A stretch of DNA of 64,000 nt from Burkholderiales bacterium (GTDB lineage: Bacteria; Pseudomonadota; Gammaproteobacteria; Burkholderiales; SG8-41), in the NCBI GenBank assembly GCA_030684405.1, contig JAUXYA010000034.1, positions 74,459-138,458 on the forward strand. Reading direction: 5' to 3'. The translations under genes and the position numbers were made by a program. This document shows positions 1 to 64,000 of the stretch, piece after piece. The notes beneath the pieces are model-generated. The model searched no databases. It saw only the letters and a program-made list of their open reading frames with translations, and was not told the origin of the DNA. Every line of letters begins with the position of its first letter. Positions within the stretch are counted from its first letter, which is position 1.

Positions 1-657
1 CGCGCGCAGGTTGGAGGCAAGAGTCAGCAGGTAATCCGGATTTTCGGCCTTCAGCCAGCGCAGTTGCTCGTCAAGATCAACTACCAGGCTGCGTACCACT
101 GAAGGCCCGGTAACAAAGGCAGCGGTGGCAGGTCCCCAGTCGGCAAAAGACAGGTCCTCGGTCTTGCTGCGGATCGCCGCAAGTTTCCCGCCGAGGTCAC
201 GGCCATGCCACAGGTGGTCGCGCAGCAGCAGCGCCTGCCACATCAGCTGGGTCCATGCGGTGCCCCGCGTGACCAGCGGGCTCCCCGTCGACCCTGAGGA
301 CTGCGTGGTGATGACCGTACCGTGTGCCTGCGGCACCGCGCTGCTGTGCATCGCCTCGCCAGCCAGTTGGATGTCGCGACGCGAACTGACCGGCAGTTCC
401 CGGAAACGGTCCCAGTCCATGCCGCCACGCGCCCAGGGCGCAAAACGTTCGCGGTAGTACGGCACGGTCGCCACGGCATGGCGGAACACCTGCCCGAACT
501 GATCCATCTGCAATGCGCGCAGCCGCTCCTCCGGCCACCACTGGCTCTGTTCGAACTGGTACTGCAACGCCAGCATCCGCGCCGACGCATCGTCGACAAA
601 CGCCGGCCAGACGACGCCGTAACAGGCCGAACGCGGCAGCAGCGGAAAACCGTTCAA
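1..657 (-). CDS. Phenylacetate-CoA ligase/CapK-like adenylate-forming protein, second tandem paralog (runs off the window edge)
   Basis: Not in the ORF track. TTG at 657 overlaps the upstream stop; manual translation MNGFPLLPRSACYGVVWPAFVDDASARMLALQYQFEQSQWW...ITTQSSGSTGSPLV...LLLRDHLWHGRDLGGKLAAIR parallels the 654..2015 protein. Confidence 0.8.
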   Translation of the reverse strand, partial: MNGFPLLPRSACYGVVWPAFVDDASARMLALQYQFEQSQWWPEERLRALQMDQFGQVFRHAVATVPYYRERFAPWARGGMDWDRFRELPVSSRRDIQLAGEAMHSSAVPQAHGTVITTQSSGSTGSPLVTRGTAWTQLMWQALLLRDHLWHGRDLGGKLAAIRSKTEDLSFADWGPATAAFVTGPSVVRSLVVDLDEQLRWLKAENPDYLLTLASNLRA

Positions 658-2015
658 GGCAACACCTCGGAACGGAAATCCTCATACTTGCCCCCGGCCG
701 AACGCGGAATTGCATCGCGGTAGACGAAGGACAGCACAAAGTCCCCATCCAGATTCTTCAGGATCAGCGCTTTAAGCCGCGCCTCCTCATCGTCAGTCAG
801 CGGCCGCGCCACCACCAGCGCGACTTCAATCTCGCGCAGCGTCCTCTGCACCACCTGGTACTGGCGCACTGGCGCGACCCCGACGAACTGCGTCTCGCCG
901 AAACGCGGATGGCGCAGGCCGCCACCAGGCAGGCGCAGCATGTTGCGCACACGGCCGACGATGCGGCGGATTACCGGCAGGCTGCGCCCGCAATCGCAAG
1001 GCTCACCGGCCTCAGCGTAGTCGCCGATGTCGTAACGGATCAGCGGCATTGCAAAATGATGCAGCGGCGTCAGCACCACGCGCCCGAGCTGGCCCGGCGC
1101 ACAGTGCCGGCCGGCCTCATCAAGCACCTCGAGGTACACGCCTTCGGCCATCACGTGATAATGCTCGTGGCGCGGGCATTGCAGAGCCATGTATCCGACT
1201 TCCCGGCAGGTGTACATGTCGGTGACCGGTACACCCCAGGCGGCGCGGATTTCCGCGCGCGCGTCAGGATGCAGCGCCTCGCCGTAGGTGCGCACTTCGC
1301 GCAAGCGTGGAGGGCGCAGGCCCCGCCTGCCGCAGTGGCGTGCCAGTTCCTGCACGTTGGAAGCGACGCTGATCAGGTAATCGGGATTCTCTGCCATCAG
1401 CCATTGCGCCTGCGCAGCTACCGGCTGTTCGGTATTGAAGGTCGCCGAAGGACCGGTGCGGAAAGCGGAATCCGTGGACACCCCCCAGCCGAGGGTACCG
1501 CCGGGCGGCACACGCCCGCGGATCGCCGCCAGCTTCCCGGAAAAATCCCGGCGCTGCCACAGATGCTCGCGCAGCGTAAAGGCATGCCAGAACGCAAAAT
1601 TGAGCGCGCTCAGTCGGAAGCGGATCGGCCGCCCGGTCGAACCCGAGGTCTCTCCTTCATCGACGGTACCATGCTGCGCCGGCACGGCGTTGCTGTAGAG
1701 CGCTTCCCCGTGTTGCTGCACGTCCTCGCGCCGCAGCAGCGGCAAGCCTGCAAAAACCTCAGGCGTCAGCGGCTGCGACAGATCGAGGCCGGCAAGACGT
1801 TCGCGGTAAAAGGGTACGGTGTCGCGGGCATGGCGCAGAAGCAGCGCAAGCTGTTCAAACTGCGCAGCGCGCAGGCGAGCGGGAGACCAGCGTTCGCTCT
1901 GCGCGAACTGGAACTGCATCGCCAGCATGCGCTCACCCGCCGGCGCGGGTAGCCCCGGCCACAACACGCCTTCAAGCGCGCTGGCCGGAACGGCGACATG
2001 CGCCAGCGGATGCAT
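654..2015 (-). CDS. Phenylacetate-CoA ligase/CapK family (ANL superfamily) protein
   Basis: TSGSTG P-loop, DMYTCREVG, PLIRYDIGD, CDCGR, IPRSAGGK motifs. Confidence 0.85.
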   Translation of the reverse strand: MHPLAHVAVPASALEGVLWPGLPAPAGERMLAMQFQFAQSERWSPARLRAAQFEQLALLLRHARDTVPFYRERLAGLDLSQPLTPEVFAGLPLLRREDVQQHGEALYSNAVPAQHGTVDEGETSGSTGRPIRFRLSALNFAFWHAFTLREHLWQRRDFSGKLAAIRGRVPPGGTLGWGVSTDSAFRTGPSATFNTEQPVAAQAQWLMAENPDYLISVASNVQELARHCGRRGLRPPRLREVRTYGEALHPDARAEIRAAWGVPVTDMYTCREVGYMALQCPRHEHYHVMAEGVYLEVLDEAGRHCAPGQLGRVVLTPLHHFAMPLIRYDIGDYAEAGEPCDCGRSLPVIRRIVGRVRNMLRLPGGGLRHPRFGETQFVGVAPVRQYQVVQRTLREIEVALVVARPLTDDEEARLKALILKNLDGDFVLSFVYRDAIPRSAGGKYEDFRSEVLP

Positions 2016-2091
2016 CGCGACTGTTCTCCTGACCGCCGAATGACTTGCGCGAAAGGCGACGGCTTATTAATTATTCAATAAAAACAAATAC

Positions 2092-4347
2092 TTACTGATT
2101 TTCCCCAGCGACGCAATCGACATAGTAGCGAAGCTGATCGCCCTTGCCTTCCGCCACCAGACCGTGAATGTCGGTATCAAATCCCGGAAACTGCTGATTG
2201 AACATGCGCGCGAATTTGAGGTACCGCACGATGGTGGCGTTGAAACGCTCACCCGGAATCAGCAGCGGTATGCCCGGCGGATAGGGCGTCAGCAACACGC
2301 TGGCCACCCGTCCTTCCAGTTTGTCGATTTCAACGCGCTCGATCTGCCGGTGCGCCATGCGCGCCCAGGCCTCTGCAGGCGGCATCGCCGGCTGCATGTC
2401 CGACAAGTACATCTCGGTGGTGAGCCTTGCGATGTCATTGGCCCTGTACACCCCGTGAATCTGTTCACACAAATCCTTGAGACCGATTTTTTCGTAACGC
2501 GGATGTGCAGCGAGGAACTCCGGCAACACGCGCCACAGCGGGCGGTTGTTGTCGTAATCATCCTTGAACTGCTGCAGTTCGGTAACCATCGTGTTCCAGC
2601 GGCCCTTGGTGATGCCGATGGTGAACATGATGAAGAAGGAATAGAGGCCGGTCTTTTCGACAATGATGCCGTGTTCGGCGAGGTACTTGGTGACCACTGC
2701 CGCAGGGATTCCGCTCTTGGCGAACTTGCCGCTGACGTCGAGGCCGGGCGTGATCACCGTCGCCTTGATAGGGTCGAGCATGTTGAAACCCGGCGCCAGG
2801 TTCCCGAAACCATGCCAGCGCTCCGAAGGACGCAGCATCCAGTCGTCGCGGTTGCCGACACCTTCGGCAGCGAGGCGCTCCGGTCCCCACACCTTGAACC
2901 ACCAATCCTTGCCGAATTCGGCATCCACCTTGCGCATCGCGCGGCGGAAATCCAGCGCCTCCATGATCGATTCTTCGACCAGCGCGGGGCCTCCCGGCGG
3001 CTCCATCATCGCCGCCGCCACGTCGCAGGACGCGATGATCGCGTACTGCGGTGAAGTCGAGGTGTGCATCAGGTAGGCTTCGTTGAAGGTGTCGTAATCG
3101 AGTTTGCGTGTCTCGCTGTCCTGCACCAGAATCTGCGACGCCTGAGACAGCCCCGCCAGCAGTTTGTGGGTGGATTGCGTCGAAAACACCACCGATTCTT
3201 TCGTGCGCGGCCGGTCGCGGCCAATGGCATGCATGCCGTGATAGAACTTGTGGAAAGTGGCATGCGGCAGCCAGGCTTCGTCGAAATGCAGGGTATCGAT
3301 CTTGCCGTCGAGCTTTTCCTTGATCGCATCGACGTTGTAGAGAATGCCGTCGTAGGTGCTCTGGGTAATGGTCAGGATGCGCGGCTTCGACTTCGACGGC
3401 GATTTCGCCGCGAAGGGATTGGCGCGGATTTTTTTCTCGATATTTTCCCAGCTGAATTCCTCCAGCGGGATCGGGCCGATGATGCCGAAATGGTTGCGCG
3501 TCGGCATCAGGAACACCGGCACCGCGCCGGTCATCGTGATTGCATGCAGGATCGACACATGGCAGTTGCGATCAACGATCACCACGTCACCCGGAGCCAC
3601 CGTCGAATGCCACACCATCTTGTTCGAAGTCGAAGTACCGTTGGTGACGAAGAACAGGTGGTCGCAATTGAAGATGCGTGCCGCATTGCGCTCGGAGGCC
3701 GCTACCGGGCCTGAATGATCGAGCAACTGGCCCAGTTCGTCGACGGCGTTACAGACGTCGGCACGCAGCATGTTCTCGCCGAAAAACTGGTGGAACATCT
3801 GGCCCACCGGACTTTTCAGGAAAGCGACGCCGCCGGAATGGCCGGGACAGTGCCAGGAATAGGATCCGTCCTGTGCGTAATGGGTCAGCGCCCGGAAAAA
3901 TGGCGGCGCCAGGCTGTCGAGGTAGGACTTGGATTCGCGCACGATGTAACGCGCGACGAACTCCGGCGTGTCCTCGAACATGTGAATGAAACCGTGCAGC
4001 TCGCGCAGCACGTCGTTCGGAATGTGGCGCGAGGTCTGGGTCTCGCCATAGAGGAAGATCGGGATCTCGGTGTTGCGGAAGCGGATGGCCTTGACGAAGG
4101 TGCGCAGTTCGCCGATCGTCGATTCCAGTTCCTGCACCGAAAAGTCATCGTCATCGACCGAGAGGATGAAGGCCGATGCGCGCGACTGCTGCTGCGCGAA
4201 GGACGACAGGTCGCCGTAGCTGGTGACGCCGAGCACCTCGATCCCCTCGTCCTCCAGCGCCTTTGCCAGCGCGCGAATGCCAAGGCCGCTGGTGTTCTCC
4301 GAGCGGTAATCCTCGTCGATGATGATGACCGGAAAACGGAAGCGCAT
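2092..4347 (-). CDS. Arginine/lysine/ornithine decarboxylase (group III, PLP-dependent)
   Basis: HCPGHSGG, TNGTSTSNK, HFDEAW, PLP lysine motif STHKLL, TSTSPQY, PYPPGIP. Confidence 0.95.
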   Translation of the reverse strand: MRFRFPVIIIDEDYRSENTSGLGIRALAKALEDEGIEVLGVTSYGDLSSFAQQQSRASAFILSVDDDDFSVQELESTIGELRTFVKAIRFRNTEIPIFLYGETQTSRHIPNDVLRELHGFIHMFEDTPEFVARYIVRESKSYLDSLAPPFFRALTHYAQDGSYSWHCPGHSGGVAFLKSPVGQMFHQFFGENMLRADVCNAVDELGQLLDHSGPVAASERNAARIFNCDHLFFVTNGTSTSNKMVWHSTVAPGDVVIVDRNCHVSILHAITMTGAVPVFLMPTRNHFGIIGPIPLEEFSWENIEKKIRANPFAAKSPSKSKPRILTITQSTYDGILYNVDAIKEKLDGKIDTLHFDEAWLPHATFHKFYHGMHAIGRDRPRTKESVVFSTQSTHKLLAGLSQASQILVQDSETRKLDYDTFNEAYLMHTSTSPQYAIIASCDVAAAMMEPPGGPALVEESIMEALDFRRAMRKVDAEFGKDWWFKVWGPERLAAEGVGNRDDWMLRPSERWHGFGNLAPGFNMLDPIKATVITPGLDVSGKFAKSGIPAAVVTKYLAEHGIIVEKTGLYSFFIMFTIGITKGRWNTMVTELQQFKDDYDNNRPLWRVLPEFLAAHPRYEKIGLKDLCEQIHGVYRANDIARLTTEMYLSDMQPAMPPAEAWARMAHRQIERVEIDKLEGRVASVLLTPYPPGIPLLIPGERFNATIVRYLKFARMFNQQFPGFDTDIHGLVAEGKGDQLRYYVDCVAGENQ

Positions 4348-4409
4348 GGTGTGCCTATCTTAAGTCGGAGTTCCGCGGCAGCGGAAGGGTTTTCCGGCGA
4401 TCCGGAGGC

Positions 4410-5498
4410 TCAGGTGTTCTTGACGACAATTTTCGGGAAAGCTGCGGAGTGGTCCTGCTGCTTCTCCGCGATCTTTACCGCGACCCGGCGCGCGATCTGG
4501 CGGTAGATCTCGGCAATGCGGCCGTCCGGATCTGCCACCACCGTCGGCTTGCCGGAATCGGCCTGCCTGCGGATGGCAATGTCCAGCGGCAGAGAACCGA
4601 GCATTTCGACGTCGTAATCCGAACCCATTTTCGCACCGCCACCCTCGCCGAAAATGTGCTCCTCATGGCCGCACTTCGAGCAGATATGGATCGACATGTT
4701 CTCGACAATGCCGAGGATGGGAATACCGACCTTTTCGAACATCTTGAGGCCCTTGCGCGCGTCGATCAGCGCAATGTCCTGGGGCGTGGTGACGATCACC
4801 GCGCCGGTCACCGGCACCCGCTGCGCCAGCGTCAGCTGGATGTCGCCGGTGCCGGGCGGCAGGTCGACCACCAGATAGTCGATGTCGCGCCACTTTGTTT
4901 CGTTGAGCAGCTGCTCCAGTGCCTGGGTCACCATCGGGCCGCGCCACACCATCGGCGTCTCGGTGTCTATCAGGAAACCGATCGACATCGCCTGCAAGCC
5001 GTGCCCCTCCATCGGCTCCAGCATCTTGCCGTCCTTCGACTCCGGCCGGCCGGTGATACCGAGCATCATCGGCTGCGACGGGCCATAAATGTCTGCGTCG
5101 AGCACACCAACGGAAGCCCCCTCGGCAGCCAGCGCCAGGGCGAGGTTTACCGCAGTCGTGCACTTGCCGACGCCGCCCTTCCCCGAGGCCACGGCAATGA
5201 AGTTCATCACGCCCGGCACCAGCTTGACGCCGCGCTGCACCGCATGGGAGACGATTTTCATTGACACGTTGACCGTGACGCTACCAACGCCGGGGATTTT
5301 CTTCAGGCCGTCGCTGACCTGTTTGCGGATCGGCTCGAGCTGGCTTTTCGCCGGATAGCCCAGCAGGATGTCCACCGAAACGTTGTTGCCTTCGACCTTG
5401 ATGTTCTTCGCCGACTTGCTGCTGATGAAGTCGGTCTTGGTATTCAGGTCGACGAGCTGCTTCAGCGCGCCTTGGACGTCCTGGTCGGTAATGGCCAT
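4410..5498 (-). CDS. apbC: Mrp/ApbC iron-sulfur cluster carrier ATPase
   Basis: SGKGGVGK deviant Walker A, DADIYGPS, DLPPGTGD, ENMS..CxxC; start placed at MAITDQ (ATG 5498); divergent from metG. Confidence 0.93.
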   Translation of the reverse strand: MAITDQDVQGALKQLVDLNTKTDFISSKSAKNIKVEGNNVSVDILLGYPAKSQLEPIRKQVSDGLKKIPGVGSVTVNVSMKIVSHAVQRGVKLVPGVMNFIAVASGKGGVGKCTTAVNLALALAAEGASVGVLDADIYGPSQPMMLGITGRPESKDGKMLEPMEGHGLQAMSIGFLIDTETPMVWRGPMVTQALEQLLNETKWRDIDYLVVDLPPGTGDIQLTLAQRVPVTGAVIVTTPQDIALIDARKGLKMFEKVGIPILGIVENMSIHICSKCGHEEHIFGEGGGAKMGSDYDVEMLGSLPLDIAIRRQADSGKPTVVADPDGRIAEIYRQIARRVAVKIAEKQQDHSAAFPKIVVKNT

Positions 5499-5535
5499 GT
5501 TTCGGGTTCCATTCGGATTGCGTGGTAAGGCCGCG

Positions 5536-5541
5536 ATTGTA
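5536..5541 (-). promoter_or_regulatory. Putative sigma70 -10 (TACAAT) for apbC
   Basis: TACAAT followed by GC-rich CGCGGCC, about 37 nt upstream of the ATG. Confidence 0.4.
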
Positions 5542-5656
5542 GCGACATCGCCACCCCGGACCAACCACAACTCCATGTCGGAAAAGGTTTTTTTTGCCAC
5601 GACTCCGACAAGGACGGTGCAGGCCACTGCCAAGCGTCGGGGCTCTCAAAGTTTAT

Positions 5657-5665
5657 TGTTATAAT
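5657..5665 (+). promoter_or_regulatory. Putative extended -10 promoter (TGnTATAAT) for metG
   Basis: Perfect TGtTATAAT 35 nt upstream of the metG ATG. Confidence 0.55.
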
Positions 5666-5700
5666 TCAATCCTTTAGCTTCATCCGCCGAAACGCCATCC

Positions 5701-8256
5701 ATGTCACGTCGCATCCTCGTCACCTCCGCGCTGCCGTATGCGAACGGCGCCATCCACCTCGGCCACCTGGTCGAGTACATCCAGACCGATATCTGGGTGC
5801 GTTTCCAGCGCATGCAGGGCCACGAAGTGCACTATGTCTGCGCCGACGACACCCACGGCACGCCGGTGATGCTGCGCGCGGATGCCGAGGGCATCACGCC
5901 GGAAAAGCTGATCGAACGCGTGTGGAAAGAACACAAGCGCGACTTCGACAGTTTCGGCGTTGACTTCGACAATTACTACAGCACCAATTCGCCCGAGAAC
6001 CGGGCGCTGTGCGAAGAAATCTACGGCGCGCTGAAGGCGCGAGATCTGATTGCCGTGCGCTCGGTCGAGCAGTTCTACGATCCGGTCAAGGCGATGTTCC
6101 TGCCGGATCGCTACATCAAGGGCGAATGCCCTAAATGTGGCGCCAAGGACCAGTACGGTGATTCCTGCGAAGCCTGCGGCGCCACCTACGCGCCGGTCGA
6201 CCTGAAAAATCCCTATTCCACGGTCTCCGGCGCTGCACCGGTGCGCAAGGCTTCAGAGCATTACTTCTTCAGACTCTCCGATACGCGCTGCGAGACTTTC
6301 CTGCGTGACTTCACCCAGAACGCCGACCGCCTGCAGCCCGAGGCCGCCAACAAGATGAAGGAATGGCTGGGCAAACCCGGTGAAGCGAAGCTCTCGGACT
6401 GGGACATTTCGCGCGACGCGCCCTACTTCGGCTTCGCGATCCCCGGCACTGACGGCAAGAAGTTCTTCTACGTCTGGCTCGACGCGCCGGTCGGTTATTT
6501 CGGCAGTTTCACCCACCACGTTCGCAGCAAGAATCTGGACGATAAGCTGCTGCAGGATTTTCTGCGCCCCGGCAGCGACACCGAGCTGGTGCACTTCATC
6601 GGCAAGGACATCCTCTACTTCCACGCCCTGTTCTGGGCGGGGTTGCTGCAGCACGCCGGCTTCCGCACGCCAACGAAGATATTCGCCCATGGCTTCCTGA
6701 CCGTGAACGGCGAGAAGATGTCCAAGTCGCGCGGCACCTTCATCACCGCCGAGAGCTATATCCAGCAGGGGCTGAACCCGGAATGGCTGCGTTATTACTA
6801 CGCCGCCAAGCTGAACTCGACGATGGAGGACATCGACCTCAGCCTCGATGACTTCGTCGCACGGGTGAACAGTGATCTGGTTGGAAAATTTATCAATATT
6901 CTCAGCCGTGCCAGTGGCTTCATCACAAAGCACTTCGACGGCCGCTTGCTTGAGCCCCAGCCAGACGTAAACGGACAAGAAGTACAGTGGGCCGCAACCT
7001 TCAGAGCAATTGCCGCCGCCGAAGAGGCGAAAGTGGCTTTCGAAGAACGCGAATATGGCAAAGCTGTCCGGGCCATCATGCGCCACGCCGATCGGATAAA
7101 CGAGCTTTTTGACGCCGCAAAGCCGTGGGAGCTGGCAAAGAAAATTCCCGGCGACGACAAAGCCAAGGCTGAACTCCACAGCAAATGCAGTGATTGCATC
7201 GCTGCGTTCAAAATCCTGACTTATGCCCTGTCACCCATTCTGCCGATAACGACCGAACGCATCGCCAAACTTCTTAATCTGCCTCTTCCTTTAAAGTGGT
7301 CTGACATCGATACTCCTTGCACCAAAATTCAGCCCTACCAGCACCTGATGGCCCGCGTCGACCCCAAACAAATCGAAGCTTTGGTCGCCGCCAACAAAGA
7401 AAGCTTCAAACCCGCCTCCCCTCTCCCCCCGGGAGAGGGGTCGGGGGTGAGGGAACAGCGCAATCCGTCCCGACAAGCCGTCACAAAAAAAACGCCACTG
7501 CCCGATGATCTGCTGAACTTCGCCCGCCAGCTCCGCCACGAACAAACCGATGCAGAACAGCTGATCTGGGCTTTGCTGCGCAATCGCCGGCTGGCAGACC
7601 GCAAATTCCGCAGGCAGCACCCGGTCTCGCTCGGCAATGCCAACTACATCCTTGATTTCTACTGCGACGAACTGAAACTGGCCGTCGAACTGGACGGCTC
7701 GCAACATCAGGAAGAAAAAGTAAAAGACGACATCCGGACTGAGGCATTGCAGAAAGCCGGCATTTCCACAATCCGTTTTTGGAATAATGAAATACTTCAG
7801 CAAACAGACGCAGTACTGGAGAAACTCTGGAACACGATCATGGAAAAATCTATTGCAGCATCGTTGCCATCCCCCCTCACCCCCGGCCCCTCTCCCGGGG
7901 GGAGAGGGGAGACATCTGGCGCTGATGCGCTGATTTCGATCGACGATTTCACCAAGATTGACCTCCGCGTCGCCAGAATCGCCAATGCCGAACACGTCGA
8001 AGGCGCCGACAAGCTTTTGCGTTTGACGCTCGACGTCGGCAGCCTTGGCACGAAACAGGTCTTCGCCGGCATCAAGGCGGCTTACGATCCGGCAGCGCTG
8101 ACCGGCCGGCTGACAGTGATGGTCGCCAACCTCGCGCCGCGCAAGATGAAATTCGGCATGTCCGAGGGCATGGTGCTCGCCGCCAGCGGCGAAGCGCCGG
8201 GCCTCTACCTGCTGTCGCCCGATTCCGGCGCACAGCCCGGCATGCGCATCAAGTAG
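5701..8256 (+). CDS. metG: Methionine-tRNA ligase with an in-frame DUF559 endonuclease insertion in the linker before the C-terminal tRNA-binding OB domain
   Basis: HLGH (HIGH motif), Zn knuckle [25 protein letters not shown]-terminal [14 protein letters not shown]...KFGMSEGM. Confidence 0.97.
7416..7453 (+). repeat. Left BoxC-like palindromic repeat
   Basis: CTCCCCTCTCCCCCCGGGAGAGGGGTCGGGGGTGAGGG; internal stem CCCCTCTCCC/GGGAGAGGGG with a 3-nt loop; translated as [12 protein letters not shown]. Confidence 0.9.
7874..7911 (-). repeat. Right BoxC-like palindromic repeat (inverted copy)
   Basis: CCCTCACCCCCGGCCCCTCTCCCGGGGGGAGAGGGGAG on the + strand; translated as [13 protein letters not shown]. 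Confidence 0.9.
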
Positions 8257-8289
8257 GACCGCGAGAGACGGCACAACCCGGCGCCCGCC

Positions 8290-9387
8290 ATGAGCAACGG
8301 CAACCGCACCTTCATCTGCAGCGTCATCTTCATCGACATCGTCGAGTATTCGAAGAAGTCGGTGGCCGAACAGCTGCGGATCAAGGAACATTTCAACGCC
8401 CTGCTCGCCCGTGCGCTGGCTGACGTGCCGGCCAAGGACCGCATCATCCTCGACACCGGCGACGGCGCGGCGATCAGCTTCCTCGGCGACCCGGAGGACG
8501 GCCTGTTCCTCGGCCTTGCGCTGCGCGACGCGCTGCGCGAGGACAGCACGCTGCAGTTGCGCACCGGCATCAACCTCGGCCCGGTGCGCCTGGTGCGTGA
8601 CATCAACGGCCAACCCAATATCATCGGCGACGGCATCAACGTCGCCCAGCGCATCATGAGCTTTGCCGGGGTCAACCAGGTGTTCGTGTCGCGCTCCTAC
8701 TACGAGGTGGTCTCTGCTCTGTCGCCCGACTACGCGCTGCTGTTCGCCTTTGAGGGCTCGCGCACCGACAAGCATGTGCGCGAGCACGAGGTCTACGCAC
8801 TGGGCGGCGCGCTGGCGCCGCCACGGACACCACGGCGCGCGCCCGGCGCAGCGGCAGCGCATGCGGCGGCTGCGCTCGACCGGGTCACCCATGCCGCCCA
8901 CTTCGCACGCGCCCAGGTCATGCGCCGCCCGCCGCTGGCGACCGCTCTGGCAGTGGCGCTGATCCTGCTCGTCGCCCTCGGCCTGCGGCTCGTACTCAAG
9001 GATATCGAGGCCTACGAAAAAAGACAGGCAGAACTCGCCGAAGCGACGGTCATCATGCCGCGCCCACTACCGGTGCGGCCACAGGCCGCCGAGAAGCCAC
9101 CTGCACCGGTCGTCGAGGCCCCTCGCGCGCCTGCAACCAGTGCAGCACGCAAGCCTGTCGTGGTCCAGGAAGAAGCCGCCACCGGGAGCCTGCGCCTCGC
9201 GGTGCTGCCCTGGGGCGAGATCTTCATCAACGGCAACAAGTACGGCGTCTCGCCGCCACTGCGCGACATCGCGCTGAAACCCGGCATCTACAAGGTCGAG
9301 GTCCGCAATCCGGGCTTTGCTTCTTACCTGCAGGTGGTGGATGTCCAGTCCGGTGAAGAGATTAGAATCCGGCATCGGTTCCGTTAG
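8290..9387 (+). CDS. Class III adenylate/guanylate cyclase domain + transmembrane helix + C-terminal PEGA-like domain
   Basis: FIDIVEYS, TGDG, LRTGINLGPV, GDGINVAQR, a hydrophobic helix, and PWGEIFING...GVSPPL...PG.YKVEVRN. Confidence 0.85.
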   Translation: MSNGNRTFICSVIFIDIVEYSKKSVAEQLRIKEHFNALLARALADVPAKDRIILDTGDGAAISFLGDPEDGLFLGLALRDALREDSTLQLRTGINLGPVRLVRDINGQPNIIGDGINVAQRIMSFAGVNQVFVSRSYYEVVSALSPDYALLFAFEGSRTDKHVREHEVYALGGALAPPRTPRRAPGAAAAHAAAALDRVTHAAHFARAQVMRRPPLATALAVALILLVALGLRLVLKDIEAYEKRQAELAEATVIMPRPLPVRPQAAEKPPAPVVEAPRAPATSAARKPVVVQEEAATGSLRLAVLPWGEIFINGNKYGVSPPLRDIALKPGIYKVEVRNPGFASYLQVVDVQSGEEIRIRHRFR

Positions 9388-9396
9388 GGGGAGGCC

Positions 9397-9825
9397 ATGC
9401 GTCTGATCCATATATTGCTGCTGCTCGCGCCGCTGCTCGCCGGCTGCGAAACGGTGCAGAAAGGCGTCAAGAGCGTCACCGACGCCCTCGACTTCGACAA
9501 GGAGCGCGCGAAAGCGCAGGAAACCCAGCTGCCGAGCGCGGAATCCCGCCTCAAGACAGGCATCACCCAGTATGAGGACGGCAGTTACGCGCAGGCCCAG
9601 CGTTCACTGCAATCCGCGCTGGCTAGCGGACTCACCTCGCGCACCGACCAGGCACAGGCCTACAAGTACCTCGCCTTCATTTACTGCGTCACTGACCGCA
9701 CCGCACAGTGTCGTCAGGAATTCAACAATGCCTTCAGCGCCGATCCCAAGTTCGCGCTGACCGCCGCAGAAGCCGGCCACCCGACATGGGGCCCGATTTT
9801 CCGCAGTGTCGCCCGCGGTCGCTGA
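9397..9825 (+). CDS. TssQ-like lipoprotein (T6SS-associated family)
   Basis: Lipobox LAGC; AYKYLAFIYC..C...F..AF..DPKF.L..AE.GHP.WGP signature recalled for the TssQ family. Confidence 0.7.
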   Translation: MRLIHILLLLAPLLAGCETVQKGVKSVTDALDFDKERAKAQETQLPSAESRLKTGITQYEDGSYAQAQRSLQSALASGLTSRTDQAQAYKYLAFIYCVTDRTAQCRQEFNNAFSADPKFALTAAEAGHPTWGPIFRSVARGR

Positions 9826-9838
9826 ACCCGGAAACACC

Positions 9839-11077
9839 ATGGACCAGCCCGCCAGAATCGGCCGCTACGACGTCACCGCGGAAATCGGCCGGGGCGCGAT
9901 GGGTGTGGTGTATCGCGCGGTTGATCCGATGCTCGAACGCACGGTGGCGATCAAGACCATCAATATGGCGCTCGACCCGGGCGAGATGGAGCACTACGAA
10001 AAACGCTTCACCATTGAGGCGCGCGCCGCCGGCGGCCTGAACCACCCCAACATCGTCATCATCCATGACATCGGCCGCAGCGGTGACCTCGCCTACATGG
10101 CGATGGAATTCCTTGAAGGCCGCGAGCTGCGCGACCTGATCATCGGCCGCGAACTCGCCCCGGACCGCGCGCTGGACATTGCCGCGCTGGTCGCCGACGG
10201 CCTCGCCTACGCCCATGAGCACGGCGTTGTCCACCGCGACATCAAGCCGGCCAACATCATGATTCTGCGCGACGGCCGGGTGAAGATCACCGATTTCGGC
10301 ATTGCCCGCATGCGCACCGCTGACGTGCGGACTCAGACCGGGGTCGTGCTCGGTTCGCCGCGCTATCTCTCGCCGGAGCAGGTTCTGGGCAAGCGCTCTG
10401 ACGGTCGCGCCGATATTTTTTCTCTGGGCGTGATCATTTACGAGATGGTCGCCGGACAGACGCCCTTCAACGGCGTCGACGTCAACTCGCTGATGTTCCA
10501 GATCGTCAATTTCATGCCGCCCCCGCCGAGCTCGGTCAACCCGTCTCTGCCGCCGATGCTCGATCTGATCATCGCCAAGGCGCTGGCCAAATCCGCTGAC
10601 GACCGCTACGCGAACATCGCCGAGCTCGCCGCCGACCTGCGCACCTGCCGCGCGCAGGGACTGTCCGCCACGATCCCGGCGCCCCAGCCCGCAGCGCCGC
10701 AAATGACGCCGGAATCCACCGCCGACCTGTTCATGGACACGCTGCCCTCGTCACGTGCCGGCGATGCCGGCCACGCGCCGTCCGCTGACACCCTGCCGGC
10801 CCGCGGCCTCTCGCGGGACTTCAATTCGATGGCAGCAACCATGCGGCTTGCCGCGAAGACCGGCGCCATCACCGATCCCGCCAGTTTTGCCGCAGATCTG
10901 GGTATCAGCCGCCATGCCATTGACGCTGCAATCCTCAGCGCCGAAGACGAACCGGAACGCAACTGGGGAGCGACCACGGTCATGCACGCGCCGCCCTGGT
11001 CGCAGCGCGACCGCCGCATTTTTCTGGGTGCCACCGGCTGCGCGCTGGTGCTTGGCGCCGTCATCGTACTGACCTGA
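9839..11077 (+). CDS. Hanks-type Ser/Thr protein kinase with a C-terminal transmembrane anchor
   Basis: IGRGAMGVVY, VAIK, HRDIKPANI, DFG, GSPRYLSPEQ; start placed at MDQPA. Confidence 0.95.
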   Translation: MDQPARIGRYDVTAEIGRGAMGVVYRAVDPMLERTVAIKTINMALDPGEMEHYEKRFTIEARAAGGLNHPNIVIIHDIGRSGDLAYMAMEFLEGRELRDLIIGRELAPDRALDIAALVADGLAYAHEHGVVHRDIKPANIMILRDGRVKITDFGIARMRTADVRTQTGVVLGSPRYLSPEQVLGKRSDGRADIFSLGVIIYEMVAGQTPFNGVDVNSLMFQIVNFMPPPPSSVNPSLPPMLDLIIAKALAKSADDRYANIAELAADLRTCRAQGLSATIPAPQPAAPQMTPESTADLFMDTLPSSRAGDAGHAPSADTLPARGLSRDFNSMAATMRLAAKTGAITDPASFAADLGISRHAIDAAILSAEDEPERNWGATTVMHAPPWSQRDRRIFLGATGCALVLGAVIVLT

Positions 11078-11086
11078 AGGAGCACC

Positions 11087-12196
11087 ATGCGCATCACCTC
11101 TGTGGAAGCCATTGCAGTGGATATTCCTCTGTCGAAGAATTTCGGCGGATCGACCTACAACGTGCTCAAGCGCTCGACGGTGATTACCCGGTTGCGCACT
11201 GACGACGGTCTGGTGAGCAATGTCTACAACGGCGACAACCGTGCCCACAGCCTTCAAATTGCACAGCTGATAAAAAATGAATTATTCAATAAAATCAATA
11301 ACTTAAGTATTTTCGAGCGCGAACTGGCCTGGGACCGCATGTTTGCACTGACGCATACCATCAGCGACCGCAAGCTGTTGCTCGAAGCCATCGCCTGTGT
11401 CGACTGCGCGATCTGGGACCTTACTGGTCGTGCGCTGGGCAAAAGTGTGCGCGAGCTGCTCGGTGCCTACCGCACGGAGCTGCCGCTGATTTCCATCGGC
11501 GGTTATTACATGCCGGGCAAGACCCACGCCGACATCGGGCGTGAAATCGAATCGTACCGCGACGCCGGCATGGCCGGCTGCAAATTCAAGGTCGGTGGCC
11601 TGTCGCCGGAAGAAGATGCACAGCGCGTCGCCGTCGCGCGCAAGGCTGCAGGCGAGGATTTCATCCTCTGCGTCGACGCCAACCGCGGCTGGACCGCGGA
11701 GGACGCTATCCGTTTTGCGCGGCTGGTCGAGCCTTACGGCATCCGCTGGTTCGAGGAACCTTGCCACTGGTACGATGATGCCGCGCAGATGGCGCGGGTG
11801 CGGCAGGCCATCACCATTCCCGTCACCGCGGGGCAAAGCGAAATCAGCAGCCATGCCATCCGCCGCCTCGTCGACGCGCGCGCGGTGGACCTTGTCAATT
11901 ACGACGCCTCCGAAGGCGGCGGCGTCACCGACTGGCTGCGTGCCGCCGGGCTGTGCCATGCCGCCGGCATTGCCATGGCGCACCACGAAGAAGCGCAGAT
12001 TGCCAGCCACCTGCTGGCCGCCGTTTCGCACGGCACCTATGCCGAGTGTTTTGCCGATCCGGCGCGCGATCCCGTGTGGCAGTTGATGTGGGTCAACCGG
12101 CCGCCGATTCGCGATGGCATGATGCAGGTCGCCAGCGGGCATGGTTTCGGCATCGAACTCGACGAAAAAATGATCCAGAAATACCGTACCAACTGA
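11087..12196 (+). CDS. Mandelate racemase/muconate lactonizing enzyme family (enolase superfamily)
   Basis: KFKVG, VDANRGW, WFEEP, VDCAIWDL. Confidence 0.9.
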   Translation: MRITSVEAIAVDIPLSKNFGGSTYNVLKRSTVITRLRTDDGLVSNVYNGDNRAHSLQIAQLIKNELFNKINNLSIFERELAWDRMFALTHTISDRKLLLEAIACVDCAIWDLTGRALGKSVRELLGAYRTELPLISIGGYYMPGKTHADIGREIESYRDAGMAGCKFKVGGLSPEEDAQRVAVARKAAGEDFILCVDANRGWTAEDAIRFARLVEPYGIRWFEEPCHWYDDAAQMARVRQAITIPVTAGQSEISSHAIRRLVDARAVDLVNYDASEGGGVTDWLRAAGLCHAAGIAMAHHEEAQIASHLLAAVSHGTYAECFADPARDPVWQLMWVNRPPIRDGMMQVASGHGFGIELDEKMIQKYRTN

Positions 12197-12218
12197 TCCG
12201 GGCGCCGCACCACTGACA

Positions 12219-13862
12219 ATGCCCGCACTGCCCCGTTTCCGTCCGCGCCTGTTCGAAATATACGGTGAGTACAACGTCGCGCGTCTGCGCGCCGACGTGC
12301 TGGCCGGCATCACCGTCGGCATACTTGCGCTGCCGCTGGCCATCGCCTTCGCCATCGCCTCCGGCATGACGCCGGAGTCCGGCATCTACACCGCGATCAT
12401 TGCTGGCTTCATCATCTCCGCCTTCGGCGGCTCGCGAGTGCAGATCGGCGGCCCCACCGGCGCCTTCATCGTCATCGTCTATGGCATCGTCGTCCAGTAC
12501 GGCGTCGCCAACCTGCTGATCTGCACGCTGATGGCGGGCGTGATGCTGCTGGCAATGGGGCTGCTGCGCATGGGCAGCTGGATCCGCTTCATCCCCGTGT
12601 CGGTGATCAGCGGCTTCACCAAAGGCATCGCAGTGCTGATCCTGCTGTCGCAGTTCAAGGACTTCCTCGGCCTGCAGACCAGCCAATTGCCGGCGGAATT
12701 TTTTGCGCAGATCACGGTACTGTGGAATGCACTGCACACGATCAACTGGGTCGCCGTCGGGCTCAGCATGGCCTGCCTGCTGCTGATCGTGTTCTGGCCG
12801 AAGCGCTGGAGCCTGCTGCCGAGCCCCATCGTCGCGCTGGTTTTCGGCACTCTGGCTGCAACGCTGTTCAACCTGCCGGTGGAAACCATAGGCTCCAAGT
12901 TTGGCGGCATTCCGCAAACCCTGCCGTCCTTCGCGCTGCCCGAGCTGTCGCTGGACAAGGTGCGCCACCTGATCGCGCCGGCGATCGCCATCGCGCTGCT
13001 CGGCGCCATCGAATCGCTGCTTTCGGCGACTGTCGCCGACAACATGATCGACGATCGCCATGATCCCAATCAGGAACTGATGGCCCAGGGCCTTGCCAAC
13101 ATCGCCGCACCGCTGTTCGGCGGCTTCTGCGCCACCGGCGCCATCGCCCGCACCAGCACCAACGTGCGCATGGGCGCTTTCGGCCCGGTGTCTGGCATTG
13201 TCCACGCGGCTACGCTGCTGGTAGTGATTCTTGTCGCAGCGCCGCTCGCGAAACACGTGCCGCTCGCCGCCCTGTCGGCAATCCTTGTCGTCGTCGCCTG
13301 GAAAATGGGCGAATGGAGTGACTTCCGCGAGATGCGCCGCTACACCATGAACTACCGCGCGGTCCTGCTCGCCACCTTCGTACTGACCGTGGTCTTCGAT
13401 CTGGTCGTGGCCGTGGAAGTCGGTCTGGTGATGGCAGCGGTGCTGTTCATCACCCGCATCTCGTCGCTGACCGGCATCGTCGACGATGGTCCGGACACCA
13501 TCTCCGGCAACCGCGTGCGTGCCTACGAGATGTTCGGCTCGCTGTTTTTTGGCTCGGCCAACAAGCTCGAACCGCTGCTCGCACACGCAGATCCCGGCGA
13601 CCCCTGCCGCATCCTGGTCCTCGACATTCAGAGAACCATCAATATCGACACCACCGGGCTGGACATCCTCGAATCACTGCGCCGCAAGATGAAGAAGAAT
13701 GGAAAGGCGCTGGTCATCACCGGCGCCGGCACCCAGCCGCTGTCGCTGTTCACACGCTCCGGATTCGCGGACAGGCTGGGCGCGGACAACCTGTTTCCGC
13801 ACCGCTCGGCCGGCATCGCACATGCCCGCGGTCTTGCGGGCGGTGCGCGACGACCGGATTAG
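12219..13862 (+). CDS. SulP/SLC26 family anion transporter with STAS domain
   Basis: ALPLAIAFAIASG, GGSRVQIGGPTGA, ESLLSA, ATGAIART, C-terminal STAS (IDTTGL). Confidence 0.92.
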   Translation: MPALPRFRPRLFEIYGEYNVARLRADVLAGITVGILALPLAIAFAIASGMTPESGIYTAIIAGFIISAFGGSRVQIGGPTGAFIVIVYGIVVQYGVANLLICTLMAGVMLLAMGLLRMGSWIRFIPVSVISGFTKGIAVLILLSQFKDFLGLQTSQLPAEFFAQITVLWNALHTINWVAVGLSMACLLLIVFWPKRWSLLPSPIVALVFGTLAATLFNLPVETIGSKFGGIPQTLPSFALPELSLDKVRHLIAPAIAIALLGAIESLLSATVADNMIDDRHDPNQELMAQGLANIAAPLFGGFCATGAIARTSTNVRMGAFGPVSGIVHAATLLVVILVAAPLAKHVPLAALSAILVVVAWKMGEWSDFREMRRYTMNYRAVLLATFVLTVVFDLVVAVEVGLVMAAVLFITRISSLTGIVDDGPDTISGNRVRAYEMFGSLFFGSANKLEPLLAHADPGDPCRILVLDIQRTINIDTTGLDILESLRRKMKKNGKALVITGAGTQPLSLFTRSGFADRLGADNLFPHRSAGIAHARGLAGGARRPD

Positions 13863-13883
13863 CGTGCCGGTCGCCGCCGTGGC

Positions 13884-14324
13884 TCAGGGACGCAGGTAGG
13901 CGTAACCCTCGCGCTGCTGCAGGCGCGTGATTTCGGCGACGCCCGAAGGCACAAAGCTCGCTTCCGGGATGAAGCGCGAGCGCGTCAGCTTGCGATTACG
14001 CAGCGTGATGTCGCAAACATCGAACTGCACCCCCTTGCCTTTCAGTTGCTCCACCGAAATGTTGTAGGGATTGCCGTTGGCATCCTTCGCGCCGTCAAAC
14101 AGGAAATCAACGCCTCCAGCGTGGGTCACGACAACGATTTTTGCCTGTGGGTTGACCTCGAGATGGTTGCCGATGTTGCGCAGGGCATTGGCCGCCTGGA
14201 CGTTTGAATCATTGACGTGATAAACCACCTTGTCCTGGGCAACATTGGATTTGCCACCGCTTGAAGCACAGCCAGCAGCCAACACGGTCGCTGCGAGCAT
14301 GACTGCCGCTAGTGATATTTTCAT
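13884..14324 (-). CDS. DsrE-family lipoprotein
   Basis: Lipobox AAGC, KVVYHVN, ALRNIGNHL, F.VC..TL, VPSGVAEI..LQQREGYAYLRP; GGAGG RBS before ATG 14324. Confidence 0.8.
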   Translation of the reverse strand: MKISLAAVMLAATVLAAGCASSGGKSNVAQDKVVYHVNDSNVQAANALRNIGNHLEVNPQAKIVVVTHAGGVDFLFDGAKDANGNPYNISVEQLKGKGVQFDVCDITLRNRKLTRSRFIPEASFVPSGVAEITRLQQREGYAYLRP

Positions 14325-14442
14325 AAACTCCTCCAATCACGAAATCAACAAAAATTATGGTTTTATCGGTTACGAAACAGCGGCATCAGACTACTCCGTG
14401 GCCTGCAGCATCGCAACAGCGGCGCAAGCAGGCCAACCGGTC

Positions 14443-14724
14443 ATGACTGACATCCTGACCCGCCAACTAAGAATTCGCGGCCACTTGCAGGGCGTCGGTT
14501 ACCGCAACTACATGGCTTACAAGGCCGGCGTGCTCGGTATCCGGGGTTGGGTCCGCAACCGCAGCGACGGCAGCGTCGAAGCCGTGGTGCAGGGCACGGC
14601 CGAAGCCATCGCGGAAATCATCGCCAGTGCCAAGCGCGGACCACGGGCCGCCCGGGTCGATGCCGTCGAAGTCGACGAAGGCGTTGGCGAGTTCAGCAGC
14701 TTTTCCCAGCGCAAAAGTGAATAA
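14443..14724 (+). CDS. acyP: Acylphosphatase
   Basis: G.LQGVGYR, GWVRNRSDGSVE, GP..ARV. Confidence 0.9.
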   Translation: MTDILTRQLRIRGHLQGVGYRNYMAYKAGVLGIRGWVRNRSDGSVEAVVQGTAEAIAEIIASAKRGPRAARVDAVEVDEGVGEFSSFSQRKSE

Positions 14725-14752
14725 TCATTAATAAACAAGGTCTTGCAGAAGT

Positions 14753-15466
14753 TCAGCCGCCACCCGCCGCGCGCGTGCTGCGCTGGATTGCCGCAGCCCG
14801 CGCAAGCATTTTCTCCGCCTCTGCGCGGCGACCCAGTGCCTGCAGCACCCGCGCCAGATTGTTGAGGGTATGCGCGACGCTGGGACTGTTCGGCCCCAGC
14901 GTCTTTTCCTTCATCGCCAGCGAGCGGCGCAGCAGCGGTTCGGCCTCGGCATGGCGTCCCTGCGCCTGGATGGCCGCCCCGAGATTGTTCAGGCTGGCCG
15001 CCGTTTTCGGGTCCTCACCATAGGCCTTCTCGAACACCGCAAGCACGCGGCGGTGCAACTTCTCCGCCTCGGCAAACTTTTTCTGCGCCTGCGCCACGTC
15101 GGCGAGGTTGTTGAGCAGGATCGCAGTCTGCGGATCACGCGGCCCCAGCACCTTTTCGCGCATGGCCAGCGCGCGGCGGAACTCCCGCTCTGCTTCCGGA
15201 TAACGCTCGGCGAAACGCAGTATCAGCCCCAGCGTCGCGATGCTCTGGTCCACCGAACGGTGGGTCGGTCCGAAACTGCGCCCGGCCTCCGCGATCGCTT
15301 CACGCGCGAAGAGTTCGGCTTGCTCCAGACTGCCCCGCTGCAGATGCAGGTTGGCCTGATCGACGAGCATTTTCCACTCGACCTCACCGGCCCGGGCAGG
15401 AGCGGCGAGAAGCGCCAGTACCAGGACCGCTGCAAGCGCCACGGAGCCGCTATGCCGAATTGCCAT
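14753..15466 (-). CDS. Exported tetratricopeptide-repeat protein
   Basis: Signal peptide; repeated LNNLA...EAE...RR.L...EK..G units; overlaps the dnaE stop. Confidence 0.85.
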   Translation of the reverse strand: MAIRHSGSVALAAVLVLALLAAPARAGEVEWKMLVDQANLHLQRGSLEQAELFAREAIAEAGRSFGPTHRSVDQSIATLGLILRFAERYPEAEREFRRALAMREKVLGPRDPQTAILLNNLADVAQAQKKFAEAEKLHRRVLAVFEKAYGEDPKTAASLNNLGAAIQAQGRHAEAEPLLRRSLAMKEKTLGPNSPSVAHTLNNLARVLQALGRRAEAEKMLARAAAIQRSTRAAGGG

Positions 15467-18400
15467 AATCGATGTTGACGTTCTCGGGTTTCAACCATTC
15501 GCCCAGCACATGCAGCAGATCGTCGCTGATGTTGACCTGCCAGGCAGGCCCCAGCTTCACCTCGCAGCGCGCACCGTCGCTCATGTAATCGATGGCCACC
15601 GGGCAGCTGCCCTTGCGGTGTGGCCCAAGCAGTTCCTTCAGCTTGCTGCCCGAAGACTGGCCGTTGCAGGTCAGGCGAATGCCACGGGCGTAGCGGTTGC
15701 GCGCCTCATTAAGGTCGAGGATGTTCAGCGCCTCCAGCCGCAGCGTGTTGTCTTCACCGCCATTACCGTTATCGCCGTCGGCGTCGGCGCTGCGGTAACG
15801 CTGGCGCCCGCGCACCTCGATCAACAGCAGCTCGTCCTCGCGCAGCTTGTGGCGGAAGCGGTCGAAGGCTTCGCGGTAGACCACGACCTCGTGCTTGCCG
15901 CTGTCGTCAGCGAGCGTGACGATCCCCATGCGCCCGCTGGCGGTGTTCTGCACCCGCACCGACAACACCACTCCGGCGATGGTGACGTTGCGCCCGGCGA
16001 GGTCGCCGGCGGTCTGCAGGTCACCCAGTTTCTTGGCGACCATGCGCCGCACTTCGTCGCGGTAGACGTTGAACAGATGGTCGCTGCGGTAATAGCCGAG
16101 CGCGAGCTTCTCGTTCTGCAGCAGCTCCTTTTTGCTCCAGCGCGGCACGTTGGCCGGCGCCACCATCCGCGGCGCGTCCACCGCGTCGCCGAAGAGACTG
16201 ACCTGGGAAGCCGCGCGGTTCGCCTGCTCGGCGGACTCCAGCGCCAGTCCGACGCAGGCCATCAGCTCGGCGCGATTGTCGTTGACGCTGTCAAAGGCGC
16301 CCGCGCGCACCAGCGACTCCACCACCCTGCGGTTCACCAGACGCTTGTCGACACGATGGCAGAAGTCGAAGAGGTCGGTATAGGGGCCCCCGGCGGTGCG
16401 CACCTCGACGATGTGGTTGATCGCCCCCTCGCCGGTGCCCTTGACGCCGCCGAGCCCGTAACGGATGCGTTTTTCGTCGACCGGCTCGAAACGGTAGACG
16501 CCGGAATTGACGTCTGGCGCCAGCACCTCGAGCCGGTTTTCCCGGGCATCGTCGACCAGCTGCTGCACCTTGTCGGTGTCGTTCATCACCGCCGACATGT
16601 TGGCCGCCATGAACGGCGCCGGATGGTGCGCCTTCATGTAGGCCGTCTGGTAGGCCACCAGCGCGTAGGCCGCGGCATGCGACTTGTTGAAACCGTAACC
16701 GGCAAATTTCTCCATCAGGTCAAACAGCTCGTCGGCCTTGCGCTGGTCGAGTCCGTTCTTCGCCGCGCCCTCGCGGAACAGGCCGCGGTGCTCGGCCATC
16801 TCCTCCGGTTTTTTCTTGCCCATCGCACGGCGCAGCAAGTCGGCGCCGCCGAGGCTGTAGCCACCGATGATCTGCGCCATCTGCATCACCTGCTCCTGGT
16901 AGACCATGATGGCGTAGGTCTCGGAGAGGATGGACTCCACCCGCGGGTCGGGGTAACTGAAGCGCTTGCCGTGTTTGCGCGCGCAGAATTCCGGAATCAG
17001 CTCCATCGGACCCGGCCGATACAGCGCCACCAGCGCAATGATGTCCCCGAAACGGTCCGGCTTCGCGTTTTTCAGCATGTCGCGCATGCCGCGCGATTCA
17101 AACTGGAACACGGCGGAGGTATTGGCCTTTGCGAAAATGTCGTAGGCCGCGCTGTCGTCGAGCGGCAGTTTTTCGAGCTGGATGTCTGAGGATGGATCGA
17201 GGCGCTTGATGTACTTCAGCGTCCAGTCAAGGATGGTCAGCGTAGTCAGCCCGAGGAAGTCGAACTTGACCAGGCCGATCGACTCGACATCGTCCTTGTC
17301 GAACTGGCTGACCGCCGAACTGGCGCCGTCGGCGACATAGAGCGGGCAGAAATCAGTAAGCTTTCCCGGTGCGATCAGCACGCCGCCGGCATGCATGCCG
17401 ACATTCCGCGTCAGGCCTTCCAGGGTGCCGGCCAACTCCAGCAGTTCGGCAACCTCCTCTTCCTTTTTTTCGCGCTCGGCGAGCTGTGGCTCCATCTTGC
17501 GCGCCTCTTCCAGCGTGATGTGTTTGCCGGGCTGGAAAGGAATCAGCTTCGCCAACTGGTCGCAGAAGTTGTAGCCGAGGTCGAGCACACGACCGACGTC
17601 GCGCACCACCGCCTTCGCCGCCATCGTGCCAAAGGTCGCGATTTGTGACACCGAATCGGCGCCGTAACGCATCTTCACGTAATCGATGACGCGGTCGCGG
17701 CCGTCCTGGCAGAAGTCGATATCGAAGTCAGGCATCGATACCCGCTCCGGATTCAGGAAGCGCTCGAACAGCAGGTTGTAGCGCAACGGATCGAGGTCGG
17801 TGATACCAAGGCTGTAGGCCACCAGCGAGCCGGCGCCTGAGCCACGCCCGGGGCCGACCGGAACGCCGTTGTTTTTTGCCCAGTTGATGAAGTCGGCAAC
17901 AATCAGGAAGTAGCCGGGAAAACCCATCTGCACAATGGTTTTTATCTCGAATTCGAGGCGGTCCCGGTAGGTGGGCTCCTGCAACTTGCGCTCCACCTCG
18001 TCCGCATACAGCACGGCCATCCGCGCCGTCAGCCCCTCTCCCGCGCGCTGGCGCAGGTAATCCTCGAGGCTGGAGCCATCCGGAGTCGGAAAATGCGGCA
18101 GCCGGCTTTTGCCCAGCGTCAGCCCCAGCGTACAGCGTTTCGCGATTTCGACGCTGTTCTCCAGCACCTCGGGCACGTCCGCGAACAACTGCGCCATCTC
18201 GGCCTGGGTCTTGAAATACTGCTCGGTGCTGAAACGCCGTGGCCGGCGCTGGTCGGACAGGATGTAACCCTCGGAGATGCACACCCGCGCCTCGTGCGCG
18301 CGGTAATCCTCGGATTTGAGGAATTGCACCGGATGCGTGGCCACCGCAGGCAGGCCCAGTTCCGCGGCCAGTTGCAGGGCGCGGGTGACATGGACTTCCA

Positions 18401-18959
18401 CCGGCACCGTAGCCGCGCCGCCGGTCATCGCCTGCGGCCCCAGCCGCTGCACCTCGAGGTAATAACGGTCCGGAAACAGTGTTGCCCATTCCTGCGCGAG
18501 TCGCTTCGCCTCGTCGTGACGCTCTGCGACCAACGCCTGGCCTACATCGCCGTGATGAGCACCCGACAGCGCGATCAGCCCGTCGGTGCCGGTTTCAGTC
18601 AACCAGGATTTCATCACCTCGGCGCGGCCACGGTACTGATTGCTGCGGTAGGCGCGGGACAGCAGTTCACACAGCCGCAGATAGCCGTCGTAGCTCTGCG
18701 CCAGCAGCAACACGCGGTACGGATTGTCGCGGTCTGCCTCCTGGGTCAGCCACAGGTCACAGCCGATGACCGGCTTGATGCCCTGACTGCGCGCCTCCGT
18801 ATAGAACTTGACCAGGCCAAACACATTCGACAGATCGGTCAGCGCCAACGCCGGCATGCCGTCGGCCTTGGCCGCGGCCACCGCCTCATCGACGCGCACG
18901 ATGCCATCGACGATTGAATATTCGCTGTGCAATCGCAGATGGATGAACGCCGGATTCAT
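15450..18959 (-). CDS. dnaE: DNA polymerase III alpha subunit
   Basis: PHP domain HLRLHSEYS, GPGRGSGAGS, PDFDIDF, KFDFLGL, FAGYGFNKSH. Confidence 0.98.
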   Translation of the reverse strand: MNPAFIHLRLHSEYSIVDGIVRVDEAVAAAKADGMPALALTDLSNVFGLVKFYTEARSQGIKPVIGCDLWLTQEADRDNPYRVLLLAQSYDGYLRLCELLSRAYRSNQYRGRAEVMKSWLTETGTDGLIALSGAHHGDVGQALVAERHDEAKRLAQEWATLFPDRYYLEVQRLGPQAMTGGAATVPVEVHVTRALQLAAELGLPAVATHPVQFLKSEDYRAHEARVCISEGYILSDQRRPRRFSTEQYFKTQAEMAQLFADVPEVLENSVEIAKRCTLGLTLGKSRLPHFPTPDGSSLEDYLRQRAGEGLTARMAVLYADEVERKLQEPTYRDRLEFEIKTIVQMGFPGYFLIVADFINWAKNNGVPVGPGRGSGAGSLVAYSLGITDLDPLRYNLLFERFLNPERVSMPDFDIDFCQDGRDRVIDYVKMRYGADSVSQIATFGTMAAKAVVRDVGRVLDLGYNFCDQLAKLIPFQPGKHITLEEARKMEPQLAEREKKEEEVAELLELAGTLEGLTRNVGMHAGGVLIAPGKLTDFCPLYVADGASSAVSQFDKDDVESIGLVKFDFLGLTTLTILDWTLKYIKRLDPSSDIQLEKLPLDDSAAYDIFAKANTSAVFQFESRGMRDMLKNAKPDRFGDIIALVALYRPGPMELIPEFCARKHGKRFSYPDPRVESILSETYAIMVYQEQVMQMAQIIGGYSLGGADLLRRAMGKKKPEEMAEHRGLFREGAAKNGLDQRKADELFDLMEKFAGYGFNKSHAAAYALVAYQTAYMKAHHPAPFMAANMSAVMNDTDKVQQLVDDARENRLEVLAPDVNSGVYRFEPVDEKRIRYGLGGVKGTGEGAINHIVEVRTAGGPYTDLFDFCHRVDKRLVNRRVVESLVRAGAFDSVNDNRAELMACVGLALESAEQANRAASQVSLFGDAVDAPRMVAPANVPRWSKKELLQNEKLALGYYRSDHLFNVYRDEVRRMVAKKLGDLQTAGDLAGRNVTIAGVVLSVRVQNTASGRMGIVTLADDSGKHEVVVYREAFDRFRHKLREDELLLIEVRGRQRYRSADADGDNGNGGEDNTLRLEALNILDLNEARNRYARGIRLTCNGQSSGSKLKELLGPHRKGSCPVAIDYMSDGARCEVKLGPAWQVNISDDLLHVLGEWLKPENVNIDYGNSA

Positions 18960-19157
18960 GCGCGTATTCTAAAACATGGCGCGCATGCAAATTCCACTCC
19001 GCACGCACAGCGCAGATATCCCCGAATAATCCACGACATATGAAGCCTTGCTGCCTGCGCGGTACGCAGCCATTGGAATCCGCATGGCCGCATCCCGTGC
19101 TTTGACGCATAATGCGGCCGCCTCCGCGCCACACCATCGTAAATCAAAACTGCCCGC

Positions 19158-20045
19158 ATGCCGTCCACAGCATCGCTGCCCCGCTCCGGCATCCTCGCGC
19201 TGGTCGCCCTCTGCGCAGTCTGGGGCTATACCTGGGTCATCCTGAAGGAAGGCCTGCGGTATGCCGACCCTTGGGATTATGCAACGCTGCGCACTGTGCC
19301 CGGCGCACTGTTGCTGTTCGCAATCGCCGCCTGGCGCGGCGAAAACCTCGCGCTGCGCTCACCCCGGCATGTGTTCATTCTGGGACTGTGGCAAACCACC
19401 GCCTTCAACGGCCTGGTGTCCTGGGCGCTGGTTTCAGGCGCTGCGGGCAAGACCGCAGTTCTGGTCTACACCATGCCGTTCTGGACCCTGCTCTTCGCCT
19501 GGCCTGTGCTCGGCGAGCGCATCCGCGGCCTGCAGTGGCTGGCTGTTGGCCTGTCGGCCGCGGGCCTGCTGCTGGTGCTCGAACCGTGGTCACTGCAGGG
19601 CAGCTTTACCGCGAATGTGCTGGCGGTGCTCACCGGCGTGAGCTGGGCGGTCGCCGCGGTGCTGACGCGACGCTGGCGCAGCCACCTCGCCGTCGGCACC
19701 TTTGCCCTGACCGCCTGGCAAATGCTGCTCGGCGGGCTGGTGCTCGCGGTGCTCGGCTTTTTCCTGTCGGCGCGGCCGGTGCAGTGGACGCCGTATTTCG
19801 GATTCCTGCTGGCCTACGCCACGATTTTCGGCACCGTGCTCGGCTGGGCACTATGGTTTTACGTGCTCAAGCTGCTGCCCGCCGGAGTCGCCGGTCTCGC
19901 GGTGATGGCAGTGCCGGCGATTGGCGTGTTGTCCTCGCGCATCCAGCTCGGCGAACAGCCCGGCCCGGTGGAGTCCGCCGGCATGCTGCTGATCGTCGCC
20001 AGTCTCGCCGTGCTGTCGTGGTCAGCACTGCGCCGCCGCAACTGA
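19158..20045 (+). CDS. DMT/EamA family transporter
   Basis: About ten hydrophobic helices, duplicated EamA repeat, LGER/LGEQ motifs. Confidence 0.85.
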   Translation: MPSTASLPRSGILALVALCAVWGYTWVILKEGLRYADPWDYATLRTVPGALLLFAIAAWRGENLALRSPRHVFILGLWQTTAFNGLVSWALVSGAAGKTAVLVYTMPFWTLLFAWPVLGERIRGLQWLAVGLSAAGLLLVLEPWSLQGSFTANVLAVLTGVSWAVAAVLTRRWRSHLAVGTFALTAWQMLLGGLVLAVLGFFLSARPVQWTPYFGFLLAYATIFGTVLGWALWFYVLKLLPAGVAGLAVMAVPAIGVLSSRIQLGEQPGPVESAGMLLIVASLAVLSWSALRRRN

Positions 20046-20054
20046 GCGCGGCCT

Positions 20055-21323
20055 TCAGCCCCGGAAACGCTCTGGCGCGTAGGGCGCAGGATCGACGAAC
20101 GGGGTTTCGCCCGTGATCATTTCCGCCAGCAGCCGACCGGTGACCGGCCCCAGCGTGAAGCCGTGATGGGCATGGCCGAAGGCAAACCACAGCTTCGCAT
20201 GCCGCGGCGCGCGGCCGATGATCGGCAGCATGTCCGGGGTGCAGGGCCGCGCGCCCATCCACGGCTCGGCATCCAGCCGTTCGCCCAGCGGAAACAGGTC
20301 GCGTGCGACGGGCTCGGCGCGCCACAGTTGCACCGGCGTCTTGATCGCGTCCCGCAGCGCGAACTCGGCGCCGGTCGTGAGGCGGATGCCGCGGCTCATC
20401 GGCGCAAGAAAATAACCGCGCTCGGTGTCGAGCAGCGGATGGTTCAGCCGCGCGACGCCCGCAGCCCGATAGTGCATGTGGTAACCGCGCTTCACTGCGA
20501 GCGGCAGATCGTAGCCCAGCGCGCGCGTCATCACATCGGACCAGGGCCCCAGCGCAATCACCGCCTGGTCGACTGCAAGCACGCCTTCGACGGTCTGCAG
20601 GCGCCAGCCCGCGCCTTCGGCCTCGAGACTCGCCGCATTGCCCTGGACGAAACGACCGCCGAGCGCCTCGAAACGCCGCAGGTAGGCAAGCGCCAGCGCC
20701 TGCGGATCATCCACGCTTGCCGGATCCGTCCAGTGCAGCGCGCCGGCGAGCACCGGCGCGATATGCGGCTCGGCCTCATGCAGCGCGCGGGCGTCGAGCA
20801 TCCTGTAGTTGACCCCGAACTCAAGATGCCAGCGCTCGGCCTCTGCATAACGCCGGTCGCGCTCGCGCGCAGTGCGAAAAACCTTGATCCAGCCCCGGCT
20901 CCGCAGCAGGTCTGCGGCGGCGGATTCCGCAGCGAGCGCCGCATGTTCGGCAAGGCAATGCTCAATCAGCTTCGCATAGCGTCGTGCGACCTCGGCATGC
21001 CGCGCCGGCCTGGAATGTTTCCAGTACTGCCACAGGAAGGGCGCAAGCGCAGGCAGTGCCGAGGGATGGTAGTGGGCGTCAATCGTGCGGTTGAGCCCGT
21101 AACGCAGCAGTGCACCGAAGTCGTGAGGGAAACCGTAGGGATAAACGCCTTCACGCTGTATCAGTCCGGCATTGCCAAAGGAAGTTTCCTCGGCGGCGCC
21201 GCGGCGGTCGATGAGTACTGCCGCGCGCCCTTTTTTCTGCAGATGCAGGGCCACGCAGATGCCGATCATGCCGGCACCGAGCACCGCCACGTCGGCGCGT
21301 ATTGCAGCTTTTTTGCCGTTCAT
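20055..21323 (-). CDS. FAD-dependent D-amino acid dehydrogenase (DadA-like)
   Basis: GAGMIG, ETSFGNAG, KRGYH, WMGARPCTPDMLP, GHAHHGFTLGP. Confidence 0.88.
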   Translation of the reverse strand: MNGKKAAIRADVAVLGAGMIGICVALHLQKKGRAAVLIDRRGAAEETSFGNAGLIQREGVYPYGFPHDFGALLRYGLNRTIDAHYHPSALPALAPFLWQYWKHSRPARHAEVARRYAKLIEHCLAEHAALAAESAAADLLRSRGWIKVFRTARERDRRYAEAERWHLEFGVNYRMLDARALHEAEPHIAPVLAGALHWTDPASVDDPQALALAYLRRFEALGGRFVQGNAASLEAEGAGWRLQTVEGVLAVDQAVIALGPWSDVMTRALGYDLPLAVKRGYHMHYRAAGVARLNHPLLDTERGYFLAPMSRGIRLTTGAEFALRDAIKTPVQLWRAEPVARDLFPLGERLDAEPWMGARPCTPDMLPIIGRAPRHAKLWFAFGHAHHGFTLGPVTGRLLAEMITGETPFVDPAPYAPERFRG

Positions 21324-21427
21324 TGCAGCCGATTATACTTGCGGGCTGCAAACCCGAAGACAGAGCCGCTCTCCCCGAGATGACAATCAATCAAGCGCCT
21401 AGCGCAACACCTGGTCAGCCGGCTTTC

Positions 21428-22300
21428 ATGGCAACCCATCCCAGTCGCTCCGAGTTTCACCCGATCAACGGCACGCGTTGCCACGTGCGCCTCTGGGGTG
21501 ATGCCGCTGCACCGCCCCTGTTCCTGCTCCACGGCTGGATGGATGTCTCGCTGTCCTTCCAGTGGGTTGTCGATGCATTGAAGCGCGACTGGCGAATCAT
21601 CGCGCCCGACTGGCGCGGCTTCGGCCAGTCCGGCTGGTCGGCCGGCGGCTACTGGTTTCCCGACTACTACGCCGACCTAGAGGCACTATTGGCAATCTAC
21701 TCGCCGGACCGGCCGGCACTGGTTGCCGGCCACAGCATGGGCGGCGTGATCGCCTGCACCTATGCCGGCCTGCGGCCGGAGCGCATCGCGCGACTGGTCT
21801 CACTCGAGGGCTTCGGCCTCGCCCGCACCAGTTCCGCAGAGGCTCCGGCACGTTACCGGCGCTGGCTCGACGAACTTGCTTCCGAGCCGCGCTTCCGCAT
21901 CTACGGTTCCTTCGATGCGCTGGCGGCGCGACTGCAGCGCGACAACCCGCGCCTTACCGCGGACAAGGCGCAGTTCATCGCCCGCGCTTGGGCGCGCGAA
22001 ACCGCGCCCGAGCAGGTCGAGATGCTGAGTGACCCGCGGCACAAGCGCGCCAATCCAGTGCTGTTCCGCATCGAGGAATCACTCGCCTGCTGGAAAGCAG
22101 TCACGGCGCCGGTGCTGTGGGTGTTCGGCCGCAACTCGGAGGGCACCGGTTACCTGAAGGACACGCCGGAGCAGCTCGCCGAACGCAAGGGGGCATTCCG
22201 CGACTACCAAGAGGCCTGGATCGACGACGCGGGACACATGATGCACCACGACCAGCCGGCGGCCACAGCCCGCCTGATCGAGGATTTCCTCGCGCCATGA
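21428..22300 (+). CDS. Alpha/beta hydrolase
   Basis: HGWMD, DWRGFG, GHSMGG nucleophile elbow, AGHMMHHDQP; start uncertain. Confidence 0.88.
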   Translation: MATHPSRSEFHPINGTRCHVRLWGDAAAPPLFLLHGWMDVSLSFQWVVDALKRDWRIIAPDWRGFGQSGWSAGGYWFPDYYADLEALLAIYSPDRPALVAGHSMGGVIACTYAGLRPERIARLVSLEGFGLARTSSAEAPARYRRWLDELASEPRFRIYGSFDALAARLQRDNPRLTADKAQFIARAWARETAPEQVEMLSDPRHKRANPVLFRIEESLACWKAVTAPVLWVFGRNSEGTGYLKDTPEQLAERKGAFRDYQEAWIDDAGHMMHHDQPAATARLIEDFLAP

Positions 22301-23040
22301 CCGAAATCCGCAAGCTGCCGCTGCTCGGCGTCCTCGGCGGCATGGGGCCGCTTGCCGCGGCCGATTTCCTCGCCAAGCTCGCCGAGGAAACACCGGCTAC
22401 CCGCGACCAGGAGCACATACCCTATGTCGCCTGGGGTGTGCCGCAGATCCCGGAGCGGCCTGCCGCCATACTCGGCAGGGGCGAATCGCCGCTGCCGCAG
22501 ATGCTGCGCGGCATCGCCGCGCTGAAGCAGGCTGGCGCACAGGCGATCGCCATCGCCTGCAATACCGCGCACTACTGGCACGAGGAGCTGCAGCGCGAGG
22601 GAGGTTTGCCGATACTGCACATCGCCGACGCGGTCTGCGACCTGCTGACCGAACGCGGCATCACTGCCGGCAGCGTCGGGCTGATCGCTACCGAGGGCAC
22701 ACTGCGAGCGGGTTTTTTCCAGCAGCGATTTGCGGCCCGTGGTTTGGGCTGCATCGTCAGCAGCCCCGAGGACCAGCAGCGACTGGTCCTGCCGGCGATC
22801 GCCGCGGTCAAGAGCAATGACCTGGCACTGGCGCACACCCTTGCGGTGCACGCGGTGCTGCGCCTGCACGATGCTGGTGCACACACCGTGGTGCTGGCCT
22901 GCACCGAAACCCCGCTGGCGATTGACCACGCCCCCAGCGCTGCGACGCCGCTGTGCATCGACGCCACCCGCGCGCTCGCTCGCGCATGCGTCATCTGGCA
23001 CCGGCGCGCTGCAGCGGCCTCAGATCAGCGCGCATCCTGA
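22297..23040 (+). CDS. Aspartate/glutamate racemase family protein
   Basis: LGGMGPLA, catalytic ACNTAH and ACTET; ATGA overlap with the hydrolase gene. Confidence 0.9.
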   Translation: MTEIRKLPLLGVLGGMGPLAAADFLAKLAEETPATRDQEHIPYVAWGVPQIPERPAAILGRGESPLPQMLRGIAALKQAGAQAIAIACNTAHYWHEELQREGGLPILHIADAVCDLLTERGITAGSVGLIATEGTLRAGFFQQRFAARGLGCIVSSPEDQQRLVLPAIAAVKSNDLALAHTLAVHAVLRLHDAGAHTVVLACTETPLAIDHAPSAATPLCIDATRALARACVIWHRRAAAASDQRAS

Positions 23041-23075
23041 GAGCCCCCGACAGAATGAAATGCGCGGCGTTTGAC

Positions 23076-23104
23076 TGGACAAAGCTGCGCGCATCGCCTA
23101 GATT
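23076..23104 (+). promoter_or_regulatory. Putative sigma70 promoter for the glt operon
   Basis: TGGACA-N17-TAGATT. Confidence 0.45.
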
Positions 23105-23176
23105 GTTCGAAGCAAGACAATCCTGCCGCCGTTCGTGCGGCACCGTATTCCGTTCTGACCATCAAGGAGGCTTGAC

Positions 23177-24097
23177 ATGCTTCGTATCGGATCCCTTTTT
23201 GCCGCCATCGCCGCGGCCAGCCTGCTCGCCGCGCCGCTGCACGCGCAGGAGCTCACCGGCACCCTGAAGAAAATCAAGGACACCGGAGTCGTCAAGATCG
23301 GCCACCGCGACGCCTCCATCCCGTTTTCCTACCTCGACGACAAGCAGCGTCCGATCGGCTATGGGGTGGACATCTGCATGAAAATCGTGGACCGCATCAA
23401 GGCCGAGCTGAAGATGCCCAAGCTGCGGGTCGAATTCGTTCCGGTAACCTCGCAGACGCGGATTCCCGTTCTCACCGGCGGCAACATCGACATGGAGTGC
23501 GGCTCGACCACCAACTCGGTGGAGCGCCAGAAGCAGGTCGATTTCGCGCCGACCTACTTCGTCACCGGCACCAAGATCATTGTCAAGAAGGGCTCGGGCA
23601 TCAAGGGCTATGACGATCTGAAGGGCAAGAACGTGGTCTTCACCCAGGGCACCACCAACGAGCGCGCGATCAAGGCCTACAACGACGAGAAGAAGCTCGG
23701 TATCAATTTCATCCCCTCGAAGGACCATGCCGAGTCCTTCCTCTCTGTTGAAACCGGCCGCGCGGTCGCCTTCCCGATGGACGACATCCTGCTCTACGGC
23801 CTCAAAGCGAGTGCGCGAAACCCCGACGATTACGAAGTGATCGGCGAATTCCTCTCCGACGACCCCTATGCGATCATGATGCGCAGGGATGACCCTGCAT
23901 TCAAGAAAGTCGTCGACAGCGCCGTGACCGCTCTCTACAAAAGTGGCGAAATCAACAAGATCTACACGAAGTGGTTCCAGTCGAAGATTCCGCCCAAGGG
24001 CATCAACCTCAACTTCCCGATGTCGGAAGGCCTGAAGGAAGCCATCAAGAATCCCAACAATACCGGCGTCGGCCCCTGCGGCAAGATGAAGTGCTGA
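23177..24097 (+). CDS. gltI: Glutamate/aspartate ABC transporter substrate-binding protein
   Basis: GHRDASIPFSY, TSQTRIP, ECGSTTN, GTTNE, MDDILL; AGGAGG RBS. Confidence 0.9.
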   Translation: MLRIGSLFAAIAAASLLAAPLHAQELTGTLKKIKDTGVVKIGHRDASIPFSYLDDKQRPIGYGVDICMKIVDRIKAELKMPKLRVEFVPVTSQTRIPVLTGGNIDMECGSTTNSVERQKQVDFAPTYFVTGTKIIVKKGSGIKGYDDLKGKNVVFTQGTTNERAIKAYNDEKKLGINFIPSKDHAESFLSVETGRAVAFPMDDILLYGLKASARNPDDYEVIGEFLSDDPYAIMMRRDDPAFKKVVDSAVTALYKSGEINKIYTKWFQSKIPPKGINLNFPMSEGLKEAIKNPNNTGVGPCGKMKC

Positions 24098-24129
24098 GCA
24101 CGGGATTTTCCGTCCCAGACAGGAAAGAC

Positions 24130-24162
24130 AAAACCGGGGATCCTGATTCCCCGGTTTTTTTT
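24130..24162 (+). terminator. Intrinsic terminator or stabilising hairpin after gltI
   Basis: CCGGGGA-N7-TCCCCGG followed by T8. Confidence 0.8.
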
Positions 24163-24191
24163 CGCCCCTCTTTCGCGCTACACTGAACCGC

Positions 24192-24920
24192 ATGGACTTC
24201 GGCTTCCTGTTCGAGCCCGCATTCTCGGGCGGCGGCACCTACCTCGACTGGGTCATCTCCGGCATCCAGTGGACGCTTTACCTTTCGGTGATCGGCTGGA
24301 TCATCGCCTTCGTCCTCGGCTCCATACTCGGCGTCCTGCGGACCGTGCCACTCGCAATCCTGCGCGTACCGGCGACGATATATGTCGAAGTGTTCCGCAA
24401 CATCCCGCTGCTGGTACAGATGTTCATCTGGTACTTCGTGGTGCCGGAGATCGTGCCCAAGGCCGCCGGCGACTGGTTGAAGACGCAGATGCCAATGCCG
24501 GAGTTCTGGAATGCCGCGTTATGTCTCGGCACCTACACCGCCTCGCGCGTTGCCGAGCAGGTGCGCGCCGGCATCCAGTCGATTCCGCGCGGGCAGGTGG
24601 ATGCCAGCCTCGCTATCGGGCTCACGCTGCCGCAGACCTATCGCCACTTGCTGTTGCCGATGTCCTACCGGATCATCATTCCGCCATTGACTACCGAGTT
24701 CCTGACGATCTTCAAGAATTCATCCGTGGCGCTGACCATCGGCGTCCTCGAACTCACCGCCCAGGCGCGCCAGATCTCCGAATACACCTTCCAGACCTTC
24801 GAGATATTCACCATCGCCACCGTGGTCTATGCCCTGATCACGCTGACGGTGACTTTCGCGATGCGCTGGGTCGAAGGCCGGGCACGGGTGCCCGGCTACA
24901 TCGGCACCACCGGGAAATAG
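24192..24920 (+). CDS. gltJ: Glu/Asp ABC transporter permease
   Basis: FRNIPLLVQ, RVAEQVRAGI, KNSSVA. Confidence 0.88.
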   Translation: MDFGFLFEPAFSGGGTYLDWVISGIQWTLYLSVIGWIIAFVLGSILGVLRTVPLAILRVPATIYVEVFRNIPLLVQMFIWYFVVPEIVPKAAGDWLKTQMPMPEFWNAALCLGTYTASRVAEQVRAGIQSIPRGQVDASLAIGLTLPQTYRHLLLPMSYRIIIPPLTTEFLTIFKNSSVALTIGVLELTAQARQISEYTFQTFEIFTIATVVYALITLTVTFAMRWVEGRARVPGYIGTTGK

Positions 24921-24923
24921 GCC

Positions 24924-25613
24924 GTGTTCAGCCAGTTCGACTTCGAGGTCATCCGCGATTCACTGCCCTACCTGTGGCAAGGGATGCAGTTCTCGCTCGG
25001 CCTCACGCTGCTGGCGATGGCAGGCGGCATCGTACTGGGCACGGTTCTCGCGCTGATGCGTCTTTCCTCATTGCGCATCCTGAGTTGGCCGGCCGGCGCC
25101 TACGTCAACCTGGTACGTTCTATCCCCCTGATCCTTGTCATTTTCTGGTTCTATTTCCTGATTCCGATCGCGATCAAGCACCTGAGCGGCAACCCCTACG
25201 CCTCCGGCATCGGCCCCTTCTACTCGGCGCTGATTGCCTTCACGATGTTCGAAGCCGCTTACTACTGCGAGATTATCCGCGCCGGAATCCAGAGCGTGCC
25301 GCGCGGGCAGGTGCATGCGGCCTATGCCCTGGGGCTCAATTACCGTCAGGCGACCACGCTGGTGATCCTGCCGCAGGCCTTCCGCAACATGCTCCCGGTT
25401 CTGCTGACCACGAGCATCATCCTGTTCCAGGATACCTCGCTGGTCTACGTCGTCGGTCTCACCGACTTCATGGGTGCCGCGAGCAAGGTCGCGCGCCGCG
25501 ACGGGCGCCTGGTCGAACTCTACCTGTTCGCAGCACTGATTTATTTCATCCTTTGCTTCACTGCCTCGTATTTCGTACGGCGACTGCAGCAACGCATCAC
25601 GCCACCGCGCTAG
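24924..25613 (+). CDS. gltK: Glu/Asp ABC transporter permease
   Basis: FEAAYYCEIIRAGIQS, LPQAFR, FQDTSLVY. Confidence 0.88.
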   Translation: MFSQFDFEVIRDSLPYLWQGMQFSLGLTLLAMAGGIVLGTVLALMRLSSLRILSWPAGAYVNLVRSIPLILVIFWFYFLIPIAIKHLSGNPYASGIGPFYSALIAFTMFEAAYYCEIIRAGIQSVPRGQVHAAYALGLNYRQATTLVILPQAFRNMLPVLLTTSIILFQDTSLVYVVGLTDFMGAASKVARRDGRLVELYLFAALIYFILCFTASYFVRRLQQRITPPR

Positions 25614-25623
25614 GAATCCCGAC

Positions 25624-26358
25624 ATGGCCATGATCGAATTCAGGAACGTCAGCAAGTGGTACGGCAGCTTTCAGGTGCTGAAGGACTGCAGCACAAAAGT
25701 CGAAAAGGGCGAAGTTGTCGTCGTCTGCGGCCCTTCAGGCTCGGGCAAGTCAACGCTGATCAAGTGCGTCAACGGCCTCGAGCCCTTCCAGCAGGGTGAG
25801 GTCATCGTCAACGGCGAGTCAGTCGGGGCAAAGAGCACCAGACTGCCGCAGTTGCGCGCAAAAATCGGCATGGTATTCCAGCACTTCGAGCTCTTCCCGC
25901 ACATGGACGTGACAGCGAATCTCAACCTCGCGCAGGTCAAGGTTCTCGGGCGCAGCGCCGAGGAAGCCACAGCAAAATCGCATGCCCTGCTGCAGCGTGT
26001 GGGCATGATCGAGCACGCGAAGAAATTTCCGGGGCAGCTTTCCGGTGGCCAACAGCAGCGCGTCGCCATCGCCCGCGGCCTCGCGATGGACCCGATCGCG
26101 ATGCTGTTTGACGAACCCACCTCCGCGCTCGACCCCGAAATGATCAACGAGGTTCTCGACGTGATGGTCGAACTCGCGCAGGAAGGCATGACCATGATGT
26201 GCGTGACCCATGAGATGGGATTCGCGCGCAAGGTTGCCCATCGCGTGATATTCATGGACGAGGGCGAGATCGTCGAAGACGCCCCGAAGGAAGAGTTCTT
26301 CGGCACGCCGCGCTCAGAGCGCGCGCAGCAGTTCCTGTCGAAAATTCTCCACCACTGA
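25624..26358 (+). CDS. gltL: Glu/Asp ABC transporter ATPase
   Basis: GPSGSGKST, LSGGQQQRVAIAR, FDEPTSALDPE. Confidence 0.92.
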   Translation: MAMIEFRNVSKWYGSFQVLKDCSTKVEKGEVVVVCGPSGSGKSTLIKCVNGLEPFQQGEVIVNGESVGAKSTRLPQLRAKIGMVFQHFELFPHMDVTANLNLAQVKVLGRSAEEATAKSHALLQRVGMIEHAKKFPGQLSGGQQQRVAIARGLAMDPIAMLFDEPTSALDPEMINEVLDVMVELAQEGMTMMCVTHEMGFARKVAHRVIFMDEGEIVEDAPKEEFFGTPRSERAQQFLSKILHH

Positions 26359-26423
26359 CCCCTTCCGCGCAGTTACAATGCGCGCTTTTCAGCGAGGGCG
26401 CCCCTCATGGCGCATGTCCCCAG

Positions 26424-26819
26424 ATGGCTTCGAGCACTGCAAAAAAGAAATCCGGCAACCAGTACGACTGCAGCAAATGCCCCGGCTACTGCTGCAGCTA
26501 CCCCCTGATCGAGGTCGGCAAGCGCGACATCGCACGGTTGGCGAAACATTTCGAAATCACCTACGCGCAGGCTGAATCGCAGTACACGCGCTTTGACCGC
26601 TCGGAGAAGGTGCGTTCGCTGAAACAGCAGGATGACCGGCATTTCGGAAAAATCTGCAAGCTGTTCGACACCCGCAAGCGTCATTGCACGGTTTACGAGG
26701 CCCGTCCCGGCGTGTGCCGTGAATATCCGGACGGCAAACGCTGCGGCTATTACGAGTTCCTGGTGTTCGAGCGCGAACACCAAGACGATCCGAAGTTCGT
26801 CGCGACGACCGACAACTAG
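26424..26819 (+). CDS. YkgJ-family cysteine-cluster (CxxCxxCC) protein
   Basis: CSKCPGYCC, C.LFD...CTVYEARPGVCREYP. Confidence 0.85.
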   Translation: MASSTAKKKSGNQYDCSKCPGYCCSYPLIEVGKRDIARLAKHFEITYAQAESQYTRFDRSEKVRSLKQQDDRHFGKICKLFDTRKRHCTVYEARPGVCREYPDGKRCGYYEFLVFEREHQDDPKFVATTDN

Positions 26820-26842
26820 AACCGAGCTGCAGGATGCCGTTG

Positions 26843-26869
26843 AAAAGCCCCGCGATGCGGGGCTTTCTT
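26843..26869. terminator. Bidirectional intrinsic terminator between convergent genes
   Basis: AAAGCCCCGC-GAT-GCGGGGCTTT. Confidence 0.75.
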
Positions 26870-26922
26870 CATCTGTAGCCGGAGTTCATCGGGCGCAAAC
26901 CTGCCCGACAGATCTCTGCACC

Positions 26923-28092
26923 TCAGACGCAGCAGCGCGCCATCAGCCCGCGCAGGAAACGCTCGCAGCGGGCAACCTGCTCCAGGGTGACAAATTCATC
27001 CGGCTTGTGCGCCTCGCGGATCGAGCCGGGGCCGCAAACCACGGTGGGCACGCCAGCAACCTGGAACTGTGAGGCCTCGGTGCCAAAGGACACTTTGACG
27101 GTCTCCTCGCAACGCGAAAACTCCTGCACCAGCGCCGTGATTTCGGCTTCCGCACCGGTATCCAGCGCCGGGATCTCCGAGAGCTTTTTGATCGTGAAGC
27201 CGGTGCGCGGATCGACCGCATGCATCTCCGGTTCAATCACCGTGCGCAGATGTGATTCGAATTCGGCACGCAGACGCTCCGGATCATCACCGGGCAGATT
27301 GCGAAATTCAAAATCAAAGACGCAGTCCTGAGGCACGATGTTGAGCGCGGTGCCGCCGCGGATCACGCCGGTGTGCACAGTGGTGTAGGCAATGTCGAAA
27401 CCGCGGTCATAGGGTCCACGGTCGCGATGGCGCCGTGCCAGCTGCTTGAGAAAAGTCACTGCCTCCGCCGCCGCCTCCACCGCATTGACGCCATACGGCG
27501 CATAGGCAGAATGCGCGGCCAGACCGCGCACGGTGCAGCGGTAACTCTGCTTGCCCTTGTGCGCGATCACCGGCCGCATCTCGGTCGGTTCGCCGACGAT
27601 GCAGGACCGCGGCCGAATGCCTGCATTGACCATATCCCCGAGCAATTCCCGCACGCCGAGGCAACCCACCTCCTCATCGTAGCTGAACGCCAGGTGCAGG
27701 GGCGTTTTCAGGCCGCGGTTCACGTAGTCCGGGACCAGCGCGAGCACGCAGGCAATGAAGCTCTTCATGTCGGAGGTGCCGCGGCCGTAGAGCCGGCCTT
27801 CGCGCTCGGCGAGCACAAACGGATCGCTGCTCCATTGCTGGCCATCCACCGGCACCACGTCGGTATGCCCCGACAGCACGATGCCGGGCTCGCCACGTGG
27901 ACCAAGAGTCGCGAACAGGTTGGCCTTGCGCCGATCATTATCGAAAGTCAGCCGCAGATCGGCATCGAGCGGGCGCAGCAGTTCGCGCACGTAATCGATC
28001 AGTTGCAGGTTCGAATCGCGGCTGACCGTGGGAAACGCGATCAGTTCGCGGATCAGCCGGAGGGAGTCGGCGCCGGGCGCAGCAGCATTCAT
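26923..28092 (-). CDS. argE: Acetylornithine deacetylase (M20 family)
   Basis: LSGHTDVVP, GRGTSDMK, YDEEVG, VGEPT, GTEA, AHKPDE. Confidence 0.9.
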   Translation of the reverse strand: MNAAAPGADSLRLIRELIAFPTVSRDSNLQLIDYVRELLRPLDADLRLTFDNDRRKANLFATLGPRGEPGIVLSGHTDVVPVDGQQWSSDPFVLAEREGRLYGRGTSDMKSFIACVLALVPDYVNRGLKTPLHLAFSYDEEVGCLGVRELLGDMVNAGIRPRSCIVGEPTEMRPVIAHKGKQSYRCTVRGLAAHSAYAPYGVNAVEAAAEAVTFLKQLARRHRDRGPYDRGFDIAYTTVHTGVIRGGTALNIVPQDCVFDFEFRNLPGDDPERLRAEFESHLRTVIEPEMHAVDPRTGFTIKKLSEIPALDTGAEAEITALVQEFSRCEETVKVSFGTEASQFQVAGVPTVVCGPGSIREAHKPDEFVTLEQVARCERFLRGLMARCCV

Positions 28093-28177
28093 GATGACGT
28101 CCGTCGTTAAAGGGGCAGGATAGGCAGACCTCCGGTACGTGTCAACGCGGCATCTTGCGGTATCCTAAGCGGACACC

Positions 28178-29755
28178 ATGAACAAAAAAGCCATGATTTC
28201 ATTTGCGTCCTCGGCATTTGCGCTGATGCTGCTCCTAACAGGCCCGGCGTCCGCTGCCGATCTGCGCATCGGGCTCTCCGGCGAAGTGACTTCGCTGGAT
28301 CCGCACCTGCTCGCTTCGCAGCCGAACCTGACCGTAGCGCGCCATGTCTTCGAATCCCTGACCGACGTCGATCCTCAGACCAAACTGATTCCCGGACTCG
28401 CCGAAAGCTGGCGTGCGCTGGATGCGCTGACCTGGGAATTCAAGCTGCGCCGCGGCGTGAAATTCCATGACGGATCCGAATTCACCGCTGAAGACGCGGT
28501 GTTTTCCATCGCGCGGCCGCTGTCGATCAAGGGCAGCCCCGGCGGCTTCGCCTCCTCCGTACGCGCCGTCGAATCGGCGACCGCAGTTGACCGCCACACG
28601 CTGCGTGTAAGGACGAAGTACCCGTACGGCGCGCTGCCCGAGGAACTCAATTCCATCCTGATCGTTTCGCGTAAACATGCACAGAATGCCGGCCCCGAGG
28701 ATTTCGACTCGGGCCGGGCAATGGTCGGCACCGGTCCGTACCGCTTTGTCCGCTACCAGCGCGGCGACCGGCTGGAACTCGCGCGCCACGACAACTGGTG
28801 GGGCAAGACCCCGCCCTGGACCCGGGTTACCTTGCGCGTCATCCCCGCCGATCCCTCGCGCACCGCTGCATTACTCTCCGGTGAGCTCGACGTGATTGAA
28901 CACGTGCCCTCAGCGGATTTAAAAAATATCATTAAAAACAATAAGTTACGGGTATCCCAAAACACCTCCTGGCGCACCATCCTGCTCCACCTCGACCAGT
29001 ACCGCGCACAGCCACCGGGTGTCCGCGGACCCGACGGCAAACCCTTGGCAGACCATCCCTTCCGCGCGCTGCGCGTGCGCCGCGCAATGTCGATGGCGAT
29101 CAACCGCAACGCGATTGCCGAACGCGTGATGGAGGGCTTGGCAGTACCGGCCGCCAACATCGTCTCGCCCGACGTCTTCGGCCACAACACCGCGCTGAAG
29201 CCCCTGCCCTATGACCCCGAAGGCGCGAAACGCCTGCTCGAGGAAGCCGGTTACCCGAAGGGATTCCGTATCACACTGGTCGGCCCCAACAACCGCTACA
29301 TCAATGACCAGCAGATCCTGCAGACTGTCGCACAACTGCTCACGCGTGTCGGCATCCAGACCCGCGTCGAAGCGATGCCGATGTCGGCCTTTCTCGGGCG
29401 GGTGCGCAAGGAGGAAACCGCCGTATCGCTGCTCGGCTGGGGTTCCTTCGCTGCTGATCTCGCATTGCGCTCACTCGTCGCCACGCCGAATCCCGAGAAG
29501 GGCTATGGCGCGTGGAACTGGGGGCGTTACGCCAACCCGAAAGTCGATACCCTGATGGAACAGGCCCTGGCCAGCGTCGACCGTGGTAAACGCGAAGCTC
29601 TGGCGCGCGAAGCCAACACGCTGGCGATGCAGGATCTGGCCTTCATCCCGCTGCACCACCAGGTGGTCAGCTGGGCCATGCGCGCGGACCTTGCCTATGC
29701 GCCGCGCACGGACGAGTTCACGTTTGCCCATCATTTCTTGCCGGGCGTGCGCTGA
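28178..29755 (+). CDS. Peptide/nickel-type ABC transporter substrate-binding protein (family 5)
   Basis: Signal peptide, PGLAESW, LRRGVKFHDG, GTGPY, VRRAMSMAINR. Confidence 0.92.
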   Translation: MNKKAMISFASSAFALMLLLTGPASAADLRIGLSGEVTSLDPHLLASQPNLTVARHVFESLTDVDPQTKLIPGLAESWRALDALTWEFKLRRGVKFHDGSEFTAEDAVFSIARPLSIKGSPGGFASSVRAVESATAVDRHTLRVRTKYPYGALPEELNSILIVSRKHAQNAGPEDFDSGRAMVGTGPYRFVRYQRGDRLELARHDNWWGKTPPWTRVTLRVIPADPSRTAALLSGELDVIEHVPSADLKNIIKNNKLRVSQNTSWRTILLHLDQYRAQPPGVRGPDGKPLADHPFRALRVRRAMSMAINRNAIAERVMEGLAVPAANIVSPDVFGHNTALKPLPYDPEGAKRLLEEAGYPKGFRITLVGPNNRYINDQQILQTVAQLLTRVGIQTRVEAMPMSAFLGRVRKEETAVSLLGWGSFAADLALRSLVATPNPEKGYGAWNWGRYANPKVDTLMEQALASVDRGKREALAREANTLAMQDLAFIPLHHQVVSWAMRADLAYAPRTDEFTFAHHFLPGVR

Positions 29756-29781
29756 GAGCGACGCCCCCCCACGGACAATGC

Positions 29782-30744
29782 ATGACAGACCCCAACGCCT
29801 ACACCGTTGAAATCTCGCCGCCGGATATTTCACCCTACCGTGGCGGGAATACCGGCATCGAGTACGTAACCACGCTTGACAGCGGCAAGCCTGGCCCCCA
29901 CGTAATGGTGACCACGCTCGTGCATGGCAATGAGATCTGCGGCGCCATCGTCGTTGATGAACTGTTCCGCGGCGGCATTCGCCCCTTGCACGGTCGCCTG
30001 ACCCTGGCTTTCTGCAACGTGGCGGCATTCGAGCGCTTCGATCCTGCCAATCCCGAAGTCTCGCGCTGGGTCGATGAAGACTTCAACCGCCTGTGGACCA
30101 CTGCGGTTCTGGATGGAGAGCGCAACAGCACCGAACTGCGCCGTGCCCGCACGCTGCGCCCGCTTATCGACAGCGTTGATTTCCTGCTCGATATCCACTC
30201 CATGCAGCATCCCTCCGATCCACTGCTGCTCACCGGACCGCTCGCCAAGGGACGCGAGCTCGCCGCTGCGATCGCCTACCCGGCCCTCGCAGTGAGCGAT
30301 GCCGGGCATGCCGCCGGCAGGCGCATGCGCGACTATGCTGCGTTCGGCGAAACCAGCAGCCCGAAAAACGCCATGCTGGTCGAATGCGGCCAGCACTGGA
30401 CGCAAGGTGCTGTGGACGTTGCCCGCGAGACCACGCTGCGCTTTCTCGCCCATTTCGGCATCATCGATCCCCGCGCCGGTCCGTTCCGCCTCTCCACCAC
30501 GCCGTTCGCCCAGCAGATCGTGGAAGTTACCCATCCCGTCACCATCGAAGCGGAAACCTTCCGCTTTGCGCAGACTTTCACCGGCCTTCAGGTCATCGAG
30601 CACTCGGGAACCCTCATCGGCTGGGATGGCGATCGCGAAGTACGCACCCCCTACGACCACTGCGTGCTGGTGATGCCCTCGAAACGGCTCTACCGCGGAC
30701 AGACTGCAGTACGCCTCGGACGATTCATCGTGGCTGGCGCCTGA
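29782..30744 (+). CDS. Succinylglutamate desuccinylase/aspartoacylase (M14) family protein
   Basis: HGNE, DFNR, LDIHS, VECGQH. Confidence 0.88.
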   Translation: MTDPNAYTVEISPPDISPYRGGNTGIEYVTTLDSGKPGPHVMVTTLVHGNEICGAIVVDELFRGGIRPLHGRLTLAFCNVAAFERFDPANPEVSRWVDEDFNRLWTTAVLDGERNSTELRRARTLRPLIDSVDFLLDIHSMQHPSDPLLLTGPLAKGRELAAAIAYPALAVSDAGHAAGRRMRDYAAFGETSSPKNAMLVECGQHWTQGAVDVARETTLRFLAHFGIIDPRAGPFRLSTTPFAQQIVEVTHPVTIEAETFRFAQTFTGLQVIEHSGTLIGWDGDREVRTPYDHCVLVMPSKRLYRGQTAVRLGRFIVAGA

Positions 30745-30772
30745 GCCCTTCGCCACCGCGCGTCCGGCGACA

Positions 30773-31747
30773 ATGCTGAACTACATCCTGCGGCGGCTGT
30801 GCTGGAGCATGCTTGCGCTGCTCGCGATGTCGCTGCTGGTGTTCGCCGGCGTCTACGCGATCGGCAACCCGGTGGACATCCTCGTCAACCCGCAGGCCGA
30901 CCAGGCGGAAATCACGCGCAGCATCGCGCAGTTGGGCCTCGATCGGCCGCTGTGGCAGCAATACTGGCATTTCCTCAAAGGCGCCCTTGGCGGCGACCTT
31001 GGCATCTCTTTCGTCGCCGGCGTGCCGGCGATCACGCTGATTCTCGAACGCCTGCCGGCGACACTGGAGCTCGCGCTGCTGGCAATGCTGATCGCCGTCG
31101 CGCTTGGCGTGCCGCTGGGCCTGCTCGCGGGCCTTAAACCGGAGTCCTGGCCCGCCCGCACGATCATGGCCGGTTCCATCCTTGGCTTCTCGTTACCGAC
31201 CTTCTGGGTCGGCTTGATGCTGATCCTGCTGTTTTCAGTGCAACTCGGCTGGCTGCCGACAACCGGCCGCGGCCCCACCGTCGAGTTACTCGGCATCCCG
31301 GTGAGCTTCCTCAGCTGGGAAGGCCTGCGCCACCTGATCCTTCCGGCCACCAACCTGGCACTGTTCAAGCTTGCGCTGCTGATCCGGCTGGTGCGCGCGG
31401 GCACCCGCGAAGCGATGCTGCAGGACTACGTGCGCCACGCCCGCGCCAAGGGTGTAGCAGAGCACGACATCCTGCGCGTGCACGTGCTGCCCAACATCCT
31501 TATTCCGGTGGTCACCGTCGCCGGCCTCGAGTTCGGCTCCCTGCTCGCCTTCGCAGTGGTCACCGAAACCGTGTTCGCATGGCCTGGCATGGGCAAGCTG
31601 CTGATCGACTCCATCGGCCTGCTCGACCGTCCGGTGATCGTCGCCTACCTGCTGGTCACGGTCTGCCTGTTCATACTCATCAACCTCGTGGTCGACCTGC
31701 TCTACGCGGCGCTCGACCCGCGGATGCGGCTGGGCAGCCAATCATGA
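30773..31747 (+). CDS. Peptide ABC permease (DppB-like)
   Basis: GLDRPLWQQY, PATLEL, YVRHARAKG, ETVFAWPGMG. Confidence 0.92.
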   Translation: MLNYILRRLCWSMLALLAMSLLVFAGVYAIGNPVDILVNPQADQAEITRSIAQLGLDRPLWQQYWHFLKGALGGDLGISFVAGVPAITLILERLPATLELALLAMLIAVALGVPLGLLAGLKPESWPARTIMAGSILGFSLPTFWVGLMLILLFSVQLGWLPTTGRGPTVELLGIPVSFLSWEGLRHLILPATNLALFKLALLIRLVRAGTREAMLQDYVRHARAKGVAEHDILRVHVLPNILIPVVTVAGLEFGSLLAFAVVTETVFAWPGMGKLLIDSIGLLDRPVIVAYLLVTVCLFILINLVVDLLYAALDPRMRLGSQS

Positions 31748-32631
31748 GCGCCATGATCGCCGCGCCCTCGCCGCTGCGGGAAGCTTCGGCCAGCTTCGTG
31801 CGCGACCGCATCGCGCTGGCCGCAATGGTGCTGCTCTGCCTGTTGCTAACGGCAGCGCTCGGCGCTTCGTTGCTCAGTCCACAGAACCCCTACGACCTCG
31901 CACAGCTCGACATCCTCGATGCGCGGCTTGCGCCAGGATCGGCATCCTCCGCCGGCGGCACCTACTGGCTGGGCAGCGACGGTCAGGGCCGCGACCTGCT
32001 TTCGGCAATCCTGTACGGACTACGCATCAGCCTCGGGGTCGGCATTCTTTCGACCTTAGTCGCTCTGGCACTGGGCCTCGCGATCGGGCTGGCCTCGGCG
32101 CGTGCCGGGGGCTGGATCGATGCGCTGGTCATGCGCGTGGTAGACCTGCAGTTGTCCTTCCCTTCGATTCTCGTCGCGCTGATACTGCTGGCCGTGGCCG
32201 GCCAGGGCGTGGACAGGATCATCGTTGCCCTGATCGTCGTGCAGTGGGCCTACTACGCGCGCACCGTGCGCGGCGCCGCGCTGGTGGAGCTGAAGCGGGA
32301 ATATGTCGATGCCGCGGTCTGCGCCGGCTACGGCGAGGCGCGCATCCTCTTCCGCCACGTGCTGCCCAACGTGCTGCCACCGCTGATCGTCGTCGCCACG
32401 GTGCAGGTCGCACACGCCATCGCCCTCGAAGCGACGCTGTCCTTCCTTGGTCTGGGCCTGCCGATCACCGAGCCCTCGCTTGGCCTGCTGATCGCCAATG
32501 GCTACACCTACCTGCTCGCGGGACAGTACTGGATCAGCATGTTTCCGGGCCTTGCGCTGTTGCTGACCATCGTCGCAATAAACCTCGTCGGCGACCGCCT
32601 GCGGGACGTGCTGAACCCGCGGCTGCAATAA
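31744..32631 (+). CDS. Peptide ABC permease (DppC-like)
   Basis: LGSDGQGRD, EYVDAA, EATLSFLGLG, GDRLRDVLNPR; ATGA overlap with the preceding permease. Confidence 0.92.
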   Translation: MSAMIAAPSPLREASASFVRDRIALAAMVLLCLLLTAALGASLLSPQNPYDLAQLDILDARLAPGSASSAGGTYWLGSDGQGRDLLSAILYGLRISLGVGILSTLVALALGLAIGLASARAGGWIDALVMRVVDLQLSFPSILVALILLAVAGQGVDRIIVALIVVQWAYYARTVRGAALVELKREYVDAAVCAGYGEARILFRHVLPNVLPPLIVVATVQVAHAIALEATLSFLGLGLPITEPSLGLLIANGYTYLLAGQYWISMFPGLALLLTIVAINLVGDRLRDVLNPRLQ

Positions 32632-32734
32632 GGGACTGCCCTCCGCAGAAAGCTCAAGCAGTGAGCTGTGCAGCCGCAGCGCGCAGGAATTTCATGAAGG
32701 GCCGCACTGCGGGCGACGACGCCGGACCTGCCGG

Positions 32735-33694
32735 TCAGGGTTTGATTCCCGAAGCCCTGATCACCTTGCCCCAGCGCTCGATCTCCTCCGCCAGCATTTT
32801 CCTGAAATACTCGGGCGACTCGGCGATCGGATCGGAACCCATCTGCAGGATGCGGTTGCGGAAGTCCTCGCGCTGCACCGCCTTCACGATGATCGAATTC
32901 AGCGTGTTGACGATCGGCTGCGGCGTGCCGCGCGTCACCAGTACGCCGTACCAGGTCTGGGTCACGAAGCCCGGCAGGCCACCCTCAATCATCGTCGGCA
33001 CTTCCGGCATCAAAGTTGAGCGCTTCTCGCTGGTGATGCCCAATACGCGCATGCGGCTGATCAGCGGCTGCGCTGCCGGAATATTGCTGAATGAGAATTC
33101 AACTTCGCCGCTGGCGAGCGCTGCCAGCGAGGGGCCGGTGCCCTTGTAGGGGATATGCGTGAAGTCGCCCTTGATGAACAGCTTCAGCATCTCGCCCGAC
33201 AGGTGCTGGGTGCTGCCGCTGCCCGAGGACGAATAATTCAACTTGCCCGGGTTTTTCCTGACAACGGCAACGAATTCCTTGACGGTCTTCGCCGGGAGCG
33301 AGGGATGCGTCAGCAGCAGATTGGCGCTGGAGGCGAACACCGCAACCGGAATGAAATCCTTGACCGGATCGTAATTGAGCTTGGGGTAGAGCGTGGCATT
33401 AACCCCGAGCGCCGCAGAACTGAGGAACAGCGTGTAGCCATCAGCCGGCTGGCGGACGATGTATTCGGCGGCGATGTTCTGTGCCTGACCGGCGCGGTTT
33501 TCCACGATGACCTGCTGGCCCAGCACCTCGGCGATCTGCGGCGCGATCAGTCGGCCCATGATGTCGCTGCCGCCGCCGGGCGCATAACCGACGATCATGC
33601 GGATCGGCTTGACGGGATACTTGTCCTGCGCCAGCGCAACGCCGGCACAACCGAACATTACTGCAAGGGCTGCACTGAATAGCGGATGTTTCAT
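32735..33694 (-). CDS. Bug/TctC tripartite tricarboxylate transporter receptor
   Basis: YPVKPIRMIVGYAPGGGSD, VENRAG, DGYTL, HIPYKG; GGAGG RBS before MKHPLF. Confidence 0.92.
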   Translation of the reverse strand: MKHPLFSAALAVMFGCAGVALAQDKYPVKPIRMIVGYAPGGGSDIMGRLIAPQIAEVLGQQVIVENRAGQAQNIAAEYIVRQPADGYTLFLSSAALGVNATLYPKLNYDPVKDFIPVAVFASSANLLLTHPSLPAKTVKEFVAVVRKNPGKLNYSSSGSGSTQHLSGEMLKLFIKGDFTHIPYKGTGPSLAALASGEVEFSFSNIPAAQPLISRMRVLGITSEKRSTLMPEVPTMIEGGLPGFVTQTWYGVLVTRGTPQPIVNTLNSIIVKAVQREDFRNRILQMGSDPIAESPEYFRKMLAEEIERWGKVIRASGIKP

Positions 33695-33830
33695 GGTTTT
33701 CTCCTCCGGCCAAATGATGGTCATGCACGTGTACCGTTGCTACTCTGTGGATGCGTATGGAAGCGGGATGAGTGCATTATGGCCCAGGACCACCAGACAC
33801 ACGCGATTCCCTTGCCCGCCCTGGCAACGA

Positions 33831-33856
33831 CAAAGGCCGGGCATGCCCGGCCTTTG
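33831..33856 (-). terminator. Hairpin or terminator between the two Bug genes
   Basis: Perfect palindrome CAAAGGCCGGGCATGCCCGGCCTTTG. Confidence 0.7.
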
Positions 33857-33875
33857 CTCTTCCAGTTGCGGCCGC

Positions 33876-34838
33876 TTACTGTGGCTGCAAGCCCACCTCT
33901 GCCGCGACCTTGCGGTAACGCTCCAGTTCGCTGCGAATGCGCTTGGTGAAGGCTTCCGTGCCCATGGTCGTGGTCTCGGCGCCACCCACCGTGGCATAAC
34001 GCTTCTTCACGTCCGCATTCCTCAAGGCGGCAGCCGAGGCTTCGTAGAGTTTCGCCACGACGTCCTTGGGCGTGCCCTTCGGTGCAAACAGGCCGACCCA
34101 GATCGAGGCGTCGACACCAGGGATGCCGGCTTCCTGCGCCGACATATAGTCGGGTACCTGCGGCGAACGTTTCGCCGTGGTCACACCCAGCACCTTGACG
34201 CGTTTCGCCTGCAGGTGCGGCAGCACGCCGGGCAGGCCGGCGACGGTGAACACGACTTCGTTGGATGCGACAGCGGACACCGCCGGTGCACCCCCCTTGT
34301 ACGGCACATGCAGCGCCTTGGCTCCGGCCGCGGCCACCAGCCACTCGGTAGCCATGTGGTTGACCGAACCCGTACCCGGGGAGCCGAAGGTCAGCTGACC
34401 CGGCTTGGCCTTGGCGCCAGCGATCAGGTCCTTCAGGGTGTTGAAGGGCGAAGCCGCGTTGACCACGACCAGCATCGGCGCATCGCTGACCATGATGATC
34501 GGCGTGAAGTCGCGCTCGACGTTATAGGGCATTTCCTTGAACAGTACCGGATTCACCGACATTTCACCGGTGTGCGCGGCAAGCAGCGTGTAGCCATCGG
34601 GCGTCGCGCGCGCCGTGGTACCGGTGGCGATGAAGCCGTTGGCACCGGGGCGGTTGTCGACGACGAACTGCCAGCCCTTGTCCTCGGAAATCTTCATCGT
34701 CAGGATGCGGGCCGAGGTATCGACCACCCCGCCCGGCGCAAAGGGCACCAGTACTCGGATTGGTTTGTTCGGGTAGTCCGCGGCCTGCGCAGACAGCGCA
34801 AAGGCCGCAGCGAATACGGTGAGAAACAGGCTCCTCAT
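33876..34838 (-). CDS. Bug/TctC tripartite tricarboxylate transporter receptor
   Basis: YPNKPIRVLVPFAPGG, DNRPGA, PDGYTL, HVPYKG. Confidence 0.92.
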   Translation of the reverse strand: MRSLFLTVFAAAFALSAQAADYPNKPIRVLVPFAPGGVVDTSARILTMKISEDKGWQFVVDNRPGANGFIATGTTARATPDGYTLLAAHTGEMSVNPVLFKEMPYNVERDFTPIIMVSDAPMLVVVNAASPFNTLKDLIAGAKAKPGQLTFGSPGTGSVNHMATEWLVAAAGAKALHVPYKGGAPAVSAVASNEVVFTVAGLPGVLPHLQAKRVKVLGVTTAKRSPQVPDYMSAQEAGIPGVDASIWVGLFAPKGTPKDVVAKLYEASAAALRNADVKKRYATVGGAETTTMGTEAFTKRIRSELERYRKVAAEVGLQPQ

Positions 34839-34866
34839 AATTTTTCCTTTATAATCAAATACTTAG

Positions 34867-36327
34867 TTATAGTTTCAGCAGGTGGCGCCATTTCTCGCGC
34901 ACCTGTTCCTGCAGTTCCTTGCTCGCTTCTGCCACGGCCGGGAAATCATGCAGATGGTCATACGGCCGGCAGGCATCGATGATCGCCTTCGAATTGTACG
35001 GCGCCTCGGAGCGGTAGGCGACGAACATCGGATCGTTCTTCGAACCCATGCCGCGGCGGATGATGTCGATATCAACCTCGGGATCGCTGCGCGTAGCCAC
35101 CGCCCACATCACCTCCTGCAAATTCGAGGGATCGATGTCCTCGTCGACCACCACCGTGTAGCGCGACATGTAGGCGCCAACGCCGCACTGGTTGAGAATC
35201 AGCGCAGCCTGGCGCGCGTGCCCGGCGTAACGCTGCCGGATTGCCACCACGTTGAACATGCGCGCACCGCCGATCTCATGCGCCCAGACGCTGGCCACAT
35301 CAGGCACACCGGCGGCGAGCAGCGCATCGAACAACAGCGCCGAGCGCATCACCGCTTTGGAATACGAATAATCGTTGGGCGGCTTCGCCGGCGGGCTGCC
35401 GACAATGACCGGATCATTGCGGTAATAAACGCGCTCTACGGTCATCACCGGCGCAGTGCCTACCTTGCCCGGGTAATAACCGTGGAATTCGCCGAACGGC
35501 CCCTCGAGCTTCACGTCACCGGGGTAACAGTAACCCTCGAGCACGATTTCAGCGGCAGCGGGAATTGGCAGCCCGGTCAACCCGCCATGCACCACCTGCA
35601 CCGGCTCGCCTAGGATGGCGCCGATGTAGTTGTACTCGCACATGCCGAAGGGCACCTCGATGCCGGAAATCAGGTAACCCAACGGGTCGCAGCCGATGAC
35701 GATCGCCACCGGAAAGGGTTTGCCCGCCTTCATATGCTTTTCGTACTGGATCGCGCCGTGTTTGCCGGGAATCATGTCGAGGCCGACATGGTTCCTGTCG
35801 TGCACCATCACGCGGTAGGTGCCGACGTTGACCCAGTCACTATCGAAATCCTTGGTCACCACGCAGCAGCCGGTGCCGATGTAAGGACCGCCGTCCTTCT
35901 CGTGCCATAACGGCGACGGAAAGATGTTGATGTCGACGTCCTTGCCGGACTGGGTGTTCTCCAGCACCGGGCCGGTTTCTGCTACCACCGGCTCGTATTT
36001 CGGGGCCTCCGCCTGCCAGCCGCGGGGCTTGCCACGCAGTGCCTGTACTAGGCCGCGGTGGCTGTGCTCCACCGGCATCCGCAGCAGCGAGGACAGCCGC
36101 GCCGGACTCGCCGTGGTGCAGGTGACGACGCGAAAACCTTTCGGGTAACCCGGAATTTCATCGAAGAGCAGCGCCGGCGCGCCGTCGACCTTGACGTTCA
36201 TTTCGCTGATCGCACCGAGCTCCAGCTTCGCGTCGGCGCCGGGCACGTCCTTCAGTTGGCCAAGCTGGCGCGCGGTGTCCAGCCAGGCGCGCAGGTCGAG
36301 GGGATTGCCAGCCGGACGTTTCACCAT
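34867..36327 (-). CDS. UbiD-family prenylated-FMN-dependent (de)carboxylase
   Basis: PALLFDEIPGY, DGGPYI, NVGTYR, catalytic EGPFGE, VVDEDIDP..VMWA.ATR. Confidence 0.9.
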   Translation of the reverse strand: MVKRPAGNPLDLRAWLDTARQLGQLKDVPGADAKLELGAISEMNVKVDGAPALLFDEIPGYPKGFRVVTCTTASPARLSSLLRMPVEHSHRGLVQALRGKPRGWQAEAPKYEPVVAETGPVLENTQSGKDVDINIFPSPLWHEKDGGPYIGTGCCVVTKDFDSDWVNVGTYRVMVHDRNHVGLDMIPGKHGAIQYEKHMKAGKPFPVAIVIGCDPLGYLISGIEVPFGMCEYNYIGAILGEPVQVVHGGLTGLPIPAAAEIVLEGYCYPGDVKLEGPFGEFHGYYPGKVGTAPVMTVERVYYRNDPVIVGSPPAKPPNDYSYSKAVMRSALLFDALLAAGVPDVASVWAHEIGGARMFNVVAIRQRYAGHARQAALILNQCGVGAYMSRYTVVVDEDIDPSNLQEVMWAVATRSDPEVDIDIIRRGMGSKNDPMFVAYRSEAPYNSKAIIDACRPYDHLHDFPAVAEASKELQEQVREKWRHLLKL

Positions 36328-36329
36328 GA

Positions 36330-36806
36330 TCAGCCCTTGCGTTTTTTCGCCGCCAGCCGCACGGCCTTGATGATTTCAGGATAAGCCGCGCAGCGGCAGA
36401 GATTGCCCGCGAGGTAATGGCGGATCTCGTCATCTGAAGGATGAGGATTAGCGTCGAGCAACTGGCGCGTCATCAGGATGAAGCCCGGCGTGCAGAAGCC
36501 ACACTGGAATGCCCCCGTCTCGATGAAGGCCTGCTGCACGGCATCGAGACCGCCCTCACCGTCCTGCGGCTCTTCGATGGTGCGCACGTCGGCGCCGTCC
36601 ACCAGCGTTGCCATGGTCAGGCAGCCGGAGACCGCCTGACCGTCAACAACGACCGTGCAACAGCCGCAAAGCCCCTGAGCGCAGCTCTCGCGAGCGCCGA
36701 AAAGTCCCTGCCCCTGCAGCAGCTCGACCAGGTTCTGGTGATTGCCGACATGCGCGGTGACCGGGCTGCCGTTGAGCGTGAATGCAATCGTGCGATGTGT
36801 AGTCAT
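36330..36806 (-). CDS. 2x[2Fe-2S] small subunit (CoxS/XdhC-like)
   Basis: CAQGLCGCC, QCGFCTPG, GNLCRC. Confidence 0.93.
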   Translation of the reverse strand: MTTHRTIAFTLNGSPVTAHVGNHQNLVELLQGQGLFGARESCAQGLCGCCTVVVDGQAVSGCLTMATLVDGADVRTIEEPQDGEGGLDAVQQAFIETGAFQCGFCTPGFILMTRQLLDANPHPSDDEIRHYLAGNLCRCAAYPEIIKAVRLAAKKRKG

Positions 36807-36823
36807 AAAGGTAAACCTTTTTT

Positions 36824-36996
36824 AACCACAGAGGGCACAGAAAATTACAAAATCAATTAACAGGATGCGCAAAATGAACAGGATCAAAAAAAGGACAGAA
36901 CCGTCCAGCGCGTCGAAATGGGTTTTATCCTGAAAATCCTGTCTATCCTGTTAAATCGCTTCTGGTTTTCTTGTGTCCTCTGCGTCCTCTGTGGCT
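36824..36996. repeat. Nested miniature inverted-repeat elements with 9-nt-periodic arms
   Basis: Outer arms ACCACAGAG-GGCACAGAA... (36825-36850) and ...TGTGTCCTCTGCGTCCTCTGTGG (36970-36995); inner arms TTAACAGGAT-GCGCAAAAT-GAACAGGAT (36857-36884) and ATCCTGAAA-ATCCTGTCT-ATCCTGTTAA (36927-36954). Confidence 0.75.
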
Positions 36997-37019
36997 GGCT
37001 TTTTAAATTAAATGAACGG

Positions 37020-39341
37020 TCAATCTTCCAGCGGCCTGCCCGCATTTGCACGCAAGCCGCGATACACCGCTTCGGCGGTCAGCGGCAGGCTGGTCAGGCG
37101 CACGCCCACCGCGTCGTCGATCGCACTGGCAATCGCCGGCGACACGCCGAAGGTGCCGCTCTCGCCGACGCCCTTGGCGCCAAAGGGACCGGATTTTTGA
37201 ACCATGTCGACGGCCTCGTTTTCCATCACCGCCGGCACGTCGCGGATTCCCGGGATCTTGTAGTCGGCGAGCGATGCATTGGTGACCTGTCCAGCGTCGA
37301 ACTCCATGCGCTCGGACAACGTGAAGCCAAGCTGCATCAGGGTCGCCCCGGAAATCTGCGTCTCTACGATCGCCGGATTCACCGGACGGCCGACGTCGAC
37401 AATATTGACCAGGCGCGTGACCTTGAACTCGCCGGTTTCGGTGTCGACCTCGACCTCGGCACCGGTGGCGCCAATCATCCAGAACGGTGTCGCATCAGGC
37501 GTCTGGCCGGTGCCCGGCTCCGGCGGCGTGTACGGCGGGATGAAGCTGCCGACGCCAACGATGTTGCCAGCCTGCATGCCGTACTTCTTGCGGAAGATGT
37601 CGGGAATCGGCGTCGTCTCCGCAGACAGGCCAACTTCCTGCGCCAGCGCGACCAGCTTGTCGCGGGCATCTTCGGCGGCGAGCTTCGCCGCGTGGCCCAT
37701 GTGGTAAGTCGAGCGCGAGCCCAGCGTCGCCATGTCGTAGGGCGTGACGTCGGTATCGGGATGCACCAGCGTCACGGCCTCGACGGGTATGCCCAGCGCC
37801 TCGGCGACAATCTGAGCCATCGCGGTATCCGAGCCCTGCCCCATGTCCACCGTGCTGCAGTTGACCATCACGCTGCCGTCGGCGCTGACGTTGACGATCG
37901 CCACCGAAGTCGTCGGCGAGATGCTCGCCTTGAAACCGATGGCGATACCACGGCCGCGGCGGATGGTGCCCTTGTCGTTATCTGAACCCTCGTGGTCAAA
38001 GGCTTTCTCCCACTGCATGCGCCGGGCGAGACGTTCGAGCACCTGTTCGATGCCGGCATCACGCATCAGGGTGCCGGTGGCCTGCGGCCGGCCCTCGCGC
38101 AGGATGTTTTTCCGGCGGATCGCCAGCGGATCGATGTTCAGCGCCTTCGCGATCATGTCGGTGTGACTCTCATAGGCCCACACCAGCTGCGGAATGCCGA
38201 AGCCGCGCAGCGCACCCGCAGCCGGCAGGTTCGTATAGAGCGCATAAGAGTCGATGGACACATGATCGATGTCGTACGGCCCCGGCGCGGTGAAGCCGGA
38301 TTTCTGCGTCACCCGCGGGCCGATGTCGGCGTAGGCGCCGCCGTTCCACCACACCTCGCACTCGCGGGCGAGGATTTTGCCGTCCCTCGACACGCCGCTT
38401 TTTATGCGCAAGGTCGCCGCGTGTTTGGTGATCTGGTAGAACTGCTCTTCCATGGTCAGTGAAATTTTGACCGGCCGGCCGGCGAGCAGTGCCGCGATGG
38501 CAACCAGTGCCTCGAGCTTGATGTAGAGCTTGGCGCCGAAGCCGCCGCCGAGGTACGGCACTTTCACCCGCACCCGGTTTTCGGGCCAGCCGAGCAGGCG
38601 CGCGATCTCGATGCGCACAAAGGACGGGCTCTGCGATGCGGTGTGGATCACCAGCTGGTTCGGCGTCGGGTCGGCAACGGTGACAAAAGGCTCCAGCGGC
38701 ACATGCAGCACCTGCTGGGTGCGGAAAGTGTGCTCGAACACATGGTCGGCTGCAGCAAAGGCTTTCTGTGCGTCGCCGCGTCGCAGGTGGAAATCGAGCG
38801 CGATGTTGGTGTCGCGCTTGCCCTTCAGGTGTTTCAGGTCCGGGAAAGTACCGGCGGGTTTAAGTACCTCGTGCACCACCGCCTTCGAGGTCATAGCCTC
38901 GATTTCGTCAAACACCGCCGGCAGTTCCTCGTAATCGGCGGAAATCATCTGCACCGCCGCTTCGGCGACATGCGGGTCGGCGGCCAGCACCAGCGCCACC
39001 GGTTCGCCGACGTGACGCACCTTGTCGATCGCCAACACCGGCTGGTCGTGGAAAGCCGGGCCGTAATGCGGATCCGGCACCAGTTTCATGATGTCGGCAG
39101 CGGTGTAGACCGCATGCACGCCGGGCAGCATGCGCGCCGCGGACACGTCAACACCCTTGATCCGCGCATGCGCAACCGTGCTGCGATACACCTTGCCATA
39201 GAGCATGCCCGGCAGGCGCAGGTTGTGCACATACTCGGCCTTGCCGGTAACCTTGGCGCGTGCCTCGACGCGCGGAATCGAGCGCCCTACCGACTCGAAT
39301 GAGGAAGCGCCGCTGTTGTTCTTGCCCAATGTCGTTGCCAA
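37020..39341 (-). CDS. Xanthine dehydrogenase-family molybdopterin-binding large subunit
   Basis: KVTGKAEY, GGGFGAK, ALRGFG, DMGQG, GAKGVGE; TTG start after GGAG inferred. Confidence 0.92.
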   Translation of the reverse strand: MATTLGKNNSGASSFESVGRSIPRVEARAKVTGKAEYVHNLRLPGMLYGKVYRSTVAHARIKGVDVSAARMLPGVHAVYTAADIMKLVPDPHYGPAFHDQPVLAIDKVRHVGEPVALVLAADPHVAEAAVQMISADYEELPAVFDEIEAMTSKAVVHEVLKPAGTFPDLKHLKGKRDTNIALDFHLRRGDAQKAFAAADHVFEHTFRTQQVLHVPLEPFVTVADPTPNQLVIHTASQSPSFVRIEIARLLGWPENRVRVKVPYLGGGFGAKLYIKLEALVAIAALLAGRPVKISLTMEEQFYQITKHAATLRIKSGVSRDGKILARECEVWWNGGAYADIGPRVTQKSGFTAPGPYDIDHVSIDSYALYTNLPAAGALRGFGIPQLVWAYESHTDMIAKALNIDPLAIRRKNILREGRPQATGTLMRDAGIEQVLERLARRMQWEKAFDHEGSDNDKGTIRRGRGIAIGFKASISPTTSVAIVNVSADGSVMVNCSTVDMGQGSDTAMAQIVAEALGIPVEAVTLVHPDTDVTPYDMATLGSRSTYHMGHAAKLAAEDARDKLVALAQEVGLSAETTPIPDIFRKKYGMQAGNIVGVGSFIPPYTPPEPGTGQTPDATPFWMIGATGAEVEVDTETGEFKVTRLVNIVDVGRPVNPAIVETQISGATLMQLGFTLSERMEFDAGQVTNASLADYKIPGIRDVPAVMENEAVDMVQKSGPFGAKGVGESGTFGVSPAIASAIDDAVGVRLTSLPLTAEAVYRGLRANAGRPLED

Positions 39342-39363
39342 ATTCTTTGCTCCCGGAATCGGA

Positions 39364-40221
39364 TCAGGCGGCCAGCGCCTTGCGCAGCGCGCGGCCGGCA
39401 TGCACGCGCAGCAGTTCGGTTTTATAGGCGGCTGAGCCACGGGCATCGCCGACCAGTTCGGCTTCTGCCGCTGCGGCCTCGCCCGCTCTCGCCAGCAGCG
39501 CGTCATCGACGGTTGCGCCATTGAGCACTGCCTCGACGGAGGCCAGGCGCAGCGGCTTCTCGGTGGCCGCGCTGACCACGAAACGCGCATCAGTCAGCAC
39601 TTTTCCGTCGGTCACAAACGACACCGCAATACCCAGCGTCGGCCAATCGTCTGCACCGCGCGTGGTCAGCTTGACGTAGGCAGCCCGGCGGCCCGCCCGC
39701 GCCGGCACCACCACCTCACTGATCAGTTCGTTGCGCGCCAGTGCGGTTTCGTAATAACCGGTGAAAAGATCGGCCACTGCCAGCGTGCGTGAACCCGCGG
39801 TCGCGGCAGTCACCACCTGCGCATCCAGCGCGATCAGCACCGGCGGCAAGTCCATGTGCGGATCGGCATGCGCGAGGTGGCCACCGAGCGTTGCCACGTT
39901 GCGCACACGCACATTGGACAGCGTGCGCAACGTGTCAACGATCACCGGCGCGCGTTTTTTGACGGCCGTGAAACGCCCCAGCGCACCCAGCGTCGTCAGG
40001 GCACCGATGCGCAGGCTGCCATCGCCGGCGGAAGTCACTTTCGAATAACGTGACTCGATGCCGCGCAGGCTGATCAGCCGCGTCGGCTGGAACACACCCG
40101 TCTTCATCATCAACATCAGCGCGGTGCAGCCGCCGAATACGCGCACCGACTCGTCACCGGCGTCGAGCAGCTTCACCGCCGACTTCAGCGTCCGCGGCTC
40201 GGCCAGTTCAAACGGGTTCAT
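39364..40221 (-). CDS. FAD-binding medium subunit (CoxM/XdhB-like)
   Basis: GGCTAL, LRIGALTT, RVRNVATLGG.LAHADP..D. Confidence 0.92.
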   Translation of the reverse strand: MNPFELAEPRTLKSAVKLLDAGDESVRVFGGCTALMLMMKTGVFQPTRLISLRGIESRYSKVTSAGDGSLRIGALTTLGALGRFTAVKKRAPVIVDTLRTLSNVRVRNVATLGGHLAHADPHMDLPPVLIALDAQVVTAATAGSRTLAVADLFTGYYETALARNELISEVVVPARAGRRAAYVKLTTRGADDWPTLGIAVSFVTDGKVLTDARFVVSAATEKPLRLASVEAVLNGATVDDALLARAGEAAAAEAELVGDARGSAAYKTELLRVHAGRALRKALAA

Positions 40222-40676
40222 GCCGCCCCCTGCGTCGCAGCGAAGGCCGCACCGAGGTTTTTCGCAAACTGTTTTTCCATGTCCTTCGCCTTGGCCTTGA
40301 GTACCGGCTGACCGATGCTGCCCAGCTTGCCGGTCAGCGCGGTGTCGATTTCATAATGGATCGTGGTGCCATTACCGGACTCGCTCAGCCATGTCGATGA
40401 TGTCGCGGTTAACCGCCCGACCAGCCCCATCGGGGCACCTTCGATTTTCGCGGCGATCAATTCCGGCGCCACGACCTCGGTCAGTTCGACGGTGACCTTG
40501 AACTTGAAAGTCATGTAGGCCACCTTGGTTTCCAGAACCGCGTCATAGCGTTTTTCGTCGAGCGGCACGAGGTCGCGTACGCCGTCGATGCAGGATGCAA
40601 AAAAGTGGATGTCCTGCAGTTTCGCAAACACCGCATCGCGCGGCGCGCCGACGGCAATCTCCCCGCTGAATTTCAT
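40218..40676 (-). CDS. CoxG/SRPBCC family protein
   Basis: ASCIDG, GKLGSIGQ; ATGA overlap with the FAD subunit gene. Confidence 0.85.
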   Translation of the reverse strand: MKFSGEIAVGAPRDAVFAKLQDIHFFASCIDGVRDLVPLDEKRYDAVLETKVAYMTFKFKVTVELTEVVAPELIAAKIEGAPMGLVGRLTATSSTWLSESGNGTTIHYEIDTALTGKLGSIGQPVLKAKAKDMEKQFAKNLGAAFAATQGAA

Positions 40677-40748
40677 GCCAGGACCGCTTCGTTAAAGCGT
40701 TCTAATGTAACGGCAGCACCCGCGAAAATCAATGAGCGGCAGTCCATG

Positions 40749-40784
40749 AAAAATCCCCCGGCACCTTGCGGCAACGGGGGATTT
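40749..40784 (-). terminator. Intrinsic terminator after the DEAD-box helicase gene
   Basis: AAATCCCCCG...CGGGGGATTT stem with a U-tract on the minus strand. Confidence 0.7.
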
Positions 40785-40821
40785 GCGGTGATGCGGAAAC
40801 GCCGCGCGGGCGTTCAGCCGC

Positions 40822-42096
40822 TCAGCGCGTACGGCCTGCAGCGGCGCTGCGCCGGCTGTCGGAACGGAAACCGCCGCGCCCCTGAGCATTGCGCGAGGGC
40901 GGCGCGCCACGGCGCGCACCGGGACGCTTGGCCCCGCCGTTGTCGGCGCGCAGCGGGCTCTTCGCCTCGAAGCCCGGCACACTCATGCGTTCGATCGCCT
41001 GACCGATGTAGCGCTCGATCTGCTTCAGCTGGCGCACGTCTTCAGACGAGGCAAAGGAGATCGCTTTACCCGAGGCGCCGGCGCGGCCAGTGCGGCCAAT
41101 ACGGTGCACATAATCCTCGGCCACTTTCGGCAGGTCGTAATTGATGACGTGGGTGATGGTGGCCACATCGATGCCGCGTGCGGCCACATCGGTTGCCACC
41201 AGCACACGCACCGCGCCGCTGCGCAGACGAGCCAGCGTGCGGTTGCGCTGCGACTGATTCATGTTGCCGTGAAGAGCGGCCGCCTCGTGGCCGCCGTGGA
41301 ACAGCTTGTCAGCCAGGCGGTCGGCGCCGTGTTTGGTTGCCGTGAACACAATCGCCTGGGACTGGCTTGCCTCGCGCAGCAGGTGGTCGAGCAGGCGATG
41401 CTTGTGGCTGCCGTCGTCAACGACATGCAGGAGCTGCTCGATGTTTTCGTGCTGTTCCTGTTTGCCCGCGACTTCGATCAGCTTCGGATCGCGCAGCAGT
41501 TCGCGGCCGAGCTTCGCGATGTTGCCGTCGAGGGTCGCCGAAAACATCATCGTCTGCCGCGTTGCCGGTGTTTTTGCGGCAATGCGCTTGACCGGCTCGA
41601 TGAAGCCCATGTCGAGCATGCGGTCAGCCTCGTCGAGGATCAGCAGTTCGAGGCGCGAAAAATCCACCTTGCCCTGGTCGATAAAGTCGATCAGCCGGCC
41701 CGGCGTTGCCACCAGCACGTCGAGCGACTGCTCGAGGAGCTTACGCTGTTTCGGATAGGGCATGCCGCCGAGCACCGTGCCGGTACGCATGTGGCGCATG
41801 AACTTGCAGTATTTGTCGACGGCGGCGGTGACTTGGGTCGCCAGTTCACGGGTCGGCGTCAGCACCAGCACGCGCGGGCCGCGGCCGTTCTTCACCGGCG
41901 CCAGCGCGAGGCGCTGCAGCGCCGGCAGCACGAAGGCCGCCGTTTTGCCGGTGCCGGTAGGTGCCGAGACCATCAGGTCGAAGCCGGTCAGCGCAACCGG
42001 TATGGATTGCGCCTGCACCGGCGTGGGTTCGGTGTAACCCGCAGCGGCCAGTGCCTGCACAAGGGCGGGATTCAGATTCAGTTCAGCAAAAGACAT
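40822..42096 (-). CDS. DEAD-box RNA helicase (RhlE-like)
   Basis: Q motif, TGTGKT, PTRELA, TPGR, DEAD, SAT, ARGID, HRIGRTGR; basic tail. Confidence 0.95.
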   Translation of the reverse strand: MSFAELNLNPALVQALAAAGYTEPTPVQAQSIPVALTGFDLMVSAPTGTGKTAAFVLPALQRLALAPVKNGRGPRVLVLTPTRELATQVTAAVDKYCKFMRHMRTGTVLGGMPYPKQRKLLEQSLDVLVATPGRLIDFIDQGKVDFSRLELLILDEADRMLDMGFIEPVKRIAAKTPATRQTMMFSATLDGNIAKLGRELLRDPKLIEVAGKQEQHENIEQLLHVVDDGSHKHRLLDHLLREASQSQAIVFTATKHGADRLADKLFHGGHEAAALHGNMNQSQRNRTLARLRSGAVRVLVATDVAARGIDVATITHVINYDLPKVAEDYVHRIGRTGRAGASGKAISFASSEDVRQLKQIERYIGQAIERMSVPGFEAKSPLRADNGGAKRPGARRGAPPSRNAQGRGGFRSDSRRSAAAGRTR

Positions 42097-42381
42097 GTCA
42101 TTACTTTCAAAAAGCACAACGGCTGAACGCCGCGCAACACGCTAGGCAGACGGAACAGTTCCGCTACCGCGCAACAGGCGGGTTCAGTAAAAAAGCGCTG
42201 GAAATGCCACTAGCTCTAAGGCGGAACCGCGAGGAATCGCGGCTGCGGCCACCGGCGCACGGGTATCGTCGCTAACCGTGGCGGAAGCAGCTATTCAGAA
42301 GAAGGGAGCTGAAAACGAAGGGGTCAGGGACAGATGCATCCTGCAGCGGAAAACAGCATCGGGCCGCTGCAAGGTGGGCGC

Positions 42382-42410
42382 ACTATACCCGCAAGTATCG
42401 GAAATTGCGA
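42382..42410 (-). promoter_or_regulatory. Putative sigma70 promoter with GC-rich discriminator for the helicase gene
   Basis: Minus strand reads TCGCAA-N17-TATAGT-GCGCCC. Confidence 0.45.
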
Positions 42411-42515
42411 GGTTTTTTCCTGCGGTGCAGCAGGGCAGCGCATGCAGGTGGCGAACGCACCTGCCCATTCGTCCAGAAAATTGCAGAATATTCAAGGCAA
42501 TAGAATCACCCCCCA

Positions 42516-42531
42516 TGCTACAATCCGCCCC
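42516..42531 (+). promoter_or_regulatory. Putative extended -10 promoter with GC-rich discriminator for typA
   Basis: TGcTACAAT-CCGCCCC. Confidence 0.5.
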
Positions 42532-42552
42532 TTTTTTGCAAGGCTCCATACC

Positions 42553-44394
<1,842 letters not shown>

Positions 44395-44406
44395 ACACGC
44401 GGTACG

Positions 44407-45285
44407 ATGCGCGGCGCAGCAGGCCTCGCCGTTCCGGCCCTGTTTGTGCTGCTGTGGAGTACCGGCTTCATCGGTGCGCGGCTGGGCATGCCCCATGCCG
44501 AGCCGCTGACCTTCCTCTCCCTGCGTTACGGCCTCGTGCTGGCCGTGATGCTGCCGCTCGCACTGCTGCTGCGCGTGCGCTGGCCGGCGAGCTGGCGCGA
44601 CGCGCGACATATCGCCGTCGCCGGGTTGCTGATCCAGGGCGGCTATCTCGGGGGTGTATTCTGCGCGATAGACGCCGGCATGTCGGCTGGCGTGGTCGCG
44701 CTGATCGTCGGCATGCAGCCCTTGCTGACTGCGGCCGCAGCGGGGCGCCTGCTCGGTGAACGCGTCTCGCCACTGCAGTGGGGCGGATTCGCACTGGGAC
44801 TTGCCGGCGTAGCTCTGGTGGTCTGGCACAGGATGTCGCTGCAGGGCATGAGCGCAAACAGCCTCGCCCTGGCGCTGTTCGCGCTGGCCGGCATCACGCT
44901 GGGTATGCTCTATCAGAAAAAATACTGCCCTTCCTTCGACTTGCGCGCCGGAGTGGTGCTGCAATTCGGCGCGGCGCTGCTGGTTACGCTACCCCTTGCG
45001 CTCGCGCTGGAGAGCCTGCGCGTCGAGTGGACCGGCGAATTCCTGTTCGCGCTCAGCTGGCTGTCATTGGTGCTGTCGGCGGGCGCCAGCACCATCCTGT
45101 TCCGACTGATCGAGCGCGGCGCAGCAACCCGCGTCACCAGCCTGTTTTATCTGACGCCAGCCGTGACGGCGGCGATGGCCTGGCTGATGTTCGGCGAAGC
45201 ACTCGGGGCCACCACGATTGCCGGCATGGCGGTGGCCGTTGCCGGAGTGGCGCTGGTCAATCGCGGCACGCTTAAAAGCGCCTAA
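44407..45285 (+). CDS. DMT/EamA family transporter
   Basis: LWSTGFIGAR, QPLLT, LLGERV, SLFYLTP. Confidence 0.88.
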   Translation: MRGAAGLAVPALFVLLWSTGFIGARLGMPHAEPLTFLSLRYGLVLAVMLPLALLLRVRWPASWRDARHIAVAGLLIQGGYLGGVFCAIDAGMSAGVVALIVGMQPLLTAAAAGRLLGERVSPLQWGGFALGLAGVALVVWHRMSLQGMSANSLALALFALAGITLGMLYQKKYCPSFDLRAGVVLQFGAALLVTLPLALALESLRVEWTGEFLFALSWLSLVLSAGASTILFRLIERGAATRVTSLFYLTPAVTAAMAWLMFGEALGATTIAGMAVAVAGVALVNRGTLKSA

Positions 45286-45347
45286 TGTTATGAACCGTAC
45301 GTACGTTCCACGACATAGGCGTTCTAAATCCCGACTGAACGGAACCG

Positions 45348-45755
45348 ATGACCATGAACGATATCCAACAGACTAATGAAACCCCTTACCAGATGCTCGG
45401 TGGCGCTGCCGGCGTGCGCCGCCTGGTTGACCGTTTCTACGCCCTGATGGACGAAGTACCCGAGTATCACGGCATCCGCAAACTGCATCCTGCAGACCTG
45501 TCGGTGTCCGCCGAAAAGCTCTATCTCTTCCTCTCAGGGTGGCTCGGCGGCCCGCCGCTTTATGTCGAGAAGCATGGCCACCCGATGTTGCGGGCGCGAC
45601 ACCTGCCTTTTTCGATCGGCATTGCCGAACGCGATGCCTGGCTCGCCTGCATGTTGCAGGCGATGGAAGACAGCGGAGTCGCGGAACCGCTGCGGACAGC
45701 GCTGCTCAAGGCCTTCTTCGGCACTGCGGACTGGATGCGCAACCGGGACGGATAA
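45348..45755 (+). CDS. Group II truncated hemoglobin
   Basis: LGG...VRRLVDRFY, WLGGPPLY..HGHPMLRARHLPF, RDAWL.CM. Confidence 0.92.
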   Translation: MTMNDIQQTNETPYQMLGGAAGVRRLVDRFYALMDEVPEYHGIRKLHPADLSVSAEKLYLFLSGWLGGPPLYVEKHGHPMLRARHLPFSIGIAERDAWLACMLQAMEDSGVAEPLRTALLKAFFGTADWMRNRDG

Positions 45756-47512
45756 TGAGCGGGATTCGCTACTCCGTACCGGTTGCGCTGCTGCTGGCGG
45801 CTCTCTCCTGGTACCCCATGCCAGCCTCCTCCGCAGAACCTGGCTGGCAGGTAGAACTCGACGCGCCGGAAGACATCCGCCCACTACTAGAGCAGCACCT
45901 CGAACTGTTCCGCTTCCAGAACCGCGAAGACCTCGACGAAGACATCGTCGCAAGACTTGCGGCGCGCGCGGGGGAGGACGCGCGCGCCCTGCTCGCAACT
46001 GCCGGTCATTTCTCCCCCGATATCCGTGTCGACAGCCGGCGCGAAGGCGCCTTTACCCTGCTGCTCATCGTGGTGCGGCCCGGCCCCCGGGCGACGGTTG
46101 CATCGACCGACGTGCGCGTAATTGGCGCAATCGTCAAAGAAAGCTCCGACGCCGGACGGCCCGAGCGCCTGAGCCGACGCTGGCGCCTGCGTCCGGGCAC
46201 AACATTCACACAGGCAGACTGGGATGGCGCCAAGGAAGCGCTGCTGCGCGACCTGCAACTCGATGGGTATCCCGCTGCGCGCATCAGCGCGAGCCGCGCC
46301 GAAGTCGATCCCGCGACCGCAGGCGTGGAGATAGCGGTCACCGTGGACAGCGGCCCGCTGTTCCGCTATGGCGAATTGCAGATCGAAGGACTGGAGCGTT
46401 ACCCGCGCGCTCTGGTCGACAACCTGCGCCGCTTCCACCCCGGACAGAGCTACCGCCATGAAGACCTCCTGCGCTACCAGTCCGCGCTGCAGAGCAGCGG
46501 CTTCTTCAGTAGTGCCTCGGTAGACATCGACAGCGATCCCGCCAATGCCGATGCCGCAACCGTGCGCGTGCTGGTCACGGAATATCCTGCGATGAAGATT
46601 GACCTCGGCGCCGGCATCAGCACCGACAACGGCCCGCGCGGCGAAGCCTCCTTTACCCGCTACAACACGTTCCGGCCCGGATGGCAAAGCATCACGCGGC
46701 TGCGCGCCGACTTCAAGGAACAGTCCCTCAACAGCGAACTTGCCCTGCTGCCCGAGCCAGGCGGCTGGCGCAACCGGTTCGGCGTCGAAGCCTCGCGCAG
46801 CGACATCGAGGACCTGTTGATCCGCCGTTTCGGCCTGATCGCCCAGCGCTCATGGCGCTCACCTGAGCGCGAGCTCGACTGGTCTTTGAAGCTCCAGACC
46901 GAGGAACAGGCGCCGACAGCCGGCCCCGTCGACAACATCGACGCACTGACGCTCAACTATTCCTGGACACGACGCCGCGTCGATGACCTGCTGCGACCGC
47001 GGCGCGGCCACATGATCAACCTGCAACTGGGCGGCGCGTCGGAGTCACTGCTATCCACCCGTTCCTTTACCCGCGCTTACGGCCGCGGCCTTTACATCCT
47101 GCCGCTGAGCCGCCGCGACCGGCTGCATCTGCGCGGCGAGGCAGGAGCCGTGTTTTCGGATGAGCGCAAAGGCATCCCCAGCGAATTCCTGTTCCGCGCC
47201 GGTGGCGACCAATCGGTCCGCGGATACGATTACCGGTCACTCGGCGTGCGCGAAGGCAGTGCCATTGTTGGCGGCCGCCTGCTCGCTGCGGCAACCCTGG
47301 AATATCAGCGCGACCTGACCCGCGAATGGGGCGCAGCCGTGTTTATCGATGCAGGCAATGCCGCCGACAAGCGCTCCGGGCTGCGGCCCGTTTACGGCTA
47401 CGGCTTCGGTGTACGCTGGATCACGCCGGCCGGCTCACTGAACCTGGACCTCGCGCGCGGCCATGAAACCGGGCAGTTTCGGATTCATTTCACGCTGGGC
47501 GCCCGCTTCTGA
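45755..47512 (+). CDS. tamA: Translocation and assembly module TamA (Omp85 family)
   Basis: Signal peptide, POTRA-like region, FRAGGDQSVRGY, C-terminal F; adjacent to tamB. Confidence 0.88.
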   Translation: MSGIRYSVPVALLLAALSWYPMPASSAEPGWQVELDAPEDIRPLLEQHLELFRFQNREDLDEDIVARLAARAGEDARALLATAGHFSPDIRVDSRREGAFTLLLIVVRPGPRATVASTDVRVIGAIVKESSDAGRPERLSRRWRLRPGTTFTQADWDGAKEALLRDLQLDGYPAARISASRAEVDPATAGVEIAVTVDSGPLFRYGELQIEGLERYPRALVDNLRRFHPGQSYRHEDLLRYQSALQSSGFFSSASVDIDSDPANADAATVRVLVTEYPAMKIDLGAGISTDNGPRGEASFTRYNTFRPGWQSITRLRADFKEQSLNSELALLPEPGGWRNRFGVEASRSDIEDLLIRRFGLIAQRSWRSPERELDWSLKLQTEEQAPTAGPVDNIDALTLNYSWTRRRVDDLLRPRRGHMINLQLGGASESLLSTRSFTRAYGRGLYILPLSRRDRLHLRGEAGAVFSDERKGIPSEFLFRAGGDQSVRGYDYRSLGVREGSAIVGGRLLAAATLEYQRDLTREWGAAVFIDAGNAADKRSGLRPVYGYGFGVRWITPAGSLNLDLARGHETGQFRIHFTLGARF

Positions 47513-47514
47513 CC

Positions 47515-50500
47515 ATGGCCGGAAAGAAACTCACATTCGTCCTCCGCGCCGCGGCTGCCGTCGTGCTGCTGTGCGCACTCTTGGTGGTCTCGGTGCTCGG
47601 CTGGCTGTCCACGCCGCAGGCCCGCGACTGGGTTGCAGCGCGTATCGTCGCAGCGAATCCCGGGCGCATCGTACTGGAACAAGTGGGCGGCTCGCTGCTG
47701 GGCGAACTGCGCATCGGCCGCCTGCATATTGACGGCAACGATTTCACCCTCGAAGGCGAAAGCATCACACTCGACTGGAGACCCGCGCAGTTGCTCCTCG
47801 GCAGAGTGAGCCTGCGGCAGTTGCGCGCGCAGTCCCTGAGTTATTCCAGCCGCAGTACGGCACCGGCGGTTCTGCCAGAATCGCTGACCCTGCCGTTCGC
47901 ACTCGAGATCACCACACTGGAAATCGGGCGCCTGCAGTTGCAGGACCTGCCCGAGATCCGCGACTTGCGGCTGGCGTATGCCGGAGACGGCGCAGCCCAC
48001 CATGTCGATATGCCCGGCATCCGCATGGGCGATTGCAGTCTCGACGGCAAGACCTCCATCGCCGCGCACGCGCCCTTCGCCGTCGAAGGCAGCGTTGTGG
48101 CGAGTTGCGACGGCGGCAAATTGCTCGATGCCCGAACCCGCATCTCGGGATCGCTCGAAGCACTGCAGCTGGCACTCGAGGCCGACGGGCTCGGGGCCAA
48201 GGCGCAGGGCCTCATGCGGCTGTCGCCGTTTTCCCCGCAGCCCCTGCGCGAACTCGACCTGTCGGCGCAGGACATCGACCCGCGTCTCTGGCGCAAGGAC
48301 TTGCCGCATGCACGCCTCAGCCTGCGCGCGACAGCCGCGCCGCAAGGTGAGCACACGGCAGGCACACTGGATATCGACAACACTGCCGCGGGCAGCATAG
48401 ACAAGGGACGCATACCGGTCACCGGCGCAAAATTGCGCTGGTCGCTGTCCGGCGGACGCTATCTCGCCGAGAGCCTCACGCTCGCGCTGAGCGGCGGCGG
48501 ACGCGTCGATGGCAAAGGCCACTGGCAGCCGGGCACGGAAACGGGGCTCGCCGAATTGCGCCTGGCAGGAATTGACGCCCGGCGGATCGACGGCAGGCTC
48601 AAGCCCCTGCGGGTAAACGGACAGGTGTCCGTCCGCGGCAATCTTCAGGAGCAAGGGATGACGGCACGCCTTGAGGCCGCAGGCGCGCGGCTCGATGCCA
48701 GCGTTCGGCATGCCGACGGCCGCCTTGTGCTGGAGCAGGGCCTGCTGCGTGCCGGTCAGGGCGAAGCCCGGCTTTCCGGCCACCTCGAGTTCGACGGAGC
48801 GCAGGCCTATGCCTTGCGCGCGCAGCTGCGCCGCTTCGATCCTGCCGCCTTCGCTGCAGTTCCCCCGGCAAGATTCAGCGGCCTCGTCACGGCCGAAGGC
48901 TCGCTCGCACCCTCATGGCAGGCAAGCATCGTCGCCGACCTTTCCGACAGCAGCTTCCGCGGCCGGCCCTTTGCTGCTTCCGCGGATTTCACCGCCAGCG
49001 CGACGCGCTGGTTCGACGGCCGCGCGCGCGTCGTCGCCGGCCGTAACCGTCTCGAGCTCGACGGGCGCTACGGGCGGGCCCCGGATACCCTCAACGCCTC
49101 AGTTGTCGCGGACGATCTGAGCGGCCTCGATCCCGGCTGGGGCGGACGACTGCGCGGCAAGGGCACGCTGAGCGTCACCGCAGACGGTCCGCTGATCGAT
49201 GTCGAACTCGACGCCGTAGGCCTGTCCATACCCGCGCTGCGTGTCGCCGAGGCGGGACTTCGCGGCAGTCTCGCCCCCGGAGCCGACGGGCTGCTGCGCA
49301 TGAATCTCGATGCGCGAAAGCTGCAATGGTCCGGGCGAACCCTGGAACGCCTGCAACTTTCCGCAAACGGAACGCGTGCGCGCCACAACATAGAAGGCCA
49401 TGCGAACGGCAAGGACCTGTCGCTTGCACTCGCCGCGAATGGGGGACTGGACCCATCCTCGATCTGGCGCGGCACGCTGATCCGGCTCGACAACGGCGCA
49501 CCATGGACGCTGCGCCTGACCGCGCCAGCCGCGATTACCGCGGGTCCTGCACAGTTTTCCGTCGACGGGTTGCGCGCAGCCTTTCTCGGCGGCAGCGTCG
49601 GGCCGCTGTCGCTGCGATGGACGCCGGAGGCATTGCGCAGCGAAGGTACTTTCCAGGGCATCGCGATCGCGCCACTGCTGCCACGCGATACGGTCATCGA
49701 GTCTCAGTCGCTGCGCATCGGTGGCACATGGTCAATCGACGCCACGGAAACATTGGATGGCCGCCTGACCCTGCGCCGCGAAGCCGGAGACCTCGCGATC
49801 TCCGGCACCAGCCCCATCGTCCTTGCCCTGCGCGGAGCCTCCGTGGACGTCCGCGCAAGGGGCAGCGAGATCGACGCCGTCGCCGAAGTCGACAGCGCAA
49901 TCATGGGCACAGCAAGACTCCAGGCGCAAAGCCGACTCCTGCTCCGCGCCGGCCAGTGGGTGATCCCGGGTGACTCCCCGCTAACCGGCAAACTCTCGAT
50001 CGCCCTGCGTTCTCTGACCTGGACCCGTGCACTGGTGCCCGGATTCGACCGCATCGACGGCGCACTGACGGCGGAAATTGAAGCATCCGGCAGCATTGCC
50101 GCGCCGCGCCTCACGGGAAACCTCGCTGGCGAACGCATCGCGCTGCGCGCCATTGGGGCCGGCATCGACCTGCGTGACGGCCGCTTGCGCGCGAGCCTCG
50201 ACGGCAGGCGCCTGCTGCTCCAGGAATTTGAAATTCGCGCCGGCCAGGGCCGCATCACTGCCTCCGGAAACGCCGAACTCGACAGCGGCCTGCAGCAGAT
50301 GGAGCTGCAAGTACGCGCCGAGCGCGCGCGCATACTCTTCACGCCACAGTGGAGCGCGACGGTCAGTGGCGGCGGCAAACTCGGCCTGCGCGACCAACGC
50401 ATTGCCATCGAAGGACAGCTGACCCTCGACGAGGGCCGTTACGACCTCGGTAACCGGATGCGTCCGACACTTGGAGACGACGTAGTGGTGCGCGCGCCGG

Positions 50501-51237
50501 CCGGCACATCCACCGGATCCACCTCCGCGTTGCCGATGCACCTCGACGTCAGTGTCGATCTCAACGACCGTATGGTGCTGCGCGGCAACGGCCTTGACGC
50601 ACTGCTCGGCGGCACCGTACGTGTGCGCAGCCAGGCCGCGGGACTCACCGCCACCGGCGCCGTGCGTACCGTGCGCGGAACCTATCAGGCCTACAACCAG
50701 AACCTGGCGATCGAACGCGGCACAGTCACCTTCGGGGGACTGTTGACCAACCCTGCGCTGGATTTGCGCGCAATGCGCAAATTCGCCACGGCCGAAGTCG
50801 GTGTCGAAATCGGCGGTTCCCTGCAGCGCCCGCAGGTCAGGCTGGTCTCGACGCCGGACATGTCGGATTCCGACCGTCTCGGCTGGCTCGTGCTGGGCCG
50901 CGACCCCCAGAATTCCGACGGTGCCCAGCTGGCCTTGCTCCAGGCCGCAGCACTCAGTCTCGTCGGAGGCAGTGGAAAACCGCTGACCGGCCAGATCGCC
51001 GAGGGCACCGGCCTCGACGAACTCGGGTTCGCCGGCGGCGAAGGCGAGGCGCTGGGCGTGGTCACCCTCGGCAAGCGCCTGACCGACCGCCTGAGCATAC
51101 GGCTCGAACAAACGCTGGGCGGCACTGCCGGCAGCTTGCTGCGCGTGGATTTCCTGCTGTCGGAACGCTGGAGGCTGCGTGGCACAGCGGGCGCTGAAAA
51201 TGCCGGCGACATCCTGTTCACCTGGCGCTTCGACTGA
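47515..51237 (+). CDS. tamB: Translocation and assembly module TamB
   Basis: N-terminal anchor, Gly-rich beta repeats, DUF490-like C-terminus (IERG..F.G..NP.LD..A, LGKRLTDRL). Confidence 0.88.
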   Translation: MAGKKLTFVLRAAAAVVLLCALLVVSVLGWLSTPQARDWVAARIVAANPGRIVLEQVGGSLLGELRIGRLHIDGNDFTLEGESITLDWRPAQLLLGRVSLRQLRAQSLSYSSRSTAPAVLPESLTLPFALEITTLEIGRLQLQDLPEIRDLRLAYAGDGAAHHVDMPGIRMGDCSLDGKTSIAAHAPFAVEGSVVASCDGGKLLDARTRISGSLEALQLALEADGLGAKAQGLMRLSPFSPQPLRELDLSAQDIDPRLWRKDLPHARLSLRATAAPQGEHTAGTLDIDNTAAGSIDKGRIPVTGAKLRWSLSGGRYLAESLTLALSGGGRVDGKGHWQPGTETGLAELRLAGIDARRIDGRLKPLRVNGQVSVRGNLQEQGMTARLEAAGARLDASVRHADGRLVLEQGLLRAGQGEARLSGHLEFDGAQAYALRAQLRRFDPAAFAAVPPARFSGLVTAEGSLAPSWQASIVADLSDSSFRGRPFAASADFTASATRWFDGRARVVAGRNRLELDGRYGRAPDTLNASVVADDLSGLDPGWGGRLRGKGTLSVTADGPLIDVELDAVGLSIPALRVAEAGLRGSLAPGADGLLRMNLDARKLQWSGRTLERLQLSANGTRARHNIEGHANGKDLSLALAANGGLDPSSIWRGTLIRLDNGAPWTLRLTAPAAITAGPAQFSVDGLRAAFLGGSVGPLSLRWTPEALRSEGTFQGIAIAPLLPRDTVIESQSLRIGGTWSIDATETLDGRLTLRREAGDLAISGTSPIVLALRGASVDVRARGSEIDAVAEVDSAIMGTARLQAQSRLLLRAGQWVIPGDSPLTGKLSIALRSLTWTRALVPGFDRIDGALTAEIEASGSIAAPRLTGNLAGERIALRAIGAGIDLRDGRLRASLDGRRLLLQEFEIRAGQGRITASGNAELDSGLQQMELQVRAERARILFTPQWSATVSGGGKLGLRDQRIAIEGQLTLDEGRYDLGNRMRPTLGDDVVVRAPAGTSTGSTSALPMHLDVSVDLNDRMVLRGNGLDALLGGTVRVRSQAAGLTATGAVRTVRGTYQAYNQNLAIERGTVTFGGLLTNPALDLRAMRKFATAEVGVEIGGSLQRPQVRLVSTPDMSDSDRLGWLVLGRDPQNSDGAQLALLQAAALSLVGGSGKPLTGQIAEGTGLDELGFAGGEGEALGVVTLGKRLTDRLSIRLEQTLGGTAGSLLRVDFLLSERWRLRGTAGAENAGDILFTWRFD

Positions 51238-51331
51238 GAAACTGGCGTTGGAACCTTGCCCTCTCATCCGATATACAAGGCCCTGCAAGTTACTTAGAAT
51301 GGGCCACCACAAAAACCAATCGGAGGAGATC

Positions 51332-52312
51332 ATGGTGGAAAAGAACCGGAAACTGCTGGCTCTGGGTGCAATCGCAGCTGCTGGCGTACTCATTGCGGGC
51401 ACCGTCTCGGCACAAAACTGGCCGACCCGTGCCGTTCGCATCATCAACCCCTTCCCCGCCGGCGGCGGCACCGACGCCTTTGCGCGTCCGCTTGCGGCGG
51501 TGATGCCCAAGGATCTTGGACAGCAAATCCTGATCGAGAACCTCGGCGGCGCCGGCGGCACGCTCGGTGCCGGAACGGCTTCCCGCGCCAATCCCGACGG
51601 CTACACCTGGTTCATGGGCGCGGTGCATCACACCATCGCCGAAACGCTGTACCGCAAGCTGAGCTACAGCCTGACCAGGGATTTCGTGCCGGTGACACTG
51701 GTCGCCTCGGTGCCCAGCGCAGTGGTTGTCCATCCCTCGGTACCGGCCAAGACCATCAAGGAACTGATCGCGCTCGACAAACGCTCGCCCGGTGCCATCA
51801 ACTACGGCTCGGCCGGCTACGGCACGACCCACCACATGAACGGCGAATTGTTCAACCTGATCACCGGCACCAAGCTGACCCACGTCCCCTACAAGGGCGC
51901 TGGTCCGCTGACGCCGGCGCTGATGTCGGGCGAGGTGGCGATGGCCTTCGACGGCATGGGCACCGCGGGGCCCAACGTCAAGTCGGGCAGGCTGCGCGCG
52001 CTGGCGGTCACCACCGCGACACGCTCGGAACTGCTACCCGAAGTGCCGACACTGCAGGAATCCGGCGTCAACATCAACGTCACCACTTGGTACGCGCTGT
52101 GGGGCATCAAGGGCACGCCGCAGCCGATCGTTGATCGCATGCACCAGTCGATAACCAAGGCGATGCAGCTGCCGGAAATCAAGAAGGTGTGGGCATCCCT
52201 GGGCGCTACCGCCGGCGGCCAGCCGCCGGCCGAGTTCGGCAAATTCGTGCAACAGGAAATCGACACCTGGGGCAAGGTCGTGAAAGCGTCAGGTGCCAAA
52301 GTCGAGAACTGA
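51332..52312 (+). CDS. Bug/TctC tripartite tricarboxylate transporter receptor
   Basis: WPTRAVRIINPFPAGGGTD, ENLGGAGG, PDGYT, HVPYKG; GGAG RBS. Confidence 0.92.
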   Translation: MVEKNRKLLALGAIAAAGVLIAGTVSAQNWPTRAVRIINPFPAGGGTDAFARPLAAVMPKDLGQQILIENLGGAGGTLGAGTASRANPDGYTWFMGAVHHTIAETLYRKLSYSLTRDFVPVTLVASVPSAVVVHPSVPAKTIKELIALDKRSPGAINYGSAGYGTTHHMNGELFNLITGTKLTHVPYKGAGPLTPALMSGEVAMAFDGMGTAGPNVKSGRLRALAVTTATRSELLPEVPTLQESGVNINVTTWYALWGIKGTPQPIVDRMHQSITKAMQLPEIKKVWASLGATAGGQPPAEFGKFVQQEIDTWGKVVKASGAKVEN

Positions 52313-53621
52313 CACCACCGCAGTGTCAGGGGCGGGGTTGCTGACCCGCCTCTGGCGCGGCCTCGCCCGCCACGGCCGCACCCTCAATGAAAAGCGGGGG
52401 CAGCAGTGGCTGGCGCAGGCTGTTGAAACCCTGAGGTCCGAGTTGGGTGAATCCTCAGGGGTATCGCTGGCCCGCCGCATCACCGAACGTTATGCGGCGC
52501 TGCCACCGGAAGGCCGGCTCGATTTCCTGCAAATGCTGGCCGTGCGCTTTTCCACCGACACCCCGGAACTCGACGCTGCGATCCGCCATTACGCGGCGCA
52601 TCCCGGCCCGGCTGCGGCACAGCTGCTGCACGAAGCAGCCGAATCGCGGCGCCAGGAAGTCCTGCGCCGGCTCAATTTTGCGCCCAGCGGTACGGCAGCC
52701 CTGCTGCACATGCGCGAGGACGTGCTGGAAATGCTGCCGCAGCACCCCGAACTCGGCGAAGTCGATGCCGATTTCGAGCATCTGTTTCGGTCCTGGTTCA
52801 ACCGCGGCTTCCTGCAGTTGAAGCGTATCGACTGGCACACGCCAGCAGTCGTGCTGGAGAAAATCATCCGCTATGAGGCGGTGCACGAGATCTCGGGCTG
52901 GAGCGACCTGCGCCGCCGCCTTGATCCGCCGGACCGCAAGTGCTTCGCGTTCTTCCACCCGACGCTCGCTGACGATCCGCTGATTTTCGTTGAAGTCGCG
53001 CTGACCGAGGACATCCCGGACGCCATCGCCCCGCTGCTTGCCGACGGCCGCCCGCCGATCGACGTGCGCGCAGCGCGCACCGCCGTTTTTTATTCGATCT
53101 CGAACTGCCAGAAGGGTCTGCGCGGCGTCTCCTTCGGCAATTTCCTGATCAAGCAGGTTGCCGATGAACTGAAGCGCGATTTTCCACAGCTGCGCAACTT
53201 CGTTACGCTGTCACCGGTGCCTGGCTTCGTGTCCTGGCTTAAACGCGCACATCCGGAAGCACCGGAACTGCAGGCCATCGCCCAGCCCGGCTGGCATACC
53301 GACGCTGCCCTCGCGGAACACCTGCGTCCGCGCCTGCAAGCCCTGCTGACCTCTTACCTGTTCGATGCCAAAACTGACCTCGATCGCCCGGCCGACCCGG
53401 TTGCGCGCTTCCACCTCGGCAACGGCGCCTGTATCGAGCATGTGCGCTGGCTCGGCGACGTTTCCGAAAAAGGCCTGCGCAACGCCGCCGGCTTCATGGT
53501 GAACTACCTCTACGACCTCGACAATATCGAGGCCAACCACGAAGCCCACTTCAAGCACGGCACCATCTTTGCCTCACGCCAGGTTCGCGCCTTGCGTGAA
53601 CCGGCACAACGCTCCGACTAG
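52293..53621 (+). CDS. Malonyl-CoA decarboxylase
   Basis: WFNRGFL, LEKIIRYEAVH, FYSISNCQKGL.GVSFGNFLIK, TLSPVPGF, VARFHLGNGA; start uncertain. Confidence 0.92.
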   Translation: MPKSRTDTTAVSGAGLLTRLWRGLARHGRTLNEKRGQQWLAQAVETLRSELGESSGVSLARRITERYAALPPEGRLDFLQMLAVRFSTDTPELDAAIRHYAAHPGPAAAQLLHEAAESRRQEVLRRLNFAPSGTAALLHMREDVLEMLPQHPELGEVDADFEHLFRSWFNRGFLQLKRIDWHTPAVVLEKIIRYEAVHEISGWSDLRRRLDPPDRKCFAFFHPTLADDPLIFVEVALTEDIPDAIAPLLADGRPPIDVRAARTAVFYSISNCQKGLRGVSFGNFLIKQVADELKRDFPQLRNFVTLSPVPGFVSWLKRAHPEAPELQAIAQPGWHTDAALAEHLRPRLQALLTSYLFDAKTDLDRPADPVARFHLGNGACIEHVRWLGDVSEKGLRNAAGFMVNYLYDLDNIEANHEAHFKHGTIFASRQVRALREPAQRSD

Positions 53622-54745
53622 GCTGCCAGCGACTGCGCCGCAATACGACGCACATCCATCACGTCACGCAGGCGGTTGTAGAGATGGAAGCCGAATTGCA
53701 ACTGTCCGCCGCGCACCGTAAAGCGGACTCGCCCCGAGGCAAGCTGTTCGCCAAACTTCAGCAGGCCGTGATCAAGCAGCGCACTGTCGATCTCCCCTGC
53801 CGCCTCGCCGACGGCCGCCACATGGCTTAACTGCCCGCCGATGCCGGGCCGCTCGACCGGCATGCCGAGTTCCTCCAGCGCCGTACGCAGCCGCTCCGCA
53901 AGTCCCAGCGCATGGCGCTCCACTTCCGCCACGCTACAGCCGTCGATCACCCGCAGCGCCTCCTGGGCCACGGCGAGGCTCAGCAGGTGCGGCATTTCCG
54001 GACGACGGTCGCGTGGCCTGCGCCGCCGCAGGAAGGGATCGGCCGCGCCGCCCCATGTTTCGTCGACAAACAAAAAGGCGGAGCCGTGCACACCCAGCGC
54101 ATTGCCGTCCGCGGCGACGATCAGGCCATTGATGCCCTCACGCAGTACATCGATGCCGAGTATGCCCACGCTGGCTGAACCGTCGACGAGGAAGAAGACA
54201 TTCCGCGCGCGACACAGGCTGCCGATGTCAGCAAGCGGCAGGCGCCAGCCGCGCGCGTGCGACACCGCCGGCAACGCCACCAACGCGGTGCCGCCATCGA
54301 CCAGCACCTTCAGGTGCGCCACGGCAAAACCATCCGCATCAATCGCGACCTCGCGCAGTTCGAGGCTGTGACGCCGTGCCTGCTCACGCCAGTACGCGGC
54401 GAAGGACGGACGGCTCAGTGCCGTACAGAGCACAAGGTTGCTGCAATGCCGCAGGTCGAGCCGGGCCGCGACTGCGTCCAGTGCCCCTGCAGACGAAGAA
54501 AACAGCTGGATATCCGTCGCCGTGGCACGGATGAGCCTTGCAAAAAACTCGCGACAGGACTGCAGCATCGACAGCGCGTGGTTTTCACCGAAACTGGCGA
54601 GCAGCTGCGCCTCCAGCACGCCACTCACCCGTTCGCGCGCCGTCTCCGGCAGCAAGCCGGAAGATGCAGCATCAACATAGATCCAGCGGCTGGTTGCCGG
54701 GAACAGGTCACTCAGCGGACGGATCAGCAGGCTATCGTCGGACAT
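53618..54745 (-). CDS. Divergent class V aminotransferase/cysteine desulfurase-like fold protein, apparently lacking the PLP lysine
   Basis: FP....IYVDAA.SG, RE.FARLI, FFLVDG..SVG, terminal HLYN; the expected K(W/F)L.GP.G motif reads GNALGVHG. Confidence 0.65.
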   Translation of the reverse strand: MSDDSLLIRPLSDLFPATSRWIYVDAASSGLLPETARERVSGVLEAQLLASFGENHALSMLQSCREFFARLIRATATDIQLFSSSAGALDAVAARLDLRHCSNLVLCTALSRPSFAAYWREQARRHSLELREVAIDADGFAVAHLKVLVDGGTALVALPAVSHARGWRLPLADIGSLCRARNVFFLVDGSASVGILGIDVLREGINGLIVAADGNALGVHGSAFLFVDETWGGAADPFLRRRRPRDRRPEMPHLLSLAVAQEALRVIDGCSVAEVERHALGLAERLRTALEELGMPVERPGIGGQLSHVAAVGEAAGEIDSALLDHGLLKFGEQLASGRVRFTVRGGQLQFGFHLYNRLRDVMDVRRIAAQSLAA

Positions 54746-54901
54746 CGGGCAGACATGGCGTTTTCGTTTTGATTTTGCTTCGCCCCAGCCCTTAGGGCCG
54801 GGACTGCATCCCCGATACTGCCCAATGCCGCAGCCGACAACAATTCCCGAGATGCAAACGTGGGGTTGCCGAAATTGGAACGATTACGGCAAATCAGCGT
54901 T

Positions 54902-54918
54902 TCCCTTTTGCCAAGGGA
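54902..54918. promoter_or_regulatory. Possible LysR-type operator in the divergent intergenic region
   Basis: Inverted repeat TCCCTT-N5-AAGGGA upstream of the LysR gene. Confidence 0.25.
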
Positions 54919-54989
54919 CAAACTATATTGAGTTGGAACAATCGCCGGAACGCCCGGAAAACAATAACCAACAAGCGATCGTTGCCAAA

Positions 54990-55931
54990 ATGGGAAAACC
55001 TGCATTTCCTGCACTGCAAGGTTTGGATGTCCGCACGCTGCGGCTGTTCGAGGCCGTGGTCAAAACCGGCAATCTGACTCAGGCCGCGCGCGCCAGCCAT
55101 CTCGCCGTCGGCGCCGCCAGTCGCCGGATCAGCAATTTCGAAACCCTCATCGGCACGCCGCTGCTGGAACGTTATGCCCGGGGTGTACGCCCGACCGTGA
55201 TGGGCCTCAAGGTTGCAGAGTCCGTGCGCAACATCCTCGATGAGGTAAACGGGCTGAGCAGCATTTCGCAGAACCTGCGCCAGGGCCTGACCCAGCATGT
55301 TCACCTGCTTGGCAACGGTGTGGCCATCACCGAATACCTGCCCAACGTCATCCGCAGTTTCCGCGAAAAGCACCCGGACGTATTGGTGGAAGTCGAGGAA
55401 TCACGGTCCTGGGATACCGCCAGGGCGCTGCGGCAGGAACAGGCGCGGATCGGCATCGCAGCCATCGTCCAGCCGCACGGCATCGGCCTGCACCACTTCG
55501 AGTACGTGACCGAGCCGTTGGTGCTGGTCGCGCACAAGTCCCATCCGCTGGGGCGCCGCCAGCGCGTGCGTTTCGCCGAAACCTTCGACTACGAGTACAT
55601 CGGACTGCAACTGGAGAGCATCATTTATGGGCCGTTGCAAGAGGAAGCACGGCAGGCCGGCAAAGTCATCCGCATCCTTGCCCAGGTCGGCGGCCTCTAC
55701 CACGCCTGCCGCATGGTATCGGCAGGGATCGGTCTCGCCGTGGTGCCGGAAAGTCTCGCACTGTCGTTGAAAGGCTGCTTCGACCTGTCGATGATCCGCC
55801 TGGACTCCCAGCGCTACGTGTTTCGCGAATACGTGCTGCATACCGATGAAGGGCGGATGAGCGAAGCCGAGCGTGCGCTGCTGCAGCATCTGCGCGACAG
55901 CGACCCCCTGCCTCACCTTGCGAAGCGCTGA
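54990..55931 (+). CDS. LysR-family transcriptional regulator
   Basis: LDVRTLRLF..VV..GNLTQAA...HL...AASRRI..FE...G.PLLER..RGVRPT. Confidence 0.93.
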   Translation: MGKPAFPALQGLDVRTLRLFEAVVKTGNLTQAARASHLAVGAASRRISNFETLIGTPLLERYARGVRPTVMGLKVAESVRNILDEVNGLSSISQNLRQGLTQHVHLLGNGVAITEYLPNVIRSFREKHPDVLVEVEESRSWDTARALRQEQARIGIAAIVQPHGIGLHHFEYVTEPLVLVAHKSHPLGRRQRVRFAETFDYEYIGLQLESIIYGPLQEEARQAGKVIRILAQVGGLYHACRMVSAGIGLAVVPESLALSLKGCFDLSMIRLDSQRYVFREYVLHTDEGRMSEAERALLQHLRDSDPLPHLAKR

Positions 55932-55954
55932 ACAACCGCGGCCCCGTCCGCCAG

Positions 55955-56533
55955 TCAGCGTTTCTTGCCGAGCAGCGTGCCACGACAGTTGCGTGCGCCG
56001 CAGTGGCAGGGATGCTCGCGCTTCAGCTTCGGGGTGTGCCTTTCCTCGAGCACCAGGTTGTAGTCGTACGACAGTTCCGCGCCGAGCGGGATGCGGCGGA
56101 TCGCATCGATGAACACACGGCCATCTTCCTCGTTCGCCTCGCAGTTGGGCGCGCAGGAGTGATTGATCCAGCGCGCAGGACCGCCGCGCTTGGTCGCGTC
56201 GATGACGATCTTGTCCGTCGCCGCAAACAGCATGGTGTGCGAATTGCCATCATGCAGCTCACCATAGAGGCGATCGGCCGCAGCATGCGAAATGCGGTCA
56301 CCGGTGTACTCGATGATGCGCGCGCCCTTCGGAATATCCGTCACCGCGAACACCCCGCGGCCATGAATAGGCGAGCGACGCACTGCGACACGCGGCTTCG
56401 CAGGCTTGCCTGCCTTAACCGACTTCGCAGCCGCTTTCTTGCCTGGCTTATTGCGCGAGCTTAATTGTAACTCTTTGTTTTTAAACGATTTTTTAGATTT
56501 CTTGCGGGTGCTGCCAGTCTTCTTTTGGGTCAT
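55955..56533 (-). CDS. SET-domain protein-lysine methyltransferase with post-SET Cys motif and Lys-rich N-terminus
   Basis: SPIHGRGVFA, IIEYTG, RWINHSCAPN, ELSYDY, CHCGARNCRG. Confidence 0.93.
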   Translation of the reverse strand: MTQKKTGSTRKKSKKSFKNKELQLSSRNKPGKKAAAKSVKAGKPAKPRVAVRRSPIHGRGVFAVTDIPKGARIIEYTGDRISHAAADRLYGELHDGNSHTMLFAATDKIVIDATKRGGPARWINHSCAPNCEANEEDGRVFIDAIRRIPLGAELSYDYNLVLEERHTPKLKREHPCHCGARNCRGTLLGKKR

Positions 56534-58308
56534 CGCTTGCGGGGTGTCCTGGTGGTGATTTCGGGTTTGAGAAAAGAAAAATCGCAGCCTTCGTCGGCCT
56601 GGGTGATCTGCTCCATGAACAACTTGCGATAGCCGCGTGTATCTTCCTTGCGTGGCTTCGACACCTTGAGGCGCCGGCGCCGCGCCTCGAGTTCGGCGTC
56701 ATCCACCAGCAGTTCGAGCTTGCGTGCCGGTACATCGAGTCTGATACGGTCGCCATTCTGCACCAGCGCCAGCGTGCCGCCCACCGCAGACTCCGGTGTC
56801 ACGTGAAGCACGATCGCGCCGAAGGCAGTGCCGCTCATGCGCGCATCGGAAATGCGGATCATGTCCTTGACGCCTTTGGATCCCAGCTTTTTCGGGATCG
56901 GCAGGTAACCGGCTTCCGGCATGCCCGGAGCGCCGATCGGCCCGGCATTCTTCAATACCAGAATGTCGTCGGCTTTGACATCCAGATCCGGATCATCGAC
57001 CCGTTCCGCGAGGTCAGGCAGCGACTCGAACACCACTGCCCGACCCACGTGTTGCGCCAGCTTCGGATCCATCGCAGCCTGCTTGATGATCGCACCACCC
57101 GGCGCAAGATTGCCGCGCAACACAGCGATGCTGCCACCGGCGAACACGGGATCACTGAACTTGCGCACCACCTGCTGATTCCAGCCCGGTGGCGTGTCGG
57201 CCATGTTCTGCCCCAGCGTCCTGCCGGTCACCGTCAGCGCCTTCAGATTCAGCTGGTGTTTGATCTCGCGCAGGATGGTCGTCAGGCCGCCGGCCTTGTA
57301 GAGGTCTTCCATATAGCCCTGCCCGGTCGGTTTGAGGTCGACCAGCACCGGCGTCTCGCGGCCCATTTTGTCGAAGGCATCGAGGTCGAGTTTGATGCCG
57401 AGGCGCCCGGCCATCGCCGTCAGATGCACGATGGCATTGGTCGAGCCGCCCACCGCAAACAGCACGCGCAGCGCATTCTCGAAGGCTTCGACGGTCATGA
57501 TCCTGTCCGGCGTCAGCTTCTCCTTCGCCATGGCTACCGCGCGCGCGCCGCTCGCTTCAGCCTGGCGCAGTCGGTCGGCCATCACCGCCGGCACACAGGC
57601 ACCGCCCGGCAGCATCATGCCCATCGCCTCGCTGCACAGCGCCATCGTGCTCGCGGTCCCCATCACCATGCAGGTGCCGGCGGAAGGCGCGAGCTTTTTG
57701 TTGATCTCGCCGATCTCCTCCTCGGAAATCTCTGCGGCGCGGAATTTGCCCCAGAAACGGCGGCAGTCGGTGCAGGCGCCCAGGCGTTCACCCTTGTGGT
57801 CACCGGTGATCATCGGGCCGGTAACCAGCATGATCGAGGGCACGTTGGCGCTCGCCGCGCCCATCAGCAGCGCCGGCACGGTCTTGTCGCAGCCGCCGAT
57901 CAGCACCACGGAGTCGACGGGCTGCCCGCGCAGCATCTCCTCGGTGTCGATCGCCATCAGGTTGCGCAGGTACATGCTGGTCGGATGCGCGAAGGACTCG
58001 TGCAGCGTGATCACCGGGAATTCCACCGGCAGGCCGCCGGCGAGCATCACGCCGCGCTTCACCGCCTCGATCAGCTCCGGCACGTTGCGATGGCAGGCGT
58101 TGAAGCCGCTGAAGGTGTTGGTGATGCCGACGATCGGGCGATCGAGCGCCTCGTCGGTGTAGCCCATCGCCTTGATGAAGGCCTTGCGCAGGAACAGCGA
58201 AAATCCCTCGTCGCCGTAGGCGGTGAGGCCCTTGCGCATGCCGCTCTTGCCGGTCACCCGTTTTGCTTTGCCGACCGAACCTTTACCGCCCTTACCGCTC
58301 CGCGCCAT
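56530..58308 (-). CDS. IlvD/Edd-family dehydratase with a basic Gly/Lys N-terminal extension
   Basis: NACH, GGCDKT, GTCMVMGTASTM, GGSTNA, GAPGMPE, SDARMSGT, LHVTPE. Confidence 0.93.
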   Translation of the reverse strand: MARSGKGGKGSVGKAKRVTGKSGMRKGLTAYGDEGFSLFLRKAFIKAMGYTDEALDRPIVGITNTFSGFNACHRNVPELIEAVKRGVMLAGGLPVEFPVITLHESFAHPTSMYLRNLMAIDTEEMLRGQPVDSVVLIGGCDKTVPALLMGAASANVPSIMLVTGPMITGDHKGERLGACTDCRRFWGKFRAAEISEEEIGEINKKLAPSAGTCMVMGTASTMALCSEAMGMMLPGGACVPAVMADRLRQAEASGARAVAMAKEKLTPDRIMTVEAFENALRVLFAVGGSTNAIVHLTAMAGRLGIKLDLDAFDKMGRETPVLVDLKPTGQGYMEDLYKAGGLTTILREIKHQLNLKALTVTGRTLGQNMADTPPGWNQQVVRKFSDPVFAGGSIAVLRGNLAPGGAIIKQAAMDPKLAQHVGRAVVFESLPDLAERVDDPDLDVKADDILVLKNAGPIGAPGMPEAGYLPIPKKLGSKGVKDMIRISDARMSGTAFGAIVLHVTPESAVGGTLALVQNGDRIRLDVPARKLELLVDDAELEARRRRLKVSKPRKEDTRGYRKLFMEQITQADEGCDFSFLKPEITTRTPRKR

Positions 58309-58379
58309 GGTAATTCGCCTTGAAAAAATCAGGCTTGCACGATAGCCGAAGGGTTATCCCGAGGCAAGGCGCCCCGCCC

Positions 58380-59177
58380 TCAGGTCCCGCGGAACACCGG
58401 CGGGCGTTTCTCGATGAAGGCGCGCAGGGCTTCCTTCGTATCCTCGGTGCCCTTGAGCTTGTTGTTCATGGTGTTCTGCAGTTCGAGCTGCTGCTCAACG
58501 TCCTGCTGCCAGGCGCGCCTGAGCGCAACCTTGGTCATCTGCACCGCGACCGGCGCCTTGCTGTTGAGCCGCTGTGCCAGAGCCATCGCCTCGTCCATCA
58601 GCCGCTCATGGGGCACCACCTTGGTCGCCAACCCCCATGCCAGCGCCTGCTGCGCATCGAAGGGCTCGCCCAGCAGGCAGATTTCCGCCGCCCGCGCGTG
58701 TCCGACCAGCCGCGGCAGGTACCAGGTGGCCGTCTCACCCATCAGCCCGCGCTCGACAAAATTGACGCCGAAATTAGCCTGCTCACTGAGGATGCGGAAG
58801 TCCGCCGCAAAGGCCATGTTGCAACCGGCGCCGCGGGTCACGCCGTTGACCGCGGCAATGACCGGCTTGGTGATCTGGCTGAAGCCGATGGCGTAGTAAT
58901 ACTTCATGTCGAACAAGGGCTGCGGCGAGGTGCCACCGGCCCCCGCTTTCTCGGCCTCCGCCCGCGCCTTGAGGTCAGCACCGGAACAGAAACCACGACC
59001 GTTGCCGGTGGCCACGATTGTCCACACTTCCGGATCGGCTTCCGCGGTGCGCAGCAGATGCTCCATGTCGTTGCGCATCACGTTGTCGATCGCGTTCAGC
59101 CGCTCCGGGCGGTTGAGCCGCAGCACACCGGTGTGTCCGATGACTTCCCACTGGATGGCCTGATAGTCCTTGTACAT
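58380..59177 (-). CDS. Enoyl-CoA hydratase/isomerase family protein
   Basis: [36 protein letters not shown]; start placed at MYKDY after GGGAG. Confidence 0.92.
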
Positions 59178-59370
59178 CTGCGTTTCTCCCGCTAGACTGG
59201 AATCGTCGCACCATACCGGCGCGGCGGTGCACATGCAACTGGCGTCCACGATCAGGACGCCTCGCGGCTTGATCGACATCAAATCGGGACGCCTGACAAG
59301 TCTTTCCCCGATTTGCGGCCGGGCGCATACTTCGGCTCAATCGCGCAACACCGAAAGAGGAAGACCCGTA

Positions 59371-62300
59371 ATGAACGAAACCGCCGCCGGCACTGCGCAA
59401 CTCGCGCTCCCCGAACAGGAAATCAGCCGCGACACCCTCATCGAGAAATACGCCAAGGGCAAGGAAACCAGCATCACCGAAGTGCGCCGTCGTGTGGCGC
59501 GCGCACTCGCCCAGGTTGAAGCCGAGCAGCAGCGCGCAGTCTGGGAAAAGCGCTTCCTGCAAGCGCAGGAAGACGGATTCATCCCCGCAGGACGCATCAA
59601 CTCCGCCGCCGGCGTGCAACTTGCGGCCACGCTGATCAACTGTTTCGTGCAGCCGGTCGGCGACTCGATCTCCGAAACCGTTGACGGCCGCCCCGGCATC
59701 TACATCGCGCTGCAGGAAGCCGCCGAAACCATGCGCCGCGGTGGCGGCGTCGGTTACGACTTCTCGTCGATCCGGCCCAAAGGCGCCGAGGTCAAGGGCA
59801 CGCAATCGAATGCCAGCGGCCCGGTGTCGTACATGCGCGTGTTTGACCGCTCCTGTGAGACCGTGGAATCCGCCGGCTCGCGCCGCGGCGCGCAGATGGC
59901 CGTGCTGCGCTGTGACCATCCTGATGTCGAGGATTTCATCCACGCCAAGGACAAGGGCGATCTCACCAACTTCAACATCTCGGTGGGCGTCACCGATCCC
60001 TTCATGGAGGCGGTCGAAAAGGACCGCGAGGTCGAACTGGTCCACCGCTCGAAACCCAACACCAAGCAGATGGCCAAGGGTTCATACCAGCGCGAAGACG
60101 GCCTCTGGGTTTATCGCAAGGTGCCGGCACGCGACCTGTGGGACCAGATCATGCGCTCGACCTATGACCACGCCGAGCCCGGCGTGCTGTTCATCGACCG
60201 CATGAACAAGGACAACAACCTCAATTATTGCGAAACCATCGAGGCTACGAATCCCTGTGTAACGGCTGACACCTGGGTCATGACCGCTGACGGCGCACGA
60301 CAGGTTCATCAACTGATTGGCACCCGATTTAACGCGATCGTTGACGGCAAGGCTTACCCAACGGAATCCAGCGGATTTTTCGCCACCGGCACCAAACCGG
60401 TATTGAAACTGCGCACCCGCGAAGGCCATGCGCTGCGGCTCACGCCCGACCATCTTGTGTTATCCGTTTCCGAACGGACGCGTTATCGCCGGGAGACCGA
60501 ATGGCGCAAGGCGCAAGACCTGCGACCCGGCGATGAAATCGTGCTCCACAATAATGCCGATCTCACTGAGTGGGCGGGTCCGCATTCGCAGTCTGAAGGC
60601 TATTTGATCGGCCTGCTGCTGGGTGATGGCACACTGAAGACTGACAAGGCGATCCTTGGCGCATGGGATCCGATGGTCGCCAAAGTGGCAAACGGCGAAA
60701 CGCTGCAGTCGCATGGCGTGCGCACGATGATGGATGCCGCCCACGCTGCTGCGCTGACCTTGCCGCACCGCGCAGACTTCAGCGGATGGCTGACCGTTGC
60801 AGGGCAGCCGGGACATTACCGTCTCGCACTCGGCGCACTGAAAACCCTCGCCCATGAGTTGGGCATGGCGCCCGGCAATAAAACACTGACGCCTGAAATC
60901 GAGCGTTGCTCATCGGCGTTTTATCGCGGATTCCTGCGCGGCCTGTTCGATGCGGACGGCTCTGTACAGGGCGCACAGGCCAAAGGCGTTTCCGTACGAC
61001 TCACCCAGGTCAGTCTCGCGGTGCTCGAAGGAACACAGCGCATGCTGGGTCGACTGGGCATCAATTCAACCATTTACCGCAATCGCAGGGCCGGAGGCCC
61101 GCGGGCACTGCCGGATGGCAAAGGCGGCAGCAAGGAGTATCTGACGCAGCCGCTGCACGAATTGATCATCAGCGGTGCAAACCTTGCGACATTTGCGACA
61201 CGCATCGGATTTTCCGATGCTGACAAGGGAGAGCGCCTGAAGCAATCCCTCAACGCCTACCAGCGCACCCTCAACCGGGACCGATTCGTTGCGACCGTCG
61301 AGAGCTTGGAAGAGGACGGCATTGAAGCGGTTTACGACGTGACCGTATCTGAAGTGCATGCCTTTGATGCCAACGGCCTGTATGTACATAACTGCGCCGA
61401 ACAGCCCTTGCCCCCTTACGGCTGCTGTTGCCTCGGCTCGATCGACCTCACCAAGTTCGTGAAGAACCCCTTCGCCGAAAACAATGTCTTCGACTTCGAA
61501 CACTTCGGCAAGGTCGTCACAGTGGCGACCCGCATGCTCGACAACGTGCTCGACGTCACCGCCTGGCCGCTAAAGCAGCAGCATGAGGAAGCCATGAACA
61601 AGCGCCGTGTCGGCTTGGGCTTCACCGGGCTTGGTGATGCGCTGATCATGCTGCGCCTGCGTTACGACACTCTGGAAGCGCGGCAAATGGCAGCGAAGAT
61701 TTCGGAAGCGATGCGCGACCACGCCTACCGCGCCTCCGCAGAGTTGGCCCGCGAAAAAGGCGCCTTCCCGCTGTTCAACGCCGATCTCTACCTCTCGGGC
61801 AGCAGCTTCGCCGCGCGTCTGCCGGAAGACATCAAGCAGGTCATCCGCAAACAGGGCATCCGCAACAGTCACCTGCTGTCGATCGCGCCCACCGGCACGA
61901 TCAGCCTGTCTTTTGCAGACAACGCCTCGAACGGCATCGAACCGCCGTTCTCCTGGACCTATACCCGCAAGAAACGCATGCCCGACAACACCATGCGCGA
62001 GTTCGCGGTTGAGGATCACGCCTGGCGGCGCTGGAAGGCGATGGGCGGCAACACCTCGCAGTTGCCGCCGTGGTTCGTCACCGCACTGGAAATCTCCGCC
62101 AGCGCGCACGAGGAAATGGTCGCTGCGGTCGCGCCCTATGTCGACACCAGCATTTCGAAAACCGTCAACGTGCCCGAGGACTATCCCTACGGCGAATTCC
62201 AGGACCTCTACTTCAAGGCCTGGAAATCCGGGCTGAAGGGTCTCGCCACCTACCGTCCGAACAGCGTGCTGGGTTCGGTGCTGTCGGTCGAACCCTCGGC

Positions 62301-63375
62301 CAAGGAAAAGGCGCCGCAGGATTTCCGCGCCGACGATGTCAACCGCCGCATCCAGATCCAGTCGCTGCCGGCGCCGGTACTCGCCAGCCTGCGCTGGCCG
62401 GGCCGCCCGTCGATGACGGCCGGCAATCCGGCCTGGACCTACATGATCGAGAATCCCCACGGCGCCTTCGCCGTATTCGTCGGCCACGTCGAAAATGAAC
62501 AAAACCACGCCTTCGAAGTCTGGGTCAACGGCAGCGAACAGCCGCGCGGTCTGGGCGCCGTCGCCAAGACGCTGTCGATGGACATGCGCGCCGACGATCC
62601 GGGCTGGTTGAAGCTCAAGCTTGACACCCTGGCCAAGGCCGGCGGCGACGAGCCCTTCGACATGCACTTCCCGCCGCACGGCGAAGTAAAACGCATGCCC
62701 TCGGTGGTGGCTGCCTTTGCGCAGGTATTGCGCTGGCGCGTCGACCAACTGGGCGGACTCACCGCATCCGGCGCGCCGCTGTTCGGTCAGTCACTGACGC
62801 CCGTGCTCGACGCAATGTTCGCACCGAAGGAACCGAAGACCGGCACCGACGGCACAATGTCGTGGACCGTGGACGTGCTCAATCCGCGCACCGGTGACGA
62901 CTTCGTGCTCGGCATCAAGGAAATTACCCTCCCTGACGGCGTCACCCGCCCGTACTCGATGTGGCTCTCCGGCGAATATCCGCGCGCGCTCGATGGCCTG
63001 TGCAAGATCCTCTCGCTCGACATGCGCGTGATGGACCCGGCGTGGGTCGGAATGAAACTGAAAAAACTGCTGGAGTTCCCGGAACCGCTGGGCGACTTCA
63101 TGGCCTTCGTGCCCGGCGAGCGCAAGCAGGCGACCTACCCCTCGACGGTGGCCTATGTCGCGCGGCTGATCCTGCACCGCTACGCGATGCTGGGCATTCT
63201 CGACGAGAACGGCGCGCCGCGCACGCAGATGGGTATCCTCGCGACACCCGAACGCGGCACCGAGCCGAAAGTCATGAAAGGCAGCCGCTGCCCCGAGTGC
63301 GGCAATGCCACGCTGATCCGCAAGGACGGCTGCGACTGGTGCTCGGCCTGCGGTTACACGGGCGCCTGCGGCTGA
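59371..63375 (+). CDS. nrdJ: Adenosylcobalamin-dependent (class II) ribonucleotide reductase containing an intein, with C-terminal extension and Zn ribbon
   Basis: [29 protein letters not shown]|[22 protein letters not shown]-terminal CPECG...[11 protein letters not shown]. Confidence 0.95.
60256..61392 (+). mobile_element. Intein (379 aa) with LAGLIDADG homing endonuclease in nrdJ
   Basis: Starts C(VTADTW); block B LTPDH; LIGLLLGDG and [10 protein letters not shown] motifs; ends VYDVTV...YVHN followed by extein Cys. Removal restores ATNPCAEQPL. Confidence 0.96.
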
Positions 63376-63391
63376 GCAATTTTAGTCCATC

Positions 63392-63429
63392 AAAACAACG
63401 CGGCCGGGATTTCCCGGCCGTTTTTGTTT
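63392..63429. terminator. Bidirectional intrinsic terminator after nrdJ
   Basis: CGGCCGGGA-TT-TCCCGGCCG with TTTTTGTTT downstream and AAAACAA upstream. Confidence 0.8.
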
Positions 63430-63445
63430 GAACAGCAAACTGCTG

Positions 63446-64000
63446 TCAGAACCGCAATGACAGCGCCGCATGCACCCGGTTGTCGTGCTTGTTGGTGCTG
63501 CCGGTGCCGTCGAGCACATAGGCCCAGTCCGCTGACAGCGACAGCCGCTTGCGCCACTGCCAGCGCACGCCGACGCCCGCGCTGGTCGCGTGCTGAACCG
63601 CGCCGGCAGCGCCGCCTGCGGCCCGCAGACGCGCTTCGCCGGTGTCCACGAATACCAGGCCACGCAGGCCCTCGGTGAGGGGTGGTGTCAGCAACTCGGC
63701 GCTCGCCACGTAGCCACGGTCGCCGGTGCCTTCGCGTTCTTCAAGGCCGCGCACCAGCGAAGCGCCGCCGATGCCGAACTGCTCTCCGGGAATCAGCGCA
63801 TCGTCCGCGGCCTGGCCGCGCAGCCGTGCGCTCGCCACCCAGGCGCCCAGCGCACGCGAGCCGTCCACTGAGTAACGCCAGGCCTGCCAGTCCGCCGTCG
63901 CGCCGGCGCGGTTGGCGACATAGCTCGCGGTGTTATTGGCGCCGCTGCCGGAGAGGTTGTGCGCGAGTTCCAGCGCACCGCGTGCAACGTAGCCCGCACC
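63446..64000 (-). CDS. ShlB/FhaC/HecB-family (TpsB) outer-membrane secretion protein, C-terminal part
   Basis: Frame is open to the window edge; EQFGIGGASLVRG, GDRG...EL, SAGVGVR, terminal aromatic F. Confidence 0.8.
   Translation of the reverse strand, partial: GAGYVARGALELAHNLSGSGANNTASYVANRAGATADWQAWRYSVDGSRALGAWVASARLRGQAADDALIPGEQFGIGGASLVRGLEEREGTGDRGYVASAELLTPPLTEGLRGLVFVDTGEARLRAAGGAAGAVQHATSAGVGVRWQWRKRLSLSADWAYVLDGTGSTNKHDNRVHAALSLRF

Follow-up and report, generated by a model that had tools for sequence, protein, structure and literature searches.

The window, that is the whole stretch of 64,000 nucleotides analysed here, comes from a Burkholderiales bacterium and contains a metG gene in which a nuclease domain, flanked by two inverted repeats, is encoded in frame. 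The features of the gene are the following:

5701–8256, + strand: metG open reading frame, insert included, 851 aa in one open frame
5713–6912, + strand: class I MetRS catalytic domain tRNA-synt_1g, aa 5–404 (Pfam PF09334, E 6.5e-141, profile positions 1–390 of 391)
7416–7453, + strand: left BoxC/PIT/TM unit (inverted-repeat search, direct reading and metG-frame translation; TM motif architecture as described in PMC4666352)
7513–7836, + strand: DUF559 / Vsr-like PD-(D/E)XK nuclease domain, aa 605–712 (Pfam PF04480, E 1.1e-33)
7874–7911, + strand: right BoxC/PIT/TM unit, inverted copy of the left one (inverted-repeat search and direct reading)
7912–7932, + strand: 7-codon tail TSGADAL from the right repeat to the C-terminal domain, kept in the 4 genus cassettes with an assembled right junction
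7963–8244, + strand: C-terminal tRNA_bind domain of MetG, aa 755–848 (Pfam PF01588, E 7.3e-22, profile positions 1–95 of 96)

This metG is the sole MetG-like gene found in the genome. A search of the genome yielded one full MetG match and three others. One of these is the second copy of DUF559, and two are weak hits, at E about 1e-7 to 1e-8 and 26–39% identity, that cover residues 5–148 only; the weak hit on contig C28 is LeuS. An earlier note on this DNA had counted about 165 extra residues in MetG and described a complete DUF559 domain in frame between 38-nt inverted repeats. Both observations hold, as 733 residues lie between the N-terminal motif and the C-terminal domain versus 573–622 in the insert-free MetG of relatives, and as the DUF559 match in Pfam and the pairing of the repeats at 37/38 positions show. 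No Hint or intein family was found among the 10 Pfam matches of the protein (E up to 0.01).

Could a repeat-bounded fragment have been wrongly joined into metG? The source assembly is of the metagenome type, with 37 contigs, and contigs break at the repeats elsewhere too, as at the end of C28 and the start of C23. However, contig pieces of X2, a run of another study, tile positions 6900–7413, 7384–7444, 7415–7903 and 7883–7965 with 0–1 differences and cover both junctions, and record 10 of X3, which belongs to the same study as the probable source sample, spans 6998–7447; the shortness of these pieces is due to the repeats, at which assemblies break. Moreover, the same architecture is found in five other genomes of the genus and in about 100 of the best 120 database proteins, from many sources, and the frame is open with intact domains on either side. 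The misassembly that the earlier note had reckoned with is unlikely, to the point that we give it practically no weight. Some joints between read pieces skip the cassette, e.g. from 7391 to 7936 in X2, and were not read as empty alleles, their sides being 30 nt long at 90% likeness and their interior unknown.

The insert domain matches DUF559 with 115.8 bits, as compared to a curated cut-off of 20.6, over profile positions 4–107 of 109, and retains the family motifs, the D in ..LDF.., E.DG..H and RFW. By sequence it matches 3hrl in the PDB (E 1.4e-21). The AF2 model of the insert has a pLDDT of 87.3, above 95 over insert residues 31–150, and was aligned by Foldseek with 3hrl, I-Bth0305I (3r3p) and Vsr (1vsr) at TM scores of 0.85, 0.69 and 0.55, the homing endonuclease I-Bth0305I being the nearest characterised structure. 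Profile, sequence and fold matches thus agree with the placement of DUF559 among the Vsr/PD-(D/E)XK-like nucleases that the earlier note had given; the domain is modelled with a Vsr-like PD-(D/E)XK fold, and endonuclease activity is predicted. Across 59 sequences, the window's copy included, there is no variation at E92, G95, H98 and R121 and hardly any at D81 and D94; the conserved acidic and histidine residues are presumably catalytic. Outside the nuclease, the insert consists of Pro/Gly stretches of 12–15 residues with a pLDDT of about 60. The embedded nuclease is under purifying selection with a dN/dS of about 0.1 (0.06–0.11 in 14 of 15 genus pairs), and its dS is about 1, like that of the MetG core. 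The two DUF559 copies of the window's own genome are only 45% identical.

The two inverted arms are 38 nt long each and 97% complementary. In the left unit the directly read stem is formed by a pyrimidine arm, CCCCTCTCCC (7418–7427), and a purine arm, GGGAGAGGGG (7431–7440), separated by a loop (7428–7430) and followed by a mirror 'third strand', GGGGGTGAGGG (7443–7453). In the right unit CCCTCACCCCC (7874–7884) precedes the pyrimidine arm (7887–7896), the loop (7897–7899) and the purine arm (7900–7909), which together make a perfect 10-bp stem. This succession of pyrimidine arm, loop, purine arm, second loop and G-rich mirror segment within about 37 nt is the layout of the BoxC/PIT/TM element (Holder et al., 2015; PMC4666352), so that the likeness to BoxC suspected earlier proved to be an identity. 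The placement of ycjD near BoxC copies at fabI in the earlier note was also accurate: in E. coli K-12 a type-A copy sits between ycjD and fabI, downstream of ycjD, and a decayed copy sits at the ycjD stop codon. According to Holder et al. (PMC4666352, citing Bachellier in the 1990s and Hoyne in 2000), such triplex motifs have been known since the 1990s without an assigned enzyme, the E. coli TM motif forms an intrastrand triplex in vitro and is tied to local genome instability, and E. coli copies are reported as always intergenic with no transposase or integrase nearby; the word 'endonuclease' is absent from the main text of that paper. The window's repeats may form intrastrand triplexes as well, as suggested by mirror covariation: the third strand tracks the mirror of the purine arm better in 33 loci, its direct copy better in 2, and both equally in 27.

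The genome scan proposed in the earlier note found 17 exact copies of the hairpin core CCCTCTCCC-N3-GGGAGAGGG in the 3.74-Mb genome and none of the reversed control, so the repeat occurs beyond chance; with loops of 3–12 nt the count rises to 34, again versus 0 for the reversed controls. Rfam gave 7 matches with E values up to 1, each of which scores far under the gathering threshold. A composite multi-copy repeat at the contig ends of this genome was considered as DUF559 evidence and rejected, as it is a separate MITE of about 200 bp that is bounded by 12-bp terminal repeats of its own and contains a doublet of the repeat. The 7-codon tail behind the right repeat resembles a GAGATAT..-plus-hairpin tail found beside solo repeats elsewhere in the same genome and would appear to belong to the element, not to metG.

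When translated in the metG frame the left arm yields 13 residues and the right arm about 13–15, and the repeat DNA indeed doubles as Pro/Gly linkers, as the earlier note had read it; the left repeat is even translated in two different frames in different species while its DNA sequence is kept. The repeat has a stop codon in 1 of 6 frames, and 15 of 55 left arms, about one in three, contain a stop. An adaptation of the repeats towards an open frame was rejected, since these counts equal the base-composition expectation from a single TGA-bearing frame.

The association of nuclease and repeat is general, as is supported by DUF559 loci from many phyla. Inverted repeats (inverted-repeat score of 14 or more) flank 68 of 79 such loci versus 0/74 and 2/76 displaced controls, the enrichment that the earlier note had asked for, and across phyla the flanking orientation in these 68 loci is constant with the third strands pointing inward. 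Within the genus, each of the 25 DUF559 loci inspected has the repeat, or a G/C variant of it, on one or both sides, and DUF559-positive genomes contain a median of 17 hairpins (n=19) versus 1 in DUF559-negative genomes (n=21). In a class-wide sample with one genome per family, 3 or more hairpins were found in 19 of 30 genomes with DUF559 versus 14 of 120 without (Fisher p 2.4e-8, odds ratio 13). The canonical hairpin is absent from 7 of the 30 DUF559 genomes of this sample, and repeat-rich genomes without DUF559 exist in the class sample (36, 57, 29 and 72 hairpins in G107, G110, G153 and G165) as well as in the genus (31 in G019 and 27 in G001). Repeat variants co-vary with the DUF559 subfamily that they flank. 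One variant, CCYTCCCCC..GGGGGARGG, has at least 3 copies in all 5 genus genomes with the second DUF559 subfamily and also in 6 of the 35 others, and is therefore a weak mark of this subfamily. Concerning a link to Y1 transposases, the window's genome has two weak Y1_Tnp matches (32 bits); no copy of the repeat was found on their contigs, C5 and C8. In the open literature, mostly titles and beginnings of abstracts, no paper linking DUF559 to BoxC/PIT/TM was found; the supplementary gene table of Holder et al. may well list ycjD.

The cassette is polymorphic. It occupies metG in 6 of 40 genus genomes, and 4 of the 6 were placed on a tree of the MetG core, where they are scattered and need 4 changes. 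The empty alleles that the earlier note had suggested looking for exist, as the MetG cores of P0010, which has the cassette, and of P0121, which lacks it, are 96% identical. Insert-free alleles of the genus keep a linker that is common to other families, which is thus ancestral and not regenerable by loss of the cassette. At a second site, upstream of an aldehyde dehydrogenase gene, 9 of 28 loci were scored as occupied by script (G008 also by inspection), 15 with usable flank have a conserved short AT-rich spacer without repeat, 2 have too little flank, and G012 retains the footprint of a single hairpin. The view of the earlier note that the nuclease persists by becoming permanently fused is therefore wrong, both for metG, with its scattered 6/40 occupancy and 96%-identical empty allele, and for the aldehyde dehydrogenase site, where deletion left one hairpin. 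Recent multi-copy spread is seen in genome G081, which contains three cassette copies, 95–97% identical over 580–644 bp, in different palindromic contexts, with the identity stopping at inverted ends of about 135–165 bp. Comparison of 55 cassettes gave no target-site duplication for 37, 1 nt for 10 and 2 nt for 8, which is close to chance, and the absence of duplications and of intein features noted earlier is upheld.

The cassette resides in frame in at least ten unrelated host gene families. The best 120 long DUF559 proteins include, besides the roughly 100 MetG, MetH, LeuS, a ValS-like protein with two inserts, HsdR, HsdM and type IIG enzymes. A second Pfam family was found in 16 of 20 long DUF559 frames scanned, the hosts being MetG (three), ValS, LeuS, ThiC, a radical SAM protein, a helicase, a Mur ligase, N6-MTases (three) and type IIG/ISP enzymes (four). 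In the window's genome, Mfd, NuoG, an FAD oxidase and LeuS contain solo repeats in frame. Since genes for HsdM, HsdS and type IIG enzymes are entered repeatedly, some interplay between the cassette and restriction-modification systems is suggested. Plasmids and phages were set aside as carriers, as DUF559 is rare on both, with matches in 35 of 72,556 plasmid records, several of them chromosome-sized, and in 2 of 50,697 phage records.

How did the nuclease come to lie in metG? Comparison of sequences supports the view that the insert is no ordinary domain fusion but a discrete unit, with inverted BoxC-type repeats on both sides of a DUF559 nuclease. Probably it represents a widespread and apparently undescribed kind of nuclease-plus-repeat cassette, which is mobile or was so until recently and which the MetG linker tolerates. 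The cassette consists of a DUF559 open reading frame between two inverted units, each a G/C-rich hairpin plus a mirror-repeat third strand, with the hairpins outward and the third strands adjoining the reading frame, which usually has no stop of its own. As the repeat has a stop in only one of its frames and the nuclease frame is usually stop-less, a cassette or a solo repeat can survive in coding sequence if its length keeps the frame. Furthermore, the insertion point in metG is the flexible linker from the anticodon-binding domain to the C-terminal tRNA-binding domain, so that the essential MetRS should stay functional and the nuclease be made as a fused domain. It could be imagined that the DUF559 nuclease recognises or nicks the structured repeat and thereby helps the cassette to be copied, through recombination or gene conversion, into sites that carry the repeat or are homologous, in a homing-like manner without target duplication. 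Recombination between the two palindromic hairpins would then remove the cassette and leave a solo repeat. Cleavage by the nuclease and the manner in which the cassette moves are inferred from comparison, and such an element may be autonomous, as the earlier note proposed.

Two alternatives concern the origin of the metG copies. The insert could be an ancient, vertically inherited fusion that serves the host, as a Vsr-type repair nuclease co-expressed with MetRS or as a moonlighting MetRS domain, with its scatter caused by repeated loss alone and the repeats being what remains of a single old insertion. Strong purifying selection and a dS comparable to that of the core fit this view, since with a dS of about 1 the metG copies are old and could be largely vertical with repeated loss, and a Caulobacter DUF559 protein, VsrA, triggers a DNA-damage response in vivo in the account given in PMC12907096. 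In addition, the MetG-embedded domains form nearly one clade (5 label changes over 109 rows, of which well-supported branches force only 1), which a single ancient insertion would explain no less well than site-specific spread. Also in favour of a fusion, no usable signal of co-conversion was found in the 3' flank of metG within the genus, with dS ratios of C-terminal domain to core of 0.43, 0.49 and 0.49 for insert-insert, insert-empty and empty-empty pairs; the C-terminal domain evolves more slowly in all pair classes. A transfer of the 3' end was considered for fusions with cores 52–58% identical to the window's with C-terminal domains 77–87% identical and was dropped, as P0010's insert-free relatives P0121–P0123 have a very similar C-terminal domain and the transfer is thus not tied to the cassette. 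However, a remnant would not be expected to have undecayed repeats, with stems intact in 5 of 6 genus copies, nor the same cassette to occur in so many unrelated hosts, nor alleles 96% identical in the core to differ by it, and the empty linker is ancestral. Moreover, insert identity correlates weakly with host-core identity (r 0.34 over 74 fusions). Of the six insert-bearing genomes, G002 has the MetG core most similar to that of G012, yet the nuclease domains of these two are 72% identical, whereas the G012 domain shares 84–86% identity with the domains of G044, G008 and G047. On balance an ancient fusion is improbable. A doubtful but more serious candidate is a strictly site-specific homing lineage of metG, in which the nuclease would cut insert-free metG near the ISIDDF-coding segment and be copied by repair, the repeats being nothing but stop-free linkers. 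The homing-endonuclease fold, the single clade, the one place in a conserved essential gene with scattered distribution, the right junction identical in all 4 genus copies where it is assembled, and HsdM cassettes at one shared site in several taxa would be explained, whereas 3 left-junction layouts and 2 reading frames among the six genus copies, the lack of a co-conversion signal and the different contexts in G081 would not. Free-standing intergenic copies have the same repeat flanks, and the repeats hence belong to the element and are not metG-specific linkers.

Alternatively, the BoxC/TM repeats themselves may be the active entity, being recombinogenic or moved by host replication and repair or by another enzyme, with DUF559 as a passenger caught between two of them, or as a factor that repairs or contains the unstable repeat, rather than as the enzyme that mobilises it. 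The repeat-rich genomes without DUF559, the solo repeats, which are far more numerous than cassettes, the part of this genome's repeat copies that lies inside an unrelated MITE, and the genome instability tied to the motif (PMC4666352) all speak for this reading, and hairpin-hairpin deletion of a cassette requires no dedicated enzyme. Yet a passenger is not expected in constant orientation at 68 of 79 loci, nor to keep its low dN/dS, nor to be matched by subfamily to its repeat variants, and the two Y1-transposase-like genes lie on contigs where no repeat copy was found. We consider this reading unlikely and prefer a mobile nuclease-plus-repeat cassette. The wider proposal, that DUF559 proteins are the long-missing partner enzymes of BoxC/PIT/TM repeats and form with them a multi-phylum class of mobile cassettes that colonises essential and restriction-modification genes in frame, is put forward tentatively, at somewhat less than even chances.

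BoxC/PIT/TM repeats have been catalogued for about 30 years in E. coli, cyanobacteria and hundreds of other genomes with enzyme, origin and means of spread unassigned, and DUF559 is a very common nuclease family of 'unknown function'; linking them gives both a testable role, for which E. coli offers ycjD and 23 reported TM copies. If the cassette is mobile, a nuclease gene can persist in an essential gene simply through translation as an extra domain. Next to introns and inteins, this would, if true, give homing-type nuclease genes a third mode of residing there, one that involves no splicing. Mobility would also bear on how proteins acquire insertions and linkers and on genome instability at triplex-forming DNA, and would provide annotation with an explanation for many 'hypothetical' segments rich in Pro/Gly and for oversized synthetases.

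Several known systems resemble the cassette in part. With the BoxC/PIT/TM elements described in PMC4666352 the repeats share layout, length of about 37 nt and multiple copies, and both second-loop types of E. coli, TTA and CCG, occur in this genus; in that article, however, the E. coli copies are reported as always intergenic, whereas here the repeats flank a nuclease gene and lie in coding sequence. Rickettsia palindromic elements and intragenic MITEs are likewise in-frame palindromes translated in unrelated housekeeping genes (PMC10969869), but the former are without enzyme and confined to one genus, while the present element is solo or nuclease-bearing and found in many phyla. Vsr and Caulobacter VsrA (PMC12907096) belong to the same superfamily, yet the conserved partner here is a repeat and not a methylase. 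No cytosine methyltransferase gene was noticed beside the metG copy in an unsystematic look. As for transposons, IS elements and MITEs, near-identical multiple copies with terminal inverted repeats are found (G081) and target-site duplication is not (55 cassettes). Homing endonuclease genes such as that of I-Bth0305I share the Vsr-like fold; they and inteins likewise reside at a single position in conserved, essential genes, preserve the host frame and are patchily distributed among closely related hosts. However, there is no intron and no Hint or splicing domain in the Pfam matches, so the insert should stay in the mature protein, and in contrast to homing genes the cassette ends are structured repeats that also occur solo genome-wide, with no co-conversion detected. 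The analogy to REP/RAYT drawn in the earlier note is apt in anatomy, since in both systems a low-copy nuclease gene sits between oppositely oriented copies of a short G/C-rich palindrome that is dispersed through the genome. In both, too, genomes tend to have repeat and enzyme together, and repeat variants are matched to enzyme variants. RAYTs are HUH/Y1 transposases of the IS200/IS605 type, whereas the enzyme here is a Vsr-like PD-(D/E)XK protein of the DUF559 family, and REPs have no mirror third strand and are extragenic by definition, whereas the cassette described here is often translated within host proteins.

The methionyl-tRNA synthetase gene metG of the window carries a complete DUF559 nuclease domain between two inverted repeats, in frame. 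The earlier note had read this from the sequence alone, and the open frame, the Pfam domains and the complementarity of the arms bear it out:

5701-8256, + strand: metG, one uninterrupted open frame of 851 residues
residues 5-404 of the metG product: class I MetRS catalytic domain (Pfam)
residues 605-712 of the metG product: DUF559 domain, complete (Pfam, E 1.1e-33)
residues 755-848 of the metG product: C-terminal tRNA-binding domain (Pfam)
7416-7453 and 7874-7911: inverted arms of 38 nt, 97% complementary, bracketing the DUF559 domain

Either arm contains a perfect 10-bp stem with a 3-nt loop, and both read in the metG frame as Pro/Gly-rich peptides without a stop. The insert sits after the anticodon-binding domain and ahead of the appended C-terminal domain, and the stretch from the N-terminal motif to the C-terminal domain measures 733 residues versus 573-622 in insert-free relatives. 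A genome search returned a single full MetG match in the window's own genome (G000), the remaining matches being a second DUF559 copy and two weak partial ones, one of them LeuS. Could the insert be an artefact of assembly? Contig pieces from another study's run tile both junctions with 0-1 differences. The cassette in metG is confirmed, and misassembly is very unlikely, its probability being practically negligible. Since Pfam finds no splicing domain in this MetG, the insert should stay in the mature synthetase. Aminoacylation by E. coli MetRS survives removal of the C-terminal domain, and this dispensability would account for tolerance of the insert. Synonymous divergence of the C-terminal tRNA-binding domain (7963-8244 in the window, and genus orthologues) is about half that of the catalytic core, the dS ratio being 0.43-0.49 in every pair class among 136 genus metG pairs; codon constraint and recombination are possible causes.

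Modelled with AlphaFold from 59 aligned sequences, the 173-residue insert reaches a mean pLDDT of 87.3, with values above 95 for residues 31-150 and about 60 for the repeat-encoded ends. Its top Foldseek match is an endonuclease-like protein of Neisseria (3hrl, TM 0.85), followed by the homing endonuclease I-Bth0305I (catalytic domain, 0.69), the nuclease domains of PvuRts1I/AbaSI and Vsr (0.55). The conserved acidic and His positions of the 59-sequence alignment are retained. In 14 of 15 pairs among the six genus copies dN/dS of the embedded domain is 0.06-0.11, below the 0.13-0.24 of the MetG core, indicating that the nuclease is maintained as a protein, beyond a mere open spacer.

The arms of the metG cassette belong to the element named BoxC, later PIT and later TM (triplex motif). 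The earlier note had pointed to both a likeness to BoxC and the vicinity of the DUF559 gene ycjD to BoxC at fabI, correctly for E. coli K-12. Within each arm the order is pyrimidine stem, loop, purine stem, short spacer and a G-rich segment (GGGTGAGGG), the third strand. Across DUF559 loci, the third segment resembles the purine arm better in mirror orientation at 33, better in direct orientation at 2 and equally at 27; such a mirror rule is the geometry expected of a purine-motif triplex and argues for a constraint on DNA structure. Holder et al. (2015; PMC4666352) count 23 TM copies in the K-12 strain of E. coli and describe them as "always located intergenically", with two types of second loop, TTA and CCG, and with units also paired in inverted configuration; according to them, transposase or integrase remnants near TM were "never found", and the word "endonuclease" is absent from their main text. 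Both second-loop types are present in the window's genus. In E. coli K-12 ycjD terminates within a decayed repeat copy, its stop codon lying in the loop of that copy, and an intact type-A copy stands about 170 nt downstream in the ycjD-fabI spacer (locus L061, 2541-3330). The same spacer holds a duplicated ycjD 3'-end fragment ahead of the type-A motif, and upstream of ycjD lies a hairpin of an unrelated kind. A stop codon (TGA) occurs in just one of the six frames of the repeat, and a stop lies between nuclease domain and right arm in 7 of 55 cassettes; base composition by itself suffices to explain the scarcity of stops across the repeats.

The repeat also occurs in other settings. G000 contains a MITE of about 200 bp with 12-bp terminal inverted repeats (ATTGAGGATTAC...GTAATCCTCAAT) and an internal triplex-repeat doublet, present in at least 10 copies of 96-99% identity and breaking the assembly at several contig ends. 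In some left units about 20 nt (ACACTTGAAGCG.AGCAG) are recurrently inserted between purine arm and third strand, and this insertion is translated in the metG cassette of the genus genome G012.

G000, C6:245291-245476, C6:188526-188711, C6:261045-261231, C30:98922-99112 and C20:227105-227290: MITE copies
G000, contigs C18, C19 and C35: MITE copies at contig ends
G000, C36:163600-163650 and C33:28355, the MITE copies, and the G012 metG cassette (L050): sites of the insertion of about 20 nt

Is the pairing of nuclease and repeat peculiar to metG? The second DUF559 copy of G000, intergenic on contig C36, has the same flanks as the metG copy. Each of the 25 DUF559 loci inspected in the genus has a repeat on at least one side, and the members of a second DUF559 subfamily have a matching repeat variant (CCCTCCCCC/GGGGGAGGG) at their flanks. 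A wider scan with one genome per species yielded 80 DUF559 loci, 79 with usable flanks, from Proteobacteria (alpha to zeta), Chloroflexota, Planctomycetota, Nitrospirota, Verrucomicrobiota, Spirochaetes and Firmicutes. The enrichment of inverted repeats at DUF559 loci for which the earlier note had proposed to look is evident here, as the upstream/downstream inverted-repeat score reached 14 or more at 68 of 79 loci versus 0 of 74 and 2 of 76 control windows shifted by 500 nt. These flanking repeats are of the triplex-motif type, with the hairpin facing out and the third strand facing in. The association is a general one. Free-standing copies (for example L042, L040 and L001) have an ATG or TTG start about 8-10 nt past the third strand GGGTGAGGGG, which could double as their Shine-Dalgarno sequence.

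Presence of the nuclease and abundance of the repeat also go together. The genome scan for the hairpin core suggested in the earlier note gave 17 copies in the 3.74-Mb G000 and none of a reversed control, and the hairpin median is 17 in the 19 of 40 genus genomes with DUF559 versus 1 in the 21 without. The sole DUF559-bearing genus genome with zero hairpins (G020) carries the other DUF559 subfamily, and the hairpin-rich exceptions without DUF559 are G019 (31 hairpins, 91% complete), G001 (27, 82%) and G009 (13, 97%). A class-wide sample of 150 further genomes, one per family, included 30 that matched DUF559 strongly; at least 3 canonical hairpins were found in 19 of these versus 14 of the 120 others (odds ratio 13, Fisher p 2.4e-8); leaving out the unpublished genomes G092 and G170 gives 18 of 28 versus 14 of 120.

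In-frame residence is common and reaches beyond metG. Longer proteins matching the 173-aa insert number 706 at E up to 1e-10, and about 100 of the best 120 of them are MetG with the three domains in the same order. Among the remainder of these 120 are two MetH, a LeuS and a ValS-like protein that has two inserts, along with HsdR, HsdM and restriction-modification enzymes of type IIG, and all these non-MetG hosts bear the linkers SPLPxGEGxGVR and LTPxPSPxGRGE. DUF559 falls inside an open frame of at least 250 aa at 32 of the 79 genomic loci, and 16 of 20 such frames scanned contain a second Pfam family: MetG (three), ValS, LeuS, ThiC, a radical SAM protein of YgiQ type, an HrpA-like helicase and a Mur ligase, besides N6-methylase (three) and type IIG/ISP/MmeI enzymes (four). 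Restriction-modification genes look like a preferred host. The HsdM cassettes of four unrelated genomes from distant taxa (L105, L112, L192, L181) share one position, behind ..TFHxWQ/R and ahead of ..IPGFCKSA..DYVLTPGRYVG, and in genome G205 an HsdS gene and a further DNA methyltransferase carry cassettes as well. Repeats without a nuclease, here called solo repeats, likewise stand in frame in G000:

L193, C36:467931-471497: Mfd, solo repeat near residue 384
L194, C30:63200-65653: NuoG, repeat doublet near residue 536-560
L195, C33:350949-354074: FAD-linked oxidase/Fe-S protein, solo repeat near residue 749
L197/L198, end of C28 and start of C23: LeuS, solo repeat between catalytic start and editing domain, with an assembly break there

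Occupancy varies among close relatives. The cassette occupies metG in 6 of 40 genus genomes (G000, G008, G002, G012, G044 and G047), and on the MetG core tree the four placed occupied genomes require 4 changes, no better than shuffled labels. Aligning metG of relatives, as had been advised, did reveal insert-free alleles and allowed the junctions to be compared; the linker of the empty alleles (APAPHSQQRHAQHQ...) is common to other families of the order and therefore ancestral. Three left-junction layouts occur among the six cassettes, with two frames used for the left repeat (SPLPPGEG vs PSPxGRG) and the DNA conserved all the same; the right junction is identical in the four copies having it assembled. 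Host-core and insert identities fail to track one another (correlation 0.34 over 74 fusions): the embedded domain of G012 shares 84-86% identity with its counterparts in G044, G008 and G047 and only 72% with the one in G002, the genome nearest to G012 in MetG core among the six. A database allele pair with 96% identity over the first 530 residues consists of 870 aa with and 705 aa without the cassette, the empty allele having a solo-repeat-like PPSQPSSVKGEG at the expected place of the right repeat, and the metG linker of G011 holds a solo variant repeat. At a second locus, an intergenic site upstream of an aldehyde dehydrogenase gene, 28 loci were compared, 2 of them with insufficient flank for scoring. 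Nine are occupied by script score and G008 by inspection; 15 usable-flank loci have a conserved repeat-free AT-rich spacer of about 30 nt, the flank of G014 being shortened. In G012 a lone hairpin joins the left flank of the left unit to the right flank of the right unit, the product that would be expected of recombination between two palindromic hairpins. Genome G081 has three cassette copies with 95-97% identity over 580-644 bp, ending at inverted ends of about 135-165 bp. The palindromic context differs for each copy, one being nested in the loop of another repeat; the DNA immediately outside each (L174, L175, L177) is an inverted repeat, unlike between copies. Either the cassette enters at the centre of palindromes or in the loop of hairpins, or an inverted duplicate of the flanking DNA arises on insertion.

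Left repeat, nuclease ORF and right repeat form a conserved unit, which is dispersed and polymorphic, is occasionally present in several copies and can reside in frame. How could it move? The DUF559 nuclease would recognise the structured repeat and nick at or near it, repair would copy the cassette to further sites that bear the repeat or are homologous, with no duplication of the target, recombination from hairpin to hairpin would remove it and leave solo repeats, and frame-preserving insertions in tolerant linkers would be the only ones kept by selection. Taken jointly, these steps have in our judgement about an even chance of being right.

Other explanations have to be weighed against this one. 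Four repeat-rich genomes of the class sample have 36, 57, 29 and 72 copies without DUF559, and canonical hairpins are absent from 7 of the 30 DUF559 genomes, both of which count against coupling nuclease and repeat. Given the 68 of 79 flanked loci, it seems improbable that the repeats are the active partner and DUF559 a passenger. Within metG, dS of the embedded domain is about 1, comparable to the core, which implies that the metG copies are old. On a tree built from 207 DUF559 domains, only 5 label changes are required for the 109 rows embedded in MetG, versus a shuffled mean of 69, a clustering that suits one old insertion followed by vertical descent and loss as well as it suits site-specific spread. 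An ancient domain fusion now serving the host is quite improbable, the polymorphic occupancy and the other host genes standing beside this clustering; a homing enzyme strictly specific for metG is unlikely though by no means far-fetched. No co-conversion signal was found in the metG C-terminal domain, DUF559 is rare on phages and plasmids, and no target-site duplication was found at the cassettes; like the age and the clustering of the metG copies, these results temper the mobile reading. The absences of intein ends and of such a duplication reported in the earlier note agree with Pfam and the cassette comparison.

By family, the repeats are BoxC/PIT/TM elements and the protein belongs to DUF559 and to the Vsr-like fold; no paper linking the two was found in the literature outside subscription journals and supplements. 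The cassette resembles REP/RAYT in anatomy but lacks the Y1 transposase, and it resembles homing endonuclease genes and inteins in lifestyle but has neither intron nor intein; with target duplication also missing, it fails the defining features of these systems. Rickettsia palindromic elements are likewise translated within housekeeping genes, and the cassette additionally carries an enzyme. There is a substantial chance that it represents a new class of mobile element.
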